In this document: piece after piece, positions 1-64,000 of the stretch
Numbering within the stretch: the first letter of the stretch is position 1
How the letters are laid out: the number at the start of each line of letters is the position of its first letter
From: an uncultured delta proteobacterium
GTDB taxonomy: Bacteria > Desulfobacterota > Binatia > UBA9968
Direction: 5' to 3'
NCBI GenBank assembly: GCA_963816145.1
Contig: CAWFJP010000029.1
Location: 352,001 to 416,000, forward strand
DNA: 64,000 nt
Made by a program: the position numbers and the translations under genes
The notes under the pieces: generated by a model
Database searches by the model: none
Seen by the model: only the letters and a program-made list of their open reading frames with translations
What the model was told of the DNA's origin: nothing

Positions 1-2
1 AA

Positions 3-191
3 ACCATCATCGCCCTACGCAAGATGTTGCTGAGCGCGCTGGGGGAGTTGGCGAAAGGCAAAGAGCCGCCTCATGTGATTCGCCAAGAGAGAGATCGCGA
101 TTTCTTGCGGCTCCGTTCGGTGAAAGGGATTCTGCCGGCGGGAGCCGACTGGCGTAAGATCATGGACGGGTTAGGCGAGAATGATGCTTGA
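3..191 (+). CDS. C-terminal fragment of a probable Rieske oxygenase alpha subunit (gene starts before the window)
   Basis: Frame reads TIIALRKMLLSALGELAKGKEPPHVIR...GADWRKIMDGLGENDA-stop, resembling the II..R..LL.A...G..PP tail of phthalate/LigX-type Rieske oxygenases. Confidence 0.5.
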   Translation, partial: TIIALRKMLLSALGELAKGKEPPHVIRQERDRDFLRLRSVKGILPAGADWRKIMDGLGENDA

Positions 192-1281
192 ATCAATGGG
201 TTCAAAACGTTCAAGCCGTTCAAATCGTTCAAAACGATTGGGGTTTGCCATACCTCTTTCTATCGCAATGGCGTTTGCGATGCTGATGCTGTTTCCCAGG
301 ACATCCGTGCTTGCGCAACCGTTGCAGAAGTCGGTGGCTATGGTGGGGGCGCGCAGCGGCGCGTCTTGGCCGCTGTGGATCGCCAAAGAGGCGCGGCTTT
401 ACGCTAAATATGGGCTCGATGTCGAATTGGTCTACGCGGTTCACCCGGCGCCCATCGCCGCGGTGATGACCGGCCATGCGGCGATGACTTCATCGGGCAG
501 CGATCCCGCACTGCTGGCGGCGGCCAAGGAGCCGTCGCTGGTAGTGCTCGGCAGCTTTATGAACAAAGCTTCCTTCGCCATGATCGGTTCGAAGAGCGTC
601 ACCGACATGAAACAGCTGGCCGGCAAAAAGATCGGTGTCGGCAGAGTCGGCGATCCGCCCTATCATATGGCGGTCAGTCTGCTCAAAAAGTTTCACCTGA
701 CAGCGCGGGATGTCCAGTGGGTATCCATCGGTGTCGACGCCGCGGCGAGGGCGGCAGCGCTGCAGAGCGGCCAGATAGATGCGGCGTTGATCACTGCGCC
801 GGCCTATTTTCGCCTGCAAGCGGCGGGCTTGCCTGTGCTGGCCGTACTGCTCGATCATGAGGATATTTATGTGTCGACCTATTACTTGTTTCGCCGCGAT
901 GCGCTGGCCAGGGAGCGCCCGGCATCCTTGGCTTACATCAAGGCGCACGCCGAAGCGATCAAGCGATTTTATGACGACAAAGCCTTTGCTGCCGAAGTGA
1001 TGATCAAGTACGGCGGCGCCCGTGACCGCGGCGACGCCAATCGGGTCTACGATCTGTATCGTAACGCGCGCGTGCTGGAGGCGGTGCCCTACGCGCTCAA
1101 AGGTTCCGTTGACGCGGTGATCGAACGGCAAGGAGCGGATCTCAAGGGCGCCGATTTTTCCAAGACGATTGATAACAGCCTGGTCGACCAGCTGGTCAAG
1201 GAGAAATATTTCGAGTATGTTTTCGGCCCATCCATTCGCGACGAACAGCAGCGCCGCCAGGCGCAGGCCTTCGGACGGTAG
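181..1281 (+). CDS. ABC transporter substrate-binding protein, SsuA/NMT1/THI5 family (true start probably near 268)
   Basis: Signal peptide; PLWIAKEARLYAKYGLDVELV, LAGKKIGV and ALQSGQIDAA motifs; the extreme N-terminus is only the translated repeat. Confidence 0.85.
   Translation: MMLESMGSKRSSRSNRSKRLGFAIPLSIAMAFAMLMLFPRTSVLAQPLQKSVAMVGARSGASWPLWIAKEARLYAKYGLDVELVYAVHPAPIAAVMTGHAAMTSSGSDPALLAAAKEPSLVVLGSFMNKASFAMIGSKSVTDMKQLAGKKIGVGRVGDPPYHMAVSLLKKFHLTARDVQWVSIGVDAAARAAALQSGQIDAALITAPAYFRLQAAGLPVLAVLLDHEDIYVSTYYLFRRDALARERPASLAYIKAHAEAIKRFYDDKAFAAEVMIKYGGARDRGDANRVYDLYRNARVLEAVPYALKGSVDAVIERQGADLKGADFSKTIDNSLVDQLVKEKYFEYVFGPSIRDEQQRRQAQAFGR
200..232. repeat. Tetrad of GTTCAA at 9-nt period
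   Basis: GTTCAA at 200, 209, 218, 227. Confidence 0.85.
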
Positions 1282-1680
1282 CTAGGAACTGCGTCCGCCA
1301 CCGAATGTGGTCACGCGATAATCATCCGTTGCAGTGCCGATTAAAGCAATATTGTACAGAAATTGCCCCTCGCCTTCGCCGCGCAGCGTGACGGTGACGA
1401 GCTTTTCGCCCTTCACCGGAGTGGCGCTGAGTCCGACGATCTTGCTCGGGCGGCCGGAGGGGTGCATTTGCTTTACCTTGTCGGCAAAGATGTTCAAGGG
1501 CACGTAGCCGCGCGCCTTATCGGCAAGCATGCCGTAACCTTGATCGATATTACCTCGAACGAAAGTTGCCTCGGCAAATTCAACCGCGCGTTTGGTCGCC
1601 AAGGCGGTGTCGTGGTCGACTTTCTCGGCGCAGCCGCCGGCGATAGCCAGAAACAGCAGAAGCAGGCAAAGTATTCGCAT
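1282..1680 (-). CDS. Hypothetical lipoprotein
   Basis: MRILCLLLLFLAIAGG-C lipobox followed by a compact ~115 aa domain. Confidence 0.7.
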   Translation of the reverse strand: MRILCLLLLFLAIAGGCAEKVDHDTALATKRAVEFAEATFVRGNIDQGYGMLADKARGYVPLNIFADKVKQMHPSGRPSKIVGLSATPVKGEKLVTVTLRGEGEGQFLYNIALIGTATDDYRVTTFGGGRSS

Positions 1681-1764
1681 GGTGGCGTTTCTCCCCGTCG
1701 ATACGGATCGTTCCATTCATTCAGCGCACGAATCGCTCGTAGTGCAATCCTGAATCGATCTTGC

Positions 1765-3375
1765 TTAGCGGTTATATCTCGCCGGCAGTTCGGTTGCGAA
1801 CGGCGGACGACGCAGGCGCGCCGCGCAGCGGGCGTCTAATTCTTTAGCCGAACCGCTGGTGATGAATTCGACAATCAGGGAGCGGGCACAGGGCGATGTG
1901 TAGCTATGCGGCGTGTTGCGTAAGCTCACTTGACGGCCATTGGGCAGTGTCGTGAGAGCCTGCGCGCCAAACTCTGCCGGCGTCGCCGGATCGATGTCGC
2001 CGGAGAGCATGAGTACAGGTGTGACTGCTTGCACCGGCTGAAAATATTCCGCGTCGATCTCGCCGCGCGGCCAGTGCGCGCAAGCTTGCTGGTGGCGGCG
2101 CGTCCGATAGGCGCCCATGAATGTGCCGGCTGTGGCGCGCGCCACTTCCGCTTCATCGATGAAGGGTAGTGATCCCGAGCAGGTGGCGCTCAGATAGGCG
2201 CCGAGATAGACGCGAAATTCCCCCGGCGCAGCGCTTCTTGAAATCACCTGCACGAAGGGGAGCCAATTTCCTTGGGAGGCATGGTCAAGTATCAAGGGTA
2301 ACAGGCTGACCGTGCGGTGGCTGTAGAGCAAAGTCAAAAGGCGGACGGCGAAAACGCCGTGTGCCAGCGTGACTGATTGCATGACTTTGCTGCCCGGGTG
2401 GAGTACTTGGAAATTTATCGTGCCGCTGTCGAAGGATCGCAAGAGCTGGGCGAATTTCGCTTGCAGATTGGGAAAGGCGGCGTTGCAGGATTCGTCGCCG
2501 GCGCAATCGTTAAACAGTTTGGCCATGGCCTGATCGGCGCCTCTGGCGAATTGGAGCGGTATTTTCATGGCCGGGGTGGCAACGCCAGTCAGAACCGCAC
2601 TTCGCACATGATCGGGATAGCGGCGCAGATATTCCAGGGCAGCCTGGGAACCATGGGAGATGCCGTACAAATTGATCTTGTTGTAACCCAAGGCGAGGCG
2701 AATATCGTCGAGATCGTCGATGGCCAGCGAGGAATTATAAAACTTTAGGTCGGCGATCCGTTCTAGTTTCTCGCGGCACAATTGGATGACCGCGGGATCG
2801 AAGAGTTCGCCAAATAAACTTTGCACATGGCGCCGATCGATAGGGAAATCGCATTGCAGACCATTGGAATCCCCGGTGCCGCGCATGTCGACGAAGACTA
2901 GATCGCGCTCGCGGCGCAACTCTCGCATGATCGCATCTTCACCGGCGCCGGCGATGCGCGCCGCGCCCTGTCCGGGCCCGCCGGTTAAATAGAAAACTGG
3001 CTCGGCCTTAGGTTCGGAACTGAGTGCCGGCAGCACAACTAAATTGAGCGCGATGACGCGACCGGATTTTGCCGAGCGATTTTCGTACACTTGATGTTTA
3101 CCACAGAGCGCGGCTTCCTTGTGCTTGGGCAAATTGCACGAGCTCAGTTCGACAGTGGATGGCCTTCTGGCAGAGATCGGCGAAGTCTCGACGGTTGCGC
3201 ATGAGGAAGTGATGATAAGGGAGAGTATCACTAGGTATGAGAACAGGTCATCGATGCCCGGCAGTTTGTGAATGCCGGTAAACCTGGATTCCGGCCTGCG
3301 CCGCAATGACCGAAGCAGAATCACCTGCGCGTTGACAGATTCTATCGCCGTTGGCTTGGAGAGAGGTGCGGTCAA
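1765..3375 (-). CDS. Alpha/beta hydrolase, TAP-like (S33) peptidase, probably a lipoprotein (start likely downstream of 3375)
   Basis: GGPG, DMRGTG, GISHG nucleophile elbow, SGDIDPATP and C-terminal His. Confidence 0.85.
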   Translation of the reverse strand: MTAPLSKPTAIESVNAQVILLRSLRRRPESRFTGIHKLPGIDDLFSYLVILSLIITSSCATVETSPISARRPSTVELSSCNLPKHKEAALCGKHQVYENRSAKSGRVIALNLVVLPALSSEPKAEPVFYLTGGPGQGAARIAGAGEDAIMRELRRERDLVFVDMRGTGDSNGLQCDFPIDRRHVQSLFGELFDPAVIQLCREKLERIADLKFYNSSLAIDDLDDIRLALGYNKINLYGISHGSQAALEYLRRYPDHVRSAVLTGVATPAMKIPLQFARGADQAMAKLFNDCAGDESCNAAFPNLQAKFAQLLRSFDSGTINFQVLHPGSKVMQSVTLAHGVFAVRLLTLLYSHRTVSLLPLILDHASQGNWLPFVQVISRSAAPGEFRVYLGAYLSATCSGSLPFIDEAEVARATAGTFMGAYRTRRHQQACAHWPRGEIDAEYFQPVQAVTPVLMLSGDIDPATPAEFGAQALTTLPNGRQVSLRNTPHSYTSPCARSLIVEFITSGSAKELDARCAARLRRPPFATELPARYNR

Positions 3376-3387
3376 GTTCTCGCCTTG

Positions 3388-4221
3388 CTAGACAGGCCAG
3401 CGCAGCCAGTGCGCGAGACTCTTGCCCATGATCCATTCTTTGTCGCTCGCCGAAAGAAACCCTAACTCCTCGGTGAACAGCGTGACGTTTTGCCGGTAGG
3501 TAACCGGCGACTGCGAAAGGTCGGTGCCCCACATGATGCGTTGCGGGCCAAACGCATCGACGACCCGGCGAATCTGCGGATGCAGGGTGGAAAATGGATA
3601 GTTCTCGGCGACGTAACAGGGCAGGCAGGAAGCTTTGACCGCGACGTTGGGCAAGCGGGCGAAGGTGATTAGCAGGTCGACGCCAGGCGTCAGATCCTGG
3701 CCTCTCCACTGCACGTTCAAACCCATGTGATCGACAATCACGCGCAATCCGGGATGGCGCTCGGCGATCTTGGCGATGGCTGCGACAGCGAAGGGCGCAA
3801 AGATCATGACCGGAATGTCGTAGCGCTCGCAGTCATGCCAAAACCAGTCGGCGGTGCCGTCGTCGAGAAACGAATGGGTGCCGCTGTGGCGGAAGCTGAT
3901 GCGGAAGCCTTTCGTGCCGGGTTGCTTGAGCCAAGTCGGCAGTCTGTCTTTGCTCGCCGGGTCGTTGAGCGCCACTTTTCCCATGACCGCGAAACGATCG
4001 GGATATTTTTGCGCCGCTTCGAGAGCGTAATCGTTGCGATAGCCATCCCATGACGGCGGCACTAGGATGGCACGGTCCACGCCGGCAATAGCCATTTCAG
4101 CGAGCAGCCGCTCGTAGGTAAGCGGAATCGGCTGGTGCGGTTTCGAAGCGTCCTCTTTGATGTGCGGGCGTTCCGGTGTGTCGGCTTGCCAGATGTGGAC
4201 CTGGGCGTCGATGATTTTCAT
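3388..4221 (-). CDS. Amidohydrolase_2 family protein
   Basis: IIDAQVHIW, VIVDHMG and RIMWGTD motifs. Confidence 0.85.
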   Translation of the reverse strand: MKIIDAQVHIWQADTPERPHIKEDASKPHQPIPLTYERLLAEMAIAGVDRAILVPPSWDGYRNDYALEAAQKYPDRFAVMGKVALNDPASKDRLPTWLKQPGTKGFRISFRHSGTHSFLDDGTADWFWHDCERYDIPVMIFAPFAVAAIAKIAERHPGLRVIVDHMGLNVQWRGQDLTPGVDLLITFARLPNVAVKASCLPCYVAENYPFSTLHPQIRRVVDAFGPQRIMWGTDLSQSPVTYRQNVTLFTEELGFLSASDKEWIMGKSLAHWLRWPV

Positions 4222-4281
4222 AAGAAGGCAGTAGGCATTCGGCAACAGTAAGATCGGATGGAGTCAAAGCATCCCGATAAG

Positions 4282-5283
4282 TTATTTTGCAGCGTTGACC
4301 TGGCGCAGGATACGGTCGTCGAAGAACTGCGTAGGTTTGGCTGTTTTTGCTTCGGCAATCGATTCGGAGAGGAAATCCAGGATGCCCCGCAAACCTGGCT
4401 CCGAGGTGACGAGTTCGCGGCGGAAGCCGGCTTTCTTGTAAAACTCATAGCTGCGGTCGAGCACGTCTTGATCGGTTTCGTGGGTGTATTTGCCAATCAC
4501 CTTCATGGAGAACGTTTTGTCGGCATAGTAGCGCTCGATACCGCCGCGGACGGCGCGCAGCAATGACACCAGCCGCGGATTGAGTTCGTCGATGCGGCTC
4601 TTTCTAACCACCAAGCCGACGTTCTGATAGGGCTCGTCGATCAAGCTGACCATTGAACGGAACCCGTCACGCTCCATTCGGAAACTTGCCGGCGGCGAGC
4701 CAACGCCCCCGGCGATTTGTCCGGCATAAAATGCGGCGACGATCTGCGGGCTGCTGCCGAGAGGACGCAGTTGCACGTCCTTCGCCGTTAGGCCCAATTT
4801 CTTTAGCGCGACCAACGTACCGTAGGCAACCGGAGTCGCCGGCCGGTCGGTACCGACGATCTTACCTTTTAATTGCTCGACGTTCTTAATCTCTGGACGG
4901 ACGTAAAAATCCCAGATCATCGTATTCAAAAGCCCGGCGACGAAAGTGACATCGATGCCGCGCAGTGCAGCGGTCAGCACCGGTGCTGCCGAGACTTCGA
5001 CGACATCGATCTCATTGGCAAGCAACGCTGGGATCGCGCTGGTCGACTGCATGGAGAGAACCTCAATGTCCAAGTTTTCTCTGGCAAGCGCGCCCGAGTC
5101 TTTGGCCATCCATAAGGGCGCCATAGTTGCGGAAGTGCTCAGATAAGCTACGCGCAACGGCCGAGTTTGACGCGGCGATTGTGCCAAGCTCTTGTGCGGC
5201 GATAGTACGCTGATAAAAAGGCCAGCGACGATTAGGCTCGTCAGTTGTCTGCAGATTGCATCATGCGTCGTGGGAAAAAACAT
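4282..5283 (-). CDS. ABC transporter substrate-binding protein, SsuA/NMT1 family
   Basis: Signal peptide, LRVAY, APLWMAKDSG, LKGKIVG. Confidence 0.85.
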   Translation of the reverse strand: MFFPTTHDAICRQLTSLIVAGLFISVLSPHKSLAQSPRQTRPLRVAYLSTSATMAPLWMAKDSGALARENLDIEVLSMQSTSAIPALLANEIDVVEVSAAPVLTAALRGIDVTFVAGLLNTMIWDFYVRPEIKNVEQLKGKIVGTDRPATPVAYGTLVALKKLGLTAKDVQLRPLGSSPQIVAAFYAGQIAGGVGSPPASFRMERDGFRSMVSLIDEPYQNVGLVVRKSRIDELNPRLVSLLRAVRGGIERYYADKTFSMKVIGKYTHETDQDVLDRSYEFYKKAGFRRELVTSEPGLRGILDFLSESIAEAKTAKPTQFFDDRILRQVNAAK

Positions 5284-5369
5284 CGCGTTGACCTCCAAGC
5301 TTGGAAACAAACTCGTTTCAGGGAATTGATTGAGGGTAAGATAGGGCAGGTCGAATGATAGCGTCAAGG

Positions 5370-5399
5370 CAAAATGGCGCAGTCAAAATGGCGCAGTCA
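5370..5399. repeat. Tandem 14-bp duplication CAAAATGGCGCAGT
   Basis: Two exact adjacent copies in the intergenic region. Confidence 0.8.
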
Positions 5400-5637
5400 T
5401 TTCCTAAGCTTCCCGTAGGCTTTTTGCCGCTCGATTATGCCGAGCCCACACTTTTGGCCTTAAGTGAGCCCCAAAACGCCGAAATTTTTGTAAGGATTGC
5501 ACTTATACTTCGCATTACCGACGGCCTGAGGGTTGCTCCAAATCCAACTGACAGTGTCAGCCGACGAATTCAACGGTTAACATTTTACAGCCGCTTGCGT
5601 CTATCAAGGGTGTTCGGATCGGATAAGGGAGGTACCC

Positions 5638-5799
5638 ATGAAGAACCCTTGCGAGGCGCTGTTTGGCGTAGGATTGGCGATACTTGCGCTGGTGATACTG
5701 CTTACCGTGAATCAATCTTGGGAAACTTCACGCTCTGCCTTGGCTGATAGCAGGTCTAGCGTCACCGAGCTCGGTCTTCGCCTTTCCATGCATCGTTAG
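5638..5799 (+). CDS. Putative 53-aa single-pass membrane protein (below ORF-track cutoff)
   Basis: AGGGAGG RBS just upstream of ATG; MKNPCEALFGVGLAILALVILLTVNQSW... hydrophobic stretch. Confidence 0.5.
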   Translation: MKNPCEALFGVGLAILALVILLTVNQSWETSRSALADSRSSVTELGLRLSMHR

Positions 5800-5911
5800 T
5801 CAGCGGCGCGATGAGAGCTCACTCTCCGTTAGAACCGGCGTTAGTTTTCGTGCGTCTTCAACAAGGCCTCCTGCGCCACGCGATTGGCTGATAACTGAAT
5901 CACTCCATCCC

Positions 5912-6703
5912 TCACCGATAGTCGCGCATCTGCCAAGGCGTGAAGACGACCACCTGGGTCGGCGGCGGCAGGGCCATCTTGCTGAAGGTCGACTTGTGGC
6001 TATTCAAATATTTGTTCGGGTAGCCCTTGACGAACATATCCAACAGCGCGGTGTTCTCGCGATAATGCATCGGGATCGCGATCTTGGGTTTGAGTTGCTG
6101 CAAGACTTCGCGGGCGGTGTCCGGCGGCATGGTGAACATGCCGCCGATCGGAATCATGGCAATATCGACCTTGCCGAAGGCTTTGATCTGATCTTCGGTC
6201 AATTTGTGTGCTAGGTCGCCCAAGTGAGCGACGCAGATGGTGCCCAAGTCGAAGACGAAGGCGGCGCCTTTGAGTGCGTTGCCGAACTGCTGTTGGTAGA
6301 TCGGTACCGTGTAAACCAGGATGTCCTTGACCGTGGTGCTGACCTTGTTCCACTCGGCGCCGTAATTCCCCAGGCCGCGCAAAATCACCGGTCCGTTTTT
6401 GGCGATCTCGACGAAATTGTGGTTCGGATGTTCGCGGCCAACGGTGATAGCATGGGGCGTGACGTCGGGCGTTGGATAGAAGCCGGGCGTCACCGGGTCG
6501 GTAACTATCTTGGTTCCTTTCGACGAGGTGATCTGAAAAGAATTATGGCCGAAAAACTCGATGGTCACGTCGGGCTCAGCGGCGTAGGCGGGTTTTAACC
6601 AGCCGCGCGCGACGTCGAGTTCGCGGCACGCAGAGTAGGCCGGGCCGGCGCTAGCGAGCGACAGCAGAAGCGGTAGGACGGCTAAGGGTATTCTCATCGT
6701 CAA
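5912..6703 (-). CDS. Exported MBL-fold metallo-hydrolase
   Basis: Signal peptide; FFGHNSF, IVTDP, EHPNHN, AHLGDL and IPMHY motifs. Confidence 0.85.
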   Translation of the reverse strand: MTMRIPLAVLPLLLSLASAGPAYSACRELDVARGWLKPAYAAEPDVTIEFFGHNSFQITSSKGTKIVTDPVTPGFYPTPDVTPHAITVGREHPNHNFVEIAKNGPVILRGLGNYGAEWNKVSTTVKDILVYTVPIYQQQFGNALKGAAFVFDLGTICVAHLGDLAHKLTEDQIKAFGKVDIAMIPIGGMFTMPPDTAREVLQQLKPKIAIPMHYRENTALLDMFVKGYPNKYLNSHKSTFSKMALPPPTQVVVFTPWQMRDYR

Positions 6704-6706
6704 CCT

Positions 6707-7465
6707 CTAGGTCGCGGCGAAACGCTGGCCGAACTGTTCGGCCTTGAAAAAATCGGCGACATACTCGGTCGCCGGATGGCGCATCAGATTTTCCGGCGTA
6801 TCGGCTTGTTCGAAGCGGCCGGCATGCATGACCGCGATGCGATCGGCGAGCGCGATGCCGTCAGCCAGATTGTGGGTTACGTACAACGTCGTCAAGCGAT
6901 TTTCTTTGTGAAACGATATAATCTCCTGGCGCATCTTCAGGCGATTGGGCGGATCGATATTGCTGAGCGGCTCGTCCATCAGCATGATCTGCGGCGCCGT
7001 GACCATGGCGCGGCCCAAAGCGACGCGCTGCTGCTGGCCGCCGGAAAGCTCGGATGGCTTGCGCTTGAAGAAGCTCTCGTCGATGCCGACTTTCCAGGCT
7101 AGTGGGCGGAGGTACTCGGCGATCTTTTCGCTGGACCATTTGCGCACCTTCAACGGCAGCGACAGGTTCGAGTATTTACTCTCCTCGAAGACTTTCATGT
7201 GCGGCCAGAGCGCGTAATTCTGAAAAATCATCTGGACGTTGCGTTTACCGACGGGAACGTCGTTGACCGGAACGCCGCCGATGAAAATCGTGCCGCTGTC
7301 TGGGGATTCGAGTCCGGCGATGAGTCGCAGCGTGGTGGTCTTGCCACAGCCGCTCTCGCCGACGATGACCATGAATTCTCCAGCATTGACGTCGAGGTTG
7401 GCCTGATCCACGGCGGCGATGGCGCCAAACTTCTTGGTCAGTTTTCGTAGTGAAAGAGAGATCAC
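6707..7465 (-). CDS. ABC transporter ATP-binding protein (MalK/PotA-like)
   Basis: Walker A GESGCGKTT, LSGGQQQR signature, MLMDEP, VTH. Confidence 0.92.
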   Translation of the reverse strand: MISLSLRKLTKKFGAIAAVDQANLDVNAGEFMVIVGESGCGKTTTLRLIAGLESPDSGTIFIGGVPVNDVPVGKRNVQMIFQNYALWPHMKVFEESKYSNLSLPLKVRKWSSEKIAEYLRPLAWKVGIDESFFKRKPSELSGGQQQRVALGRAMVTAPQIMLMDEPLSNIDPPNRLKMRQEIISFHKENRLTTLYVTHNLADGIALADRIAVMHAGRFEQADTPENLMRHPATEYVADFFKAEQFGQRFAAT

Positions 7466-7519
7466 ACAACCATGCTAGTACAAGGACGGGGGGGAAGACA
7501 ATATTAGAATGAAGGATCC

Positions 7520-7552
7520 GTTCCAATGGTTCCAGTAGTTCCATGGGTTCCA
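7520..7552. repeat. Tetrad of GTTCCA at 9-nt period
   Basis: GTTCCA at 7520, 7529, 7538, 7547; reverse complement of the TGGAAC tetrads at 58-62 kb. Confidence 0.88.
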
Positions 7553-7656
7553 ATCGTCGGAAGGGAGCGCGTTCAACTACACGGTCGCGGGGCTAGTCAT
7601 CGGAGTTGTTGTTGGATATATTGGCGCCACTTGAATTCAGATTTTTTGGAGGACCT

Positions 7657-8409
7657 ATGGCTGGGTTACTTGGATCTGAGGAGTTGATCGCGGATTTGCA
7701 ACAGACTTTGCAGCAGCGCCATCCGCGGACGCATCCGATCCGTCAGTTGCTGCTGAGCGGTCGGCTCACCAAAGAGCAATTGCAATGGTGGGCGCGCAAT
7801 CAGTTCCATGAGTTTCGCAACATTCATCGCTTCTTCGGCATCCGCTACCATAAGTGTCCGATCCCCGAGCTGCGCCGCATGTTGCTCGAAAATATGGTCG
7901 AGGAAGAGGGCGAAGATCTGTTCGGCGGCAAGTATCCGAGCCATCGCGAGCTCTGGGTGCAGTTCGCCAACGGCATCGGCATCGCCACCGACGATATTCT
8001 CAACTACGAACCCTTACCGGGGATCCGCGCCGCGCTGGAGATGTATGTGTCGCTGGTGCAACAGAGCCACTGGGCGGTGGCGATCGGCACCGGGCTGGTT
8101 TTCGAAGGCGGCGGTCCGAAACGAATGAAAGAGGAGCGCGAAGCCATTGAGAAGTATTACCGGTGGATTCCCGTCGATTGCTTGGATTTTTTCCGCGCCC
8201 ATGAGTACCACGATGAAGGCCATGGCGATATGGTAACCAACGTCATCAAACAGCACTGCATGGAGGAGAAGTTGCAAAATGAAATGCGCGAGGCGGTGCG
8301 CCAGCGCGCCGATATCATGTGGCTGCAGAATGACTGCATTTATAATGCCTTTGTCCGGCCGCAGTTGGCGGGCGAATTGATTCGGGAGATCGAAGGCAGA
8401 CTTGAATAG
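7657..8409 (+). CDS. Heme-oxygenase-like diiron protein (TenA/PqqC/CADD family)
   Basis: HP at N-terminus, LLENMVEEE, SHRELWVQF and FFRAHEYHDEGH metal-ligand pattern; GGAGG RBS. Confidence 0.8.
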   Translation: MAGLLGSEELIADLQQTLQQRHPRTHPIRQLLLSGRLTKEQLQWWARNQFHEFRNIHRFFGIRYHKCPIPELRRMLLENMVEEEGEDLFGGKYPSHRELWVQFANGIGIATDDILNYEPLPGIRAALEMYVSLVQQSHWAVAIGTGLVFEGGGPKRMKEEREAIEKYYRWIPVDCLDFFRAHEYHDEGHGDMVTNVIKQHCMEEKLQNEMREAVRQRADIMWLQNDCIYNAFVRPQLAGELIREIEGRLE

Positions 8410-8454
8410 CCGATCTAGGGTTCAACCGTTCAGGCTTCAATTTCGGATTGCAAC

Positions 8455-9501
8455 ATGACTGATAAGGCCATTGATCTGCGCAGCGACACTGTCACAAAAC
8501 CGTCACCGGCGATGCGGCGGGCGATGGCCGAGGCTGAGGTCGGCGACGATGTTTACATCGAAGATCCGACGGTCAATCGTTTGCAGAATCGCGCCGCGGA
8601 GATTTTTGGCCGCGAGGCGGGACTGTTCGTGCCGTCCGGCTCCATGGGCAATCTCACTTGCATCATGGCCCAGACCGAGCGCGGCCAGGAAGTCATTTGC
8701 GAAGCGGCCGGGCATATCTACAGTTACGAGATGGCTTCGATGTCCGCGCTGGCCGGCGTCTTGCCACGGGTGGTTCCGACCATTGACGGCATCATGACCT
8801 GGGAGCAGGTCGCTCTGGCGATTCGGGAAAAAACCTACACACGCCCGCAGACGGCATTGGTCGCGCTGGAAAACACGCACAACATGGCCGGCGGCACGGT
8901 CTATCCGACCCGGTTGGCGCACACGATCTGTGACAACGCCCATGAGGCCGGATTAAAAGTACACCTCGACGGCGCGCGGGTGTTTAATGCCGCGGTGCAT
9001 GTCGGACAAAAGGTCGCCGAGATCACCAAGAAATTCGATTCCGTGCAGTTTTGTTTCAGCAAGGGTTTGGGCGCGCCGGTGGGCTCCATGATCGTCGGCA
9101 GCAGGGAACTCATCGAGCGCTGCCGGATCATCCGCAAGATGCTCGGCGGCGGCATGCGCCAAGTTGGCGTGATCGCGGCTGCCGCTGCGGTGGCCTTGGA
9201 AGAGGGGCCGAAGCGTTTATATCTCGATCATGAAAATGCCCAGGTGCTGGCGCAAGGATTGGCCAATATCCCGCGAATTCGGATTCAGCCGGAAAAAGTT
9301 CAGACCAATATTGTGATCTTTGACGTTAGCGAAGCCAGGTTGGCATCGGGTGAATTTCTCAAACGGCTGGCCGCTCGTAAGGTTTTGGCCGGACCAGTCG
9401 ATGGCCGGCGCGTACGGATGGTGACTCACCTCGATGTCGATCGTAGTGACGTTGAGCAGGCGTTGAAAGTGATCGGAGAAGTAGCAGGGCAGGGGTTCTA
9501 G
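8455..9501 (+). CDS. ltaE: Low-specificity L-threonine aldolase
   Basis: IDLRSDTVTKP, EVGDDVY.EDPTV, HLDGARVFNA, SKGLGAPVGS, GGGMRQ. Confidence 0.93.
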   Translation: MTDKAIDLRSDTVTKPSPAMRRAMAEAEVGDDVYIEDPTVNRLQNRAAEIFGREAGLFVPSGSMGNLTCIMAQTERGQEVICEAAGHIYSYEMASMSALAGVLPRVVPTIDGIMTWEQVALAIREKTYTRPQTALVALENTHNMAGGTVYPTRLAHTICDNAHEAGLKVHLDGARVFNAAVHVGQKVAEITKKFDSVQFCFSKGLGAPVGSMIVGSRELIERCRIIRKMLGGGMRQVGVIAAAAAVALEEGPKRLYLDHENAQVLAQGLANIPRIRIQPEKVQTNIVIFDVSEARLASGEFLKRLAARKVLAGPVDGRRVRMVTHLDVDRSDVEQALKVIGEVAGQGF

Positions 9502-9615
9502 TCAATCGCGATTCTTTCGCGATTTTCTCGCTCTCTGGAGCGGCTTAGGGTGAGGCGCTTCAGAGGAGGGCGACTGCCGGTCGCCCGACATTCACAGGTG
9601 CACTGACGGAAATTC

Positions 9616-10107
9616 CTACCCGCCTTGTGCTTTTCTTCTCTTAGTGCCGCGGATGGAGCTCAGCGCGTCGACAGCGGCGATTCTGCCAATCGGCCCGGTG
9701 GCGAAGCAGGCTTGAAGCACTTTGCGATCGGGTCCTAACGTGAAATTTGTCGCGTGGATGATGCTACGCCGCTCTTCCCAATAAGCGCCGACGCGTTCGG
9801 CATCCTCCGGTACTTTGAGGCCGTAGCCGATCGGAAACGTCGCGCCGGTTTTCGAAACCATCTCTTGGGCCTTATCGAGTGGATCGACGGATAGGGCGAC
9901 GATGTCGGCGTTCTCAGCTTTGAATTCCTCTAAATGGGCCTGATAGTCGGCAACCTGCCGCACGCAGTAGGGTCACCAGATGCCGCGGTAGTAGATGATG
10001 ACGGCGTATTCGCCTTTGAGATCGGCGGGAATATTCAGTGTCCGGCCGTCAGTCAATGGAACCGTGAAATGTGGGAACGGGTCGCCGGGATTGAGCTGCT
10101 TTGCCAT
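9616..10107 (-). CDS. Selenocysteine-containing AhpC/TSA-like redoxin (UxxC motif), 163 aa, Sec at codon 45
   Basis: ORFs 9973..10161 and 9616..9963 share a frame and are separated by TGA-CCC-TAC-TGC, giving YYRGIW-U-PYC where this family has RGxWCPxC. Confidence 0.88.
9946..9963 (-). promoter_or_regulatory. Putative bacterial SECIS hairpin
   Basis: Minus strand GTG-CGGCA-GGT-TGCCG-AC begins 9 nt after the UGA; similar in position and GCAGGU apex to the E. coli fdhF SECIS. Confidence 0.7.
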
Positions 10108-10169
10108 TTGGAAATCCATCCTTCCGGACGTTAGATTCCGCTTTCCAACATTTGGATGCAACTATTTTT

Positions 10170-11087
10170 TTAGCCGGCCAAGCCGAGAAGCTTGGCGGCG
10201 TTGCCGCCGAGTATTTTTTGTTTGTCCTCGTCGGGGATCTTCAACTGCTTCACGGTGTCGACCGCGCGCACCAGCGTGATCGGCACCGGCGGCGTGTCGC
10301 TGCCGAATACCACCTGGTCGATGCCGATGGTATCGATGGCGCATTGCACCGCGGGCGGGTGGTAGCAGACGGTGTCGAAGAAGAGTTGCTTCATGTAGCT
10401 CGCCGGCGGGCGGGTCATGACATCGGGTTCCCAGGGGCCGAAGCTGTCGTCTTTCCTTAGCTCGTAGCCGAAGCCGTAACGGCCCGGCAGCATTGCCAGC
10501 GCACCGCCGACATGGGCGCAGACCATTCTGAGCTTGGGAAACTTCTCGAAGCCACCGGCGAAGATGAAGCGGGTCAGCGACAGCGTCGTGTCGAACGGCC
10601 GCCCAAGCATCTCGGGCAAACGGTACATCTCCATCTTCTCGTTGCCGATTGTGAACTTGGGCGGATGGACGAACACCGGAATATTCAGAGCACTGACCAT
10701 TTCGAAAAACGGCGCCGCCCGCGGCGAATCGAGATACTCGCCGTCAGTGCTCGAGTTGATCATGATGCCTTTGAGTTTGTATTCGCGAATGGCTTTCTCA
10801 GTCTCTTTAAGGATCGGCCCGTTATCGTAGGGCACCGAGCAGGCGAGGCCAAGCAAACGTTTCGGATGCTTGGCGGTGAGCTCTGCCGCGTGCGCGTTGA
10901 ACTCCTGGACGACCTTCAAGGGATCGTAGCCGTCCGGGGAACGAATCCAGTTGTTGCCGAACACCGTGATGTCGACGCCGGATTTGTCCTGTTCGTCGAA
11001 CAAATGCGGCAGATCGAACATCCATTTGGGCGATTTCGGATGAAACCAGCTTTGCGGAACTAAATGGGCGTGACAGTCGATGATCAT
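10170..11087 (-). CDS. Amidohydrolase_2 family protein (ACMSD/decarboxylase-like)
   Basis: IIDCHAH, PVFVHP, AHVGG, VFGSD, KILGGNAAKL. Confidence 0.88.
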   Translation of the reverse strand: MIIDCHAHLVPQSWFHPKSPKWMFDLPHLFDEQDKSGVDITVFGNNWIRSPDGYDPLKVVQEFNAHAAELTAKHPKRLLGLACSVPYDNGPILKETEKAIREYKLKGIMINSSTDGEYLDSPRAAPFFEMVSALNIPVFVHPPKFTIGNEKMEMYRLPEMLGRPFDTTLSLTRFIFAGGFEKFPKLRMVCAHVGGALAMLPGRYGFGYELRKDDSFGPWEPDVMTRPPASYMKQLFFDTVCYHPPAVQCAIDTIGIDQVVFGSDTPPVPITLVRAVDTVKQLKIPDEDKQKILGGNAAKLLGLAG

Positions 11088-11186
11088 TGTTTTAAGGCCT
11101 TTCGTTGTGGAAGATTATGGGTGAGTGTGGCAAATGTCAAAACGATAAGCGATCGATATGTATCGCTTCACTTCACTTCTTAGGAT

Positions 11187-11606
11187 TCATGAAGCCGCGG
11201 TCGCTAGCGCGCTTGCGGCATCGTAAAATGCGAAAAACTCGCAGATCTTACCGTCGCGGAAATTCTGGAAATCGGCTTTTGGGGTGATCAGCGTCTTGCC
11301 GGCCTTTCGATGCTTGAACGACACTTGTCCAAGCGCGACGACGCGGTCGCCTTGGGCGATGTATTCGTCGACGCGGTAGTAGATCATATCCCACTCGGAC
11401 GCCAGGCCAGTGAAATATTGTTTCACGTCATCCTTGCAGCAGGAGGGTCGGGTGAATTGCATCTCGACGGCGCCAGCAGCCAAGGAGCCGAACTGCACGT
11501 CGTCGGTCATCAAGTTCAGCCAATGATCGACGCTGCCCGCTTTGCTGTCGTGCCAGCGATGATAGGCGTCTTTCAGAGTCGCAACGTTGCTAGGTTCGTG
11601 GGCCAT
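11187..11606 (-). CDS. SnoaL/NTF2-like protein
   Basis: EYIAQGDRVVALG and FRDGKI..F...D pattern. Confidence 0.8.
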   Translation of the reverse strand: MAHEPSNVATLKDAYHRWHDSKAGSVDHWLNLMTDDVQFGSLAAGAVEMQFTRPSCCKDDVKQYFTGLASEWDMIYYRVDEYIAQGDRVVALGQVSFKHRKAGKTLITPKADFQNFRDGKICEFFAFYDAASALATAAS

Positions 11607-11709
11607 TTATTGGGTTCCCCTATGCGTCGCTGATACGGGCTAGTCATAGCAAATTTCTTGGCGCAGGGGCAGGGGTGCGTTGTTCCGTCTTTCTACGTTT
11701 CGCTGTCGC

Positions 11710-12027
11710 TTAAGAGGAAGTGATCTTAAGCCCGACGATACCGGCGACGATCAGGCCGATGCAGGCGAGACGCGGAAGAGCGGCAGATTCGGAAAAAAGT
11801 ATGATGCCTAGGATCGCTGTGCCGGCGGCACCGATGCCGGTCCAAATTGCGTAGGCGGTGCCGACTGGAATCGTCTTGAGCGCTTGGGCGAGGCAATAGA
11901 AGCTCGCAATCATTCCGACTACTGTGACGAGGCTCCAACGCAGATGATTGAATCCCTCAGTGTACTTGAGGCTGATTGCCCAGAAAATTTCCAATAAACC
12001 GGCGACGCATAAATAAATCCATGCCAT
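11710..12027 (-). CDS. sugE: SMR family exporter, SugE/Gdx subtype
   Basis: MAWIYL..AGLLEIFWAISLKYTEGF; IPVGTAYAIWTGIG; 4 TM, 105 aa. Confidence 0.88.
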   Translation of the reverse strand: MAWIYLCVAGLLEIFWAISLKYTEGFNHLRWSLVTVVGMIASFYCLAQALKTIPVGTAYAIWTGIGAAGTAILGIILFSESAALPRLACIGLIVAGIVGLKITSS

Positions 12028-12075
12028 GGCGGTCTCCTAACAGCGGAAAATGACTGTTCCCGATCAACGTGAACC

Positions 12076-12621
12076 TTATTGGTTGAGCGCGTTGTCATGA
12101 TCGCGAGGAACGACCGTCTCTAAGCCGCCAAGTTTGCCGGTTGGTTTGCCGTGGCAAAGCAACTCTATCTCCTGACCTTTCGTGCCATGTTTACTGACAC
12201 GGACACCAGCCGTGATTATGGCTGGCTTCGCGTCGCCCTCGAAATAATCGAAGAGGGTGTAGCGATAATCTCGGTTGTCGAAGCTAATCTCGGTGCGGTC
12301 TACCTGGGCGCGGAAGTAGTGCGCGTAACGAAAGGCGAGTTGGGTGTTGGCACGCGCCTCGGGAAATTGCAGTTCGATGGCGCCGGGTTTACCGTAGCGG
12401 TACTGCAAATATCCGCGCCGATGGTCGAGAGTGCTCGAAGCGCATAATGAAGTGATTCGTGCTCCGGGAGTAACCACGCAAGAGAACATGACTTGTTCTT
12501 CGTCGCGGCATAATGATAAGGACTGACTCTTCGGTGCTGCTTGCGCTGCGAGTAGAGTCGCCCGTGGTTGCAGGACGGCGAAAACCGGCAACAAAAGTAA
12601 CCCAATTGATCTGGCGTTCAT
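12076..12621 (-). CDS. Hypothetical exported protein
   Basis: Start overlaps the lspA stop (ATGA); signal peptide; LC...E...FSC...SLC...YLQYRYGKPG motif. Confidence 0.7.
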   Translation of the reverse strand: MNARSIGLLLLPVFAVLQPRATLLAAQAAPKSQSLSLCRDEEQVMFSCVVTPGARITSLCASSTLDHRRGYLQYRYGKPGAIELQFPEARANTQLAFRYAHYFRAQVDRTEISFDNRDYRYTLFDYFEGDAKPAIITAGVRVSKHGTKGQEIELLCHGKPTGKLGGLETVVPRDHDNALNQ

Positions 12622-13127
12622 GGTTTGTCGGTCGCTTCTGCCGATCTTGAACTGCGCATACTTTCGGCAAGCATGAAGATCGCGCCGAATGTGATCGCCA
12701 TGTCGGCGACATTGAAGATGCCGGTGCGCAACGGGCCGATGCCGACATTGAGAAAGTCTACCACCCGACCTTCGTAGGCGATGCGGTCGATTAAGTTGCT
12801 CAATCCGCCGGCGCAAACCAGCGATAAACAGACGATTGCAAACGACGCCAACTCACGGCTTCGTAGAAGATAAACCAGCAGTGCCAATAGAAATATCCCG
12901 ACCAGGACGGTGAAAATCAAATGGCGCCAGGGATCAGGCAGGGTAGCGCCGAGACCGAGGAAGGCGCCGCTATTCTCGGCGTACTGCAAGCGCAAGGTGT
13001 CGCCGGCATAAGAATAAAGGTCGCCGGGTTGAAGATATTGCTTAGCGACAAATTTGCTGACTTGGTCGATAACGATGCAGCTCAACGTGATTAAAAAAAT
13101 TAACAGCGGCCTTGGCAGTTTGGTCAT
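12618..13127 (-). CDS. lspA: Lipoprotein signal peptidase II
   Basis: DQVSK, NSGAFLG, GGLSNLIDR, VVDF, FNVAD. Confidence 0.93.
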   Translation of the reverse strand: MTKLPRPLLIFLITLSCIVIDQVSKFVAKQYLQPGDLYSYAGDTLRLQYAENSGAFLGLGATLPDPWRHLIFTVLVGIFLLALLVYLLRSRELASFAIVCLSLVCAGGLSNLIDRIAYEGRVVDFLNVGIGPLRTGIFNVADMAITFGAIFMLAESMRSSRSAEATDKP

Positions 13128-13172
13128 ACTCGCTCTTTGGTAACGTTTCTTGCTTCATGTTACAACCGCGCA

Positions 13173-14939
13173 ATGGCGCGCTCGAAACAGAAACTTGCCC
13201 GGTTGATTCGCGGTGCGATGGGCGAGGTGAAAGCGGACCTCATCGTTAGCGGCGGCAAGCTGATCAATGTTTATTCCGGCGAAATCCTCGATGGCTTTGA
13301 GCTCGCGGTCCTCGACGGCCGGATTTGCTACGTCGGCCCAAGTGCTAAACATACCCGGGGTGAAAAGACGGATATTCTCGACGCTTCCGGATGTTATGTC
13401 TCCCCCGGTTTCATAGACGGCCATACTCATATCGGTCATTACGCTAGGCCCTTCGAGAATCTGCAATCGTTTCTGCCGCATGGGACCACTTCGGTGGTTG
13501 CGTCCTGCGATGAAATGTCGAGCGTATTCGGCCTGCGCGGCGTAAAATTGTTTCTCGATGAAGTCGAGAAACATCCGCTGCGGGTTTACACGTTGGTGTC
13601 GATGGTGGCGCCGCAGGACCCACTGTTGTGCAGCACGGCGGAATTTACCAACGAGGAAATTGCCGCGGCTTTGGACGATCCACGGGTGCTCGGCATGGGC
13701 GAGATCGTTTCCTGGTTGCGTTTGACTCAGTGCGACGATGAATTACTTTCGCGCTTGGAGCTTGCCTTGCATCGCGGCCAAATCATTCATGGCCACACCG
13801 CCGGGGCGCGTGATCAGAAGCTCTGCGCGGTGGCCGCCACGGGCATTTCTTCTTGCCATGAACCGATTCGCTTCGACGATGCGCTGGAGCGGCTGCGCTT
13901 AGGCTACTGGACCATGCTGCGCGAAGGTTCGTTGCGCCAGGACTTGGCCACGACGTTGCCGGAATTGATTGCATCGGGCGTGAACCTCCAGCGGCTCATC
14001 CTCGTCACCGATAGCATGACGCCGGATGAAGTCGGGGAGCGCGGGCATATGGACCACGTCGCACGGCGCGCCATCGAGCTCGGACTTCCGCCGCTGCAGA
14101 CCATTCAGTCGATGACGCTCAATCCTGCGGTTTACTCGGGCATCGAGCAGGATATCGGCGGCATCGCGCCGGGGCGGTTTGCCGACTTGGTTCTACTCGA
14201 CAATCTGGAGCGGTGTCATGTGCGCGAGGTCCGCGTCGGTGGAAAACGCGTTGCCGGGAATGGCGTTTCTGAATTCCGCGGTGAAGCGATTGCGCTGCCG
14301 CAGGATTTGATGCGATCGTTAGACGTAGGATTCAAAATCACCGCGGAGGTTTTCAAGGTCGCTGCGCCAGGCCCCCGTCCCCAAGTGCGTGTCATGGAGT
14401 TGGTGAACCAGACGATCACGGTGGAACGGATTATCGAGTTCAACGTGGCGAGTGGATGTGTCGAGGCTAATCTTTACGATGACATTCTCAAAGTTGCGAT
14501 GTTCGATCGGCATCAGCGGGCGAAGCAGGTATCATTCGGCTTTCTCAAGGGACTCGGTGCAAAAGTGGGGGCGGTCGGTCTAACCACCAACCTGGACGAA
14601 AATACTTTAATGATTGTCGGCAGCGACGATTTCGACATGGCCCTGTGCACTAATGTCTTACTAGGAGCCGGGGGCGGCATGGCGATCGTTGATGGCGGAG
14701 AGATATTGGAAAAACTGGAATTTCCCTTTGGCGGGATTTTTTCGCTACATCCGTGGCAGGAAGTGGGCAAGACGATGGCCCGCCTTCAATACCGTCTAAA
14801 AGAAATGGGCTCGTCTTTCGACAAGCCCATCTTTGCTTTGAATTTCTTGCCGTTCGTGACTTTGCCGGCGCTGCGGATTACCGCGCGCGGTTTGGTGAAC
14901 GCAAAAGAACGGCGGATCGTGCCCCTGTTCGCGGACTGA
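13173..14939 (+). CDS. ade: Adenine deaminase family protein
   Basis: PGFIDGHTHI, GMGE, HGH, CHE, LREGS, GIAPGRFADLV; C-terminal FLPFVTLPALRIT. Confidence 0.85.
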   Translation: MARSKQKLARLIRGAMGEVKADLIVSGGKLINVYSGEILDGFELAVLDGRICYVGPSAKHTRGEKTDILDASGCYVSPGFIDGHTHIGHYARPFENLQSFLPHGTTSVVASCDEMSSVFGLRGVKLFLDEVEKHPLRVYTLVSMVAPQDPLLCSTAEFTNEEIAAALDDPRVLGMGEIVSWLRLTQCDDELLSRLELALHRGQIIHGHTAGARDQKLCAVAATGISSCHEPIRFDDALERLRLGYWTMLREGSLRQDLATTLPELIASGVNLQRLILVTDSMTPDEVGERGHMDHVARRAIELGLPPLQTIQSMTLNPAVYSGIEQDIGGIAPGRFADLVLLDNLERCHVREVRVGGKRVAGNGVSEFRGEAIALPQDLMRSLDVGFKITAEVFKVAAPGPRPQVRVMELVNQTITVERIIEFNVASGCVEANLYDDILKVAMFDRHQRAKQVSFGFLKGLGAKVGAVGLTTNLDENTLMIVGSDDFDMALCTNVLLGAGGGMAIVDGGEILEKLEFPFGGIFSLHPWQEVGKTMARLQYRLKEMGSSFDKPIFALNFLPFVTLPALRITARGLVNAKERRIVPLFAD

Positions 14940-14942
14940 AAC

Positions 14943-15350
14943 CTAGGAAGCGCTGCCTTCTTTTTTCGGTTCTTGACGCAGCGGTAAAACCCGGCCCTCG
15001 TTTTTTCTCATCGAGATGTGGCCTTCGAGGATAGCACCGTCACCGATGACCAGGCTCTGGGTGGTCACATCGCCCACCACCGAGCCGGGCGGTTGGATTT
15101 CGAGTTTCTTTTCGGCGACCACGTCCGCCATTACCTTGCCCTGTACGAGAATCGATTGCGCGGAGACTTTACCTTTGACAATCGCCTGTTGACCCACCGT
15201 GATATGGGCTTGGGCGACGATCTCGCCTTCGACCTCGCCATCGATAGTCGCTTGGCCTTCGAAATGAAGTTTCCCGTTGATTTTCGTGCCGGCACCGAGG
15301 TACGCGCCCAAATCCGCCGGCAAGCCGCTTGGTCTGTTGCTTTCTGCCAT
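14943..15350 (-). CDS. Bactofilin (polymer-forming cytoskeletal protein)
   Basis: LGAGTKINGKLHFEG..IDGEVEG...GAILEG beta-helix repeats; GGAGG RBS. Confidence 0.88.
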   Translation of the reverse strand: MAESNRPSGLPADLGAYLGAGTKINGKLHFEGQATIDGEVEGEIVAQAHITVGQQAIVKGKVSAQSILVQGKVMADVVAEKKLEIQPPGSVVGDVTTQSLVIGDGAILEGHISMRKNEGRVLPLRQEPKKEGSAS

Positions 15351-15552
15351 GAATGCCTCCTTTCCCGTCAAGTTTCGGACTATAGAACACTGGGGATTTT
15401 TTGTCTAGTTTTGCGGCTGCCATCGAATTGTCTGAATCCTTGGGTATTTCTTTTGCCGCCACTGAATCGCTCTGCTATAAATTACTTTAGGTGTAAAATA
15501 TTAGGTCGCCGAAACCTTTTTCGCTCGCCGGTGTCGAGTTAGGAGTCAACAC

Positions 15553-17025
15553 ATGCAAATCGATGACCTGAGGGATTACCTCGATATCCTGGAAGAATAT
15601 CAAGAAGTGCAGCGAATCGACGCCGAAGTGGATTGGAACTTGGAGATGGGCGCAATCACCCGGCGGGTTTACGATCTCGGTGCGCCGGCGGCGCTGTTCG
15701 AAAAGGTGAAAGGTTACCCTACTGGATTTCGCGCCCTCGGCGCACCATTGGGTACCAGCAGTCATCCCGGGCATGGGCAGTTCGCGCGAACCGCGCTAGC
15801 CATGCATATGCCGCCGTCGTCCTCGGCAAAAGAGATTATGTCGACCTATTTGCAGCGCAAGGAGAAACTGATCCCGCCGGTGATGGTCAAGACCGGACCG
15901 TGTAAAGAGAACATAGATATCGGCGATGCCGTCGATGTGCTTAAGTTTCCGATCCCCCTCATCCATGGCGGCGACGGTGGCCGCTATATCGGCACCTGGC
16001 ACACGGTGATTACCAAAGATCCGGAGAGCTCGTGGGTGAACTGGGGCATGTACAGATTGATGGTGCATGACCGCAATACCCTTGGTTGTCTGTTTCCGAT
16101 GCAGCAGCATATCGGCCAGATGTACCAAAAATACGAAGCGATGAATAAGCCGATGCCGGTGGCGGTGGCGATTGGCGGCCAGCCGGTCATTCCGCTGGTG
16201 AGCTGCGTAATGCTGCCGCCATATGTCAACGAAGCGGATGTCGCCGGCGCATTGCAGAACGCGCCGATTCCCATGGTCAAGTGCGAAACCGTCGATCTCG
16301 AAGTGCCGGCGTCAGCGGAGATCGTCATCGAGGGCGAGGTGTTGCCGCACGAACGTCGGACCGAAGGACCGTTTGGCGAATATATGGGCTATGAAGCCGG
16401 CAAGTCGTCGCCCAAACCGATACTCAAAATTAAAGCGATCACCTTCCGTAGCAATCCGATCTTGCCGTTTTCCAATATGGGCATGCCGGTGCATGAGGGG
16501 CAGACGGCCACGGCTTTGATTAAGGGCGCGGAGATCTACGCGGAATTAAAAAAACTCGGCTTGCCGGTCAAAGGCGTCTTTTGTCCGCCATTCGGTGTCG
16601 GACATATGTGTATCGTCTCAACCGAGGTGCCTTTCATCAACTTTGCCCGGCGCGTGGCCCATGCCGTGTGGGCGACCAAGCCTGGGTTGTTTGTCTATTA
16701 CATGGTGATTGTCGAGCCCGATGTCGATCCCACTAACATGGATGAAGTGCTACACGCGATCACGACCAAGTGCCACCCCGTCAACGGCATTCATCATGTG
16801 CCGCATATTCCCGGTTTCCCGGTGCTTCTACCGTTCCTCGCGCCGAAAGAACGGCTGATCGGCGACGCCGCAGGCGTCATATTTGACTGTACCTGGCCGA
16901 AGGATTGGCCCAAGGAGAGCATTCCGGAAAAGGCCAGTTTTGAAAATCTGTGGCCCAAGGAGCTTCAGGAGCGCGTCCTCAAAAACTGGGAGTCTTACGG
17001 ATTTACCACCGCGCGCGGTAAATAG
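15553..17025 (+). CDS. UbiD family (de)carboxylase
   Basis: VDWNLE, DGGRYI, NWGMYR, EVPASAEIVIEG, EGPFGEY, DCTWP. Confidence 0.92.
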   Translation: MQIDDLRDYLDILEEYQEVQRIDAEVDWNLEMGAITRRVYDLGAPAALFEKVKGYPTGFRALGAPLGTSSHPGHGQFARTALAMHMPPSSSAKEIMSTYLQRKEKLIPPVMVKTGPCKENIDIGDAVDVLKFPIPLIHGGDGGRYIGTWHTVITKDPESSWVNWGMYRLMVHDRNTLGCLFPMQQHIGQMYQKYEAMNKPMPVAVAIGGQPVIPLVSCVMLPPYVNEADVAGALQNAPIPMVKCETVDLEVPASAEIVIEGEVLPHERRTEGPFGEYMGYEAGKSSPKPILKIKAITFRSNPILPFSNMGMPVHEGQTATALIKGAEIYAELKKLGLPVKGVFCPPFGVGHMCIVSTEVPFINFARRVAHAVWATKPGLFVYYMVIVEPDVDPTNMDEVLHAITTKCHPVNGIHHVPHIPGFPVLLPFLAPKERLIGDAAGVIFDCTWPKDWPKESIPEKASFENLWPKELQERVLKNWESYGFTTARGK

Positions 17026-17166
17026 CGCTAACCGAAGGGCTGTACGGCAAGCTGAGTTGTGTCACTTTGCCGTTTTTTTTATTCTTCTGACGGGCTTTGT
17101 GGCTTACAATAATCCCTTGATGCTTGCCGGCGGGTAGGCCGCGGCTAAAGGAGATTGTAAGTCCCC

Positions 17167-18426
17167 ATGGCGCGTACCGATACGATCGAGCTTTTCCCCT
17201 TCAGCCAAGGGGATTTCCAGAGGGAGCATGTCACACCGACCAAGTCCACCGTAATTTTGATTCGTTGGACGGTGGTAATCATCTGCGCCTACCTCATTAT
17301 CCATCGAGTCGAAAGCACAATTTCCGGAGATCTCTTAAATCTTCTGGTCGCGCTCTACATGGGGACCAACGTCGCCTTGTATTCGATCAAGGAGGAGATG
17401 TTTCGCCGACCGGCTTTTCATAGCTCGTTGCTGGTGCTCGATACCTTTGTCATTACCATATCGCTGATCGTCAACGGCAAAGTTGACAGCGAGTTTTTCC
17501 TCACGTTTTTCTTCCTGATTATTATTTGTTGTTTTTTTGAGAATACCAAAACCGTCGCCGTGATCTCGATACTAGCACCGTTGGGTTACGCGGCGCTCCT
17601 CTTTCATAGCGGCTCCTATGATGCGAGCGCTCTGTTGCGCTTCCCGTTTTTATTCGTTGTTTCATTGTTTTACGGTTATTTCATGCAGTTGGTAAGAACC
17701 CAGAAAGTGCTGCGCGAGCAAGCCGAACAGAAAAACCGCGGCAAGGCCGAACTACTCAACGTGCTTTCCCATGAATTGAAAACACCGCTCACCGTGATCA
17801 CCAGCTTTACCCAGGCGCTCAAAGGGGAAGTCCTAGGTAGCGTCACCGTCGATCAAAATGCTGCCTTGGGAAAAATTTTGCAGCAGTCCAATACCTTGCT
17901 GGAAATCATGAATGCCATTCTCGATACGGCTAGCATCGAGACCAGCGCAGCGGAAGTTCGTCGCGAGGAAGTCTCGTTAACCCAGATCTTGGAGGAGCTG
18001 AAGAATGGCTATGATGGGATTGGCGACAATAGTCAGCGTTTGCTTGTCTGGGATTATTCGGCGAGCCTGCCGAAAATCACGACCGATGGCGCCAAGCTGA
18101 AAATTATCCTGCGAAATCTTATTAACAACGCGATGAAGTTCACGGAAAAAGGAGAGATTCGCGTGACCGCCCGGCATCACGCCGGGCAAAACAGAGTGGA
18201 GTTTTCGATCATGGATACGGGCGTTGGTATCGACAAGGCGGAGACGGATCTGGTTTTTCACAAATTCTGGCAAGCCGACGCCGCCAAAATCAAAGATCAT
18301 GGCGGCATGGGACTGGGACTTTATATCGTTAGAGAATTCTGTGAGCTACTGGGTGGCTCGATAACCGTCCGTAGTGAGTTAGGTCACGGGTCGGAGTTCA
18401 AAGTTACCATGCCCGTAGCATGTTAG
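17167..18426 (+). CDS. Membrane sensor histidine kinase
   Basis: Several N-terminal TMs; SHELKTPL H-box, NAMKFT, DTGVGI, GMGLGL. Confidence 0.92.
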   Translation: MARTDTIELFPFSQGDFQREHVTPTKSTVILIRWTVVIICAYLIIHRVESTISGDLLNLLVALYMGTNVALYSIKEEMFRRPAFHSSLLVLDTFVITISLIVNGKVDSEFFLTFFFLIIICCFFENTKTVAVISILAPLGYAALLFHSGSYDASALLRFPFLFVVSLFYGYFMQLVRTQKVLREQAEQKNRGKAELLNVLSHELKTPLTVITSFTQALKGEVLGSVTVDQNAALGKILQQSNTLLEIMNAILDTASIETSAAEVRREEVSLTQILEELKNGYDGIGDNSQRLLVWDYSASLPKITTDGAKLKIILRNLINNAMKFTEKGEIRVTARHHAGQNRVEFSIMDTGVGIDKAETDLVFHKFWQADAAKIKDHGGMGLGLYIVREFCELLGGSITVRSELGHGSEFKVTMPVAC

Positions 18427-18656
18427 TGAAGTTTCACCGTCTTTATCCAAGTTTTCAAACTCACAGCCGTTCACTGCATCACAAGCACTATTATCCGGCC
18501 GGCATGTTGGCATGTGTGCCAGCCCTGGGAGAATAATCGAAAAACGCTGTCAGGTGTCAGGATAGGAATGGCAGGACAATTGTGGCAAAGGGCTGAAAAG
18601 AATTGCTCTCGAAGCTCGTGTACCTCGCCAATATAAAGAAAAACTTTTTTGTCGGC

Positions 18657-18860
18657 CTATCCCGCTTTGGGTGCAAGGTTTTCTTCTTCCTGTACCCACT
18701 CTTGGAAGCGGCTTTCCAGTATGCGCCACTGTCCGCCGACCTTAAATGCCGGGATTTGCCGGTGCTGGATCATGCGGTGCAGGGTTCGCTTGGATATTTT
18801 AAGTATGCCGGCAGCTTCCGCGAGAGTAAGCAGCTTGATCGCGGTATCGGTTTTTTTCAT
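18657..18860 (-). CDS. Excisionase-like HTH_17 DNA-binding protein
   Basis: LLTLAEAAGILKISKRTLHRMI...IPAFKVGGQWRI; AGGAG RBS. Confidence 0.88.
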   Translation of the reverse strand: MKKTDTAIKLLTLAEAAGILKISKRTLHRMIQHRQIPAFKVGGQWRILESRFQEWVQEEENLAPKAG

Positions 18861-18891
18861 GGTGGTGGTACTCCTGCGGAGAGAATAAGCG

Positions 18892-18907
18892 AGCAAGTGA
18901 TATGCCA
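18892..18907 (-). promoter_or_regulatory. Sigma-54 (-24/-12) promoter of the HTH_17 gene
   Basis: TGGCAT-ATCAC-TTGCT matches TGGCAY-N5-TTGCW, ending 32 nt upstream of the ATG. Confidence 0.75.
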
Positions 18908-19180
18908 CCATCCCAACCGGGATTAACCCCTTGAAATTGAACAGTTCTGACGCAATTCGGGCTACGCCAAAAGATTTGCTTTAGGTCGAAAAACCGACAG
19001 ACTCGAACTGTTGATGACAAAAGTGGCGGTGGGCAAATTTGTACCTTTGCAATCAGGTGGAAAGCTTTGCAGTAACTGGAACTTGTCGGGACATGGTTAA
19101 GCAAAACTTGGAGCCTAAAAAGGAGCAATAAGTGGTTTCGAATTGGGATCAGAAATGCGAACTGAGGTGAGTTTAGAAGT

Positions 19181-19247
19181 TGGTGCGGGGAGCGGCATTT
19201 GAACCCGCAGCGATTTTTGGCACTAGCCCTTCAAACCAGTTTCTGCC
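19181..19247 (-). repeat. Degenerate duplicate of the 3' part of tRNA-Leu (att-like site)
   Basis: tggtgcggggagcggcatttgaacccgca...ggcactagcccttcaaaccag aligns with the tRNA from 20887 onward; the tRNA 5' end is missing. Confidence 0.85.
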
Positions 19248-20129
19248 ACACTGGTAAAGTTAAGTCAAGTCAACAAGTCAGCTCATAAATAGCTGTTTTT
19301 ATTAGCAAATATGACTTATTCTCATTCGGGCAGATCGTTTTCATTGCTACAGGTTTAGACCGATGTTTTAGTGATTTTTTGGAACGAGAATGTAACAAGG
19401 ATCTCCCGAGGGGGGGCGACCGGGGGTGCCACGGCCCCTGTCGGCGTTTATCATACTGCGAGGGTGTAGGCATTGGTGGACAATCTCGGCAGCTCTGGAC
19501 TTTTACGCAAAAGCGGACAAGACGACCAGCGACGGATGAGAAATTCCGCGCCACTTATTGACGCTAGGGGGAAGCAACGTAAAGGGCCTTCGGAAAGTTG
19601 TTGCTCAGTGAGGTCTTCACCACGGTCGTGGCCGTAACACCAGCACCAAAACAGAGGTGGGCCAAAGCATCAAGGCGGCACTCAATCAGTCTTTACTGGT
19701 TGGGTAGCCGCCTTTTTTTTGCGGGTTCGATGGCACAGCCACCCGTGTCGCCGTCAGTCGACGCCGAGCAAAGCGATGCCCCAAAGCGCGCTAACGCAGA
19801 GGGGCATCTTACCACAACCACAACCACCGCAGGGGCGCGTGACGCCCGTTGACTACCCGGACCGCGTTATACGCCCCTCGGCACAAAAAGAAAAGGATTT
19901 TATTTTTATGGGATAAGTGTCTGTACCTGGATGTCAGTTCAAGTTGATTTAGAGCATGTGCCAATACTTCAATGTCGGAAAGGCAGTTACTTTCGGCGAG
20001 GATCATACCCAAGCGGCTTAAGTGCTGATTATTACGACAGCTGTCACCGGATCACGCGAACGAAAAGGGTATCTCTAGCACGTCGACTGAACTCGCAATG
20101 AATCACTCACTGACACAAGGGTTTTGGCA

Positions 20130-20800
20130 TTTCGGTGATACCGAGGTACTGACGCTTGCGCGACTGGATGGGGATAGGAAAACTTTATCTCTCGGCGTGT
20201 CGCTGACCAACGCGCGCGACGAGCCGAGGGGGCTCAATAAGGGGCGGCACAACTGGTGGGACGCGGAGCGGGCTGAGCGCGCGAAGGCGAAGACCCGGGC
20301 CTTGAGCTTGGGCGAGTGACTGGACCCGTACCTTCACCTCACGGTGAACGCACCATCTCCGGGACCAACCGGGCGCGCTGCCAGCACGTTAAAGGCCTCC
20401 TGGGCCGGCTGCCGTTGGCGGAGGTCACCCGTGTTTGTATCATGGAGTACAAGCAGCGGCGCCTGGCTGAACCGCTAACCCGTCACGGCAAGCCGGTTAA
20501 AGGCAGTCAGGTGCAGGGCGCCACCGTTAACCGCGAGATCAGCTGCCTGGTCGGCGCGTTGAACCTGGCGTGCGACCAAGGGCTGTGCGACGGCGCCCCC
20601 AAAGGTCAAGAAGGAGCGCGAGACCGCGCGTGAGCGGACGCTGACCGACGGGGAGTATCGGCACTAACCGCCGCCGAGCCCGCGAGGGTGCGGGACACCT
20701 GCTGGTCACCGCGAACGGGACCGCCATCGACCGCGAGGCGCTGCTCAGGCTCACCTGAAATGCGATTGGCGATGGTCTAGTCACGAATCTAGGGCGGCGG
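20130..20800 (+). pseudogene. Tyrosine integrase N-terminal/core-binding remnant (boundaries approximate)
   Basis: LSLGE*LDPYL, LLGRLPLAEVT..IMEYKQRRL, GATVNREISCL..ALNLA, then frameshifted KERETARERTLTDGEY; stops and frameshifts; no catalytic domain seen. Confidence 0.7.
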
Positions 20801-20886
20801 CCCAAGAATTTGTCACGAAATTGTAACGAGAGAAAAGTGACGTCGCGCGGTGAAGTCGATGCTTTTGACTACGGGCGTGAAAAGAT

Positions 20887-20973
20887 TGGTGCGAGGAGCG
20901 GGATTTGAACCCGCACGCCGTTTCCGGCACTAGCCCCTCAAACTAGCGCGTCTGCCGATTCCGCCACCCTCGC
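20887..20973 (-). tRNA. tRNA-Leu(GAG)
   Basis: 87 nt GCGAGGGTGGCGGAATCGGCAGACGCGCTAGTTTGAGGGGCTAGTGCC...GGGTTCAAATCCCGCTCCTCGCACCA; long variable arm, encoded CCA, downstream of secG. Confidence 0.96.
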
Positions 20974-20986
20974 AATAGGAAAAACC

Positions 20987-21373
20987 TTACGGATTTGGTG
21001 CTTTCGCTGGCTTCGTACTCTCTTGCGCTGCCGGTGTTGCTGGCGCCGGACCGGCTGCCGGTGCGGACTGCGGCTGTGCCGGCGCCACGGGTTGGGCATT
21101 CGGTACCGCCGCCGGTGTGCGGCTGTCGAATATTGTCGCCGATGGCTTCCGGCCAGCGAAATACCCGAGAGCCAACGAAGTGATCATGAAGACGATCGCC
21201 ATGCCAGTCGTCAAGCGGGTTAAAAAGTTGCCCGCGCCGCTGCTGCCAAAGATTGTTGAACTCGAACCGCCGAAGACCGCGCCAATCTCGGCGCCTTTGC
21301 CAGTCTGGAGCAGGACCACCAGAATGAGTCCAATGCTGACGATAACGTGCAAGATTGTGACTGCAATAATCAT
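20987..21373 (-). CDS. secG: Preprotein translocase subunit SecG
   Basis: LILVVLLQTGKGA..GAVFGG...GNFLTRLT. Confidence 0.95.
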   Translation of the reverse strand: MIIAVTILHVIVSIGLILVVLLQTGKGAEIGAVFGGSSSTIFGSSGAGNFLTRLTTGMAIVFMITSLALGYFAGRKPSATIFDSRTPAAVPNAQPVAPAQPQSAPAAGPAPATPAAQESTKPAKAPNP

Positions 21374-21379
21374 AAACCC

Positions 21380-22144
21380 TTACTTATTTGAGAATGCTCG
21401 AATAATCGGCAAAAATGTTTCGCTCTTCAAGCTCGCGCCGCCAACCAGTAGGCCGTTGATTTCTTCTACTGTAACCAGGCTATTGACGTTTTCCGGCCTA
21501 ACGCTGCCGCCGTACAGGATCCGTACTTGTTTCCCGGCTGAAGGCCCGAACCATTGTATCAGACGGTTGCGAATTTGGCTGTGAACCGCGCTGATCTGTT
21601 TGGGCGTCGCGTTCTGTCCCGTGCCGATGGCCCAGACTGGCTCGTATGCGATTTCGACATTGGCTATATCAGCTTTCGTCAATCCCTTCAATGCGATACG
21701 CAGTTGGCGGCGAATCACTGCCGCGGTTTTTCTTGATTGGCGTTCTTCCAGAGTTTCGCCAACGCATAAAATAGCCCGCATGCCCTGGCGAATTATCGGT
21801 GCCAGCTTGCGGGCAATCATAGCGTCGCTTTCGTGAAATTGGTGGCGCCGCTCCGAATGTCCAACGATAACATAATCGCAACCAAGTTCGCGTACCATAA
21901 TTGGACTGATCTCGCCGGTGTAGGCGCCCTGGGCTTCCCAGTGACAATTTTGCGCGGCGAGTCTTACTTTGCTGCCGCCGAGCGAGCGGCGGACCGCATT
22001 CAACGAGGTGAACGGCGGCGCTAGGACGATCTTTGCCCTGGCCGGGTTACGGCGCAGTGCGCGGACGATTTGCCGGGCCAAAAGCGCGCATTGAGCTTGA
22101 TCGCCATACATCTTCCAGTTGGCAACGACTAGGGGGGAACTCAT
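21380..22144 (-). CDS. tpiA: Triosephosphate isomerase
   Basis: ANWKM, GHSERR, AYEPVWAIGTG, LYGGSV, LVGGASL; ATG overlaps the pgk stop. Confidence 0.97.
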   Translation of the reverse strand: MSSPLVVANWKMYGDQAQCALLARQIVRALRRNPARAKIVLAPPFTSLNAVRRSLGGSKVRLAAQNCHWEAQGAYTGEISPIMVRELGCDYVIVGHSERRHQFHESDAMIARKLAPIIRQGMRAILCVGETLEERQSRKTAAVIRRQLRIALKGLTKADIANVEIAYEPVWAIGTGQNATPKQISAVHSQIRNRLIQWFGPSAGKQVRILYGGSVRPENVNSLVTVEEINGLLVGGASLKSETFLPIIRAFSNK

Positions 22145-23319
22145 GGTTGGTCGTCCAGTGCTTTGATTCCTGGCAGTATTTTCCCTTCGAGAAATTCTAA
22201 AGTTGCGCCGCCACCGGTTGAAAGGTGGGCGATGCGTGAGCCTACCCCGGCTGCCGATACCGCCGCTACTGTGTCGCCGCCGGCGATGATGCCGATGACT
22301 GCGGGATGACTTTCGGCTAGGGCCTGTGCGAGCAATCGGCTTCCTTGGTCGTAGGGCGCAACTTCGAAAAGGCCCACCGGCCCGTTCCACAGGACTAGTT
22401 TTGCTTTCCTGATCTCGCCGGCGAATAATCGCGCCGTCTTAGGTCCGATATCGAGTCCCATACGGTCGGCTGGTATCGCGTTGTCGAAGGTTCGAGGATT
22501 TTTCTTCTCGCTGTCTCCTGCGACATGATCGACCGGCAACATGAGCTCTACACCGAGCTGTTTGGCTTGTTGCATCAGCTCTGCGGCCAATCCGACTTTG
22601 TCAGGCTCCAGGAGCGATTTGCCGATGTCGACGCCATCGGCCTTGAGGAAGGTATAGGCCATGCCACCGCCGATTAGTAGGGAGCTGACTTTAGGCAGCA
22701 GATTTCTAATGACGGCGATCTTGTCGGAGACTTTCGCGCCTCCCATGATCGTAACGAACGGTTTTGCCGGGTTTGCCAACAGCGGGCCCAGGTAGTCCAA
22801 TTCTTTCTGCAACAAGAGACCGGTCCCTTTGCTCGTGAAGTGCTTGGCGATGCCGACAATCGACGCGTGAGCGCGATGGGCCGCGCCGAAAGCGTCGTCG
22901 ACATAAACGTCGGCGAGGGCCGCCAGGGCGCGGGAAAAGTCTTCGTCGTTTTTTTCCTCTTCGGGGTGAAAGCGTAGATTCTCAAGTAGAACAACCTTGC
23001 TGTCTCCCGCGTGCACCAAGTTCTCGACTGCTGGGCCAACGCAATCGGTCGCCATGGCGACCGGAACATTTAGCGAGTCTTGCAAGCGGCGCTGCACTGG
23101 CGCCAGGCTGTACTTGTCGACGACTTTGCCGTCGGGACGACCCAGATGCGAGGCAATTATAATTTTCTTGGCGCGCTCCAAGATGAAGCGAATGGTCGGC
23201 AGTGCGCTGTCGATGCGATGAGTTTCGACGATTTTGCCGTCTTTGATCGGCACGTTAAAGTCGACGCGCAAGAAAACCGTCTTGTCGCGCAGGTCAAGCT
23301 CCGCTAGATTTCGAATCAT
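22141..23319 (-). CDS. pgk: Phosphoglycerate kinase
   Basis: RVDFNVP, SHLGRP, LLENLRF, GGAKVSDKI, STGGGA. Confidence 0.97.
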   Translation of the reverse strand: MIRNLAELDLRDKTVFLRVDFNVPIKDGKIVETHRIDSALPTIRFILERAKKIIIASHLGRPDGKVVDKYSLAPVQRRLQDSLNVPVAMATDCVGPAVENLVHAGDSKVVLLENLRFHPEEEKNDEDFSRALAALADVYVDDAFGAAHRAHASIVGIAKHFTSKGTGLLLQKELDYLGPLLANPAKPFVTIMGGAKVSDKIAVIRNLLPKVSSLLIGGGMAYTFLKADGVDIGKSLLEPDKVGLAAELMQQAKQLGVELMLPVDHVAGDSEKKNPRTFDNAIPADRMGLDIGPKTARLFAGEIRKAKLVLWNGPVGLFEVAPYDQGSRLLAQALAESHPAVIGIIAGGDTVAAVSAAGVGSRIAHLSTGGGATLEFLEGKILPGIKALDDQP

Positions 23320-23367
23320 AAGATCGCCATCCGCTTGCGAAATATTTCCTAAAACGGGATTTCCTAA

Positions 23368-23396
23368 TTGACTAATTACAAGGGTTGTAATAGTTT
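23368..23396 (+). promoter_or_regulatory. Putative sigma-70 promoter of the tol-pal operon with a palindrome in the spacer
   Basis: TTGACT-17-TAGTTT; ATTACAA-GGG-TTGTAAT at 23375-23391. Confidence 0.5.
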
Positions 23397-23419
23397 TTCA
23401 ATTATCCGCAGCAAAACTT

Positions 23420-24163
23420 GTGATGGCTTTTCCCCGGTCGCTCAATCTATCAGTCCAAGACGCTCTACCGGCGCCGCACCAGCAAGGGATTCTCGACCTG
23501 GTACGGGGCTCCGGTTTGGTGGTCCAGGGGATCCTCTATATTCTCGTGTTTTTCTCGGTGATGAGCTGGGGCATTATCGCGCAGAAGTTACAGCAGATTC
23601 GGCGGGCCAAGAGAGAGTCGGCAAAGTTCATTGAAATATTCTGGGAGCGGCGAAATCTGTCGTCGATCCACGATGCCAGCCGCGAGTTGGCGTCGAGTCC
23701 GGTGGGGCAGGTGTTTCGCGCTGGTTACGAAGAGCTGGTCAGGGTGACTCGTTCTAAGAAAGAATCTTCGCTGGGGGAGAGTCTTACCACCGAACTGGGC
23801 GGTGTCGACAATGTCTCGCGGGCGATGCAGCGGGCGACCAGTGTGGAGATCACCAAACTGGAAAAATACTGCTCGTTTCTGGCCACGACGGCAAGCTCGG
23901 CGCCATTCGTCGGTTTATTCGGCACGGTTTGGGGTATCATGGACGCTTTCCGCGGCTTGAGCGTGACCCACTCTTCGAGCATCCAAGCGGTTGCGCCGGG
24001 TATTGCCGAAGCCTTGATCGCGACCGCAGTGGGGTTGGCGGCGGCGATCCCAGCTTTGATCGCTTATAATTATTTCGTTCAACAGATCAAAGTGCTCGCC
24101 GTGGAGATGGACAATTTTTCCCACGAATTTCTCAACATCGCCGAGCGCCACTTCTTCAAGTAA
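23420..24163 (+). CDS. tolQ: TolQ
   Basis: APFVGLFGTVWGIM, VAPGIAEALIATAVGL. Confidence 0.93.
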   Translation: MMAFPRSLNLSVQDALPAPHQQGILDLVRGSGLVVQGILYILVFFSVMSWGIIAQKLQQIRRAKRESAKFIEIFWERRNLSSIHDASRELASSPVGQVFRAGYEELVRVTRSKKESSLGESLTTELGGVDNVSRAMQRATSVEITKLEKYCSFLATTASSAPFVGLFGTVWGIMDAFRGLSVTHSSSIQAVAPGIAEALIATAVGLAAAIPALIAYNYFVQQIKVLAVEMDNFSHEFLNIAERHFFK

Positions 24164-24240
24164 CAAAATTAAAGCGTATACTCATAGACAGCGCTCAGCA
24201 GTATCGGTGTTGCTGTTGCGGATAAATTCAAGGACTAAAA

Positions 24241-24663
24241 ATGGCTATGGATGCATCGTCCCAACGTGACGGAACCACAATCGCGCAGATCAATGTGACG
24301 CCGTTGGTCGATGTCATGCTGGTTTTGTTGGTGATTTTCATGGTGACGGCGCCGATTATCCAGCAGGGTGTGCAGGTCAATTTGCCCGCGACTCGTAGCA
24401 GCGCCATTCCCGGAACTGAGGAGCATCTGGTGGTGACCGTGGCCAAGAACGGCAAGATCTATTTGAATGATAACGTCATGAGCCTCGGCGAAATCGGCGA
24501 GAAACTGCGCGCGATTGCCAAGGCTCAGCCGAACAAGCAGGTTTATCTGAGGGCCGATCAAGATGTCCGTTACGGTCTGGTGATGAAAACCATAGCCGAG
24601 ATCAAGCAGGCCGGCATTGAGCGCTTGGGTATGGTCACCCGGCCGCCGTCTGAAGGGGGTTAA
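24241..24663 (+). CDS. tolR: TolR
   Basis: INVTPLVDVMLVLLVIFMVTAP, LRAD..V.YG. Confidence 0.93.
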   Translation: MAMDASSQRDGTTIAQINVTPLVDVMLVLLVIFMVTAPIIQQGVQVNLPATRSSAIPGTEEHLVVTVAKNGKIYLNDNVMSLGEIGEKLRAIAKAQPNKQVYLRADQDVRYGLVMKTIAEIKQAGIERLGMVTRPPSEGG

Positions 24664-24669
24664 TTATCG

Positions 24670-25590
24670 ATGGCCGGAGATAACGCCTCTCCAACCATTA
24701 GCTTGCGTGAACGCTCGTTTCCCCTCTCCGGCGCCGACGAACGGCTGCCGAAGTGGGTTACCTTTTCGCTCATCGCCCATTGCAGTTTGCTATTGTTGTT
24801 CGTGGTCGCCCCGTTTTCATCATCACCTCGGTTAACGACCAATCCGGTATACACCGTTGATCTGGTCGGCAGTGAGCGCATTGGCCGCACCTCCTATGGA
24901 ACCGAGTTGGGTAGCCCGGCGAAAAAAGAGGTGAAGCCGGCGGCAGCGCCAGCGCCGATCGACCCGCCGAAGAAGGAAGTCCGTCAGGAAAAGGCCGAGA
25001 AACCCAAACTCGCGGAGAAGAAGCTCATCGAGGATGAGAAAGTCGCACTGCGCGAGAAGGTCAAGAAGGAGCCCGGGAAAAAAGAGCCGGTCAAAGAAGC
25101 GAAAGACGAGGCTAAGACTGCAACAGCTTCTGCCGATAGCGTACGCGAGCGCTTGATCAAAACCGCCGCGGAGCGAGCGTCGGCGGGAAGCGGAACCGCT
25201 CAAAAATCGTCAAAAGGAGAAGCGCTCAGTACCGGCACCGGCGAAGGTGTCGGTGGATCGGCGTTGGGGGCGGGCGGCCGTGGCGGTCCGGGGATCGTCA
25301 AAGGCATGGACTATGTCATCTACCAAAATCGCATGCTGAGCACGATTAAGAATAACTGGGTATGGGTGGGGCCGCGCAGCAATATCAAAGTCATTGTCCA
25401 TTTTAATATCAGAGACAACGGCGAAATTTTCGGGCTCAAGATTGTCCAGTCTTCGGGGAACTCGTCTTACGACGATTCGGTACTGAGAGCGGTGCGAAAG
25501 TCCAGCCCGCTGCCCGCGCTAACGGACAATATTCGCAATGGCTTTTCCGAGGTCGAGCTAGCTTTTCGACCGGAGGATCTGGAGGCTTAA
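24670..25590 (+). CDS. tolA: TolA/TonB-like energy transducer
   Basis: TM with SxxxH, K/E-rich linker, C-terminal SSGN..YD.S.LRAV..SPLP; position in operon. Confidence 0.85.
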   Translation: MAGDNASPTISLRERSFPLSGADERLPKWVTFSLIAHCSLLLLFVVAPFSSSPRLTTNPVYTVDLVGSERIGRTSYGTELGSPAKKEVKPAAAPAPIDPPKKEVRQEKAEKPKLAEKKLIEDEKVALREKVKKEPGKKEPVKEAKDEAKTATASADSVRERLIKTAAERASAGSGTAQKSSKGEALSTGTGEGVGGSALGAGGRGGPGIVKGMDYVIYQNRMLSTIKNNWVWVGPRSNIKVIVHFNIRDNGEIFGLKIVQSSGNSSYDDSVLRAVRKSSPLPALTDNIRNGFSEVELAFRPEDLEA

Positions 25591-25594
25591 TCGG

Positions 25595-26911
25595 ATGAAA
25601 TTTTTGTTGCTAGTCTTATCTCTGAGCTTTGGCTTCCACCTGGATTTGGCTCTAGCGCAGTTCAAAGGCGAGATTGTCGGTTCTGGCGGACAAAAATTTC
25701 CTATCGCGGTTTCGCCGCTGCGTAATACCGGCAGTGCTACGGCGGATGCTGGGCGATTTTCGACTGGGATTGCCGATTCGATCGTCCACGATTTGGAGCT
25801 GTCGGGTTGGTTTCGAGTCATCGATCGATCCAGCTATATCGAGAGTCCGCAGCAAAGCGGTATCACGCTTGGAACCTTCGATCTCAAAGATTGGTCGACA
25901 CTTGGGGCCGAGGGATTAGTCAAAGGCGGATTTTCGGTGCAAGGCGATGAGATCGTCGTCGAGTTACGCTTATTCGACGTTTACCAGGGTAAAGAGCGCA
26001 TCGCGAAACGTTATACCGGCGGGGTTGGCCAATTCCGCCGTATTGCTCATAAATTCGTCGACGAAATCATCAACCAATTTACCGGCATCCCGGGTGTCTT
26101 CAATACCCAGATCGCGTATGTCTCCAATAGCGGCGGCCGCTTCAAAGAAATTTACTATTCACACCTTGACGGTAGCGAGAAACGGCAGGTGACCGATAAC
26201 CGAACGATCAACCTGTCGCCATCCTGGGGAGTCAACGGGCGGACAATTCTTTATTCTTCGTTCCAGGATCGCGCTCAAACTCTTTATCTGCGGGACCTCC
26301 CGAGCGGCAAAGACCTTCGGTTCAATCCGCCCGGCGCCGGTCGCTTTCTCGGCGGTAAGTTGTCCCCCGACGGCCAAATGGTCGTGGCCACTTACGAGTC
26401 GGGCGGGAACAGTAATCTCTATTTGCTCGATCGCAGCGGTAAGGTGCTCCGGCGCTTGACCGAAGAGCCTGGAATTGAGGTGTCACCAGCCTGGTCACCG
26501 GATGGCAAACAGATCGTCTACGTCTCGGACCGTAGTGGTTCGCCGCAGGTCTTTGTTCTCGATGTGCAAAGCGGTAAATCTCGGCGCGTGACTTACAACG
26601 GTAGCTACAACACGTCGCCTGAATGGTCGCCCAAAGGCGACCGCATCGTTTATACGGGCAGAGTCGGTAGTAAATTTGCGATATTTACAATCCCGGTGGA
26701 AGGCGGTGATCCGCGCAAGCTCACATCGGAGGCTTTTGACAGTGAAGATCCAACATGGTCACCGGATGGCAGGTTTATTGCGTTCTCGTCCAATCGTGCC
26801 GGCAAATACCATCTTTATGTAATGCAAGCGAGCGGCGAGAATCAACGACGGCTGACCGGCTCTGGAGGCGATGATACCAAACCGAGTTGGTCGCCACGGC
26901 TGGTTGATTAG
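25595..26911 (+). CDS. tolB: TolB
   Basis: TolB_N domain plus PD40 repeats (SPAWSPDG). Confidence 0.95.
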   Translation: MKFLLLVLSLSFGFHLDLALAQFKGEIVGSGGQKFPIAVSPLRNTGSATADAGRFSTGIADSIVHDLELSGWFRVIDRSSYIESPQQSGITLGTFDLKDWSTLGAEGLVKGGFSVQGDEIVVELRLFDVYQGKERIAKRYTGGVGQFRRIAHKFVDEIINQFTGIPGVFNTQIAYVSNSGGRFKEIYYSHLDGSEKRQVTDNRTINLSPSWGVNGRTILYSSFQDRAQTLYLRDLPSGKDLRFNPPGAGRFLGGKLSPDGQMVVATYESGGNSNLYLLDRSGKVLRRLTEEPGIEVSPAWSPDGKQIVYVSDRSGSPQVFVLDVQSGKSRRVTYNGSYNTSPEWSPKGDRIVYTGRVGSKFAIFTIPVEGGDPRKLTSEAFDSEDPTWSPDGRFIAFSSNRAGKYHLYVMQASGENQRRLTGSGGDDTKPSWSPRLVD

Positions 26912-26970
26912 TGTTTTGTCCAATTCATCGATACGCTGATGGCTTATTGTGCAAAGGTAAGGAGGTTGTG

Positions 26971-27564
26971 ATGGAGTTTCGTTCCAGGGTCGCATACTGC
27001 GGATTGCTGATGATGGTGTTGGTGGCATTTGCCTGCGCGCCGACGGCAGCGACGAAGCCAGACCCGGCATCTTCCGGAACCGGCTCAGCGTCGGCAAAAA
27101 CCTCCGACACTGCACGCTCTGGCGATGGCCAGGGCGGCGGCACTAAAGAGTCGGACGCGACTTCATCTAGTTTAAAAGCGCTGCAAGAAGGGAAGCCGCC
27201 GATCACACCCGCATCAAGTCCATTGAAAGATGCGTTTTTCGATTTCGATCGCTACGATCTCAGCGGTGACGCCCGTGCCGTATTGCGAGCCAATGCCGAT
27301 TGGTTGAAAAATAATCCGTCGGCCCGGGTCGAAATTGAAGGTCACTGTGATGAGCGGGGTACCAACGAATACAATCTCGCACTCGGTGCCAAAAGAGCCC
27401 AGGCCGCACGCGATTACTTGGTGTCCCTAGGGATAGCTCCGGATCGACTGTCGACGACCAGCTATGGCGAGGAAATCCCGGTGTGCCAGGGGCACTCGGA
27501 GGACTGTTGGCGGCAAAACCGGCGGGCGCGGTTCGTCATTGTCGAGCGACGCGCAACTTCCTAA
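26971..27564 (+). CDS. pal: Peptidoglycan-associated lipoprotein
   Basis: Lipobox AFAC; FFDFD, IEGHCDERGTNEYNLALG, NRRA. Confidence 0.95.
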   Translation: MEFRSRVAYCGLLMMVLVAFACAPTAATKPDPASSGTGSASAKTSDTARSGDGQGGGTKESDATSSSLKALQEGKPPITPASSPLKDAFFDFDRYDLSGDARAVLRANADWLKNNPSARVEIEGHCDERGTNEYNLALGAKRAQAARDYLVSLGIAPDRLSTTSYGEEIPVCQGHSEDCWRQNRRARFVIVERRATS

Positions 27565-27594
27565 TCGACCGTTGCTATCAGGAGGGGTGCTCCA

Positions 27595-28428
27595 TTGTTT
27601 ACTGACAAAATCCCATTTGGGATATTCTTGATCGCTTTCGTTGTGACATCGGGCTGCGTAAACCCGCAGCAAGTGGAATTACTCGAACGCGAGCAGCGCC
27701 GTTTACGCAGCGATGTCACCACAATGCAAACCGATATCGACGCGGCGCGCACGAGTTTGGCCGATACGCGAGCCAATATGCAACAGATGCAGCGCGATGT
27801 CTCGGCAATTCGTGAACGGATCGATGAGACCCGCGTGCAAGTGGGGCGGCAAATTGGTCAAACCAGCCGAGATGGCGATCAACGGGTTAAGAATCTAGAG
27901 GCTCGTTTAGTCAAATTGGAAGAGGATGCCAAGGCTCAAGCCGAGTTGTTGAAAAATCGCGAAGCCGAGATCCAGCAAATGAAAGAAGCCGCGCAAACGG
28001 CGCAAGCGAGCGCGCCAGACGGTTATGCTGAAGCTGCGCTGGGAGAGTCGGATGCGGCGCGGCGAGAATTTGAAAGTGGCTGGCGCTTGTTTGAGCGCAA
28101 GGAGTATCGATCGGCTGTTTCCCGTTTCCGAGAATTTTTGAAAAAATATCCGAAGAGCCGGATCGCCGCTAACGCGCAGTTTTGGGTCGGTGAGAGTCAC
28201 TTTGGTCTCAAGGAGTACGACAAGGCAATTGTTGAGTTTGACGAGGTCCGGCGCCGCTATCCACAGTCCGATAAGGTGCCCGCGGCGCTTTTGCGCCAGG
28301 GTTTCGCATTTGCCGAGCTCGGTGAGAAGTTAAACGCGCGTTTGGTGCTTCAAGATGTTGTTGAAAAGTATCCGCAATCTCCCGAATCCCTAAGGGCCAA
28401 GCAAAAACTCAAGTCGCTTGAGTCGTAG
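27595..28428 (+). CDS. cpoB: CpoB/YbgF coiled-coil TPR protein
   Basis: Lipobox, coiled coil, TPR motifs (NAQFWVGE, KYPQS); follows pal. Confidence 0.9.
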   Translation: MFTDKIPFGIFLIAFVVTSGCVNPQQVELLEREQRRLRSDVTTMQTDIDAARTSLADTRANMQQMQRDVSAIRERIDETRVQVGRQIGQTSRDGDQRVKNLEARLVKLEEDAKAQAELLKNREAEIQQMKEAAQTAQASAPDGYAEAALGESDAARREFESGWRLFERKEYRSAVSRFREFLKKYPKSRIAANAQFWVGESHFGLKEYDKAIVEFDEVRRRYPQSDKVPAALLRQGFAFAELGEKLNARLVLQDVVEKYPQSPESLRAKQKLKSLES

Positions 28429-28531
28429 GACTCTTTCACTTGCGCAGCGCATCGAAGTCCAGGCTATCTTGCGGGCTTTGCCGCTTGGGTGGTGACTCCC
28501 CGGCAGGTTCGGTGCTATTGTACCGAGCATC

Positions 28532-29488
28532 ATGCAGATAATTCGTCATATCGACGATCCAGCGCTCGGCTTCGATGGTTCCAGCGTAACCTTGGGTAAC
28601 TTTGATGGGATTCATGTCGGTCACCAGGCGCTAATCAAGAACGCGGTCGACGACGCCCAACGACTCGGCTTACGTTCGGCAGTGTTGACTTTTGAGCCTC
28701 ATCCGCTGAGAGTTCTCGCCCCGGAGCGGGCGCCCAAGATGTTGCTGACCCATAAGGACAAGATGCAGTTGCTGCAGTTCCTCGGGGTCGATCGCGTGGT
28801 GATTCAGCAATTCGATCTGTCGTTTGCCGCGATCGGGGCGGAAGAGTTCGTGCGTAAATACTTAGTTGAACGCCTGCGCGCCAAAAAGGTCTGGGTGGGA
28901 AAGGATCTGCGTTTCGGCAAGGGACGCGCAGGTGACATCGATAAGCTTCGAGCTTGGGGCGCGCAATTAGGTTTCGATGTCGGCATAGTCGAGCCGGTGA
29001 TGGTGTGCGGCGAGCGAGTGAGTAGTTCGCGAATTCGTGAACTACTCGGCGTTGGGCAAGTTGCCCGGGTACAGCCGATGCTGGCCAGATATTATTTCGT
29101 TTCCGGCAAGGTGGTATCCGGCCACCGCCGCGGGCGAGAACTCGGATTTCCCACGGCAAATATTGCCAGCCGGGCCGAGATTGTCCCGTGCGACGGTATC
29201 TACGCCACGCTGTTTCATCTCGGCGAGAATATTCTGCCGAGTGTCACTAGCATAGGATCAAATCCAACATTCGGCGCCGGCCCGCGCACCATCGAGAGTT
29301 ATATTTTGAATTTCGACCGGGAAATCTATGGCGAGTCGGTCAAGTTATCTTTTCTCGCAAGATTGCGGGGTGAGAAGAACTTCGCGTCGGTGGAATTACT
29401 GATTGAGCAGATTCGTCAAGACGTAGCGGAGGCGGACGCGCTAATCGCGCGACTGGGTTTTGCGTTGGGCGCTCCAAGTAAGGGATAA
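28532..29488 (+). CDS. ribF: Riboflavin kinase/FAD synthetase
   Basis: GNFDGIHVGH, TFEPHP, SSSRIR, GFPTAN. Confidence 0.96.
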   Translation: MQIIRHIDDPALGFDGSSVTLGNFDGIHVGHQALIKNAVDDAQRLGLRSAVLTFEPHPLRVLAPERAPKMLLTHKDKMQLLQFLGVDRVVIQQFDLSFAAIGAEEFVRKYLVERLRAKKVWVGKDLRFGKGRAGDIDKLRAWGAQLGFDVGIVEPVMVCGERVSSSRIRELLGVGQVARVQPMLARYYFVSGKVVSGHRRGRELGFPTANIASRAEIVPCDGIYATLFHLGENILPSVTSIGSNPTFGAGPRTIESYILNFDREIYGESVKLSFLARLRGEKNFASVELLIEQIRQDVAEADALIARLGFALGAPSKG

Positions 29489-29496
29489 TTTAAGTT

Positions 29497-30567
29497 ATGG
29501 GATTGGAGTTTTTCACGGTCGACGCCGCCGCGGCAGGTCAGCGCCTCGATGTGTTCGTCGCCGGCCGCTGTCCCGAGCCGAAGGAGGCAATCTTCATGAG
29601 CCGTGCCGGGGTAAAGCGGCTCATTGAGGCCGGGAACGTGACGGTCAATGGCGGGAGGGTTAAGGCCAGTCTGCGCTTGAAAGTGCAAGACCTGGTGGAG
29701 ATCCGCAGGCCGGAGGTGCGTGACATTGGGCTGGTCGGCGAAGCCTTGCCGTTGAACGTTATCTATGAAGACGAAGACGTTCTGGTTGTTAACAAAGCGG
29801 CTGGCATGGTTGTCCACCCTGCGGCGGGGTGCGCCAGCGGCACTTTGGTCAACGCGGTCTTGCACCACTGCCCAGCGATCGCCGGTATCGGTGGCGAGCG
29901 GCGGCCTGGGATCGTCCATCGTCTCGATAAAGACACCTCTGGCGTGATGGTAGTCGCGAAAAACGATTTGTCGATGCGCAGTTTGATGGAACAATTCAAG
30001 AGCCGGACTGTGCGCAAAGAATATCTCGCGCTGGTACATGGATGTTTGCCCGGCGAACGAGGCGAGATCGATCGCGCCATCGGCCGCCATCGGACCGATC
30101 GAAAGCGGATGTCCAGTCTGCGTGTGACCGGCAAGAGCCGCCAAGCGACCACACAGTGGGCGGTAGTAGAGCGTTACTTGATTGCGAAGACTGCGCGGGA
30201 TGTCGCTTGGTATTGTCTGATTCGCTTAGCACCTCGGACCGGGCGTACGCATCAAATTCGAGTTCATTTAGCAGATATGGGTCATCCTTTAGTAGGCGAC
30301 CGCGTCTACGGTCTGGGGTATCCGGTGGCGAGCCATGACGATAAACTCGGTGGTCGAGTCGCAGGCTTCCTGCGCCACGCGCTGCATGCGGAAAAATTGT
30401 CTTTTGATCATGTGCGTAGCGGTGCGCGTATGTGCTTTAGCGCGCCGCTAGCCGATGATATGGCCGGTTTGATCAATGATTTGACAAGCCACGCGGTGAC
30501 CGGCGAGGCATTTCGGCCTAATTTCTTTGCAACGAATGGGGTTGACAAGATTAGAAGTTTAAAATAG
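29497..30567 (+). CDS. rluD: RluA-family pseudouridine synthase (RluD-like)
   Basis: S4 domain, HRLDKDTSG, TGRTHQIRVH. Confidence 0.9.
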   Translation: MGLEFFTVDAAAAGQRLDVFVAGRCPEPKEAIFMSRAGVKRLIEAGNVTVNGGRVKASLRLKVQDLVEIRRPEVRDIGLVGEALPLNVIYEDEDVLVVNKAAGMVVHPAAGCASGTLVNAVLHHCPAIAGIGGERRPGIVHRLDKDTSGVMVVAKNDLSMRSLMEQFKSRTVRKEYLALVHGCLPGERGEIDRAIGRHRTDRKRMSSLRVTGKSRQATTQWAVVERYLIAKTARDVAWYCLIRLAPRTGRTHQIRVHLADMGHPLVGDRVYGLGYPVASHDDKLGGRVAGFLRHALHAEKLSFDHVRSGARMCFSAPLADDMAGLINDLTSHAVTGEAFRPNFFATNGVDKIRSLK

Positions 30568-30570
30568 TAT
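30542..30570 (+). promoter_or_regulatory. Sigma-70 promoter for rho, preceding a ~310-nt leader
   Basis: TTGACA-17-TAGTAT. Confidence 0.65.
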
Positions 30571-30884
30571 TCATTTACCGAGGATTTGTTCAGTAAACTC
30601 TTTTTAATCGTCCCCGCGCCGAAGTAAATTTTCATTCGCCGTTAATCGATCAGAGCTTATTTTGTTTTTCAAAAAAGAGATCCTTATCTGCGTTTAGCCG
30701 TTTGTCCCACGGCCGCACTTGCTTGTGCATCTGCGCCTGGCGCCAGCGTAATTTCGTTGCCACTTAAATTCCATACGGGGCACTGGCGTCATCGGTTTTT
30801 GAAGATCCCAGCAAGTGCCTGTTTTAGACCCGATTTCATAAAGATGGATTACAGCTTTGAGTGTTGAAAGGAGAAGCATAGTGT

Positions 30885-32210
30885 ATGGTTCGTGGTAGAA
30901 CTCGATCCGCTGAGGCGGAGACCGTAGAGGAAGTCGTCAAGGAAGTTGTCAAAGACAACGGGTTGAATCTCAAAGCCCTCAAGGAAAAAAAGATCGGCGA
31001 TCTAGCGCTGATCGGCAAGACCTTTAATATCGAGGGTGCCGCCAATATGCGCAAACAGGATTTGATTTTTGCGATCCTGCAGGCGCAGACCGAGCAAAAC
31101 GGTCATGTCTATGGCGAAGGAGTCTTGGAGACTCTGCCCGACGGTTTTGGCTTTCTGCGCGCCCCCGATTATAACTATCTGCCCGGTCCGGATGATATCT
31201 ATGTTTCGCCCAGTCAGATTCGTCGTTTCAGCTTGCGCACTGGCGATATCATATCGGGTCATATTCGGCCGCCCAAAGAAGGCGAGCGTTATTTTGCCTT
31301 GCTCAAGGTCGAGACCATCAACTATGAAGATCCTGAGCGCGCCCGCGAAAAAATTCTATTCGACAACCTGACACCGCTTTATCCCAACGAGCGTTTGTGT
31401 TTGGAAAATCAGCCCACCGACTACACCACTCGAATCGTCGATTTGCTGACCCCCATCGGCAAGGGTCAGCGTGGCTTGATCGTGGCAGCACCGCGCACCG
31501 GTAAAACGATGATGCTGCAGCATATCGCCAAGGCGATTGCACATAATCATCAAGAAGTAGTGCTAATCGTCCTATTGATCGACGAGCGGCCGGAAGAAGT
31601 CACCGACATGCAACGTTCGGTCGACGGCGAAGTCATCAGCTCGACCTTCGACGAACCGGCGACGCGCCATGTGCAAGTGGCGGAGATGGTGATCGAAAAA
31701 GCCAAACGGTTGGTTGAGCATGGCAAGGACGTGGTCATCTTGCTCGATAGCATCACGCGCTTGGCGCGCGCATACAACACCGTAGTGCCGCCGAGCGGCA
31801 AAATTCTCTCCGGCGGTGTCGATTCCAACGCGCTCCACAAACCCAAGAAATTCTTCGGCGCCGCCCGCAATATCGAAGACGGCGGGAGTTTGACAATTAT
31901 CGCCACGGCTTTAATCGACACCGGCAGTCGTATGGACGAAGTGATCTTCGAAGAGTTCAAGGGCACCGGCAATATGGAAGTCCATCTGGACCGGCGCTTA
32001 ATGGATAAACGGGTTTTCCCGGCCATCGATATCAATAAATCGGGAACTCGTAAGGAAGAGCTGTTGATACCGCGCGAGGATCTCAATCGCATTTGGATTC
32101 TACGCAAAGTCTTGTCTCAGCTGAGTGTCGTCGAATCGATGGAATTCCTGCTCGATAAGATGCACGGCAGCAAGACGAATAAGGAATTTCTCGAATCGAT
32201 GAATCAATAG
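30885..32210 (+). CDS. rho: Transcription termination factor Rho
   Basis: [41 protein letters not shown]. Confidence 0.98.
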
Positions 32211-32350
32211 TTTCTGCAGTGATTGGCAAACTTGCGTCAACTGACGATCTCTGTTAAAACGCGGAGCATTGTCGTCACGTATGTCGTCCTTAGGTTGATG
32301 AGAATCTGCCTGCTGGCAGAGCTCCCGACTCAAGGGTTTTATTGATCCAA

Positions 32351-32440
32351 TACACACCCTCGCCGATTGTTAGCGCGGTGCCTATGGTCTAGGTGCGCTG
32401 GCGAAATGACGCGAGGGGAGGAAAAAAACCGAAGGAGAGT
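32351..32440 (+). promoter_or_regulatory. Putative rpsB 5' leader (S2 autoregulatory, t44-like)
   Basis: ACACAC, stem CCCTCGC/GCGAGGG enclosing GGTGC, then GGAGG-AAAAAAACC immediately upstream of rpsB. Confidence 0.6.
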
Positions 32441-32443
32441 GGT

Positions 32444-33217
32444 ATGGCCGAGATTTCAATGAAACAATTGCTGGAGGCGGGTGTCCATTTCGGGCATCAG
32501 ACCAGCCGGTGGAACCCGAAGATGAAGCCCTACATCTTTGGCGCGCGCAATGGCATCCATATCATCGATTTGCAGCAGACGGTGTCGATGTTCAAGGATC
32601 TCGAGGCCGTCGTGCGGGATTTGGCTGCATCTGGTGGCCACGTTTTGTTTGTTGGAACCAAGAAGCAAGCGCAGGATGCGATTCGTGAAGAGGCGACCCG
32701 CTGTGGCATGTACTACGTGCACAACCGCTGGCTCGGCGGTACCCTGACCAATTTTACGACGATTCGCCAGAGTATCGAGCGGTTGCGTAAAATAGAAGAG
32801 ATGGAAGCCGACCCGAAAATCGTCGATGCCCTGACCAAGAAAGAGATGCTTGGGCTGCGACGTGAGAAAGATAAGCTGGAGCAATCGCTCGGCGGTATCA
32901 AAACGATGCGCAAGTTGCCCGATGCGATATTCGTGATCGACCCCAAGCAAGAAGAAATCGCGGTTAAAGAGGCGCGGAAGCTCGGTGTTCCGGTCATCGC
33001 GGTGATAGACAGCAACTGCGATCCAGATATGATCGACTACAAGGTGCCAGGCAATGACGACGCGATCCGCGCGATACGTTTATTCTGTCAGGCGATCGCT
33101 GAAGCGGTGATTGAGGGCCGCACTATCTACGAGCAGTCTTTGGTCAAGGAGAAAGTCGATGACCGACCTACCGGCGAAGCGGTGTCTGCGGCAGAGGGAG
33201 CGGCCGGAGGAGTTTAG
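32444..33217 (+). CDS. rpsB: 30S ribosomal protein S2
   Basis: [36 protein letters not shown]. Confidence 0.98.
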
Positions 33218-33222
33218 GCGAC

Positions 33223-35136
<1,914 letters not shown>

Positions 35137-35240
35137 CTAACCATTCTATCTCTCGCTGCCTACCGTGGATCGTAACCGGGGTTATCCTTCCGAGCAAGAT
35201 TTTTACCTTCACCGATGAACGATATTCGACACAGGGTTCT

Positions 35241-36020
35241 GTGGAGCTAGATGGCCTGGATAAGAGCCGTTTACCGCAGCATGTTGCCATCATTATGGAC
35301 GGTAACGGACGGTGGGCGACGCAGCGGCGCAAGCATCGCATCGAAGGACATCGGCGCGGTAAAACCTCAGTTCGGGTCATCGTCGAGATGAGCCGCAAGA
35401 TCGGCATCCGTTACCTCTCCCTCTACGCTTTTTCCACCGAAAACTGGTTTCGCCCCGACGACGAGGTCGAGGCGTTGATGGGATTGTTGGAACATTATCT
35501 GGTGGCGGAGCAGGCCAAGATGATGCGCTACGGCATTCGCCTGCTGTCGGTAGGGGATCGTAGCCGGCTGCCTGCCGGGGTGCGGCAAACCTTGGAGAGG
35601 GTGATCGAGGCTACCGCCAACAATCAACGTATGACGGTGGTTCTGGCTCTCAGTTACAGCGGCCGCGATGATATCGTGCGCATGGCAAGAAGCCTGGCGC
35701 AGCAGGTAAAAACGGGAGCCTGCCAACCGGAGTCCGTCGACGAGCAGTGGATTTCTGCTCATCTTGACACCGCGATGGTGCCCGATCCTGATCTCTTGAT
35801 TCGCACCAGCGGTGAGATGCGGATCAGTAATTTTTTTCTCTGGCAGATCGCTTACAGCGAGCTTTATGTCACGCCGACTCTCTGGCCGGACTTTCGTGAA
35901 AAGGAATATCTTCAAGCGCTCCTCGATTATCAACGTCGGCGCCGGCGCTTTGGCCGTACCGACGAACAGCTGGCTGAAAGCCCGATGGCTACGATGGAGG
36001 CGGGTGGACGGAAATCTTAA
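35241..36020 (+). CDS. uppS: Undecaprenyl diphosphate synthase
   Basis: HVAIIMDGNGRWA, FSTENW, IRTSGE.RISNF. Confidence 0.97.
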   Translation: MELDGLDKSRLPQHVAIIMDGNGRWATQRRKHRIEGHRRGKTSVRVIVEMSRKIGIRYLSLYAFSTENWFRPDDEVEALMGLLEHYLVAEQAKMMRYGIRLLSVGDRSRLPAGVRQTLERVIEATANNQRMTVVLALSYSGRDDIVRMARSLAQQVKTGACQPESVDEQWISAHLDTAMVPDPDLLIRTSGEMRISNFFLWQIAYSELYVTPTLWPDFREKEYLQALLDYQRRRRRFGRTDEQLAESPMATMEAGGRKS

Positions 36021-36810
36021 AGCACGGATTGGCACCGCTGCGGTGGGATTACCGCTGCTGGCGTGGTTGGTCGGCTGGAGTCCGCCATGGCTATTCTCGT
36101 CAGTCTTTTTTTTGCTCACGTTGGCCGCGTTGCGAGAATATTTCGCGATGATCTGTCCCGGCGATCCGTGGCAGCAGTCACGCGGTATTCTTTTCGGCAG
36201 CGCCATCGGTCTTGCCGTCATGAGTGTTCCTGCATCTTCCGTGGCACTCTGGCTTAGCATTTTTTTGATCCTACTATTTGCGAGTACGCTGTGGGCAGGC
36301 GGGTCTCTCGCCGATCGGCTAAACCGGCTGGGTTGGACATTGTTGGGCGGGCTGTATATCGGATTTTTGGTGCCGCAGCTGGCTCTGTTATTTGAACTGA
36401 AAGACGGGCGTGCCTGGGTAGCATTTCTATTTTTGGTCGTTATGGCCGGCGACTCGTCGGCCTATTTCATCGGCCGGAGATTCGGCACACGCAAACTGGC
36501 TCCAACGATAAGTCCTAGCAAGACCGTCGAAGGTTCCATCGCCTATGTGATCGGCAGTATCGCTATTGGCATGGTCGCCGCGTTGCTCTTGCCGCTGCCG
36601 GTGGCCTTATTTGAGGCCGCCATGCTTGCATTGATCATGAGCCTGCTCGGCCAAATCGGCGATCTTTTTGAATCTTTGATTAAACGCGCGTTCGCAGTTA
36701 AGGATTCCGGCGAACTTTTGCCGGGCCACGGCGGGGTTTTGGATCGCCTCGACAGTTTGATATTCCCGGTAGTGTTCGCAACATTTTACCTGAAGGTTAT
36801 GCATTCATGA
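36004..36810 (+). CDS. cdsA: Phosphatidate cytidylyltransferase
   Basis: SPSKTVEG, GDLFES.IKR...KDSG.LLPGHGGVLDRLD. Confidence 0.95.
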   Translation: MDGNLKARIGTAAVGLPLLAWLVGWSPPWLFSSVFFLLTLAALREYFAMICPGDPWQQSRGILFGSAIGLAVMSVPASSVALWLSIFLILLFASTLWAGGSLADRLNRLGWTLLGGLYIGFLVPQLALLFELKDGRAWVAFLFLVVMAGDSSAYFIGRRFGTRKLAPTISPSKTVEGSIAYVIGSIAIGMVAALLLPLPVALFEAAMLALIMSLLGQIGDLFESLIKRAFAVKDSGELLPGHGGVLDRLDSLIFPVVFATFYLKVMHS

Positions 36811-37955
36811 GAACAATCGCCCTATTGGGTTCCACCGGATCGATCGGTGTTAGCACTTTGGCGCTCGTACGGGAGTTTCCCGAGCATTTCAAAATCCACG
36901 GCATGGTGGCGGGGCGCAATTTGCCGTTGCTTGCCCGGCAAATAATCGAGTTCTCACCGGCGCTGGTGGCGATCGAGCGTGAGGAAGATATTGCGCCGCT
37001 GCGCAAACTACTGGGCAAATCCAAAGTGGAAATCCTGTGCGGCCAAGCCGGCGCTATCGAGGTTGCCACCGGCTCCAAAGTCGATGTCGTGTTAGCGGCG
37101 ATCGTCGGCGGCGCAGGTTTGATGCCGACACTGCGCGGTTTGCTAGCAGGAAAAGAAATTGCGCTAGCCAATAAAGAAGCCCTGGTGATGGCTGGCGAAC
37201 TGTTTATCAACGCTGCCAAGAAGAAAGGCGTGCGCCTCTTGCCGGTAGACAGCGAGCACAGCGCAATCTTTCAGTGTTTGCAAGGGAACCAACGCGGCGA
37301 AGTCGACAAGCTCATTTTGACCGCCTCGGGCGGGCCGTTCCTGCGCACGCCGCTCGCCCGTTTGGCAAATGTTACGATCACTCAAGCGCTCAAGCATCCC
37401 AACTGGAAAATGGGCCGGAAGATCACCATCGATTCGGCGACAATGATGAACAAGGGACTGGAAGTCGTCGAAGCGCGCTGGGAGTTCGATATGGAACCGA
37501 GCGGCATCCAAGTCGTGATTCACCCGCAGAGCATCGTGCATTCGATGGTGCGTTATCAAGACGGCGCGATCATGGCGCAACTGGGGATTGCCGATATGCG
37601 TATTCCGATCGCTTACGCGTTGGCCTATCCGCACCGCCTCAAGGGCAGTTGGGAACCGCTCAATTTGACCAAGCACGGCGAGCTGAATTTCCTCCCGGTG
37701 GAGAAAAAGCGCTTTCCCGCTCTCGCCCTGGCCTACGCGGCGCTCAACGAGGGCGGTACCATGCCGGCAGTGCTCAACGCGGCAAATGAAGTGGCGGTGG
37801 CGGCTTTCTTGGCGGGGAGGGTAGGATTTCGCGAAATTCATCGTATAATTGATCGAACCATGCAGCGCCATCAGTGTAGACATGCGAAGAACATAGACGA
37901 GGTCATTGAAGTCGACCGTTGGGCGCGCGAGATCGCGTCGGCTTACGTTGTTTAG
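36807..37955 (+). CDS. dxr: 1-deoxy-D-xylulose 5-phosphate reductoisomerase
   Basis: GSTGSIG, LANKE, PVDSEHSA, HPNWKMG.KITIDSATM. Confidence 0.98.
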   Translation: MRTIALLGSTGSIGVSTLALVREFPEHFKIHGMVAGRNLPLLARQIIEFSPALVAIEREEDIAPLRKLLGKSKVEILCGQAGAIEVATGSKVDVVLAAIVGGAGLMPTLRGLLAGKEIALANKEALVMAGELFINAAKKKGVRLLPVDSEHSAIFQCLQGNQRGEVDKLILTASGGPFLRTPLARLANVTITQALKHPNWKMGRKITIDSATMMNKGLEVVEARWEFDMEPSGIQVVIHPQSIVHSMVRYQDGAIMAQLGIADMRIPIAYALAYPHRLKGSWEPLNLTKHGELNFLPVEKKRFPALALAYAALNEGGTMPAVLNAANEVAVAAFLAGRVGFREIHRIIDRTMQRHQCRHAKNIDEVIEVDRWAREIASAYVV

Positions 37956-37977
37956 TCGAAAATCGAGGAGTATTGCG

Positions 37978-39060
37978 ATGGAAGGTTTTCTATATTCGAT
38001 CGGTTCAGCCGTCATTGGTTTGGGGGTGCTGATCGTATTTCATGAGTTTGGCCATTTCTTGCTAGCGAAATTGTCCGGTGTCGGCGTGCTGACTTTTTCG
38101 GTGGGGTTCGGTCCGAAAATCTTCGTGCGAAAGAAAGGCGAGACCGAATATGCCTTGAGTGCGTTTCCCCTGGGTGGCTACGTTAAGATGATCGGCGAGG
38201 ATCCGGACGAGGAGGTGTCGGCCGCTGATAGGGAACGGTCCTTCGCCCACAAGAGTCTGCTCAAACGATTCGCCATCGTCTTTGCCGGCCCCGGCTTTAA
38301 CCTGATGCTGGCGGTGCTGTTGCTTATGCTGGTGTTTGTTTTCTACGGCGTGCCGGTTATGTCGACGCTTATCAGCGGCGTCGAAAAAGGGTCGCCGGCG
38401 GAACGGGCTGGCATCGCCAAAGGCGATCGCATCGTTGCCATTGACGGCAAACCGGTGGTCGAGTGGGACGATTTGTCGCAAACCATCAAATCAAGCCAAG
38501 GGAAATCTTTGAACTTGGAGATTCGCCGCGGCACCGAGCTGGTCAAGTTGGCGGTCCAACCGACGCGCAAAGAAGGGCGCAGCATTTTCGGCGAGCGCAA
38601 AGATGACTGGATGATCGGTATCGGCAGTCAGGTTTCAATTGAAAAAGGCAAACCGGGCTTGGCGGTGGTCAGGGCGTTTTATCAAACTTGGGAATACATC
38701 AAGATCACCGTGCTGGGATTTTACAAGATGATCACGGGCGATGTGTCGCCGAAGAACATCGGCGGCCCGATTTTGATCGCGCAGATGGCCGGCCAGCAGG
38801 CCCAGGAAGGGGTCGGCAGTTTTCTCGCGTTTCTCGCCGTGCTCAGCATCAATCTCGGTGTGCTTAATCTCTTGCCGGTGCCGGTGCTCGATGGCGGCCA
38901 CCTGTTGTTTTTTCTGGTCGAGGCGGTGATTCGCAAACCGGTGTCGATCCGCGTGCGTGAGATGGCCCAGCAGGTCGGTATCTGTCTACTGGGGTTGTTA
39001 ATGGTCTATGCCTTCTACAACGACATCGTGCGGTTCTTCGAGAAGCAGGTCGGTGGATGA
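37978..39060 (+). CDS. rseP: RIP metalloprotease RseP
   Basis: HEFGH, PDZ domain, NLLPVPVLDGG. Confidence 0.96.
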   Translation: MEGFLYSIGSAVIGLGVLIVFHEFGHFLLAKLSGVGVLTFSVGFGPKIFVRKKGETEYALSAFPLGGYVKMIGEDPDEEVSAADRERSFAHKSLLKRFAIVFAGPGFNLMLAVLLLMLVFVFYGVPVMSTLISGVEKGSPAERAGIAKGDRIVAIDGKPVVEWDDLSQTIKSSQGKSLNLEIRRGTELVKLAVQPTRKEGRSIFGERKDDWMIGIGSQVSIEKGKPGLAVVRAFYQTWEYIKITVLGFYKMITGDVSPKNIGGPILIAQMAGQQAQEGVGSFLAFLAVLSINLGVLNLLPVPVLDGGHLLFFLVEAVIRKPVSIRVREMAQQVGICLLGLLMVYAFYNDIVRFFEKQVGG

Positions 39061-39806
39061 CGATCCTGGGCGTAGATACGGCTACAGCCGTCTCTAGTGT
39101 CGCTTTACTCGAAGATGGACAAGTGAGTGCCGAGGCAATCTTTCCGCCTCAGAGTCCAGACGGAGTCACAGTTAGCTCCAAGAGTAACCACTCGGAAACT
39201 GTCCTACCGCTGATCCAATCCGTGCTTGAGACCAGGCATCGCCGGTTTTCAGATATTGATGCCATCGCAGTTTCCATCGGTCCGGGGTCGTTTACCGGTT
39301 TACGTATCGGTTTGGCTTTGGTCAAAGGGCTCGCATACGAATGTAATTTACCGGTGGTCGGTGTGTCGAGCCTTGAAGCACAGGCCGCTCGGGTGACTGA
39401 ATTGGTCGGTGCGATCTGCCCATTGCTCGACGCGCGTAAGCAGGAAGTTTATGCGGCTTTGTTCGATCGACGTGATGAAAAACTGGTTCGTTGTCGCGCC
39501 GACCAGGCGATCGAGGTGTCGGAGTTGATTGGCTTGTTTGGCGCAATTACTGACACGGCTGCGATCGCATTTGTCGGCAACGGTGCGGCACGCTATCGGG
39601 AGCAGATCGTGGATTTGTTCGGTGAGCGCGCGCAGATCATTGGTGAGAATTGCGGCGGCAGTGCCGCGGGAGCACTGGCACGCTTGGCTTTGGCGCGTTT
39701 AACCGATGCGTCGGGAGCCGATTTGGGGCAGTTGGTGCCGCTCTATTTGGGTGCCTCGCAGGCCCTTGGGAATACTCGTAGAATTCTCCCTAACCCGTTG
39801 AAATAA
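39057..39806 (+). CDS. tsaB: t6A biosynthesis protein TsaB
   Basis: LGVDT, GPGSFTGLRIG, DARKQEVY. Confidence 0.95.
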   Translation: MTILGVDTATAVSSVALLEDGQVSAEAIFPPQSPDGVTVSSKSNHSETVLPLIQSVLETRHRRFSDIDAIAVSIGPGSFTGLRIGLALVKGLAYECNLPVVGVSSLEAQAARVTELVGAICPLLDARKQEVYAALFDRRDEKLVRCRADQAIEVSELIGLFGAITDTAAIAFVGNGAARYREQIVDLFGERAQIIGENCGGSAAGALARLALARLTDASGADLGQLVPLYLGASQALGNTRRILPNPLK

Positions 39807-39822
39807 TAAAGAGAAAGCTACG

Positions 39823-39851
39823 TTGACAAAGCCCCGACCGTAAGTTAGATT
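39823..39851 (+). promoter_or_regulatory. Sigma-70 promoter of the DUF465-ilvBN unit
   Basis: TTGACA-17-TAGATT. Confidence 0.6.
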
Positions 39852-39895
39852 GAGCCCGCTCAGAATTAAGATTTCCTAAAAAGGAGGCCGCACTT

Positions 39896-40132
39896 ATGGA
39901 AAATAGTGAAGAATCGGCGATCGTCTCCCTCTTGGATAAGGACCCGGAACTCAAGAAATACTACGATGAGCATCAAGCCTTCGAGAAACAGCTTGCCGCG
40001 CTGCACCATAAGGGACATCTATCGGCCGACGAAGAAGTTGAAATGAAACGAATTCAGAAACTCAAGCTCGCCGGCAAAGACAAGATGATGGAGCTTTTGG
40101 GAAAGCATCGTCAGTTCGGCGCTCGCAGTTAA
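39896..40132 (+). CDS. DUF465/YdcH-like small coiled-coil protein
   Basis: EH..FEKQL...KLKLAGKD; AGGAGG RBS. Confidence 0.8.
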   Translation: MENSEESAIVSLLDKDPELKKYYDEHQAFEKQLAALHHKGHLSADEEVEMKRIQKLKLAGKDKMMELLGKHRQFGARS

Positions 40133-40135
40133 GGA

Positions 40136-41920
40136 GTGGTAATGAAGATTACGGGCGCGGAAATATTTTGTGAGTCGCTACGCCGCGAAGGTGTGAAAAC
40201 CGTTTTTGGCTTGCCCGGCGGCGTTGTCCTGAAGATTTTTGATGTGCTGTGCCAGCGAAAAGATTTGCAGTTGATATTGACTCGCCACGAGCAGGGCGCT
40301 GCCCACATGGCGGAGGGCTACGCTAAAGCGACGGGCAAGGCTGGCGTTGTGCTGGTGACCTCTGGTCCGGGCATGACCAATATCGTCACCGGCTTGGCCG
40401 ACGCGCACATGGATTCGGTGCCGTTGGTGGCATTTACCGGGCAAGTCTCGACAGATCTCATCGGCAACGATGCGTTTCAGGAAGCTGATAACGTCGGCAT
40501 CAGCCGCCCCTGTACCAAGCACAATGTGTTGGTGAAAGACGTGAACGATCTCGCCCAGGCGGTGAAGGAAGCGTTCTACATCGCGACCAGCGGACGGCCC
40601 GGTCCGGTGTTGGTCGATATTCCCAAAGATGTCAGCACGGCAAAGACTGAATTCATATATCCCGACAAGGTCAATTTGCGCGGCTATAGCCCTCTCACCG
40701 GCGGCGACAAGTCGCAGATCCGGCAAGCGGCTGAAGCGATCATGAAATCGAAGCGGCCGATCATCTACGTCGGCGGCGGCGCGGTGTTTGGCGATGCCGC
40801 TGACGAAGTCCGCGAACTCGCTGAGATCACCCAGATTCCCGTGACAATGACGTTGATGGGCCTCGGTACCTTCCCCGGTACCCACGAGCTTTCCTTGGGC
40901 ATGCTAGGTATGCACGGCGGCTACTGGAGCAACATGGCGATGCACGAGTCGGATCTGCTGATCGCCGTTGGGGCTCGTTTCGACGATCGCGTTACCGGGA
41001 AGCTTTCGGAGTTTTGTCCTGGCGCTCGGGTCATTCACATCGATATCGATCCGACCTCGATTCGCAAGACATTTCATGCCCATATCCCCATCGTCGGCGA
41101 CGTCAAGTCGGTGCTGCGCCAGGTGAATGTCGTGTTGCGTTCTCTCGATGGCAATCCGACGGCGATGAAAGCGCGCCGCACGCCATGGCTCAAGCAAATC
41201 GATGCGTGGAAGAAAGAGCACCCGCTCTGTTACAAGCAGGACGATAAGATCACCAAGCCCCAGTATGTCGTCGAAAAACTTTACGAGCTGACCAAGCACG
41301 AAGCGATCGTGGCCACGGATGTCGGGCAGCATCAAATGTTCGCAGCGCAATATTTCAAAGGCAAGAAGCCGCGCACCTGGCTTACCTCCGGCGGCTTGGG
41401 CACGATGGGTTTTGGTTTTCCGGCGGCGATCGGCGCTCAGGTGGCGTATCCCAACCGCCAAGTGGTCTGCATCACCAGTGAAGGCAGTTTTCAGATGAAC
41501 CTTCAGGAACTGGTGGTGGCGGCCGAGCATAAGCTGCCGGTGAAGATCGTCCTGTTAAACAACGGCGTGCACGGCATGGTGCGCCAGTGGCAGGATCTTT
41601 TCTATGAGAGCCGCTATTCGGCCAGTATCCTTGGAAAAATGCCGGACTTTGTAAAGCTCGCGGATGCCTACGGCATCAAAGGTCTGCGCGCATTGAAGCC
41701 CAGCGAAGTGGAGGGAGTTCTCAAGGAGGGGTTGAAGCACAAAGGGCCAGTGCTGATGGATATTCACACCGATCCCTTCGAAAACTGCTACCCGATGATT
41801 CCGGCTGGCGGGGCGCAACATGAAATGATGTTGGAAGATCCGCCGGAGCTCAAATTGACGCGCAAGGGCGGAGCACATAAGAGAAAGGTGGATGAAGGCG
41901 AGGGGGTTCTTCCTGCCTGA
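40136..41920 (+). CDS. ilvB: Acetolactate synthase large subunit
   Basis: RHEQGA, TSGPG, GMLGMHG, GLGTMGFG, GMVRQWQ. Confidence 0.97.
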   Translation: MVMKITGAEIFCESLRREGVKTVFGLPGGVVLKIFDVLCQRKDLQLILTRHEQGAAHMAEGYAKATGKAGVVLVTSGPGMTNIVTGLADAHMDSVPLVAFTGQVSTDLIGNDAFQEADNVGISRPCTKHNVLVKDVNDLAQAVKEAFYIATSGRPGPVLVDIPKDVSTAKTEFIYPDKVNLRGYSPLTGGDKSQIRQAAEAIMKSKRPIIYVGGGAVFGDAADEVRELAEITQIPVTMTLMGLGTFPGTHELSLGMLGMHGGYWSNMAMHESDLLIAVGARFDDRVTGKLSEFCPGARVIHIDIDPTSIRKTFHAHIPIVGDVKSVLRQVNVVLRSLDGNPTAMKARRTPWLKQIDAWKKEHPLCYKQDDKITKPQYVVEKLYELTKHEAIVATDVGQHQMFAAQYFKGKKPRTWLTSGGLGTMGFGFPAAIGAQVAYPNRQVVCITSEGSFQMNLQELVVAAEHKLPVKIVLLNNGVHGMVRQWQDLFYESRYSASILGKMPDFVKLADAYGIKGLRALKPSEVEGVLKEGLKHKGPVLMDIHTDPFENCYPMIPAGGAQHEMMLEDPPELKLTRKGGAHKRKVDEGEGVLPA

Positions 41921-41932
41921 TATCGTTAGCGA

Positions 41933-42454
41933 ATGGAACATATCATATCGGTTCTTGTCGAGAATAAATTCGGAGTCTTAGCACGGGTGGCAGGCCTATT
42001 CAGCGCGCGCGGCTACAACATAGAGAGTTTGTCGGTGGCGCCAACCCTGGACCCGACGACTTCGATGATCACGATCGTAACCGTAGGCGATGATCGGATC
42101 ATCGAGCAGATCATGAAGCAGCTCAACAAAGTGGTCGAAGTGCTAAGCGTGGTCGACCATACGGAAACCGACTTCTTGGATCGGGAAACGGTATTGATCA
42201 AAGTCAATACCAAGCCCGAGCATCGGGACGAGGCGATTCGCATCGCCGAAATCTTTCGCGCCAAGATCGTCGATTCATCGCCGACGACTTATACCATTGA
42301 AATCACCGGCGACGTTGACAAAGTCGAGGCGATGATCGGTATGCTCAAGCCGCTGGGGATAAGGGATTTGATTCGCACCGGCCGGATCGCAATCTCGCGC
42401 GAGACCACCAGAACGGCTTCGCCGCGTCGGGAACCAGCGTTGTTGAAGCCGTAG
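41933..42454 (+). CDS. ilvN: Acetolactate synthase small subunit
   Basis: LVENKFGVLARVAGLFSARGYNIESL ACT domain. Confidence 0.96.
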   Translation: MEHIISVLVENKFGVLARVAGLFSARGYNIESLSVAPTLDPTTSMITIVTVGDDRIIEQIMKQLNKVVEVLSVVDHTETDFLDRETVLIKVNTKPEHRDEAIRIAEIFRAKIVDSSPTTYTIEITGDVDKVEAMIGMLKPLGIRDLIRTGRIAISRETTRTASPRREPALLKP

Positions 42455-42497
42455 TTTGTAGTTTGGTTTGGCGCCATCGGACTTGGCAAAAGTCCAC

Positions 42498-42548
42498 ACA
42501 AACAAAGACACCGGTCATGAGTGGTTATGACCGGTGTCGTTGTGTTTT
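42498..42548. terminator. Probable bidirectional intrinsic terminator
   Basis: GACACCGGTCAT/ATGACCGGTGTC stem with A-rich and T-rich flanks between convergent genes. Confidence 0.75.
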
Positions 42549-42576
42549 CGCCACTGATTGCGAGCCGCTAGCGGTT

Positions 42577-42870
42577 TTATTTCTTGGTATCTTTCGTTTT
42601 GTCGGCTGCGTCTTTTTCCGCTTCTTTGGCGTTGTCGACAACATCTTTGCCGGCTTCCTTAACTTTATCGCCGGCTTCTTTCATGGCATCGCCCGCTTTT
42701 TCCATGGCCTCACCGGTTTTTTCTTTCGCTTGGTCGACAGCCTGACCGACTGCGGCGCCCGCCTTTTCAGCTGCGCCCTCGGTTTGTTCTTTGGCTTTCT
42801 CGCAAGCTGCCGTTGAAATCAAAAATGCTGCGGCAATTGCCGCCGAAAAAAAGTTTTTAACGTTGTTCAT
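42577..42870 (-). CDS. Small K/A/E-rich repeat lipoprotein
   Basis: STAA-C lipobox; repeats such as EAMEKAGDAMKEAGDKVKEAG. Confidence 0.75.
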   Translation of the reverse strand: MNNVKNFFSAAIAAAFLISTAACEKAKEQTEGAAEKAGAAVGQAVDQAKEKTGEAMEKAGDAMKEAGDKVKEAGKDVVDNAKEAEKDAADKTKDTKK

Positions 42871-43038
42871 AGGTCTACGGTCCTCTCTTATGGGAATTCT
42901 TATATTCTGCTAATGGTTACCATGGCGTTCCAGATCTGTTCAAGAGAGTTTTGATATGTTTGCGGCGTCTAAGGCGTTTAACGTAAAGGGATAGGCCCAC
43001 GTTTCTAGTAGCGGGTTCAAAATTGTGCGAGTTTTTTC

Positions 43039-43472
43039 GTGATTAGACGGATGGTGTTTGCGATTGCGCTTTTGGGGTTGGTTGGCTGTGCTAGACAGCG
43101 GCCAGTCTTCTATCCCAACGTTTAATTCAAACGTGCTGGCAGTGGGGTAGAGGAGCGCGATACCGACGATTACATGCGCCGGGGCGAAGCGTATGTTGCC
43201 TCCAATGGTCGGGTGGATGGTGCCGTAATGAAGGCGGCAACGGAGGCCGCGACCAGTGCGACAATCGGCGGTGCCGCCGGCGCAGTTGGTGGAGTGATCG
43301 TCGGTCGCGCCGGCACCTGGGCTCAGCAGGCGCCGCTGGCGGTGGTGCGGCAGGAGCGACCCGGAGTTTGGTCAACGTCCTTTCGGGCAAGCAAAGCCTG
43401 TCGCCGGTTTATAAGAACTTCGTCAATCGATGTCTCCGCGATAAAGGTTACGATCCCATTGGCTGGCAGTAA
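43039..43472 (+). pseudogene. Glycine-zipper lipoprotein pseudogene
   Basis: LVG-C lipobox, RPVFYPN, in-frame TAA at 43123, GGAAGAVGG zipper, frameshift near 43325, tail FVNRCLRDKGYDPIGWQ-stop. Confidence 0.75.
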
Positions 43473-43589
43473 ACGGCGCATTCGACAACTCTAGGCGGCC
43501 CACTTGGGTATCTTCCTCCGAAACTAATTCCTGTTTTGTTCCAGATACTTGTCGTTGACTTAGCATGGGTCAATGGGCATAGTGAATAG

Positions 43590-44633
<1,044 letters not shown>

Positions 44634-44674
44634 GTCGCCGCTCATTGAGTGGCGCTGCGCTTAGGCCGTGCACG

Positions 44675-45304
44675 ATGCGTATTACGAAAGAAGGTTGGCC
44701 GTTGATCCTCACAGCTGCGGCGCTGGCGTTGCTGGCGTTGCTTTTTGGCTGGAAGGCGATCGGCTTGGTTCTGGCCGTGCTAGCGCTAGGCGTTGCGGCA
44801 TTTTTTCGTGATCCGGAGCGAGTCATTCCTCGCGGTGACGGTTTGGTGGTTTCCCCTGCCGATGGCCGGGTGGTCACCGTCGCGCCGGTTCAGGGGAGTG
44901 GCTTGTTTCCCGACGCGGTGACGCGTATCAGCATCTTTTTGTCGCCCCTCGACGTGCATATCAACCGCGCGCCGGTGGCCGGCCGGATCAACGATGTGCG
45001 CTACCAAGCCGGCAAGTTTCTCCCGGCCTATAACGAAGACGCTGCGCGCTACAATGAGCAGAATGCTCTCCACATAGTCGACGAGCGCGAGCGCAATTGG
45101 GGTGTGGTGCAAATCGCCGGCATCTTGGCTCGGCGCATCGTCTGCCGTTCGAAAGCTGGCGACCTGTTGGCCCGTGGCGAGCGGTTCGGTTTGATTATGT
45201 TCGGCTCGCGTACCGATATTTATCTACCTCAGGGATGCCGGATCGAAGCGACCGAAGGTCAAAGGGTCAGAGGTGGAGAGACCATAATCGGGAGGTTCCA
45301 ATGA
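44675..45304 (+). CDS. psd: Phosphatidylserine decarboxylase proenzyme
   Basis: FFRDPER, SPADG, DVHINRAP, FGS cleavage motif. Confidence 0.93.
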   Translation: MRITKEGWPLILTAAALALLALLFGWKAIGLVLAVLALGVAAFFRDPERVIPRGDGLVVSPADGRVVTVAPVQGSGLFPDAVTRISIFLSPLDVHINRAPVAGRINDVRYQAGKFLPAYNEDAARYNEQNALHIVDERERNWGVVQIAGILARRIVCRSKAGDLLARGERFGLIMFGSRTDIYLPQGCRIEATEGQRVRGGETIIGRFQ

Positions 45305-46164
45305 GCGCGATGAATGCTCCAGAGCCCGAGGAGCGGCCGCAAGACAAAGCCAACGTGCGCTTGCTGCGCCGCCGGCGCGAGCGGCCGCGCATGACTTTGC
45401 GCCAGAGAATGCCCGCGGAGAAGTTGCGCAAGGGCGTGTATCTGATCCCGAGCCTTTTTACTGCTGGCAACTTGATGTGCGGATTCTTCTCGATTATCGC
45501 GACGTTTCGCGGCGAGTACGTCAACGCGGCTTTGCTGATTCTCCTGGCCAATGTGTTCGACGGCGTCGATGGTTACGTCGCCCGGCTGACCCGGACCACG
45601 AGCCAATTCGGCGTCGAGTTCGACTCCTTGGCCGACGTCGTCGCTTTCGGCGTGGCACCGGCAATATTGGTATACTTCTGGGCACTCGTGCCGTGGGATA
45701 ACTGGGGGTGGCTGGCGGCTGCCACTTACGTGGTGTGCGGCGCGGCGCGCTTGTCGCGCTTCAATGTCCAGGCGCAGGGGCCGGCCAAGAATCATTTCGT
45801 TGGGTTGCCGATCCCGGCCGCGGCGCAAATGATCACCTCTTCGGTTATTCTCTATAACTACCTGGGTTTCGAGGGTGCGCCGACACGCCACTTGACCTTT
45901 TTACTGGTAATTTACGGCTTGGCTATTCTGATGGTGAGCAATATTCCGTATTTTAGTCTCAAAAATAATGATATGAGGAAACGCCATCCCGAGTGGATGT
46001 TTCTTTCCGGTGTGATTTTGAGTACACTCATAATTGCCCAGCGGCATATTATGTTTTTTACCATTGTTCTACTGTACACGTTATCCGGCCCCTTGTTATG
46101 GTGCTTATCCAACCTCAAGCACCGACGGGAGTTGAGACGGGAGGCGGCAAAAGCTTTGTCGTAA
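45301..46164 (+). CDS. pssA: CDP-diacylglycerol--serine O-phosphatidyltransferase
   Basis: DGVDGYVAR...FGVEFDSLADVVAFGVAP, RLSRFN, GLPIP. Confidence 0.95.
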   Translation: MSAMNAPEPEERPQDKANVRLLRRRRERPRMTLRQRMPAEKLRKGVYLIPSLFTAGNLMCGFFSIIATFRGEYVNAALLILLANVFDGVDGYVARLTRTTSQFGVEFDSLADVVAFGVAPAILVYFWALVPWDNWGWLAAATYVVCGAARLSRFNVQAQGPAKNHFVGLPIPAAAQMITSSVILYNYLGFEGAPTRHLTFLLVIYGLAILMVSNIPYFSLKNNDMRKRHPEWMFLSGVILSTLIIAQRHIMFFTIVLLYTLSGPLLWCLSNLKHRRELRREAAKALS

Positions 46165-46190
46165 GTCCCTGGCTCAAATAAAGGCGAAAC

Positions 46191-46242
46191 AAACTCCCGT
46201 TGGCCCTGCCGCGGGAGTTTTCATTTCGGGGCGGGCCAACGG
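46191..46242 (+). promoter_or_regulatory. Structured leuA leader: terminator-like hairpin with alternative or pseudoknot pairing
   Basis: AAACTCCCG/CGGGAGTTT stem; CCGTTGGCCC (46197-46206) complementary to GGGCCAACGG (46233-46242). Confidence 0.5.
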
Positions 46243-46266
46243 ATTACGATCAAGGGAGACTCTCAA

Positions 46267-47840
<1,574 letters not shown>

Positions 47841-47844
<4 letters not shown>

Positions 47845-48935
47845 ACTACAACATCGCGGTTTTACCCGGAGATGGCATCGGCCCCGAGGTGATGGGCGAG
47901 GGCACCGAGGTGCTCAAACAGGTCGCACAGCTTTACGGCTTTACGGTCAATCTCGAACCCGGCATTGTCGGCGGCGCGTCCATCGACGCCCATGGCAAGC
48001 CGCTCACCGATGCGGTTTTGAATCGCGCCAAGCAGAGCGACGCGGTCTTGCTCGGCGCCATGGGCGGCCCCAAGTGGGACGGACTCGATTATTCGATTCG
48101 ACCCGAGCGGGCACTTCTGGCGCTGCGTCAGGAACTGGGGTTGTTCGCCAATCTTCGCCCGGTTAAATTATTTTCCGCCTTGGCTTCGGCATCGACGCTA
48201 AAGCGGGAAGTGGTCGAAGGCACCGATATGCTGGTGGTGCGCGAACTCACCGGCGGGATTTATTTTGGCCAGCCCAAGGGCGTGACGATGCTCCCCGACG
48301 GCACGGAGCGCGGCGTCAACACGGAGGTCTATACGACGCCGGAGATCGAGCGTATCGCCCATGTGGCGTTTCACGCGGCACTCAAGCGGCGCAAGAAAGT
48401 GACTTCCGTCGACAAGGCCAACGTCCTCGAAGTCACCGAGCTGTGGCGCAAAGTGGTGACGCGGGTTCACAAGCAAGAGGAGGGCTATGCCGGCATCGAG
48501 TTGGAGCATATCCTGGTCGACAACTGCGCCATGCAATTGATCCGCAATCCCCGGCAATTCGATGTCGTGGTGACGACCAATATGTTCGGCGATATTTTGA
48601 GCGACGAAGCGGCGATGCTGACCGGCTCCATCGGTATGCTGCCTTCCGCGAGTCTCGGCGGCAGGGTCGGCATGTATGAGCCGGTGCATGGCAGCGCCCC
48701 GGATATCACGGGTCAGGACAAAGCCAATCCATTGGCGACGATTCTCAGCGTAGCGATGATGTTGCGCCACTCCCTCGATCAGGTGGCGGCGGCGGACCGC
48801 ATCGAAAAGGCCGTCGAAGTTGTCCTCGACGAAGGATATCGCACCGCGGATATTCAAGAGCCCGGCTGCAAGCTGTTGGGCTGCAAGCAGATGGGCCAAT
48901 TGGTCCGCGATAAGATCACGGCAGCGAAAGGTTAA
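47841..48935 (+). CDS. leuB: 3-isopropylmalate dehydrogenase
   Basis: [37 protein letters not shown]. Confidence 0.97.
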
Positions 48936-48941
48936 CGGTTT

Positions 48942-49964
48942 GTGAAGAAGGAAAAATACAACGTTGCCATTGTCGGCGCCACCGGCGCTGTCGGTGAGCA
49001 GATGCGCGAAGTGCTCGATGAGCGCCAATTCCCGGTAGGCGAATTGCGCTTGCTGGCCTCGGAACGATCCGTTGGCCAATTTCTGCCGTTTCAAAATCGG
49101 CAACTGCCGGTCGAGGTGCTCAAAGCGAATTCGTTCACGGGCATCGACCTCGGCCTGTTCTCGGCCGGCGGCAGCGTCAGCACGGAGTTCGCGCCATTGG
49201 CGGTGGCGGCGGGAGCAGTGGTGGTCGATAACACTTCGGTGTTTCGTATGGAGCCGGATATTCCCCTTGTGGTTCCGGAGGTGAATGCTAAGGAGATCGT
49301 CAACTACAAGACTCGCGGGATCATCGCCAATCCGAATTGCTCGACGATTCAACTGGTCGTCGCCCTCAAGCCGCTTCACGACGCGGCGCGGATCAAGCGG
49401 GTGGTGGTATCCACCTATCAGTCGGTGTCCGGCGCCGGGCGCAAGGCGATGGAGGAGTTGAGCCAGCAGGTGGCCGCGCTCTTTAACGGCAAGGAGATCG
49501 AAAAAACCAAGTTCCCGCATCAGATCGCTTTTAACTGCATTCCTCACATCGACGCCTTTATGGACGGCGGCTACACCAAAGAGGAGTGGAAGATGATCGA
49601 GGAGACCCGCAAGATCCTCGGCGAGCCGAACTTGGCAATTACCGCGACCACGGTGCGGGTGCCGGTGTTTTGCAGCCACTCGGAATCGGTCAATGTCGAA
49701 ACCTACGTCAAGCTGTCGGCCAACGAGGCCAGGCGCATTCTGCGCGAGGCACCGGGCGTGATTGTCGCCGATGAACCGGAGAACAATGTTTATCCGATGG
49801 CCATCGACGCCGCCGGCAAAGACGCTACCTATGTGGGCCGCATTCGCGAAGATAAGTCGGTCGCCAACGGCCTTAATCTCTGGGTGGTGTCCGACAATCT
49901 GCGCAAAGGCGCGGCACTCAACGCCGTGCAGATCGCCGAAATTTTGATCCGCGATTATTTATAG
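48942..49964 (+). CDS. asd: Aspartate-semialdehyde dehydrogenase
   Basis: GATGAVG, NPNCSTIQ, YQSVSGAG, DNLRKGAA. Confidence 0.97.
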   Translation: MKKEKYNVAIVGATGAVGEQMREVLDERQFPVGELRLLASERSVGQFLPFQNRQLPVEVLKANSFTGIDLGLFSAGGSVSTEFAPLAVAAGAVVVDNTSVFRMEPDIPLVVPEVNAKEIVNYKTRGIIANPNCSTIQLVVALKPLHDAARIKRVVVSTYQSVSGAGRKAMEELSQQVAALFNGKEIEKTKFPHQIAFNCIPHIDAFMDGGYTKEEWKMIEETRKILGEPNLAITATTVRVPVFCSHSESVNVETYVKLSANEARRILREAPGVIVADEPENNVYPMAIDAAGKDATYVGRIREDKSVANGLNLWVVSDNLRKGAALNAVQIAEILIRDYL

Positions 49965-50011
49965 GTTTTCATTGATAGCTGGATGGCGACTTGACGGCTG
50001 CTTTCCGACCC

Positions 50012-50095
50012 GTCATTCCGGCGCACGCCGGAATCCAACTTCATGTTCGTTACGCCAAGTGAATCAGGATGGATGCCGGCTTCCGCCGGCATGAC
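50012..50095. repeat. REP-like inverted doublet (GTCATTCCGGC...GGAATCCA family)
   Basis: Two 26-nt palindromic units in inverted orientation; second copy at 53621-53704. Confidence 0.85.
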
Positions 50096-50158
50096 GAATC
50101 TTCGCACAACCTTAAGGCAAGCGGTTGCAGTCAGTCCCGAGCGGGAAATTATTCTGTC

Positions 50159-50899
50159 GTGAACGTCAAACTCACTGTTGAATACGACGGCACCAACTAC
50201 CATGGTTGGCAAGTTCAGACCAATTGCATATCCATCCAGGCGGTCTTAGAGCAAGCTGTCTCGACCTTCGTCGGCGCGCCCACCCATGTCACCGGATCGG
50301 GGCGCACCGATGCCGGCGTCCATGCCCTCGGCCAGGTGGCAAATTTTTTCACTGACAAGGATTACCATCCGTACAAAATACTCCGTGGCCTCAACGCCCT
50401 GACGCCGCGGGACATCACCGTCAAAGCTGTCGAGATCGTCGATGACTCCTTCGACGCCCGCCGCGATGGCCGGAGCCGTTTGTACGAATATCTAATCCTC
50501 AACCGTTCGACGCCTTCGCCCTTCTACCGCAATCGCGCTTGGCACATCCACGAGCCGTTGGATGCCGAAGCAATGGCCAAAGCCATTGAGTGCCTGATCG
50601 GCGAGCATGATTTCTCATCGTTCCGCGCCGCTAATTGCGACGCGCCGCATCCGGTTCGGACCATCTATCAGAGCCGTTTAGAACGGCGCGGCGAGCTGCT
50701 GGTTTGCACCATCGAAGGCACGGCGTTCTTGCGCCACATGGTGCGCAACATCGTCGGCACGCTCGCCGATGTCGGCCGTGGCCTTCGTACGCCGCAATCG
50801 TTCGCCGATTTGCTCGCAGAACGTGACCGCACCAAGGCCGGTTACACCGCGCCGCCGGATGGATTGTATCTGGTCCAGGTCAAGTACGACCCGGCCTAG
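50159..50899 (+). CDS. truA: tRNA pseudouridine(38-40) synthase
   Basis: EYDGT.YHGWQ, GRTDAGVHA, FLRHMVR; the ORF-track N-terminal extension derives from the repeat. Confidence 0.96.
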   Translation: MNVKLTVEYDGTNYHGWQVQTNCISIQAVLEQAVSTFVGAPTHVTGSGRTDAGVHALGQVANFFTDKDYHPYKILRGLNALTPRDITVKAVEIVDDSFDARRDGRSRLYEYLILNRSTPSPFYRNRAWHIHEPLDAEAMAKAIECLIGEHDFSSFRAANCDAPHPVRTIYQSRLERRGELLVCTIEGTAFLRHMVRNIVGTLADVGRGLRTPQSFADLLAERDRTKAGYTAPPDGLYLVQVKYDPA

Positions 50900-50968
50900 T
50901 CTCACGAACAGAAGTTCATTGAACAATTCACGGCAGCGATTCCCGTGATCCGCAAAATCTCCCCTGGC

Positions 50969-50989
50969 CCCTCTTTTCCAAAGAGGGGT
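50969..50989. repeat. CCCCTCTTT-TCC-AAAGAGGGG palindrome
   Basis: 9-bp stem in the intergenic region after truA. Confidence 0.6.
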
Positions 50990-51112
50990 AACCGAGAGCT
51001 TGGCAAATCTTGACCGGCGTCGCAGCGGGCGCTTTTGCATTGACACCCCGCGGCGATTTACTTATACCCAAGCGGTGTAATTTTGTTCGCTCATACAGGA
51101 GGTGGTCGGCCC

Positions 51113-52033
51113 ATGATGCCCCAGCATGACAATTTTTACGATGTTTATTCCAAAGCGAAAAAGCTCAAGATCAAATGGCCCAATGGCGCGCGCATGGCGA
51201 TTGCGCTGGCGGGAAATTTAGAAGCCTGGACGGAAATCCCCAACGCCAAGCACCGGCGCACGCATCATGTCGGCGGCAGCAATCCGATCAAAGAAGACGA
51301 CGTGGTGTCGCAGTATGATTGCCGCACCGCCAGTGAAAACGATTACGGCGGCCGCACCGGCGTGTGGCGCATTCTGCGCATACTCGACAAATACGGCGTC
51401 AAGGCGTCGTTCAACACCAACGCGCTGTGCATCCACCGCTATCCCGAAGCGGTCAAGGCCGTACACGAGCGCGGCCATGAGATCGTCGGCCATTCCTACG
51501 CCGAAGATATTCAACTCACCCAGCTCACCGCCGAGCAGGAACGCGACGAGATTCGCACCTGCGCCAAGATGTTCGAGGATTTCACCGGCGTGCGGCCGAC
51601 GGGTTGGTTGACATCCGGCATGCGCCACACCGAGCGCACGCTAGGCATCCTCGCCGACGAGGGCTTCGCCTGGCATGGCGACGCGGTCAACGACGACAAC
51701 CCTTATCCGGCGGTGGTCAACGGCAAGACCATGATCATCGTGCCGTATAAAAACGCCGTCAGCGGACTCAACGACACCGGCATGTACCGCCGCGGCATTA
51801 CCGCGCGCGATGTCTTCAATTCCTTCAAGGATGAATTCGATCTGCTTTACGAAGAGTCGGCGACCGAACCGAAGATGTTGACGCTGGCGATGCACTGCCA
51901 GATGGCCTTTCCCGCCACCGGCAAAGTCTATGACGAGTGCATCAAGTACGCCAAGTCGTTTCCCGATTTGTGGTTCGCCAAGCGTTGCGAGATCGTCGAG
52001 TGGGTGAAACAAGAATTGCCTGTAAAACCGTAA
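51113..52033 (+). CDS. Polysaccharide deacetylase family protein (PuuE-like)
   Basis: WPNGARMA, DYGGRTGVWRIL, GHEIVGH, RPTGW, LAMH. Confidence 0.85.
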   Translation: MMPQHDNFYDVYSKAKKLKIKWPNGARMAIALAGNLEAWTEIPNAKHRRTHHVGGSNPIKEDDVVSQYDCRTASENDYGGRTGVWRILRILDKYGVKASFNTNALCIHRYPEAVKAVHERGHEIVGHSYAEDIQLTQLTAEQERDEIRTCAKMFEDFTGVRPTGWLTSGMRHTERTLGILADEGFAWHGDAVNDDNPYPAVVNGKTMIIVPYKNAVSGLNDTGMYRRGITARDVFNSFKDEFDLLYEESATEPKMLTLAMHCQMAFPATGKVYDECIKYAKSFPDLWFAKRCEIVEWVKQELPVKP

Positions 52034-52088
52034 GGAGTGAGGGGTAAGGGGTGAGGGGACGCCTAACTTTTCACGCCTTACCCCTTAC
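52030..52088. repeat. Inverted heptamer tandem repeats (GTRAGGG / CCCTTAC)
   Basis: GTAAGGA GTGAGGG GTAAGGG GTGAGGG ... GCCTTAC CCCTTAC. Confidence 0.7.
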
Positions 52089-52102
52089 TAATCGGAGGAT
52101 TC

Positions 52103-53485
52103 ATGTGCGATACAGCCGATGACGGCGTGGGGATCAGCGATTCGATACCGCGTGAATTGCAATTGCGCAATCGCGGATTGCGCACGGCGGATATTTCGCC
52201 GTTGATGCCGTTTGCCCGGACGCTGGCCAATTCGCGGGAAAACCGCGACAGCCATATCGGTTTTGTCGGCTACGACAAGACCAAGGCGGGCAATAAGATT
52301 CTGATCGCCATCGACCGCGAGTACGATCTCGACGTGCCCCACGCGGTGGCGGCGGCGCTGCGCGAGAAGGGCGCCCATGTCGATATCTTGGTCGCTGACA
52401 TGGGCAATCCCGACCGTGTGTTCGATTACACCGACGAAGTCGAAGTGATCATGCGGCGCGAACCCTGGGACAAAAATCCCCGGCGCTGGGAGGGGATGCC
52501 TTACATCGAAGACTTCGCCCTGCGCGGCGGCTACGATCTGTTGATCCACGGCAAGGGCGGACCGATTCCGAAAACCGAGTTCCGCTACGAACAGATTCCC
52601 TGGCTGCGCGCCGAGCATTTCTTGCAGCGCTCGACGACCTATCCGCTCGATCTGCATCTGCTGATCAACAAGAAAACCTGGGACCCGATCTGGGAGTATG
52701 GACGCGGCGGGCGTGCCCGGCTGACCGACGCCGAAGGCACGGATCTCTCCTGGACCTATTGGGATGAATATTACGACGGCACGCGCTACGGCTTCTCGTC
52801 GACACCGCGCAACGGCCATCTATTCGGCCATCCGGTGCCGCCGATCATCGCCAAGGAAGACGCCGCCGGCGTGGTGGCGGGGACGACCAGCCATTTCTCG
52901 AAGGCGTTTCCGCAAGTTAAAGTCGAGTTGGAGGGCGGCCAGATCGTCAAAGTGCACGGCGGCGCAGCCTACGGCGACGCTTGGCGCACGTTATTGGACG
53001 AAAGCCGCAATACCAAGTATCCCTGCTTCCCGCGTCCAGGACTGTTTTACCTCTGGGAAGTGGCCATCGGGACGAATCCTAAGATCATGCGGCCGAGCGG
53101 CATCGAGAAACATTCTTCCGGCGGTTTCGAGTGGGAGCGGCGCCGTTCCGGCGTGATCCACATGGGCTTCGGCACACTGTGGCGTTCCGATGAAGAAAAA
53201 TGGGCCGGCGAGAACGGCATTCTCTACGGCCATCTGCATATTCACTTGCTGTTCCCGACCTTCAACATCACGACCACGAGCGGCAAGGAATACACCATCA
53301 TCCGCAACGGCAGGCTTACGGCGCTCGATGATCCGGAAGTGCGCAAGCTCGCCGAGAAATACGGCGACCCAGACGATCTCTTGCGCGAAGACTGGGTGCC
53401 GCAGATCCCCGGCATCACTGCGGCCGGTTCGTACGAAGACTATGCGCGCGAGCCGGGGAAGTGGATCTATTCGAAAAGTGCGTGA
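52103..53485 (+). CDS. Hypothetical protein, possibly M29 aminopeptidase/NicX-like metalloenzyme fold
   Basis: GGAGG RBS; EGTDL, EVAIGTNP, GVIHMGFG, H.H.HL motifs. Confidence 0.6.
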   Translation: MCDTADDGVGISDSIPRELQLRNRGLRTADISPLMPFARTLANSRENRDSHIGFVGYDKTKAGNKILIAIDREYDLDVPHAVAAALREKGAHVDILVADMGNPDRVFDYTDEVEVIMRREPWDKNPRRWEGMPYIEDFALRGGYDLLIHGKGGPIPKTEFRYEQIPWLRAEHFLQRSTTYPLDLHLLINKKTWDPIWEYGRGGRARLTDAEGTDLSWTYWDEYYDGTRYGFSSTPRNGHLFGHPVPPIIAKEDAAGVVAGTTSHFSKAFPQVKVELEGGQIVKVHGGAAYGDAWRTLLDESRNTKYPCFPRPGLFYLWEVAIGTNPKIMRPSGIEKHSSGGFEWERRRSGVIHMGFGTLWRSDEEKWAGENGILYGHLHIHLLFPTFNITTTSGKEYTIIRNGRLTALDDPEVRKLAEKYGDPDDLLREDWVPQIPGITAAGSYEDYAREPGKWIYSKSA

Positions 53486-53620
53486 TCCTGTTGGTGGCTC
53501 GTGCTCGCACTCGTTTCGGACAGAGTGGCAATCATTAGCACAAACGGACCGTGCGACGGCGAGCTAATGTCCCTTTCTGGGATGGTTGAAATCCCTTGCC
53601 TTCAGGCGAAGAGAGGATTT

Positions 53621-53704
53621 GTCATGCCGGCGAAGGCCGGCATCCATCTTCGGTTTCGTTGGCAGGCCAAAGAAGACCTGGATTCCGGCCTACGCCGGAA
53701 TGAC
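53621..53704. repeat. REP-like inverted doublet (same family as 50012-50095, opposite orientation)
   Basis: GTCATGCCGGCGAAGGCCGGCATCCA ... TGGATTCCGGCCTACGCCGGAATGAC. Confidence 0.85.
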
Positions 53705-53817
53705 GAAAGGAAGAGTCGACTTCTAATCGACGAATTCAGAACCCGTCGCCTTGGAGCGGAGGGTCATTCAGCTGACTTCGAGCACTGACTTTTTGCAAGG
53801 TTGCGCTAATTACCGTC

Positions 53818-54162
53818 GTGAAGCTGCCTTACGGTGCCAAAGCCATCGCCGATATTCGAAAAGTGCGGGATTATTGCCTGAATCCGGACAACCCGCGGGG
53901 GCGACATAAAGCAAGAGTGTTCAAGACCGCGATCGGGTATACCTCCAATGACGCGGCTAAACTTCGACGCAGGTTGCTCCAGGCTGCTGAGGCCGGCGAC
54001 GCTCAACAACGAGAACTTGATCTCTACGGGCAGCGCTATACCATAGACTTTGAGATTCAAACGGAAATTGGCCAGGCTACGATACGAAGCGGCTGGATCA
54101 TTTTGCGGGGCAGCCGTTTTCCTCGGTTAACAACTTGTTATGTGACGAAGCGGGGGCGCTGA
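53818..54162 (+). CDS. DUF6883-like putative toxin
   Basis: MKLP..A..DIRK.RDYCLNP..PRGRHKARVF...YGQRY...W....PRLTTCYV; coupled to the next gene. Confidence 0.7.
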   Translation: MKLPYGAKAIADIRKVRDYCLNPDNPRGRHKARVFKTAIGYTSNDAAKLRRRLLQAAEAGDAQQRELDLYGQRYTIDFEIQTEIGQATIRSGWIILRGSRFPRLTTCYVTKRGR

Positions 54163-54392
54163 TGCAGAAGCGGAAAATCAAGTTGCTCGACACAGTTGCA
54201 TTGGTGAAGGACATTCCATCGAGGAAACTGAAGCGCGGCGAGGTAGGCACTATTGTGGAGATTTTAGCGCCGGAGGTTTTTGAGGTCGAATTCTGTGATG
54301 AGGACGGGCAAACCTATGCGGAGTTGGCGCTGCGCGCTGACCAGATCATCCCGCTCCACAATCGCGGCGATGCCCTGAGAATCGTCGCGTAA
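54162..54392 (+). CDS. DUF4926 family protein (putative antitoxin)
   Basis: LLDTVAL.KD...LKRGEVGTIVE...FEVEF.DEDGQTYA. Confidence 0.82.
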   Translation: MQKRKIKLLDTVALVKDIPSRKLKRGEVGTIVEILAPEVFEVEFCDEDGQTYAELALRADQIIPLHNRGDALRIVA

Positions 54393-54644
54393 ATCGCGCG
54401 ACCGGGCGGGATTTGCCCAGCCAGTCAACAATGTTCAGGGTGTTCGCCTCACATCCATTGTGCTGCTCCATGCCATGACGGCAAATCGCCATAACGAGCG
54501 GGCTCGGCAAAGAAATTACGAATCCCTAACGATTTAAGTTTTTGTCTGATTTGTGACGATGCGGGGTCGCCGCCGCATTGAGATTACAAACTTTGAACTC
54601 GTAAAAAAGACGGACTGGACGACGATATTGAGCTTCGATGTTGT

Positions 54645-54660
54645 ACATCAATATTGATGT
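54645..54660. promoter_or_regulatory. Palindromic operator upstream of RelE-XRE pair
   Basis: Perfect 16-bp palindrome ACATCAATATTGATGT, 9 nt before the toxin ATG. Confidence 0.65.
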
Positions 54661-54669
54661 TGTAGCGTT

Positions 54670-55023
54670 ATGGAATTTGCGGTAGAGTTTTACCAGACGG
54701 CATCGGGAAGGCTCCCGGTGCAAGAGTTCTTGGATGATCTCAAGAGCAGCGATCCTAACGATTTTGCAGCGGTGGTCGCGGGGCTCGCGAAGTTGCGTGA
54801 CAGCCGATATCACCGCGAGCCGTTGTCCAAGGCGATTGGCGGTGGACTGTTCGAACTCCGCCATGTGGGCAAGCTGAACACTCGGGTGCTATGGTATTTC
54901 ATGAAAAATCGGCGGATTATTTTGCTCCACGGAATTCGCAACAAGGCGCGAGCAATAGCGGCCCGCGATCTGGCGACTGCCAAGGAGCGCATGAACGACT
55001 GGCAAAATAGAGCCGCACGATGA
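54670..55023 (+). CDS. RelE/ParE (Gp49/HigB-like) toxin
   Basis: VEFYQTASGR.PV.EFLD, GGGLFELR, RVL.YF...RIILLHG..K. Confidence 0.85.
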   Translation: MEFAVEFYQTASGRLPVQEFLDDLKSSDPNDFAAVVAGLAKLRDSRYHREPLSKAIGGGLFELRHVGKLNTRVLWYFMKNRRIILLHGIRNKARAIAARDLATAKERMNDWQNRAAR

Positions 55024-55388
55024 AAAAAACCAATTTCGATCGTTACCTCGACCGTCAAATGCAGGATTCGGCGTTCGCCGCCCGCTTCAAAGACGCCGGC
55101 GAAGCATGGGATGTCGCTATGCAAATTGCCGCGCTACGCAAGCAGGCCGGGATTTCCCAAAAACAACTCGCCAAGCTTCTCCGAACGTCTCAACAGCAAG
55201 TCAGCCGTCTGGAATCTCCGAGCTACGAGGGGCACTCGCTGAGCATGCTGCGCCGCGTCGCCGATGCGTTGCACGCCCGCATTCGAGTCGTCTTCGAAGC
55301 AACACCATCGTCCGACAGGATGTCGGTAGCGGAACACCCAGCGCCCTACCGTAGAGCCCGCCGCGTGGGCAAACGGCATGGATACTGA
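55020..55388 (+). CDS. XRE-family HTH antitoxin
   Basis: LRKQAGISQKQLAKLLRTSQQQVSRLE..YEGHSLSMLRRVADAL; ATGA overlap with toxin. Confidence 0.85.
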   Translation: MKKTNFDRYLDRQMQDSAFAARFKDAGEAWDVAMQIAALRKQAGISQKQLAKLLRTSQQQVSRLESPSYEGHSLSMLRRVADALHARIRVVFEATPSSDRMSVAEHPAPYRRARRVGKRHGY

Positions 55389-55454
55389 CACTGTTCGAGA
55401 CTCTTTCAGCCCTAATCGAATGGGTGGAATGCGCTTGGCGATTCCCGTAAACGA

Positions 55455-55498
55455 CTTGAACGGAGCGCAGCGGTTGAACGTTGTGAACCACTTGAACG
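55455..55498 (+). repeat. TGAAC repeats at 9/18-nt period
   Basis: TGAAC at 55457, 55475, 55484, 55493. Confidence 0.7.
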
Positions 55499-55500
55499 GC

Positions 55501-56235
55501 TTGGTTGTTAAGTTTGTCACGCTTTGCCTCGCCAGCCTGGTTTTCGTCGCCGGCTGCAACGGCGGCGAAACGCCGTACGGGGGTCAAGACTGGCAAGCGC
55601 AGCGCCAGCGCATGGTGCACGAGCAGCTGCGCGGGCGCGACATCGATAACGCGCGGGTTCTCGATGCGATGCTCGCGGTGCCGCGTCATCTGTTCATTCC
55701 GGAGTCCGAGCGCGGCCGGGCCTACGGCGACTTTCCCGTGGCGATCGGCCACGGCCAGACGATCTCGCAGCCTTATATCGTGGCCTTCATGACCCAGGAG
55801 TTGGCTGTCGAGCCCAGTCATCGCGTGCTCGAGATCGGCACCGGCTCCGGTTATCAAGCGGCCGTGCTGAGTCTCCTCGCCAAGGAGGTGTATACCATCG
55901 AGATCGTCAGCCCTTTGGCCGAGCGGGCGCGCGAGACCCTCGCAAGCCTCGGCTATCGCAACGTCGAGGTGCGCGCCGGCAATGGTTACCTCGGCTGGCC
56001 GGAAAAGGCGCCCTTCGACCGCATCATGGTGACAGCCGCCCCGGACGAGATACCGGCGCCCTTGATAGAGCAGCTCAAAATCGGCGGCTTAATGGCGATC
56101 CCGGTCGGCACCGATAGCCAGGAACTGCGCATCCTGCGCAAAACCCCGGCGGGAATGGTGACGCTCAGAACGCTACCCGTGCGCTTCGTCCCTATGACGG
56201 GGAAACCTCCGGCCGCGGGTGGCGCGGCTAAATAA
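55501..56235 (+). CDS. pcm: Protein-L-isoaspartate O-methyltransferase with lipoprotein-like N-terminus (start uncertain)
   Basis: VPRHLF, GQTISQPY, VLEIGTGSGYQAA, APFDRI.VTAA, VRFVPM; FVAG-C lipobox. Confidence 0.92.
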   Translation: MVVKFVTLCLASLVFVAGCNGGETPYGGQDWQAQRQRMVHEQLRGRDIDNARVLDAMLAVPRHLFIPESERGRAYGDFPVAIGHGQTISQPYIVAFMTQELAVEPSHRVLEIGTGSGYQAAVLSLLAKEVYTIEIVSPLAERARETLASLGYRNVEVRAGNGYLGWPEKAPFDRIMVTAAPDEIPAPLIEQLKIGGLMAIPVGTDSQELRILRKTPAGMVTLRTLPVRFVPMTGKPPAAGGAAK

Positions 56236-56382
56236 AGTTCTCGATGAAAAATCCGGAAGAGCTATCTATTTTTATGGGCTTAGCGTCTGCGGTTCGCGCT
56301 GGTATCGCCGCTATCGATTGTCGGCTTTCGGCCGGTGGCGGTTTCGACGCCTGCGTAAATTGACGATTGTCACGCGACGGTT

Positions 56383-56409
56383 TACGTGGAGCTAACGGAT
56401 TATCACTGA
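56383..56409 (+). pseudogene. Last 8 codons of a deleted HigB toxin
   Basis: YVELTDYH-stop 13 nt before higA; HigB proteins typically end V(E/D)xxDYH. Confidence 0.55.
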
Positions 56410-56422
56410 TTCGAGGTGCGCG

Positions 56423-56737
56423 ATGACTATTCGGAATGATAAGCAGAGAATCGTTCAACCTACCCATCCGGGTGAAATGCTACGTGAGGATTTCCTGCCC
56501 GACTATGATTTGAACGTAACCAGTTTTGCCAAGGCGCTCGGCGTGTCGCGTCAGACGGTCAATGAATTGCTGCGCGAACGCCGGGCCGTGAGCCCAGAAA
56601 TGGCACTGCGTCTTTCTCGCTTGTTCGGTAATAGTCCTGAGTTTTGGTTGAACGCTCAGCGTGCTGTGGATCTTTGGCAAGCGGCAAGAACCATGGGGAG
56701 GAAGATCGAGAGGATCTCGCCGTTGAACGCCGCGTAG
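56423..56737 (+). CDS. higA: HigA family antitoxin
   Basis: PTHPGEMLREDFL, SPEMALRLSRLFGNSPEFWLNAQ. Confidence 0.92.
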   Translation: MTIRNDKQRIVQPTHPGEMLREDFLPDYDLNVTSFAKALGVSRQTVNELLRERRAVSPEMALRLSRLFGNSPEFWLNAQRAVDLWQAARTMGRKIERISPLNAA

Positions 56738-56795
56738 TAACGCGCTCGGTTCAGAAGGATTCTGCTGAATAGATGGGCTCATAAAAAAGTCGCAC

Positions 56796-56991
56796 GGTAA
56801 AGTCCACATGGAATCGTTTCTAAGCGATTCGAATATCGACGGCACCATCTTTGAGCCGCTACGAGACCCGGTAATCTTCGCCCAAGCCCAAGTCGTACTG
56901 GGGGCGGTCCAGTGGCCCAACGGCGCCGATCTGGCACCCGATGCTGATGTATGATGCGATCCGCGAACGCGGTGTATGGTTTTTGGATTAA
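56796..56991 (+). pseudogene. DUF2442-like remnant (5'-truncated, frameshifted)
   Basis: GTIFEPLRDP..FAQ....GAVQWPNGADLAPDA, then +1 shift to MYDAIRERG. Confidence 0.7.
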
Positions 56992-57084
56992 AGCTCGTTT
57001 AAACGGCGGACAGAAGGGCGATGAAAAATCAGGTGCTGCAACAAAGTGCTTGTGTCTGTCGTTTAAGGTTCGAATCGATGATCC

Positions 57085-57196
57085 TATCCCGGCCGGATCT
57101 GACCTTGAACTCTTGAACCGACCACGGACCCCAATTAAAACATTCCGTCCGTCCTGAGTAGGTCGCAAAGACCGTATCGAAGGGCTGGAACGGACC
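57085..57196 (+). repeat. Mosaic spacer repeat A (44-bp core at 57143-57186)
   Basis: CCCCAATTAAAA..TTCCGTCCGTCCTGAGTAGGTCGCAAAGACCGTATCGAAGGGCT plus TTGAAC units. Confidence 0.9.
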
Positions 57197-57461
57197 GAGT
57201 GCTACTTACGAAGGCAATTTTACCGGTGAAAATGACGCTCTAAGGCTCCAAAACACAGTTGAATGGGATGAAAACGGTACGATTTCTGAGAGTTAGGCGG
57301 GCGACCCGGAGAGACGGATGGCCGACCCGGAGAGAATGTCAGACCCCTGGGATGACCTGTTCTCTACTCTACCCGAAGGTGCCGCCGACTCCAGTGGAGC
57401 GAAGAAAATTTGCGTCGAGCCATTGCCGCGCATTTTGTAGTTTTTGAGGGTTGAAGATTTG

Positions 57462-57773
57462 CTACGCGGCGCGGCGGCCCTTGGGTGCTTCGATGGATGC
57501 GAGACTGAGCTTGAGCTTAAATGGCTTTAGCAGCCGGTTGAGCGTTTCCTGGGTCGGATTGTGGCGCGGATGGATCGCCCGCAGGATGTTAGGACTGGCC
57601 ATGCCGACTTTCGTCGAAAACTCTTTGATGCCGATGGCGCGGATAACTTTGCCCAAGGCGATCTGAATCGACACGCCCTCCTCGATGGCCGCCAAGAGAA
57701 ACTCACGAGCGAAAACCGCGTCACGCAGATCCTGAGCCAAACCAACGTTCCAATCCCTACTGCGCCGTGCCAT
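57462..57773 (-). CDS. Addiction-module antidote HTH protein
   Basis: LRD..FAREFL.AA.EEG...ALG.VIRA.G...HNPT..TL..LL; overlaps the toxin stop. Confidence 0.8.
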   Translation of the reverse strand: MARRSRDWNVGLAQDLRDAVFAREFLLAAIEEGVSIQIALGKVIRAIGIKEFSTKVGMASPNILRAIHPRHNPTQETLNRLLKPFKLKLSLASIEAPKGRRAA

Positions 57774-58095
57774 GTTTCACCTCTTTTCTAAAGTCATTCC
57801 AGTAACGTTTTGCCGCGCTGATATCGTTGGATTGCGAGGCTTTGTCGCCACCGGCCAAAAGCAAGATCATCGAGACGCCCTCTTTGCCAAAGTAGAGACG
57901 GTATCCCGGTCCGAAATCCAGGCGCGCTTCCCAGACACCGCCACCGACGGCTTTGTGGTCGCCGAGATTGCCGTTCTCGAATCGCAGCACTCGCGCTTGA
58001 ATGCGCGCTTGCACGCCGACGTCGAGACTCTTCAGCCAAGTCCGGAAGGGACTTTTCCCTTGCGCTGTTAGGTACTCTCGGACGGTCAGTTTCAT
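57757..58095 (-). CDS. RelE/ParE addiction-module killer toxin
   Basis: GKSPF..WL, GNLGDHK.VGGGVWE.R.DFGPGYR.YF, LL.GGDK. Confidence 0.9.
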   Translation of the reverse strand: MKLTVREYLTAQGKSPFRTWLKSLDVGVQARIQARVLRFENGNLGDHKAVGGGVWEARLDFGPGYRLYFGKEGVSMILLLAGGDKASQSNDISAAKRYWNDFRKEVKHGTAQ

Positions 58096-58108
58096 GCTGC
58101 CTGTAAGT

Positions 58109-58122
58109 TATCATATATGATA
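58109..58122. promoter_or_regulatory. Palindromic operator upstream of the killer-antidote pair
   Basis: Perfect 14-bp palindrome TATCATATATGATA, 13 nt before the ATG at 58095. Confidence 0.6.
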
Positions 58123-58152
58123 GTAATCCCTCTGTCGAGAGAGAAAGTTCAA

Positions 58153-58376
58153 ACCCGGGTGCTTATTCAAGCCGTCAAGCGCAACTTCAGATGATATCCT
58201 CCAATAAGGATTTAGCTCGCAAGCTTGGCGCCTTAGAGCGCAAAGTGGAAAGCCATGACGTCCATATTCGATCGCTCTTTGAAGCGATCCGCCAGCTTAT
58301 GACGCCGCCGGAGCCCAAGAAGCGCAAGATCGGCTTCCTGGTCGAAGAGCGCGCCGCGCGCTACGGCAATCGATAA
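58153..58376 (+). pseudogene. Internally deleted ORF6N-family DNA-binding protein
   Basis: TRVLIQAVKRN (ORF6N-like core) joined out of frame to the C-terminal LARKL.ALE.K..HD..I..LFEAIRQLM.PP..KKRKIGF. Confidence 0.7.
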
Positions 58377-58452
58377 CCGGCGTTTGTCTCCGCGTTTTCG
58401 AAATTGCGGCAACGTGGAAGTTTCCCAACAATCTGCAGCGAAGCGCAGCCAG

Positions 58453-58660
58453 CGTTGAACTCGTTGGAACGATGCTAGGGAGCCGGACCGCTGGAACCTA
58501 TGGAACGACTGGAACTGTTGGAACCGCTCAGTCCCTGAGCGGTGTTTGATCGGATAACGCCTTGAACGGACCCCAATTAAAAAACTCCGTTCGTCCTGAG
58601 TAGGTCGCAAAGACCGTATCGAAGGGCTTGAACGATTGGAACGGAGCCAGTTTCTTGATT
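58453..58660 (+). repeat. Mosaic spacer repeat B (TGGAAC tetrad 58492-58524; core 58585-58628)
   Basis: Direct sequence identity to repeats A, D and E. Confidence 0.9.
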
Positions 58661-58791
58661 AGAGTTAGACGGGTCCGATCCGGAGAGCTGAGGCTTGGCA
58701 TCACCATCTCGATTCGCGTAAGATAAGCTTTGTCAGTGGAGTTCAAGAAAAAAGATTTTGCGTCGCTACAAGGCAACGGCCATTTGATTTA

Positions 58792-59091
58792 ATGGGTGTC
58801 GCTGTGGTTTTTGAACGGTTGGTATTTCGAGTTCACGCGATTCAGCGCGTGTACCAACGAAGTATCAGCGAACTGGAAGTCCGGTATGTGATCGCCACCG
58901 GAGAAATCATTGAAGATTATCCCGATGACACCCCTTAACCAAGCCGTCTCTTGCTTGGGTGGCATAACAATAGACCCCTTCACATCGTCGTGGCAGATAA
59001 CTTCGACGAAAAGGAACATGTCATCATCACGGCCTATGTACCCGATTCCGATGTTTGGGAAGCTGATTTCAAAAGGAGAAAGACCTCATGA
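58792..59091 (+). pseudogene. DUF4258 family toxin with an internal TAA
   Basis: FRVHAIQR...GEIIEDYPDDTP-TAA(58936)-PSRLLLG...RPLHIVVA...IITAYVPD...W; stop overlaps the next ATG. Confidence 0.82.
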
Positions 59092-59315
59092 AATGCGTCA
59101 TTTGTAAAAAGGGTGAGACCCGGCCTGGCAAAGTCACAGTCACCTTGGATAAAGAGGGGGCCACTCTAGTTTTCAGAGGCGTCCCCGCGAGTATCTGCTC
59201 GAATTGCGGTGAAGAGTACGTAGACGGAGATATCACCGCGAGCTTGCTAGAATCTGCAGCCGAGGCCGCCCGATCAGGTATCGAGGTTGAAGTCCGCCAG
59301 TACGGCGCCGCCTAG
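59088..59315 (+). CDS. YgiT-type zinc finger / MqsA-like antitoxin
   Basis: MKCVICK.G...VF.GVPA.ICSNCGEEY. Confidence 0.88.
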   Translation: MKCVICKKGETRPGKVTVTLDKEGATLVFRGVPASICSNCGEEYVDGDITASLLESAAEAARSGIEVEVRQYGAA

Positions 59316-59334
59316 GAGATGGAGATCCTTAAAG

Positions 59335-59510
59335 CGTTCGAACGGAACCCGTCCGACTCCGTCGTTGAACGCTTGAACCCTTGAACAGACTCCCCCCGCG
59401 ACCCCGCCCGAATCCGACCTTGAACTGTTGAACGATCCTAGGACGTCTGACCGCTGGAACCTGTGGAACGATTGGAACTATTGGAACGGCCCCTATTCAT
59501 AGAGCCCTTC
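59335..59510 (+). repeat. Mosaic spacer repeat C (TGGAAC tetrad 59455-59487; no 44-bp core)
   Basis: Shares CCCGCCCGAATC with D, GACCTTGAACT with A, and a similar post-tetrad tail with E. Confidence 0.85.
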
Positions 59511-60163
59511 CGGCCGATTGAAGTTCGTGACCCCGAAGGGATGGGCGCAAGAGTTTTGCTTCGGCCGCATCCCGATCAATCAGGCAGATCGCCCACGCAT
59601 GTCAACCTCACAGTAAAACAGGCGTTTTCGCCTTGCCAGGTTAGCGCTCGCTGGCGCAAAGTTTTCCCCAAGATTTCTCTCAGTCGCGCGATTGTTCCGA
59701 TGACCTTGCGCAGCTGACGGGTGGTATTGAAGCTGCAATACCACCAAGCGATGACGCTCACATTCATCGATTCGGAACGAACTGTGATCCCGGACGCGCC
59801 GTTGGCGAGCGCGCGAAAGTCGCCGCAGGGATGGGTGAGTGCCGGGGTCGGAATTTTCTGTTCGGCAGTGGAGGTCGCCGCCGTGCTTTTGGTTTTTCTT
59901 GGCGTGTAAAGCAATAACCGTGCTCTCGGCCATAGCTATGATTCCAGTATCTATGACACGCGTATTCAGAGTTCTATCGATGGCTCCCGGCGGAGCAAAG
60001 CGGTGTTAGATTTCCTTTGCAGGACTCACGATGCCGATGAGACCCAACGAATGTCCGAAACTTGATTGCACCGACCGAACCACGTCCAGCGGGTTTTCAA
60101 GACCCAGGACGCGTAGTTATCCACGCGGGTGCATAGACAGTGCACGACAACCAGGGAGGATCC

Positions 60164-61201
60164 ATGAGCGGCGTTTACGATAACAAGGCCAGGGTGCCGA
60201 GGGCGCCGCAGCGCGGCACAGTTGATTCCACGGCTTTGGTTCCATTGACCAGCGGTTGCGCTGTGAACCTGCGCGGTGAAATGGAAGACTTTGAACGATT
60301 GATCGGAGAGCGGATCGGCAAGCTGAAGGCGGCGGTCACCGAACGCGAAGCGGCGCTCGCCATCGGGACCGAGCAAGCCGAAAAACTCGTTGAGGGTCTG
60401 AAGGCGAGCACCGCCCAACTGGAGGCAACCCTCGCGCAGACGCGAGAGACCGTGGCGCGGAATGATGCCGAGCGCCGGCAAATGGAAGAAAGTCTCACCA
60501 CGAAGATCACCGCTTTGCAGCATGATCTAGGCAGCAAGGATGAGGCGCTGGCGCGCCGCAATGAGGAGAACAACGATCTCAAGTCCGTTATCGAACGCGG
60601 CAAGGAACAGGTCGAAGCGCTGGAGTTCAACCTTAACAAAACCGAAGAGACCTTACGCGCAAAAGAAGCAACCATCCAAGGGCTCGAACAAGAGCTGTCC
60701 GGCAAAATCGAAGAGTTCCAGGGAGTGCTGAATATCAAAGAAGGGCTGCTGGCGGGTCAGGGTGCGGAGATTAACGATCTCAAGTCGCAGGTAAAAGTGT
60801 TGACGAAGGGAATCGCCGAAATGTCCAGCTTCTTTCGCCAAGCGGAAGCTTTCGTCGGCGTGGACCAGGAAGCGGTCGGTGCCGCCGGGCCCGACAAGCC
60901 CGCCGGTAAACCACTCGAGAGTCCGATCAAAACCCAATCAAATGGCACGAAAGAGACTGCCGCGGTTGCAGAGCGCCGGGGCGAGACCGTGTCAGCGGAT
61001 TACTTTCAGCCGATAACCATGGAGCTCGCCGACATCACCGGCGTGATGCCCCCCTTGGCGGCGTTAATCGTCAAGGACCATGTGACCGCGCTCAACGAAT
61101 CCATGGAACAATTTCCCAAGAAGCGCCTTCAGGAACTTTTCGCAAGCCTCGCCAAAGAATATCCCATGAAAAACGGCAGAACCATTCATTCCGCCATTTA
61201 G
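60164..61201 (+). CDS. Long coiled-coil hypothetical protein with a small helical C-terminal domain
   Basis: GGAGG RBS; about 190 aa of E/K/L-rich heptads; C-terminal MPPLAALIVKDHV.AL.ES...FPK.RL. Confidence 0.7.
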   Translation: MSGVYDNKARVPRAPQRGTVDSTALVPLTSGCAVNLRGEMEDFERLIGERIGKLKAAVTEREAALAIGTEQAEKLVEGLKASTAQLEATLAQTRETVARNDAERRQMEESLTTKITALQHDLGSKDEALARRNEENNDLKSVIERGKEQVEALEFNLNKTEETLRAKEATIQGLEQELSGKIEEFQGVLNIKEGLLAGQGAEINDLKSQVKVLTKGIAEMSSFFRQAEAFVGVDQEAVGAAGPDKPAGKPLESPIKTQSNGTKETAAVAERRGETVSADYFQPITMELADITGVMPPLAALIVKDHVTALNESMEQFPKKRLQELFASLAKEYPMKNGRTIHSAI

Positions 61202-61371
61202 CCCGGCACGGGTAAATCCGCGCATCACGCGGTTATCGACTCGCCGGGTTTGATAGTCGAAGACCAAGGCATGTATTAGCTTGCCGAAGCGGTGCTGTTC
61301 TCTATCAACCCGCAAACAGCTCAGTCGTGAAACTGGTGCGGAAACGAAAAGCCGCGTCGGTCCAAGGCAAA

Positions 61372-61686
61372 CCCTTTTGAACAGACCCCGGTCGGTAAAC
61401 CCGCCCGAATCTGTTCTTGAGCGCTTCTTAATCGATAACCCCTGGAACCTATGGAACGACTGGAACCATTGGAACGGTAGCCTTCCGAAACTGTCGTGAA
61501 CCCTTGAACAGGATTTAGTCAGGTAACGCCTTGAACGGCCCCAATTAAAGACATTCCGTTCGTCCTGAGTAGGTCGCAAAGACCGTATCGAAGGGCTTGG
61601 ACGATTTGAACGGCTAGCTTCCGGTTTTGAACCTTTGACCGATTCAGCAAGGTCTAACCGCTGCAAGCTGTGGAACGATTGGAAGA
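61372..61686 (+). repeat. Mosaic spacer repeat D (tetrad 61443-61475; core 61554-61597)
   Basis: Direct sequence identity to repeats A, B and E. Confidence 0.9.
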
Positions 61687-61774
61687 ATAAGGCATGACGA
61701 AACGGTCCCACTCTTGAGCTGGACGGGCGGGGCCGACCCTTTTCATCCCAATGCGCCTGATATATTATTCCGGC

Positions 61775-61954
61775 ATGGCAAAACGCGCTCAACCTCTGTC
61801 ACATTCGCGCATCTCTCCAGTCATCAAAGGCAAAGAGCGGTTGACGATCTGGGAGAGGGCGCGCGGCCGGTGGAAGAAGCGAGAGGCCGACCCGATTCAG
61901 GAATTGAAGAAGATGCGCAGGTCGTGGACGAAGAAAAGCCCATCCCTCCACTAA
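61775..61954 (+). CDS. Putative VapB-like antitoxin
   Basis: 59 aa directly abutting the PIN gene; RGRWK...DP...K.MR..W pattern. Confidence 0.6.
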   Translation: MAKRAQPLSHSRISPVIKGKERLTIWERARGRWKKREADPIQELKKMRRSWTKKSPSLH

Positions 61955-62326
61955 GTGTACACTCTCGACACCAACGCGATCGTTTATTACCTGAAAGACG
62001 ATACCGACGCTGTTGCCGTTTTGCGCGGCGTCTTCGCGCAAGACGCACCCATCTACGTCTCGGCGGTTACGGAACTAGAGCTATTTGCGTTTGCCAACCT
62101 GAGTCGTGATGAGGAATCTCTGATCGAAGACTTGCTGACGACCGTCTCCGTCATACCTGTGGACTCGCGCATTGCCCGACTCGCCGCTCTCATGCGAAGG
62201 CACTACCGAATCAAAGTCCCGGACAGCATTATCGCTGCGACGGCGATATTTACCGGCAGCACACTACTCACCCGCAATACGCGGGACTTCCGAAAGATAC
62301 CGAACCTTGCGATACGCAAGATTTGA
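61955..62326 (+). CDS. vapC: VapC/PIN domain toxin
   Basis: LDTNAIVY, SAVTELEL, PDSIIAATA, LLTRN.RDF. Confidence 0.9.
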   Translation: MYTLDTNAIVYYLKDDTDAVAVLRGVFAQDAPIYVSAVTELELFAFANLSRDEESLIEDLLTTVSVIPVDSRIARLAALMRRHYRIKVPDSIIAATAIFTGSTLLTRNTRDFRKIPNLAIRKI

Positions 62327-62487
62327 GGGCCAACAACGTCATATCGCCAGCGGTGGTCAAAGAGCCACCCAGCCGCGTTGGCAGAATTCCGCAAATAAAG
62401 AATCACGGCACCTGCGTTGCCTTCGGCAGGGGGCACGCTTTTGTTGCGGCACGGGGGAGAATTCAACGAGCCGCCGTGTTTCCGGCC

Positions 62488-62742
62488 TTGAACCCCTTGA
62501 ATGTTTGAACGGAACTACGAATTCTAACCGCTACTAAAAAATTCCGTCCGTCCTGAGTAAGTCGCAAAGACCGTATCGAAGGGCTTGAACGATTTGAACA
62601 GAGCCAGTTCCTTGATCACGAACACGGCCGTTCCTCCCATCCTCCCCGAATCTGAACGTGTGAGCGCTTCTTGATCGGTACCCCCCTGGAACCTATGGAA
62701 CATCTGGAACCATTGGAACGTCCCCTGTACAATAGAACCCTT
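62488..62742 (+). repeat. Mosaic spacer repeat E (core 62542-62585; tetrad 62687-62719)
   Basis: Direct sequence identity to repeats A, B and D. Confidence 0.9.
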
Positions 62743-63037
62743 GCCACCTCCCCGCCGATTCCAGTAGAGTGACGAAAATTTCGGTCGAGTCATTCCCCGG
62801 AATTCTTCGTTTAGAGCGGAGCGCCAGTCCCCAGATTTGCCAAGCTAAGTCGAAGGACATGGCTTTAATGTTTTGCGGGAATGGAATCCGTAACTCGGAT
62901 GGGTGATTCTAAGTTTCGGGTATCGTGTCGATCGGTATTCCTAAACTGACGGGTAAAATTGTTACTGGCAATGAAGGTCGTGTAGTAAGACTCTAACCCC
63001 GACGCCCTGATTGCGTTAAGCAAATTAAGCAAATCGT

Positions 63038-63526
63038 ATGGCCGAGCTTACGTTGAACGAGATTCTCGACACTGTCGGCTCCGTGCAGAGCGCCTATCAC
63101 AAATTGGTAATCCTTGCCGGTTCACCGGGGTCCGGCAAGACGCGGTTGTTAAAGCAGCTAGCCGAGCAGCTTAATCTGCCGGTCATTAACCTAAGTCTGA
63201 AAATGAGCGAAAAACTCTTGAGTTTGACCAAGCGCCAGCGTCAATTGAAGGCCGGGGAGATCGCGATAGACGTGATTGACGAGCAGGACGGGCGCAGCGT
63301 ATGCCTGGACAATACCGAATTACTATTTGAATCGACCTTGCGCCTGAATCCGCTCGTTTTTCTCCAGGATATTTCGCGCAATCGCCTCGTCGTATCGTCG
63401 TGGAATGGAACTTATGATGGCAAACATTTGAGCTTTGGCTACCACGGTCACCCTGACTTTTTTCAGCAGGCACCAAGCGGATACCCTGTCTTTTCCGTCT
63501 CGGACAACCAGGTTGAAAGGATTTGA
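63038..63526 (+). CDS. brxF: BREX type 3 P-loop protein BrxF
   Basis: YHKLVIL.G..GSGKT, INLSL.MS..LL, LDN.ELLF...L.LNPL..L..ISRNR..V..WNG, Y..HPD. Confidence 0.85.
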   Translation: MAELTLNEILDTVGSVQSAYHKLVILAGSPGSGKTRLLKQLAEQLNLPVINLSLKMSEKLLSLTKRQRQLKAGEIAIDVIDEQDGRSVCLDNTELLFESTLRLNPLVFLQDISRNRLVVSSWNGTYDGKHLSFGYHGHPDFFQQAPSGYPVFSVSDNQVERI

Positions 63527-63530
63527 ACTA

Positions 63531-64000
63531 ATGAAATACAGCGAGCTGATCCAGTTTCAACCAATCGAATCCGTTATCGAGCTTCGCCAGGCGAACAAAC
63601 TCGATAAGGCGAAAGAACACGCCTCGACCTATGTCATTTCCGACGAGATGGTTAGAAGGCTCTCCGATCTTGCCATCCCCAATCTTCAGTTCGCCACGCC
63701 GCAGGATAATCGAGGCCTATTAATTGTCGGGAATTACGGCACCGGCAAATCCCATTTGATGTCGGTCATTTCGAGCGTAGCCGAAAACAGCGAAATCCAA
63801 CCACTTTTGACCAACGAGAATGCGCGTAAAGCCGTTTCGCCGATCGCGGGAAAATTTAAGGTCATTCGCTTGGAGATCGGCGCCACGGAAATGTCTCTCC
63901 GAGAAATTATCACTGGTCACTTGGAAGAAGGCCTTGCCCAGTGGGGCGTAACATTTCAATTTCCTGCCGCTGATAAGATTCGCGAGAACAAGACCGCCTT
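63531..64000 (+). CDS. brxC: BREX type 3 BrxC/PglY-like ATPase (DUF6079), 3'-truncated by the window end
   Basis: Not in ORF track; MKYSELIQFQPIESVIEL...YVISDEM...GLLIVGNYGTGKSHLMSVIS...GKFKVIRLEIGA; open to the window end. Confidence 0.85.
   Translation, partial: MKYSELIQFQPIESVIELRQANKLDKAKEHASTYVISDEMVRRLSDLAIPNLQFATPQDNRGLLIVGNYGTGKSHLMSVISSVAENSEIQPLLTNENARKAVSPIAGKFKVIRLEIGATEMSLREIITGHLEEGLAQWGVTFQFPAADKIRENKTA

Follow-up and report, generated by a model that had tools for sequence, protein, structure and literature searches.

The 9-kb segment described here forms the toxin-antitoxin (TA) half of a defence island that is 25.6 kb long, strain-specific and made up of a TA array, a BREX type 3 system and BrnT. 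The best explanation of the five repeats (A–E) lying between its genes, and one that we regard as probable, is that the island carries BIME-like mosaics assembled from two families of generic extragenic repeats. On this evidence, A–E are likely not specific to TA genes; in all likelihood they are ordinary intergenic palindromic repeats of a known kind and not a new integron-like capture system. If this is true, we are looking at an ordinary defence island whose apparent cassette platform is REP/BIME-type extragenic DNA, a caution against taking co-oriented repeats for recombination sites simply because they separate TA genes.

A strain-specific island between a conserved gene and leuC

Within the window (the whole stretch of 64,000 nucleotides analysed), the TA half spans 53.5–62.8 kb. 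The island occupies the intergenic space that separates a conserved 460-aa gene (52103–53485) from leuC, and its right end lies beyond the window at G000:C29:431,060, just upstream of leuC. In five of five congeners, picked for long contigs out of the 26 with a match (G029, G014, G003, G017 and G019), the island is absent from this site and leuC comes within ~0.1–0.7 kb after the ortholog of the 460-aa gene; the N-terminus of the BrxC-like protein was found in none of the 30 congeners searched. The accretion-type island proposed in the sequence-only reading is thereby borne out, and a conserved intergenic hotspot that relatives leave empty is shared with defence islands carrying BREX type 3. 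The left edge is occupied by a dispersed repeat (Table 1) with ~90 BLAST copies across the genome and very high summed contig depth.

HMM and homology searches confirmed most of the TA modules and remnants listed in that reading, the exceptions being a supposed HigB remnant (56219–56395), which has no HMM support, and the VapB-like ORF. No intact partner toxin was detected for the HigA-family antitoxin. The domain search also agreed that the segment holds no integrase or transposase, and contig C29, which carries the window, has no PF00589 or TIGR02249 match. The BREX neighbour, correctly recognised, is of type 3: BrxF and the DUF6079/BrxC-like gene begin inside the window, and a methylase (N6_N4_Mtase), an SNF2 helicase and PglZ_3 (NF033449, 691.8 bits; cut-off 250) lie beyond it, so that BrxF, BrxC-like, methylase, helicase and PglZ type 3 are all present. 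TA modules likewise cluster with these five genes in other BREX type 3 defence islands, compared with which nothing is unusual here except that the BrxC-like DUF6079 frame appears split, with profile positions 1–621 and 1071–1238 in separate ORFs.

Table 1. Features of the segment and its borders, in window coordinates.
Feature	Position	Strand	Basis or remarks
Island left junction	53486–53564	.	congener homology stops at stop codon of 460-aa gene
Dispersed repeat, ~207 nt	53565–53771	+	unrelated to A–E; island left edge
DUF6883/DUF4926 pair	53818–54392	+	HMM/homology
Gp49 (RelE/HigB-like) toxin and XRE-HTH antitoxin	54670–55388	+	HMM/homology
pcm (PCMT, protein-L-isoaspartate O-methyltransferase)	55378–56235	+	HMM/homology
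HigA-family antitoxin	56423–56737	+	TIGR02607, 109.5 bits
DUF2442 remnant	56778–56988	+	residues 45–114 of C1 paralog; truncated, frameshifted
Repeat A	57085–57205	+	core 57142–57194
Antidote of RelE/ParE killer	57462–57773	-	HMM/homology
RelE/ParE-family killer	57757–58095	-	TIGR02683, 107 bits
ORF6N C-terminal remnant	58188–58376	+	homology 58188–58373, only residues 117–175 of 175
Repeat B	58445–58660	+	TGGAAC array 58492–58524; core 58584–58636
DUF4258	58792–59088	+	full length; 97% identity to C18 paralog; in-frame stop at codon 49
YgiT/MqsA-like antitoxin	59088–59315	+	HMM/homology
Repeat C	59330–59495	+	arrays 59365–59386 and 59455–59487; without core
Coiled-coil protein gene	60140–61201	+	HMM/homology
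Repeat D	61385–61690	+	array 61443–61475; core 61553–61605; further degenerate array to 61684
VapB-like ORF	61751–61954	+	no HMM match
VapC PIN toxin	61955–62326	+	HMM/homology
Repeat E	62480–62730	+	core 62541–62593; array 62687–62719
BrxF (start of BREX type 3)	63038–63526	+	NF033453, 145 bits (cut-off 50)
DUF6079/BrxC-like gene	from 63435	+	part of the BREX type 3 system, which starts in the window (63038–64000)

Repeats A–E combine a stem-loop core with TKGAAC arrays

The five repeats lie on the same (+) strand and are built from shared, shuffled modules, just as the sequence-only reading had described them. An alignment of 13 copies gives the order array–linker–core–linker–array in varying combinations, and chance is excluded as the source of the modules by reversed-pattern controls, which returned 0–1 matches per genome. 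The leftmost 3.5 kb of the TA array is free of such repeats, none of the A–E type lying between the four modules at 53.8–57.0 kb.

The core has the architecture P1-GAGUAG-hairpin-CGUAUCGA-P1′, with an outer stem (P1), a variable, covarying hairpin (P2) and two invariant strands, GAGUAG and CGUAUCGA. Among 141 distinct instances, positions 1–4 of P1 pair in 93–99%, and positions 1–3 of P2 pair in 93–99% versus ~47% when shuffled; in alignment A1, 94.2% of cells pair, compared with 76.7% after shuffling (none of 500 shuffles reached the observed value) and 36–60% when slid. Of the 14 copies here, 12 have GAGTAG directly next to the hairpin, and the other two have GAGTAAG and GAGTGG. Relatives found by similarity have GAGTAG in 11 of 12 displayed core alignments, the weakest (L033) being the exception; since it was part of the cross-phylum search pattern, its conservation across phyla is no independent test. 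The motif occurs in 64 loci from many phyla.

A covariance-model search, which scored 150 of 2999 first-look candidates and may thus have missed weak copies elsewhere, identified at least 14 cores in this genome. Thirteen are confined to islands on contigs C29, C18 and C1, the latter two being TA/defence regions as well, and the only other core found lies between Usp and a CN-hydrolase gene. The cores are intergenic and, in the window, follow + strand genes; all are on the + strand there, all on the - strand in the C1 island, and five of six on the - strand in the C18 island. Whole-genome counts in three other genomes reached 361, 124 and 21 (0 for the reversed pattern), with many of these cores forming inverted dimers 50–70 bp apart. 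Core neighbours in genomes of other phyla are ordinary metabolic genes, about 12 of 19 copies in congeners adjoin metabolic genes, and most relatives' copies, read from their coordinates, are sense-oriented and follow a gene at a distance of 25–150 nt.

The second family, of which this genome has 269 members, consists of tandem TKGAAC arrays with a period of 8–9 bp. They are intergenic in 255 cases, versus 21% of random sites; divergent gaps hold only 12 of these 255, and the median distance from the upstream stop codon to the array is 24 bp. All 36 family genomes searched have such arrays, as against 0 of 19 from a sister family, and the repeated unit is similar to the 3′ tail of the REP element, which contains GAAC. 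By our own count from the lists, 23 of the 269 fall within the three defence/TA islands, ~0.3% of the genome. Both families are thus strongly enriched in the TA/defence islands of this genome, as anticipated in the sequence-only reading; the arrays are nonetheless a family-wide extragenic feature, and elsewhere cores stand beside metabolic genes.

A–E lack the features of integron attachment sites

The segment was originally called integron-like, and in several respects it does look so. As in sedentary chromosomal integron arrays and CALINs, small, mostly co-oriented, TA-rich units alternate with co-oriented repeats, and as in CALINs there is no integrase within the array, and the genome encodes an integron integrase on another contig. 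Two full-length IntI genes lie on contig C15 (184057–185001 and 202187–203131; 468 and 466 bits, cut-off 265), both with TKGAAC arrays 0.5–1.5 kb upstream. That A–E are dedicated recombination or targeting sites of an integron-like cassette capture, with an enzyme encoded elsewhere (the C15 IntI or an ssDNA enzyme) acting at core or array, would further suit the concentration of 13 of 14 cores in three TA/defence islands, the co-orientation of the repeats within each island, and a cassette common to two islands whose boundaries fall in repeats. We nevertheless consider this very unlikely. Taking attC as an imperfect inverted repeat of 55–140 nt with R″ (RYYYAAC) and R′ (GTTRRRY) that folds as one hairpin, attC identity of A–E was rejected: they show neither the R″/L″–L′/R′ architecture nor an element-spanning hairpin. 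Folding of whole A–E gives z of -1.3 to +2.5. For the two attC-like sites close to intI, the corresponding values are about -2.0 to -2.6 (+ strand) and -1.3 to -2.0 (opposite strand). A crude scan of low sensitivity for R″/R′ with inner complementarity detected no attC in the three islands and one canonical attC in the genome (C15:190497–190546), and it is on C15 that the true IntI genes lie beside canonical attC-like sites. A CALIN needs attC, and so an array without an integrase is insufficient for that assignment. Nor is there one site per cassette, the left modules having no repeats and repeat C no core. The same cores stand beside ordinary genes elsewhere (21–361 per genome), the arrays are generic extragenic repeats, and both families, unlike integron repeats, flank ordinary genes genome-wide, with cores doing so in other phyla too.

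A cassette shared between islands

The core and the DUF4258/MqsA cassette (58563–59312) are 94–100% identical to a paralog at C18:122.5–123.3 kb. Identity is 68–76% in the flanking array modules and 32–56% outside, and the cassette boundaries lie at or inside repeats B and C. The fall in identity inside the flanking repeats fits what homologous exchange through them would leave; it is gradual through the array modules, with no single end point, which argues against a dedicated capture site. One metagenomic variant is without a TA cassette, and its breakpoints lie outside A–E. Cassette movement at the repeats, as predicted in the sequence-only reading, would fit the boundaries of the cassette shared by C29 and C18 and does not fit the breakpoints of the metagenomic variant.

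These observations can be accommodated by a strain-specific island with BIME-like mosaics. Cores and arrays would be transcribed into 3′ untranslated regions, where the stem-loops may, in the manner of classical REPs, stabilise the message upstream or insulate it. The repeats would be co-oriented because the genes that they trail are mostly on the + strand. As dispersed homology, they could serve ordinary homologous recombination or gene conversion, by which cassettes would be deleted or moved between the three islands, and a dedicated cassette recombinase would be unneeded.

Resemblance to GTAG-tagged REPs and to BIMEs

The repeat architecture had not been recognised as a described system, an impression that we correct here: the core is a GTAG-tagged REP-like palindrome, found in other phyla too. 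REP-like palindromes are of an already known kind, and the variant features here are the confinement of the core, its array partner and the RAYT not found. In the part of the published account drawn on here (PMC3733652), GTAG-tagged REPs comprise 24 families from eight phyla and lie downstream of ORFs, forming dimers and clusters; a single family is concentrated at few loci, others are found intermingled with different repeats, and some are without a RAYT. We liken the core to them from this textual description, at the level of the superfamily and not of a family. It shares with them a short imperfect palindrome with compensatory stem changes, an unpaired GTAG immediately before the stem on its 5′ side, an extragenic position mostly downstream of ORFs and, in some genomes, hundreds of copies and inverted dimers. 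It differs in two additional parts that are conserved across phyla, the invariant 3′ strand CGUAUCGA and the outer stem P1, and in its partner module, a tandem 8–9 bp TKGAAC array; the invariance of its 6-nt and 8-nt loop strands from phylum to phylum exceeds the REP description in the portion of PMC3733652 used here. Unlike typical REPs, it has only 14 identified copies in this genome, 13 of them confined to defence islands, a confinement whose explanation we infer.

As in BIMEs, REPs share an intergenic space with further short, conserved modules; unlike in BIMEs, REP orientation does not alternate, the cores being mostly on one strand per island and, in the window, co-oriented singles and not inverted dimers. 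Neisserial intergenic mosaic elements consist of several short repeat families, cluster near variable genes and are thought to promote recombination. A–E resemble them in this composite intergenic make-up but differ in sequence and lineage, and we see no evidence here of phage-integrase targeting. Neisseria mosaic intergenic regions are also treated in PMC3733652.

GTAG REPs are usually mobilised by a RAYT, a Y1 transposase. Seven Y1_Tnp matches were found in this genome; six were checked, and none is flanked by TKGAAC arrays. By coordinates, none lies within ~10 kb of any core in this genome. Among ~93 core loci, only one has a Y1-like ORF, 3–7 kb away; Y1 matches have no core within 1.5 kb in two high-copy genomes, and the 124-copy genome has no PF01797 match. 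With no RAYT beside any copy checked, the usual mobilising enzyme and, unlike in GTAG REPs, a cognate flanking RAYT were not found, and the suggestion that an enzyme gene might be flanked by the same repeat failed among the Y1 transposases checked.

The last point bears on a reading of the repeats as REPIN- or MITE-like non-autonomous mobile elements, still transposing and tolerated in defence islands, so that cassette delimiting would be a by-product of insertion. All 13 island cores share one hairpin sequence while relatives have others, which points to recent amplification within this genome; the seven Y1-transposase-like ORFs, the hundreds of copies as inverted dimers in other genomes and the 37 array pairs that are inverted like terminal inverted repeats around variable inserts are in keeping with it. 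We judge it unlikely, as no Y1 transposase checked is flanked by core or arrays and the shared 750-bp tract contains core and genes together, which segmental copying fits better than insertion of a small element.

Under the favoured reading of BIME-like mosaics in a defence island, the family retains an interest of its own: a REP-like element with identical loop strands from Chloroflexota to Proteobacteria, with no RAYT found alongside, and with family-level TKGAAC arrays that mimic the tail of the core. Its confinement to three cassette-sharing defence islands offers a tractable case for relating dispersed repeats to defence-gene turnover.

Possible roles of the core as a structured element

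The covariation of P1 and P2 and the invariant loop strands could also suggest a functional RNA specific to TA/defence loci (regulatory, antitoxin-like or self-processing) that acts on neighbouring cassettes. The sense-strand loops are purine-rich and often GNRA-like, G-T pairs, compatible with G-U, outnumber A-C mismatches in the stems (114 vs 62), and the core is usually downstream of a gene in sense orientation. Such an RNA is most improbable, given that the core has no Rfam family match and no unusual folding energy (z -0.9 to +1.0), and that elsewhere it occurs on both strands as inverted dimers, and beside unrelated metabolic genes.

Another, quite unlikely reading is that the core is an unrecognised cross-phylum structured motif, the substrate of a non-RAYT ssDNA- or RNA-processing enzyme that would confine it to defence islands here and move core-plus-gene units between them. 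Besides the covarying stems, this draws on the asymmetry of the invariant loop strands and on the tandem arrays copying the GAAC tail of the core, which flank it in at least two distant lineages; at Kouleothrix loci, the core is flanked by a comparable GAACC array.

Mosaic repeats of a covarying core and tandem arrays

On the best reading, this region is a defence island with its intergenic spaces occupied by mosaics, similar to bacterial interspersed mosaic elements (BIMEs), that combine a REP of the GTAG type with a tandem array specific to the family. These REP/array mosaics would provide passive homology for the shuffling of cassettes among three islands of the genome, and the REP-like core would act at the RNA level as a 3'-UTR stem-loop, a role that we infer from its position, sense orientation, G-U-compatible pairs and established REP behaviour. 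The sequence-only reading had proposed an integron-like platform of toxin-antitoxin (TA) cassettes with an undescribed architecture; its observation stands, but the integron-like, undescribed interpretation does not. The best reading does not account for why the core is confined, in this genome, to defence islands, why its loop strands are invariant across phyla with no RAYT (the Y1 transposase of REPs) found beside it, and why the arrays mimic its tail.

Repeats A-E are real, co-oriented on one strand and made of shared modules, as had been described. They resolve into two layers, a core (outer stem P1, GAGUAG, hairpin P2, an invariant strand and P1') and tandem TKGAAC arrays, with smaller linker modules likewise common to copies.

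Features of the window and of the other contigs (C1, C11, C15, C18, C27) of its genome
Feature	Position	Strand	Remarks
Repeats A, B, C, D, E	57085..57205, 58445..58660, 59330..59495, 61385..61690, 62480..62730	+	
Core, about 53 nt	57142-57194, 58584-58636, 61553-61605, 62541-62593		None in repeat C
TKGAAC arrays	58492-58524, 59365-59386, 59455-59487, 61443-61475, 62687-62719		8-9 bp period
DUF6883/DUF4926 pair	within 53.8-62.3 kb		HMM/homology
Gp49 (RelE/HigB-like) + XRE antitoxin	within 53.8-62.3 kb		HMM/homology
pcm	within 53.8-62.3 kb		HMM/homology
HigA-family antitoxin	within 53.8-62.3 kb		HMM/homology
DUF2442 remnant	within 53.8-62.3 kb		Truncated, frameshifted; HMM/homology
RelE/ParE killer + antidote	within 53.8-62.3 kb	-	HMM/homology
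ORF6N remnant	within 53.8-62.3 kb		Residues 117-175 only; HMM/homology
DUF4258 gene, then YgiT/MqsA-like antitoxin			DUF4258 full length, in-frame stop at codon 49; HMM/homology
Coiled-coil gene	within 53.8-62.3 kb		HMM/homology
VapC PIN toxin	within 53.8-62.3 kb		HMM/homology
DUF6079/BrxC-like gene	63435-64000 + L004 1-3250		L004, extracted locus
Dispersed repeat, about 207 nt	53565-53771		
tRNA gene	20890-20973	-	Long variable arm
Second defence island	C18:104-137 kb		Loci L001, L002
intI genes	C15:184057-185001, 202187-203131		18 kb apart; loci L005, L006
Canonical attC	C15:190497-190546		
Second attC-like site	C15, near 188,235		
Palindrome-enclosing array pairs	C11:241878-241985, C27:39952-40077, C1:380049-380201		

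Similarity matches in congeners retain the constant flanks CCYGAGTAG and CGTATCGARGG, while the hairpin sequence differs and its pairing is kept. In sets chosen with GAGTAG and CGTATCGA fixed, which therefore test pairing and give no independent result on loop conservation, hairpin pairs 1-3 form in 93-99% of 141 distinct instances, compared with about 47% with shuffled partners, using four or five pair types. The four loop-adjacent pairs of the outer stem form in 93-99% of the same instances, and its closing pair alternates between U-A (81) and C-G (50). Across an ungapped alignment of 41 sequences, 94.2% of cells pair, against 76.7% after shuffling (0/500 shuffles reach the observed value) and 36-60% with the partner slid. 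Covariation of the predicted core stems is thus clear; the core folding energy (z -0.9 to +1.0) is uninformative. Rfam returned only a tRNA for the whole window at the gathering threshold, nothing for 56.5-63.5 kb at E<=5 and only chance-level matches, at E<=1, for eight loci from other phyla. A hammerhead or other ribozyme, prompted by CUGAGUAG...CGAA, was rejected: there is no third stem, the order of the core differs and Rfam gives no match. At loci L052, L056, L060, L063 and L066, from Eisenbacteria, Latescibacteria and a gammaproteobacterial MAG, the motif takes a more complex form: a single longer outer stem encloses two units in tandem, the first with GAGTG...TGTATCGAAG and the second canonical.

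The core resembles GTAG-tagged REPs

The GTAG-tagged REP superfamily, as described in PMC3733652, comprises 24 families of extragenic elements with an unpaired GTAG by a stem, found as dimers or clusters in the gaps after genes; one family is clustered at few loci, and others are interleaved with different repeats. The core shares the unpaired GTAG abutting a covarying stem, and its copies are likewise extragenic, in dimers and clusters, and situated in gaps following genes, a likeness by described features rather than a placement in one of the 24 families. A literature string search for the core loop strands gave primers and unrelated papers only and no printed description, and the motif may be listed in Figure 1 or the supplements of PMC3733652.

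The mobilising enzyme of REPs was sought beside the copies. The window's genome has seven Y1-transposase-like ORFs; arrays flank none of the six checked, and the coordinates place all seven more than about 10 kb from any core. Among about 93 core loci, a single one has a Y1-like ORF, 3-7 kb from the core. Two high-copy genomes have no core within 1.5 kb of their Y1 matches, and one genome with 124 copies yields no Y1 match at all and no hidden transposase between neighbouring dimers, only metabolic genes. No RAYT was thus found beside the copies checked, and the core does not show this association of REPs.

TKGAAC arrays are a family-wide extragenic repeat

The window's genome contains 269 arrays of at least three units. 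By a crude purpose-made gene caller, 255 of them are intergenic (compared with 21% of random positions), only 12/255 lie in divergent gaps, and those in tandem gaps lie a median of 24 bp from the upstream stop codon. We also observe 37 inverted pairs, (GTTCMA)n...(TKGAAC)n, some enclosing another palindrome; the conserved palindrome CCCCCACCTCTTTCCTCCCCCGC...GCGGGGGAGGA...GGAGGGGG, inside some of these pairs, represents a third extragenic repeat family of the genome. The three-unit pattern occurs throughout the family (36/36 genomes, with the unpublished G005 and G035 counted), as single matches in 2/5 genomes of a second family and in 0/19 of a third, with reversed controls giving 0-1. By a hand count from lists, 23/269 arrays fall within the three islands, about 0.3% of the genome; the arrays are therefore enriched there, yet not specific to them.

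In sequence, the array unit corresponds to the GAAC-containing 3' tail of the outer stem of the core. At Kouleothrix loci, GAACC arrays with a period of 8 bp lie on the flanks of the core and match the core's own tail, a parallel which suggests that the arrays derive from the core element or are its targets. On Kouleothrix aurantiaca contigs (L046, L047, L071, L078, L080, L088, L091, L093, L095), the core lies within long GAACC tandem arrays.

Distribution of the core

A pattern scan of genomes of 185,579 species yielded 64 loci, distributed among Chloroflexota (Kouleothrix, Caldilineaceae, Anaerolineae, Roseiflexaceae), Binatia, 'Deltaproteobacteria', Eisenbacteria, Latescibacteria, Lentisphaeria, Herbaspirillum, Hydrocarboniphaga, Alphaproteobacteria and others. 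The window's own subtype has its nearest named carriers in MAGs labelled Candidatus Binatia. In three of the genomes returned by the scan, a shorter core pattern has 361, 124 and 21 copies (reversed control 0), many of them inverted dimers 50-70 bp apart.

In the window's genome, a covariance model built from the 41-sequence alignment finds 14 copies (window 4, C18 6, C1 3, C4 1), a count resting on 150 scored of 2999 first-look candidates. Thirteen of the 14 lie in defence islands and have one hairpin sequence in common; the remaining copy, on C4, has Usp on one side and a CN-hydrolase gene on the other. The C18 and C1 regions are, like the window's, TA/defence islands, with PIN, RHH, MqsA/DUF4258, NERD, HEPN/nucleotidyltransferase, Fic, ORF6N, CopG, DUF2442/DUF4160, restriction and Druantia-like genes. 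The C18 island, larger than that of the window and with cassettes in common with it, carries fragmented type I/III restriction genes, a DruA-like/DDE transposase pair, NERD, HEPN/nucleotidyltransferase and PIN/RHH genes, and an intact DUF4258/MqsA pair. For 19 loci in congeners or similar MAGs, the context is TA/defence in about 6 and metabolic in about 12, NMT1-type binding proteins being prominent, and in the 124-copy alphaproteobacterial genome the neighbours of core dimers are genes for oxidoreductases, hydrolases and dehydrogenases. It is in the window's genome that the core is confined to defence islands; elsewhere this does not hold.

The island, its genes and its empty site

HMM scans and homology support nearly all genes previously listed for 53.8-62.3 kb (table), but the 'HigB remnant' and the VapB-like ORF found no support in HMM scans. 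A domain search of the segment for integrases and transposases was empty, in agreement with the sequence-only reading, and the contig that carries the window (C29) has no tyrosine-recombinase match. The adjoining system is BREX type 3, with BrxF (145 bits), PglZ_3 (691.8 bits), a DUF6079/BrxC-like gene, a methylase and an SNF2 helicase. The BrxC-like gene appears split, profile positions 1-621 and 1071-1238 falling in different ORFs with about 1.2 kb between them, and because of this the BREX-3 system may be inactive.

On the left, the island is bordered by a 460-aa gene ending at 53485, which has full-length orthologs in about 15 congeners (88-95% amino-acid identity) and matches at E<=1e-20 in 27/31 genomes, a count that takes in the window's genome and the unpublished G005. 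In all five congeners examined, picked for long contigs from 26 with a match, leuC follows the ortholog after about 0.1-0.7 kb; in the window's genome leuC starts at C29:431,074. The window's genome therefore has a 25.6-kb insertion here, from window 53.49 kb to C29:431,060, with the TA array, BREX-3 and two small minus-strand genes (one a BrnT toxin) as its content and no recombinase within it. The BrxC-like N-terminus is present in 0/30 congeners. The empty intergenic site of one congener (G017) bears a short GTTCAA array directly after the stop codon.

The 207-nt repeat, unrelated to A-E and with two internal GC-rich hairpins, lies exactly on the island's left edge. It has roughly 90 BLAST copies (70-96% identity) on >20 contigs, and its summed contig depth in four metagenomes is about 100-fold that of its neighbours.

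Cassette turnover at and away from the repeats

Several segments are common to the three islands at 80-95% identity. The core with its DUF4258/MqsA unit is 94-100% identical to the C18 paralog only over 58563 to 59312, so that the high-identity tract has one end within repeat B and the other where repeat C starts; identity falls to 68-76% in the array modules on either side and to 32-56% beyond. Such stepwise decay through homologous modules is as would be expected from homologous recombination or gene conversion. A vapB-like segment (61627-61949, 91%) starts in repeat D and ends at the vapB/vapC boundary. Wetland and soil sequencing runs contain 42-64% of the sequence words of the window. Metagenome contigs (four runs, 90% likeness), read only where they give cover, stop at repeats. 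Nine listed repeat-to-repeat joints have sides of 22-46 nt, with other copies or other organisms as possible sources; indistinguishable from other copies, they were discarded as evidence of excision or circles.

The solid variant, a contig of 1522 nt whose side measures 255 nt, joins 53044-53475, via 179 other letters, to 54616-55382, and so has neither the 207-nt repeat nor the DUF6883/DUF4926 module. The proposal that cassettes are lost or exchanged at the repeats thus agrees with the tract ends in B and C, but not with this variant, whose breakpoints lie outside A-E; because of both, cassettes turn over at the repeats and away from them.

Integron integrases and attC sites

The window's genome encodes two full-length integron integrases on C15 (468 and 466 bits, cut-off 265), with classical attC-like sites (…TAAC…GTTAGGC) downstream of one intI. 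A crude scan found a single attC site in the whole genome, outside the three islands, its sensitivity being low because it missed at least one visible attC-like site. Whole-element folding of A-E is no better than shuffled (z -1.3 to +2.5), and the two attC-like sites do fold better on the strand as given (z about -2.0 to -2.6), with -1.3 to -2.0 on the other. The interpretation of A-E as an integron-like, undescribed platform is not borne out, as the repeats have no attC-type fold and the core fits GTAG-tagged REP features. TKGAAC arrays occur 0.5-1.5 kb upstream of both intI genes, and we regard these as part of the general extragenic distribution. Beside each of the two intI genes, small genes have arrays directly upstream of them.
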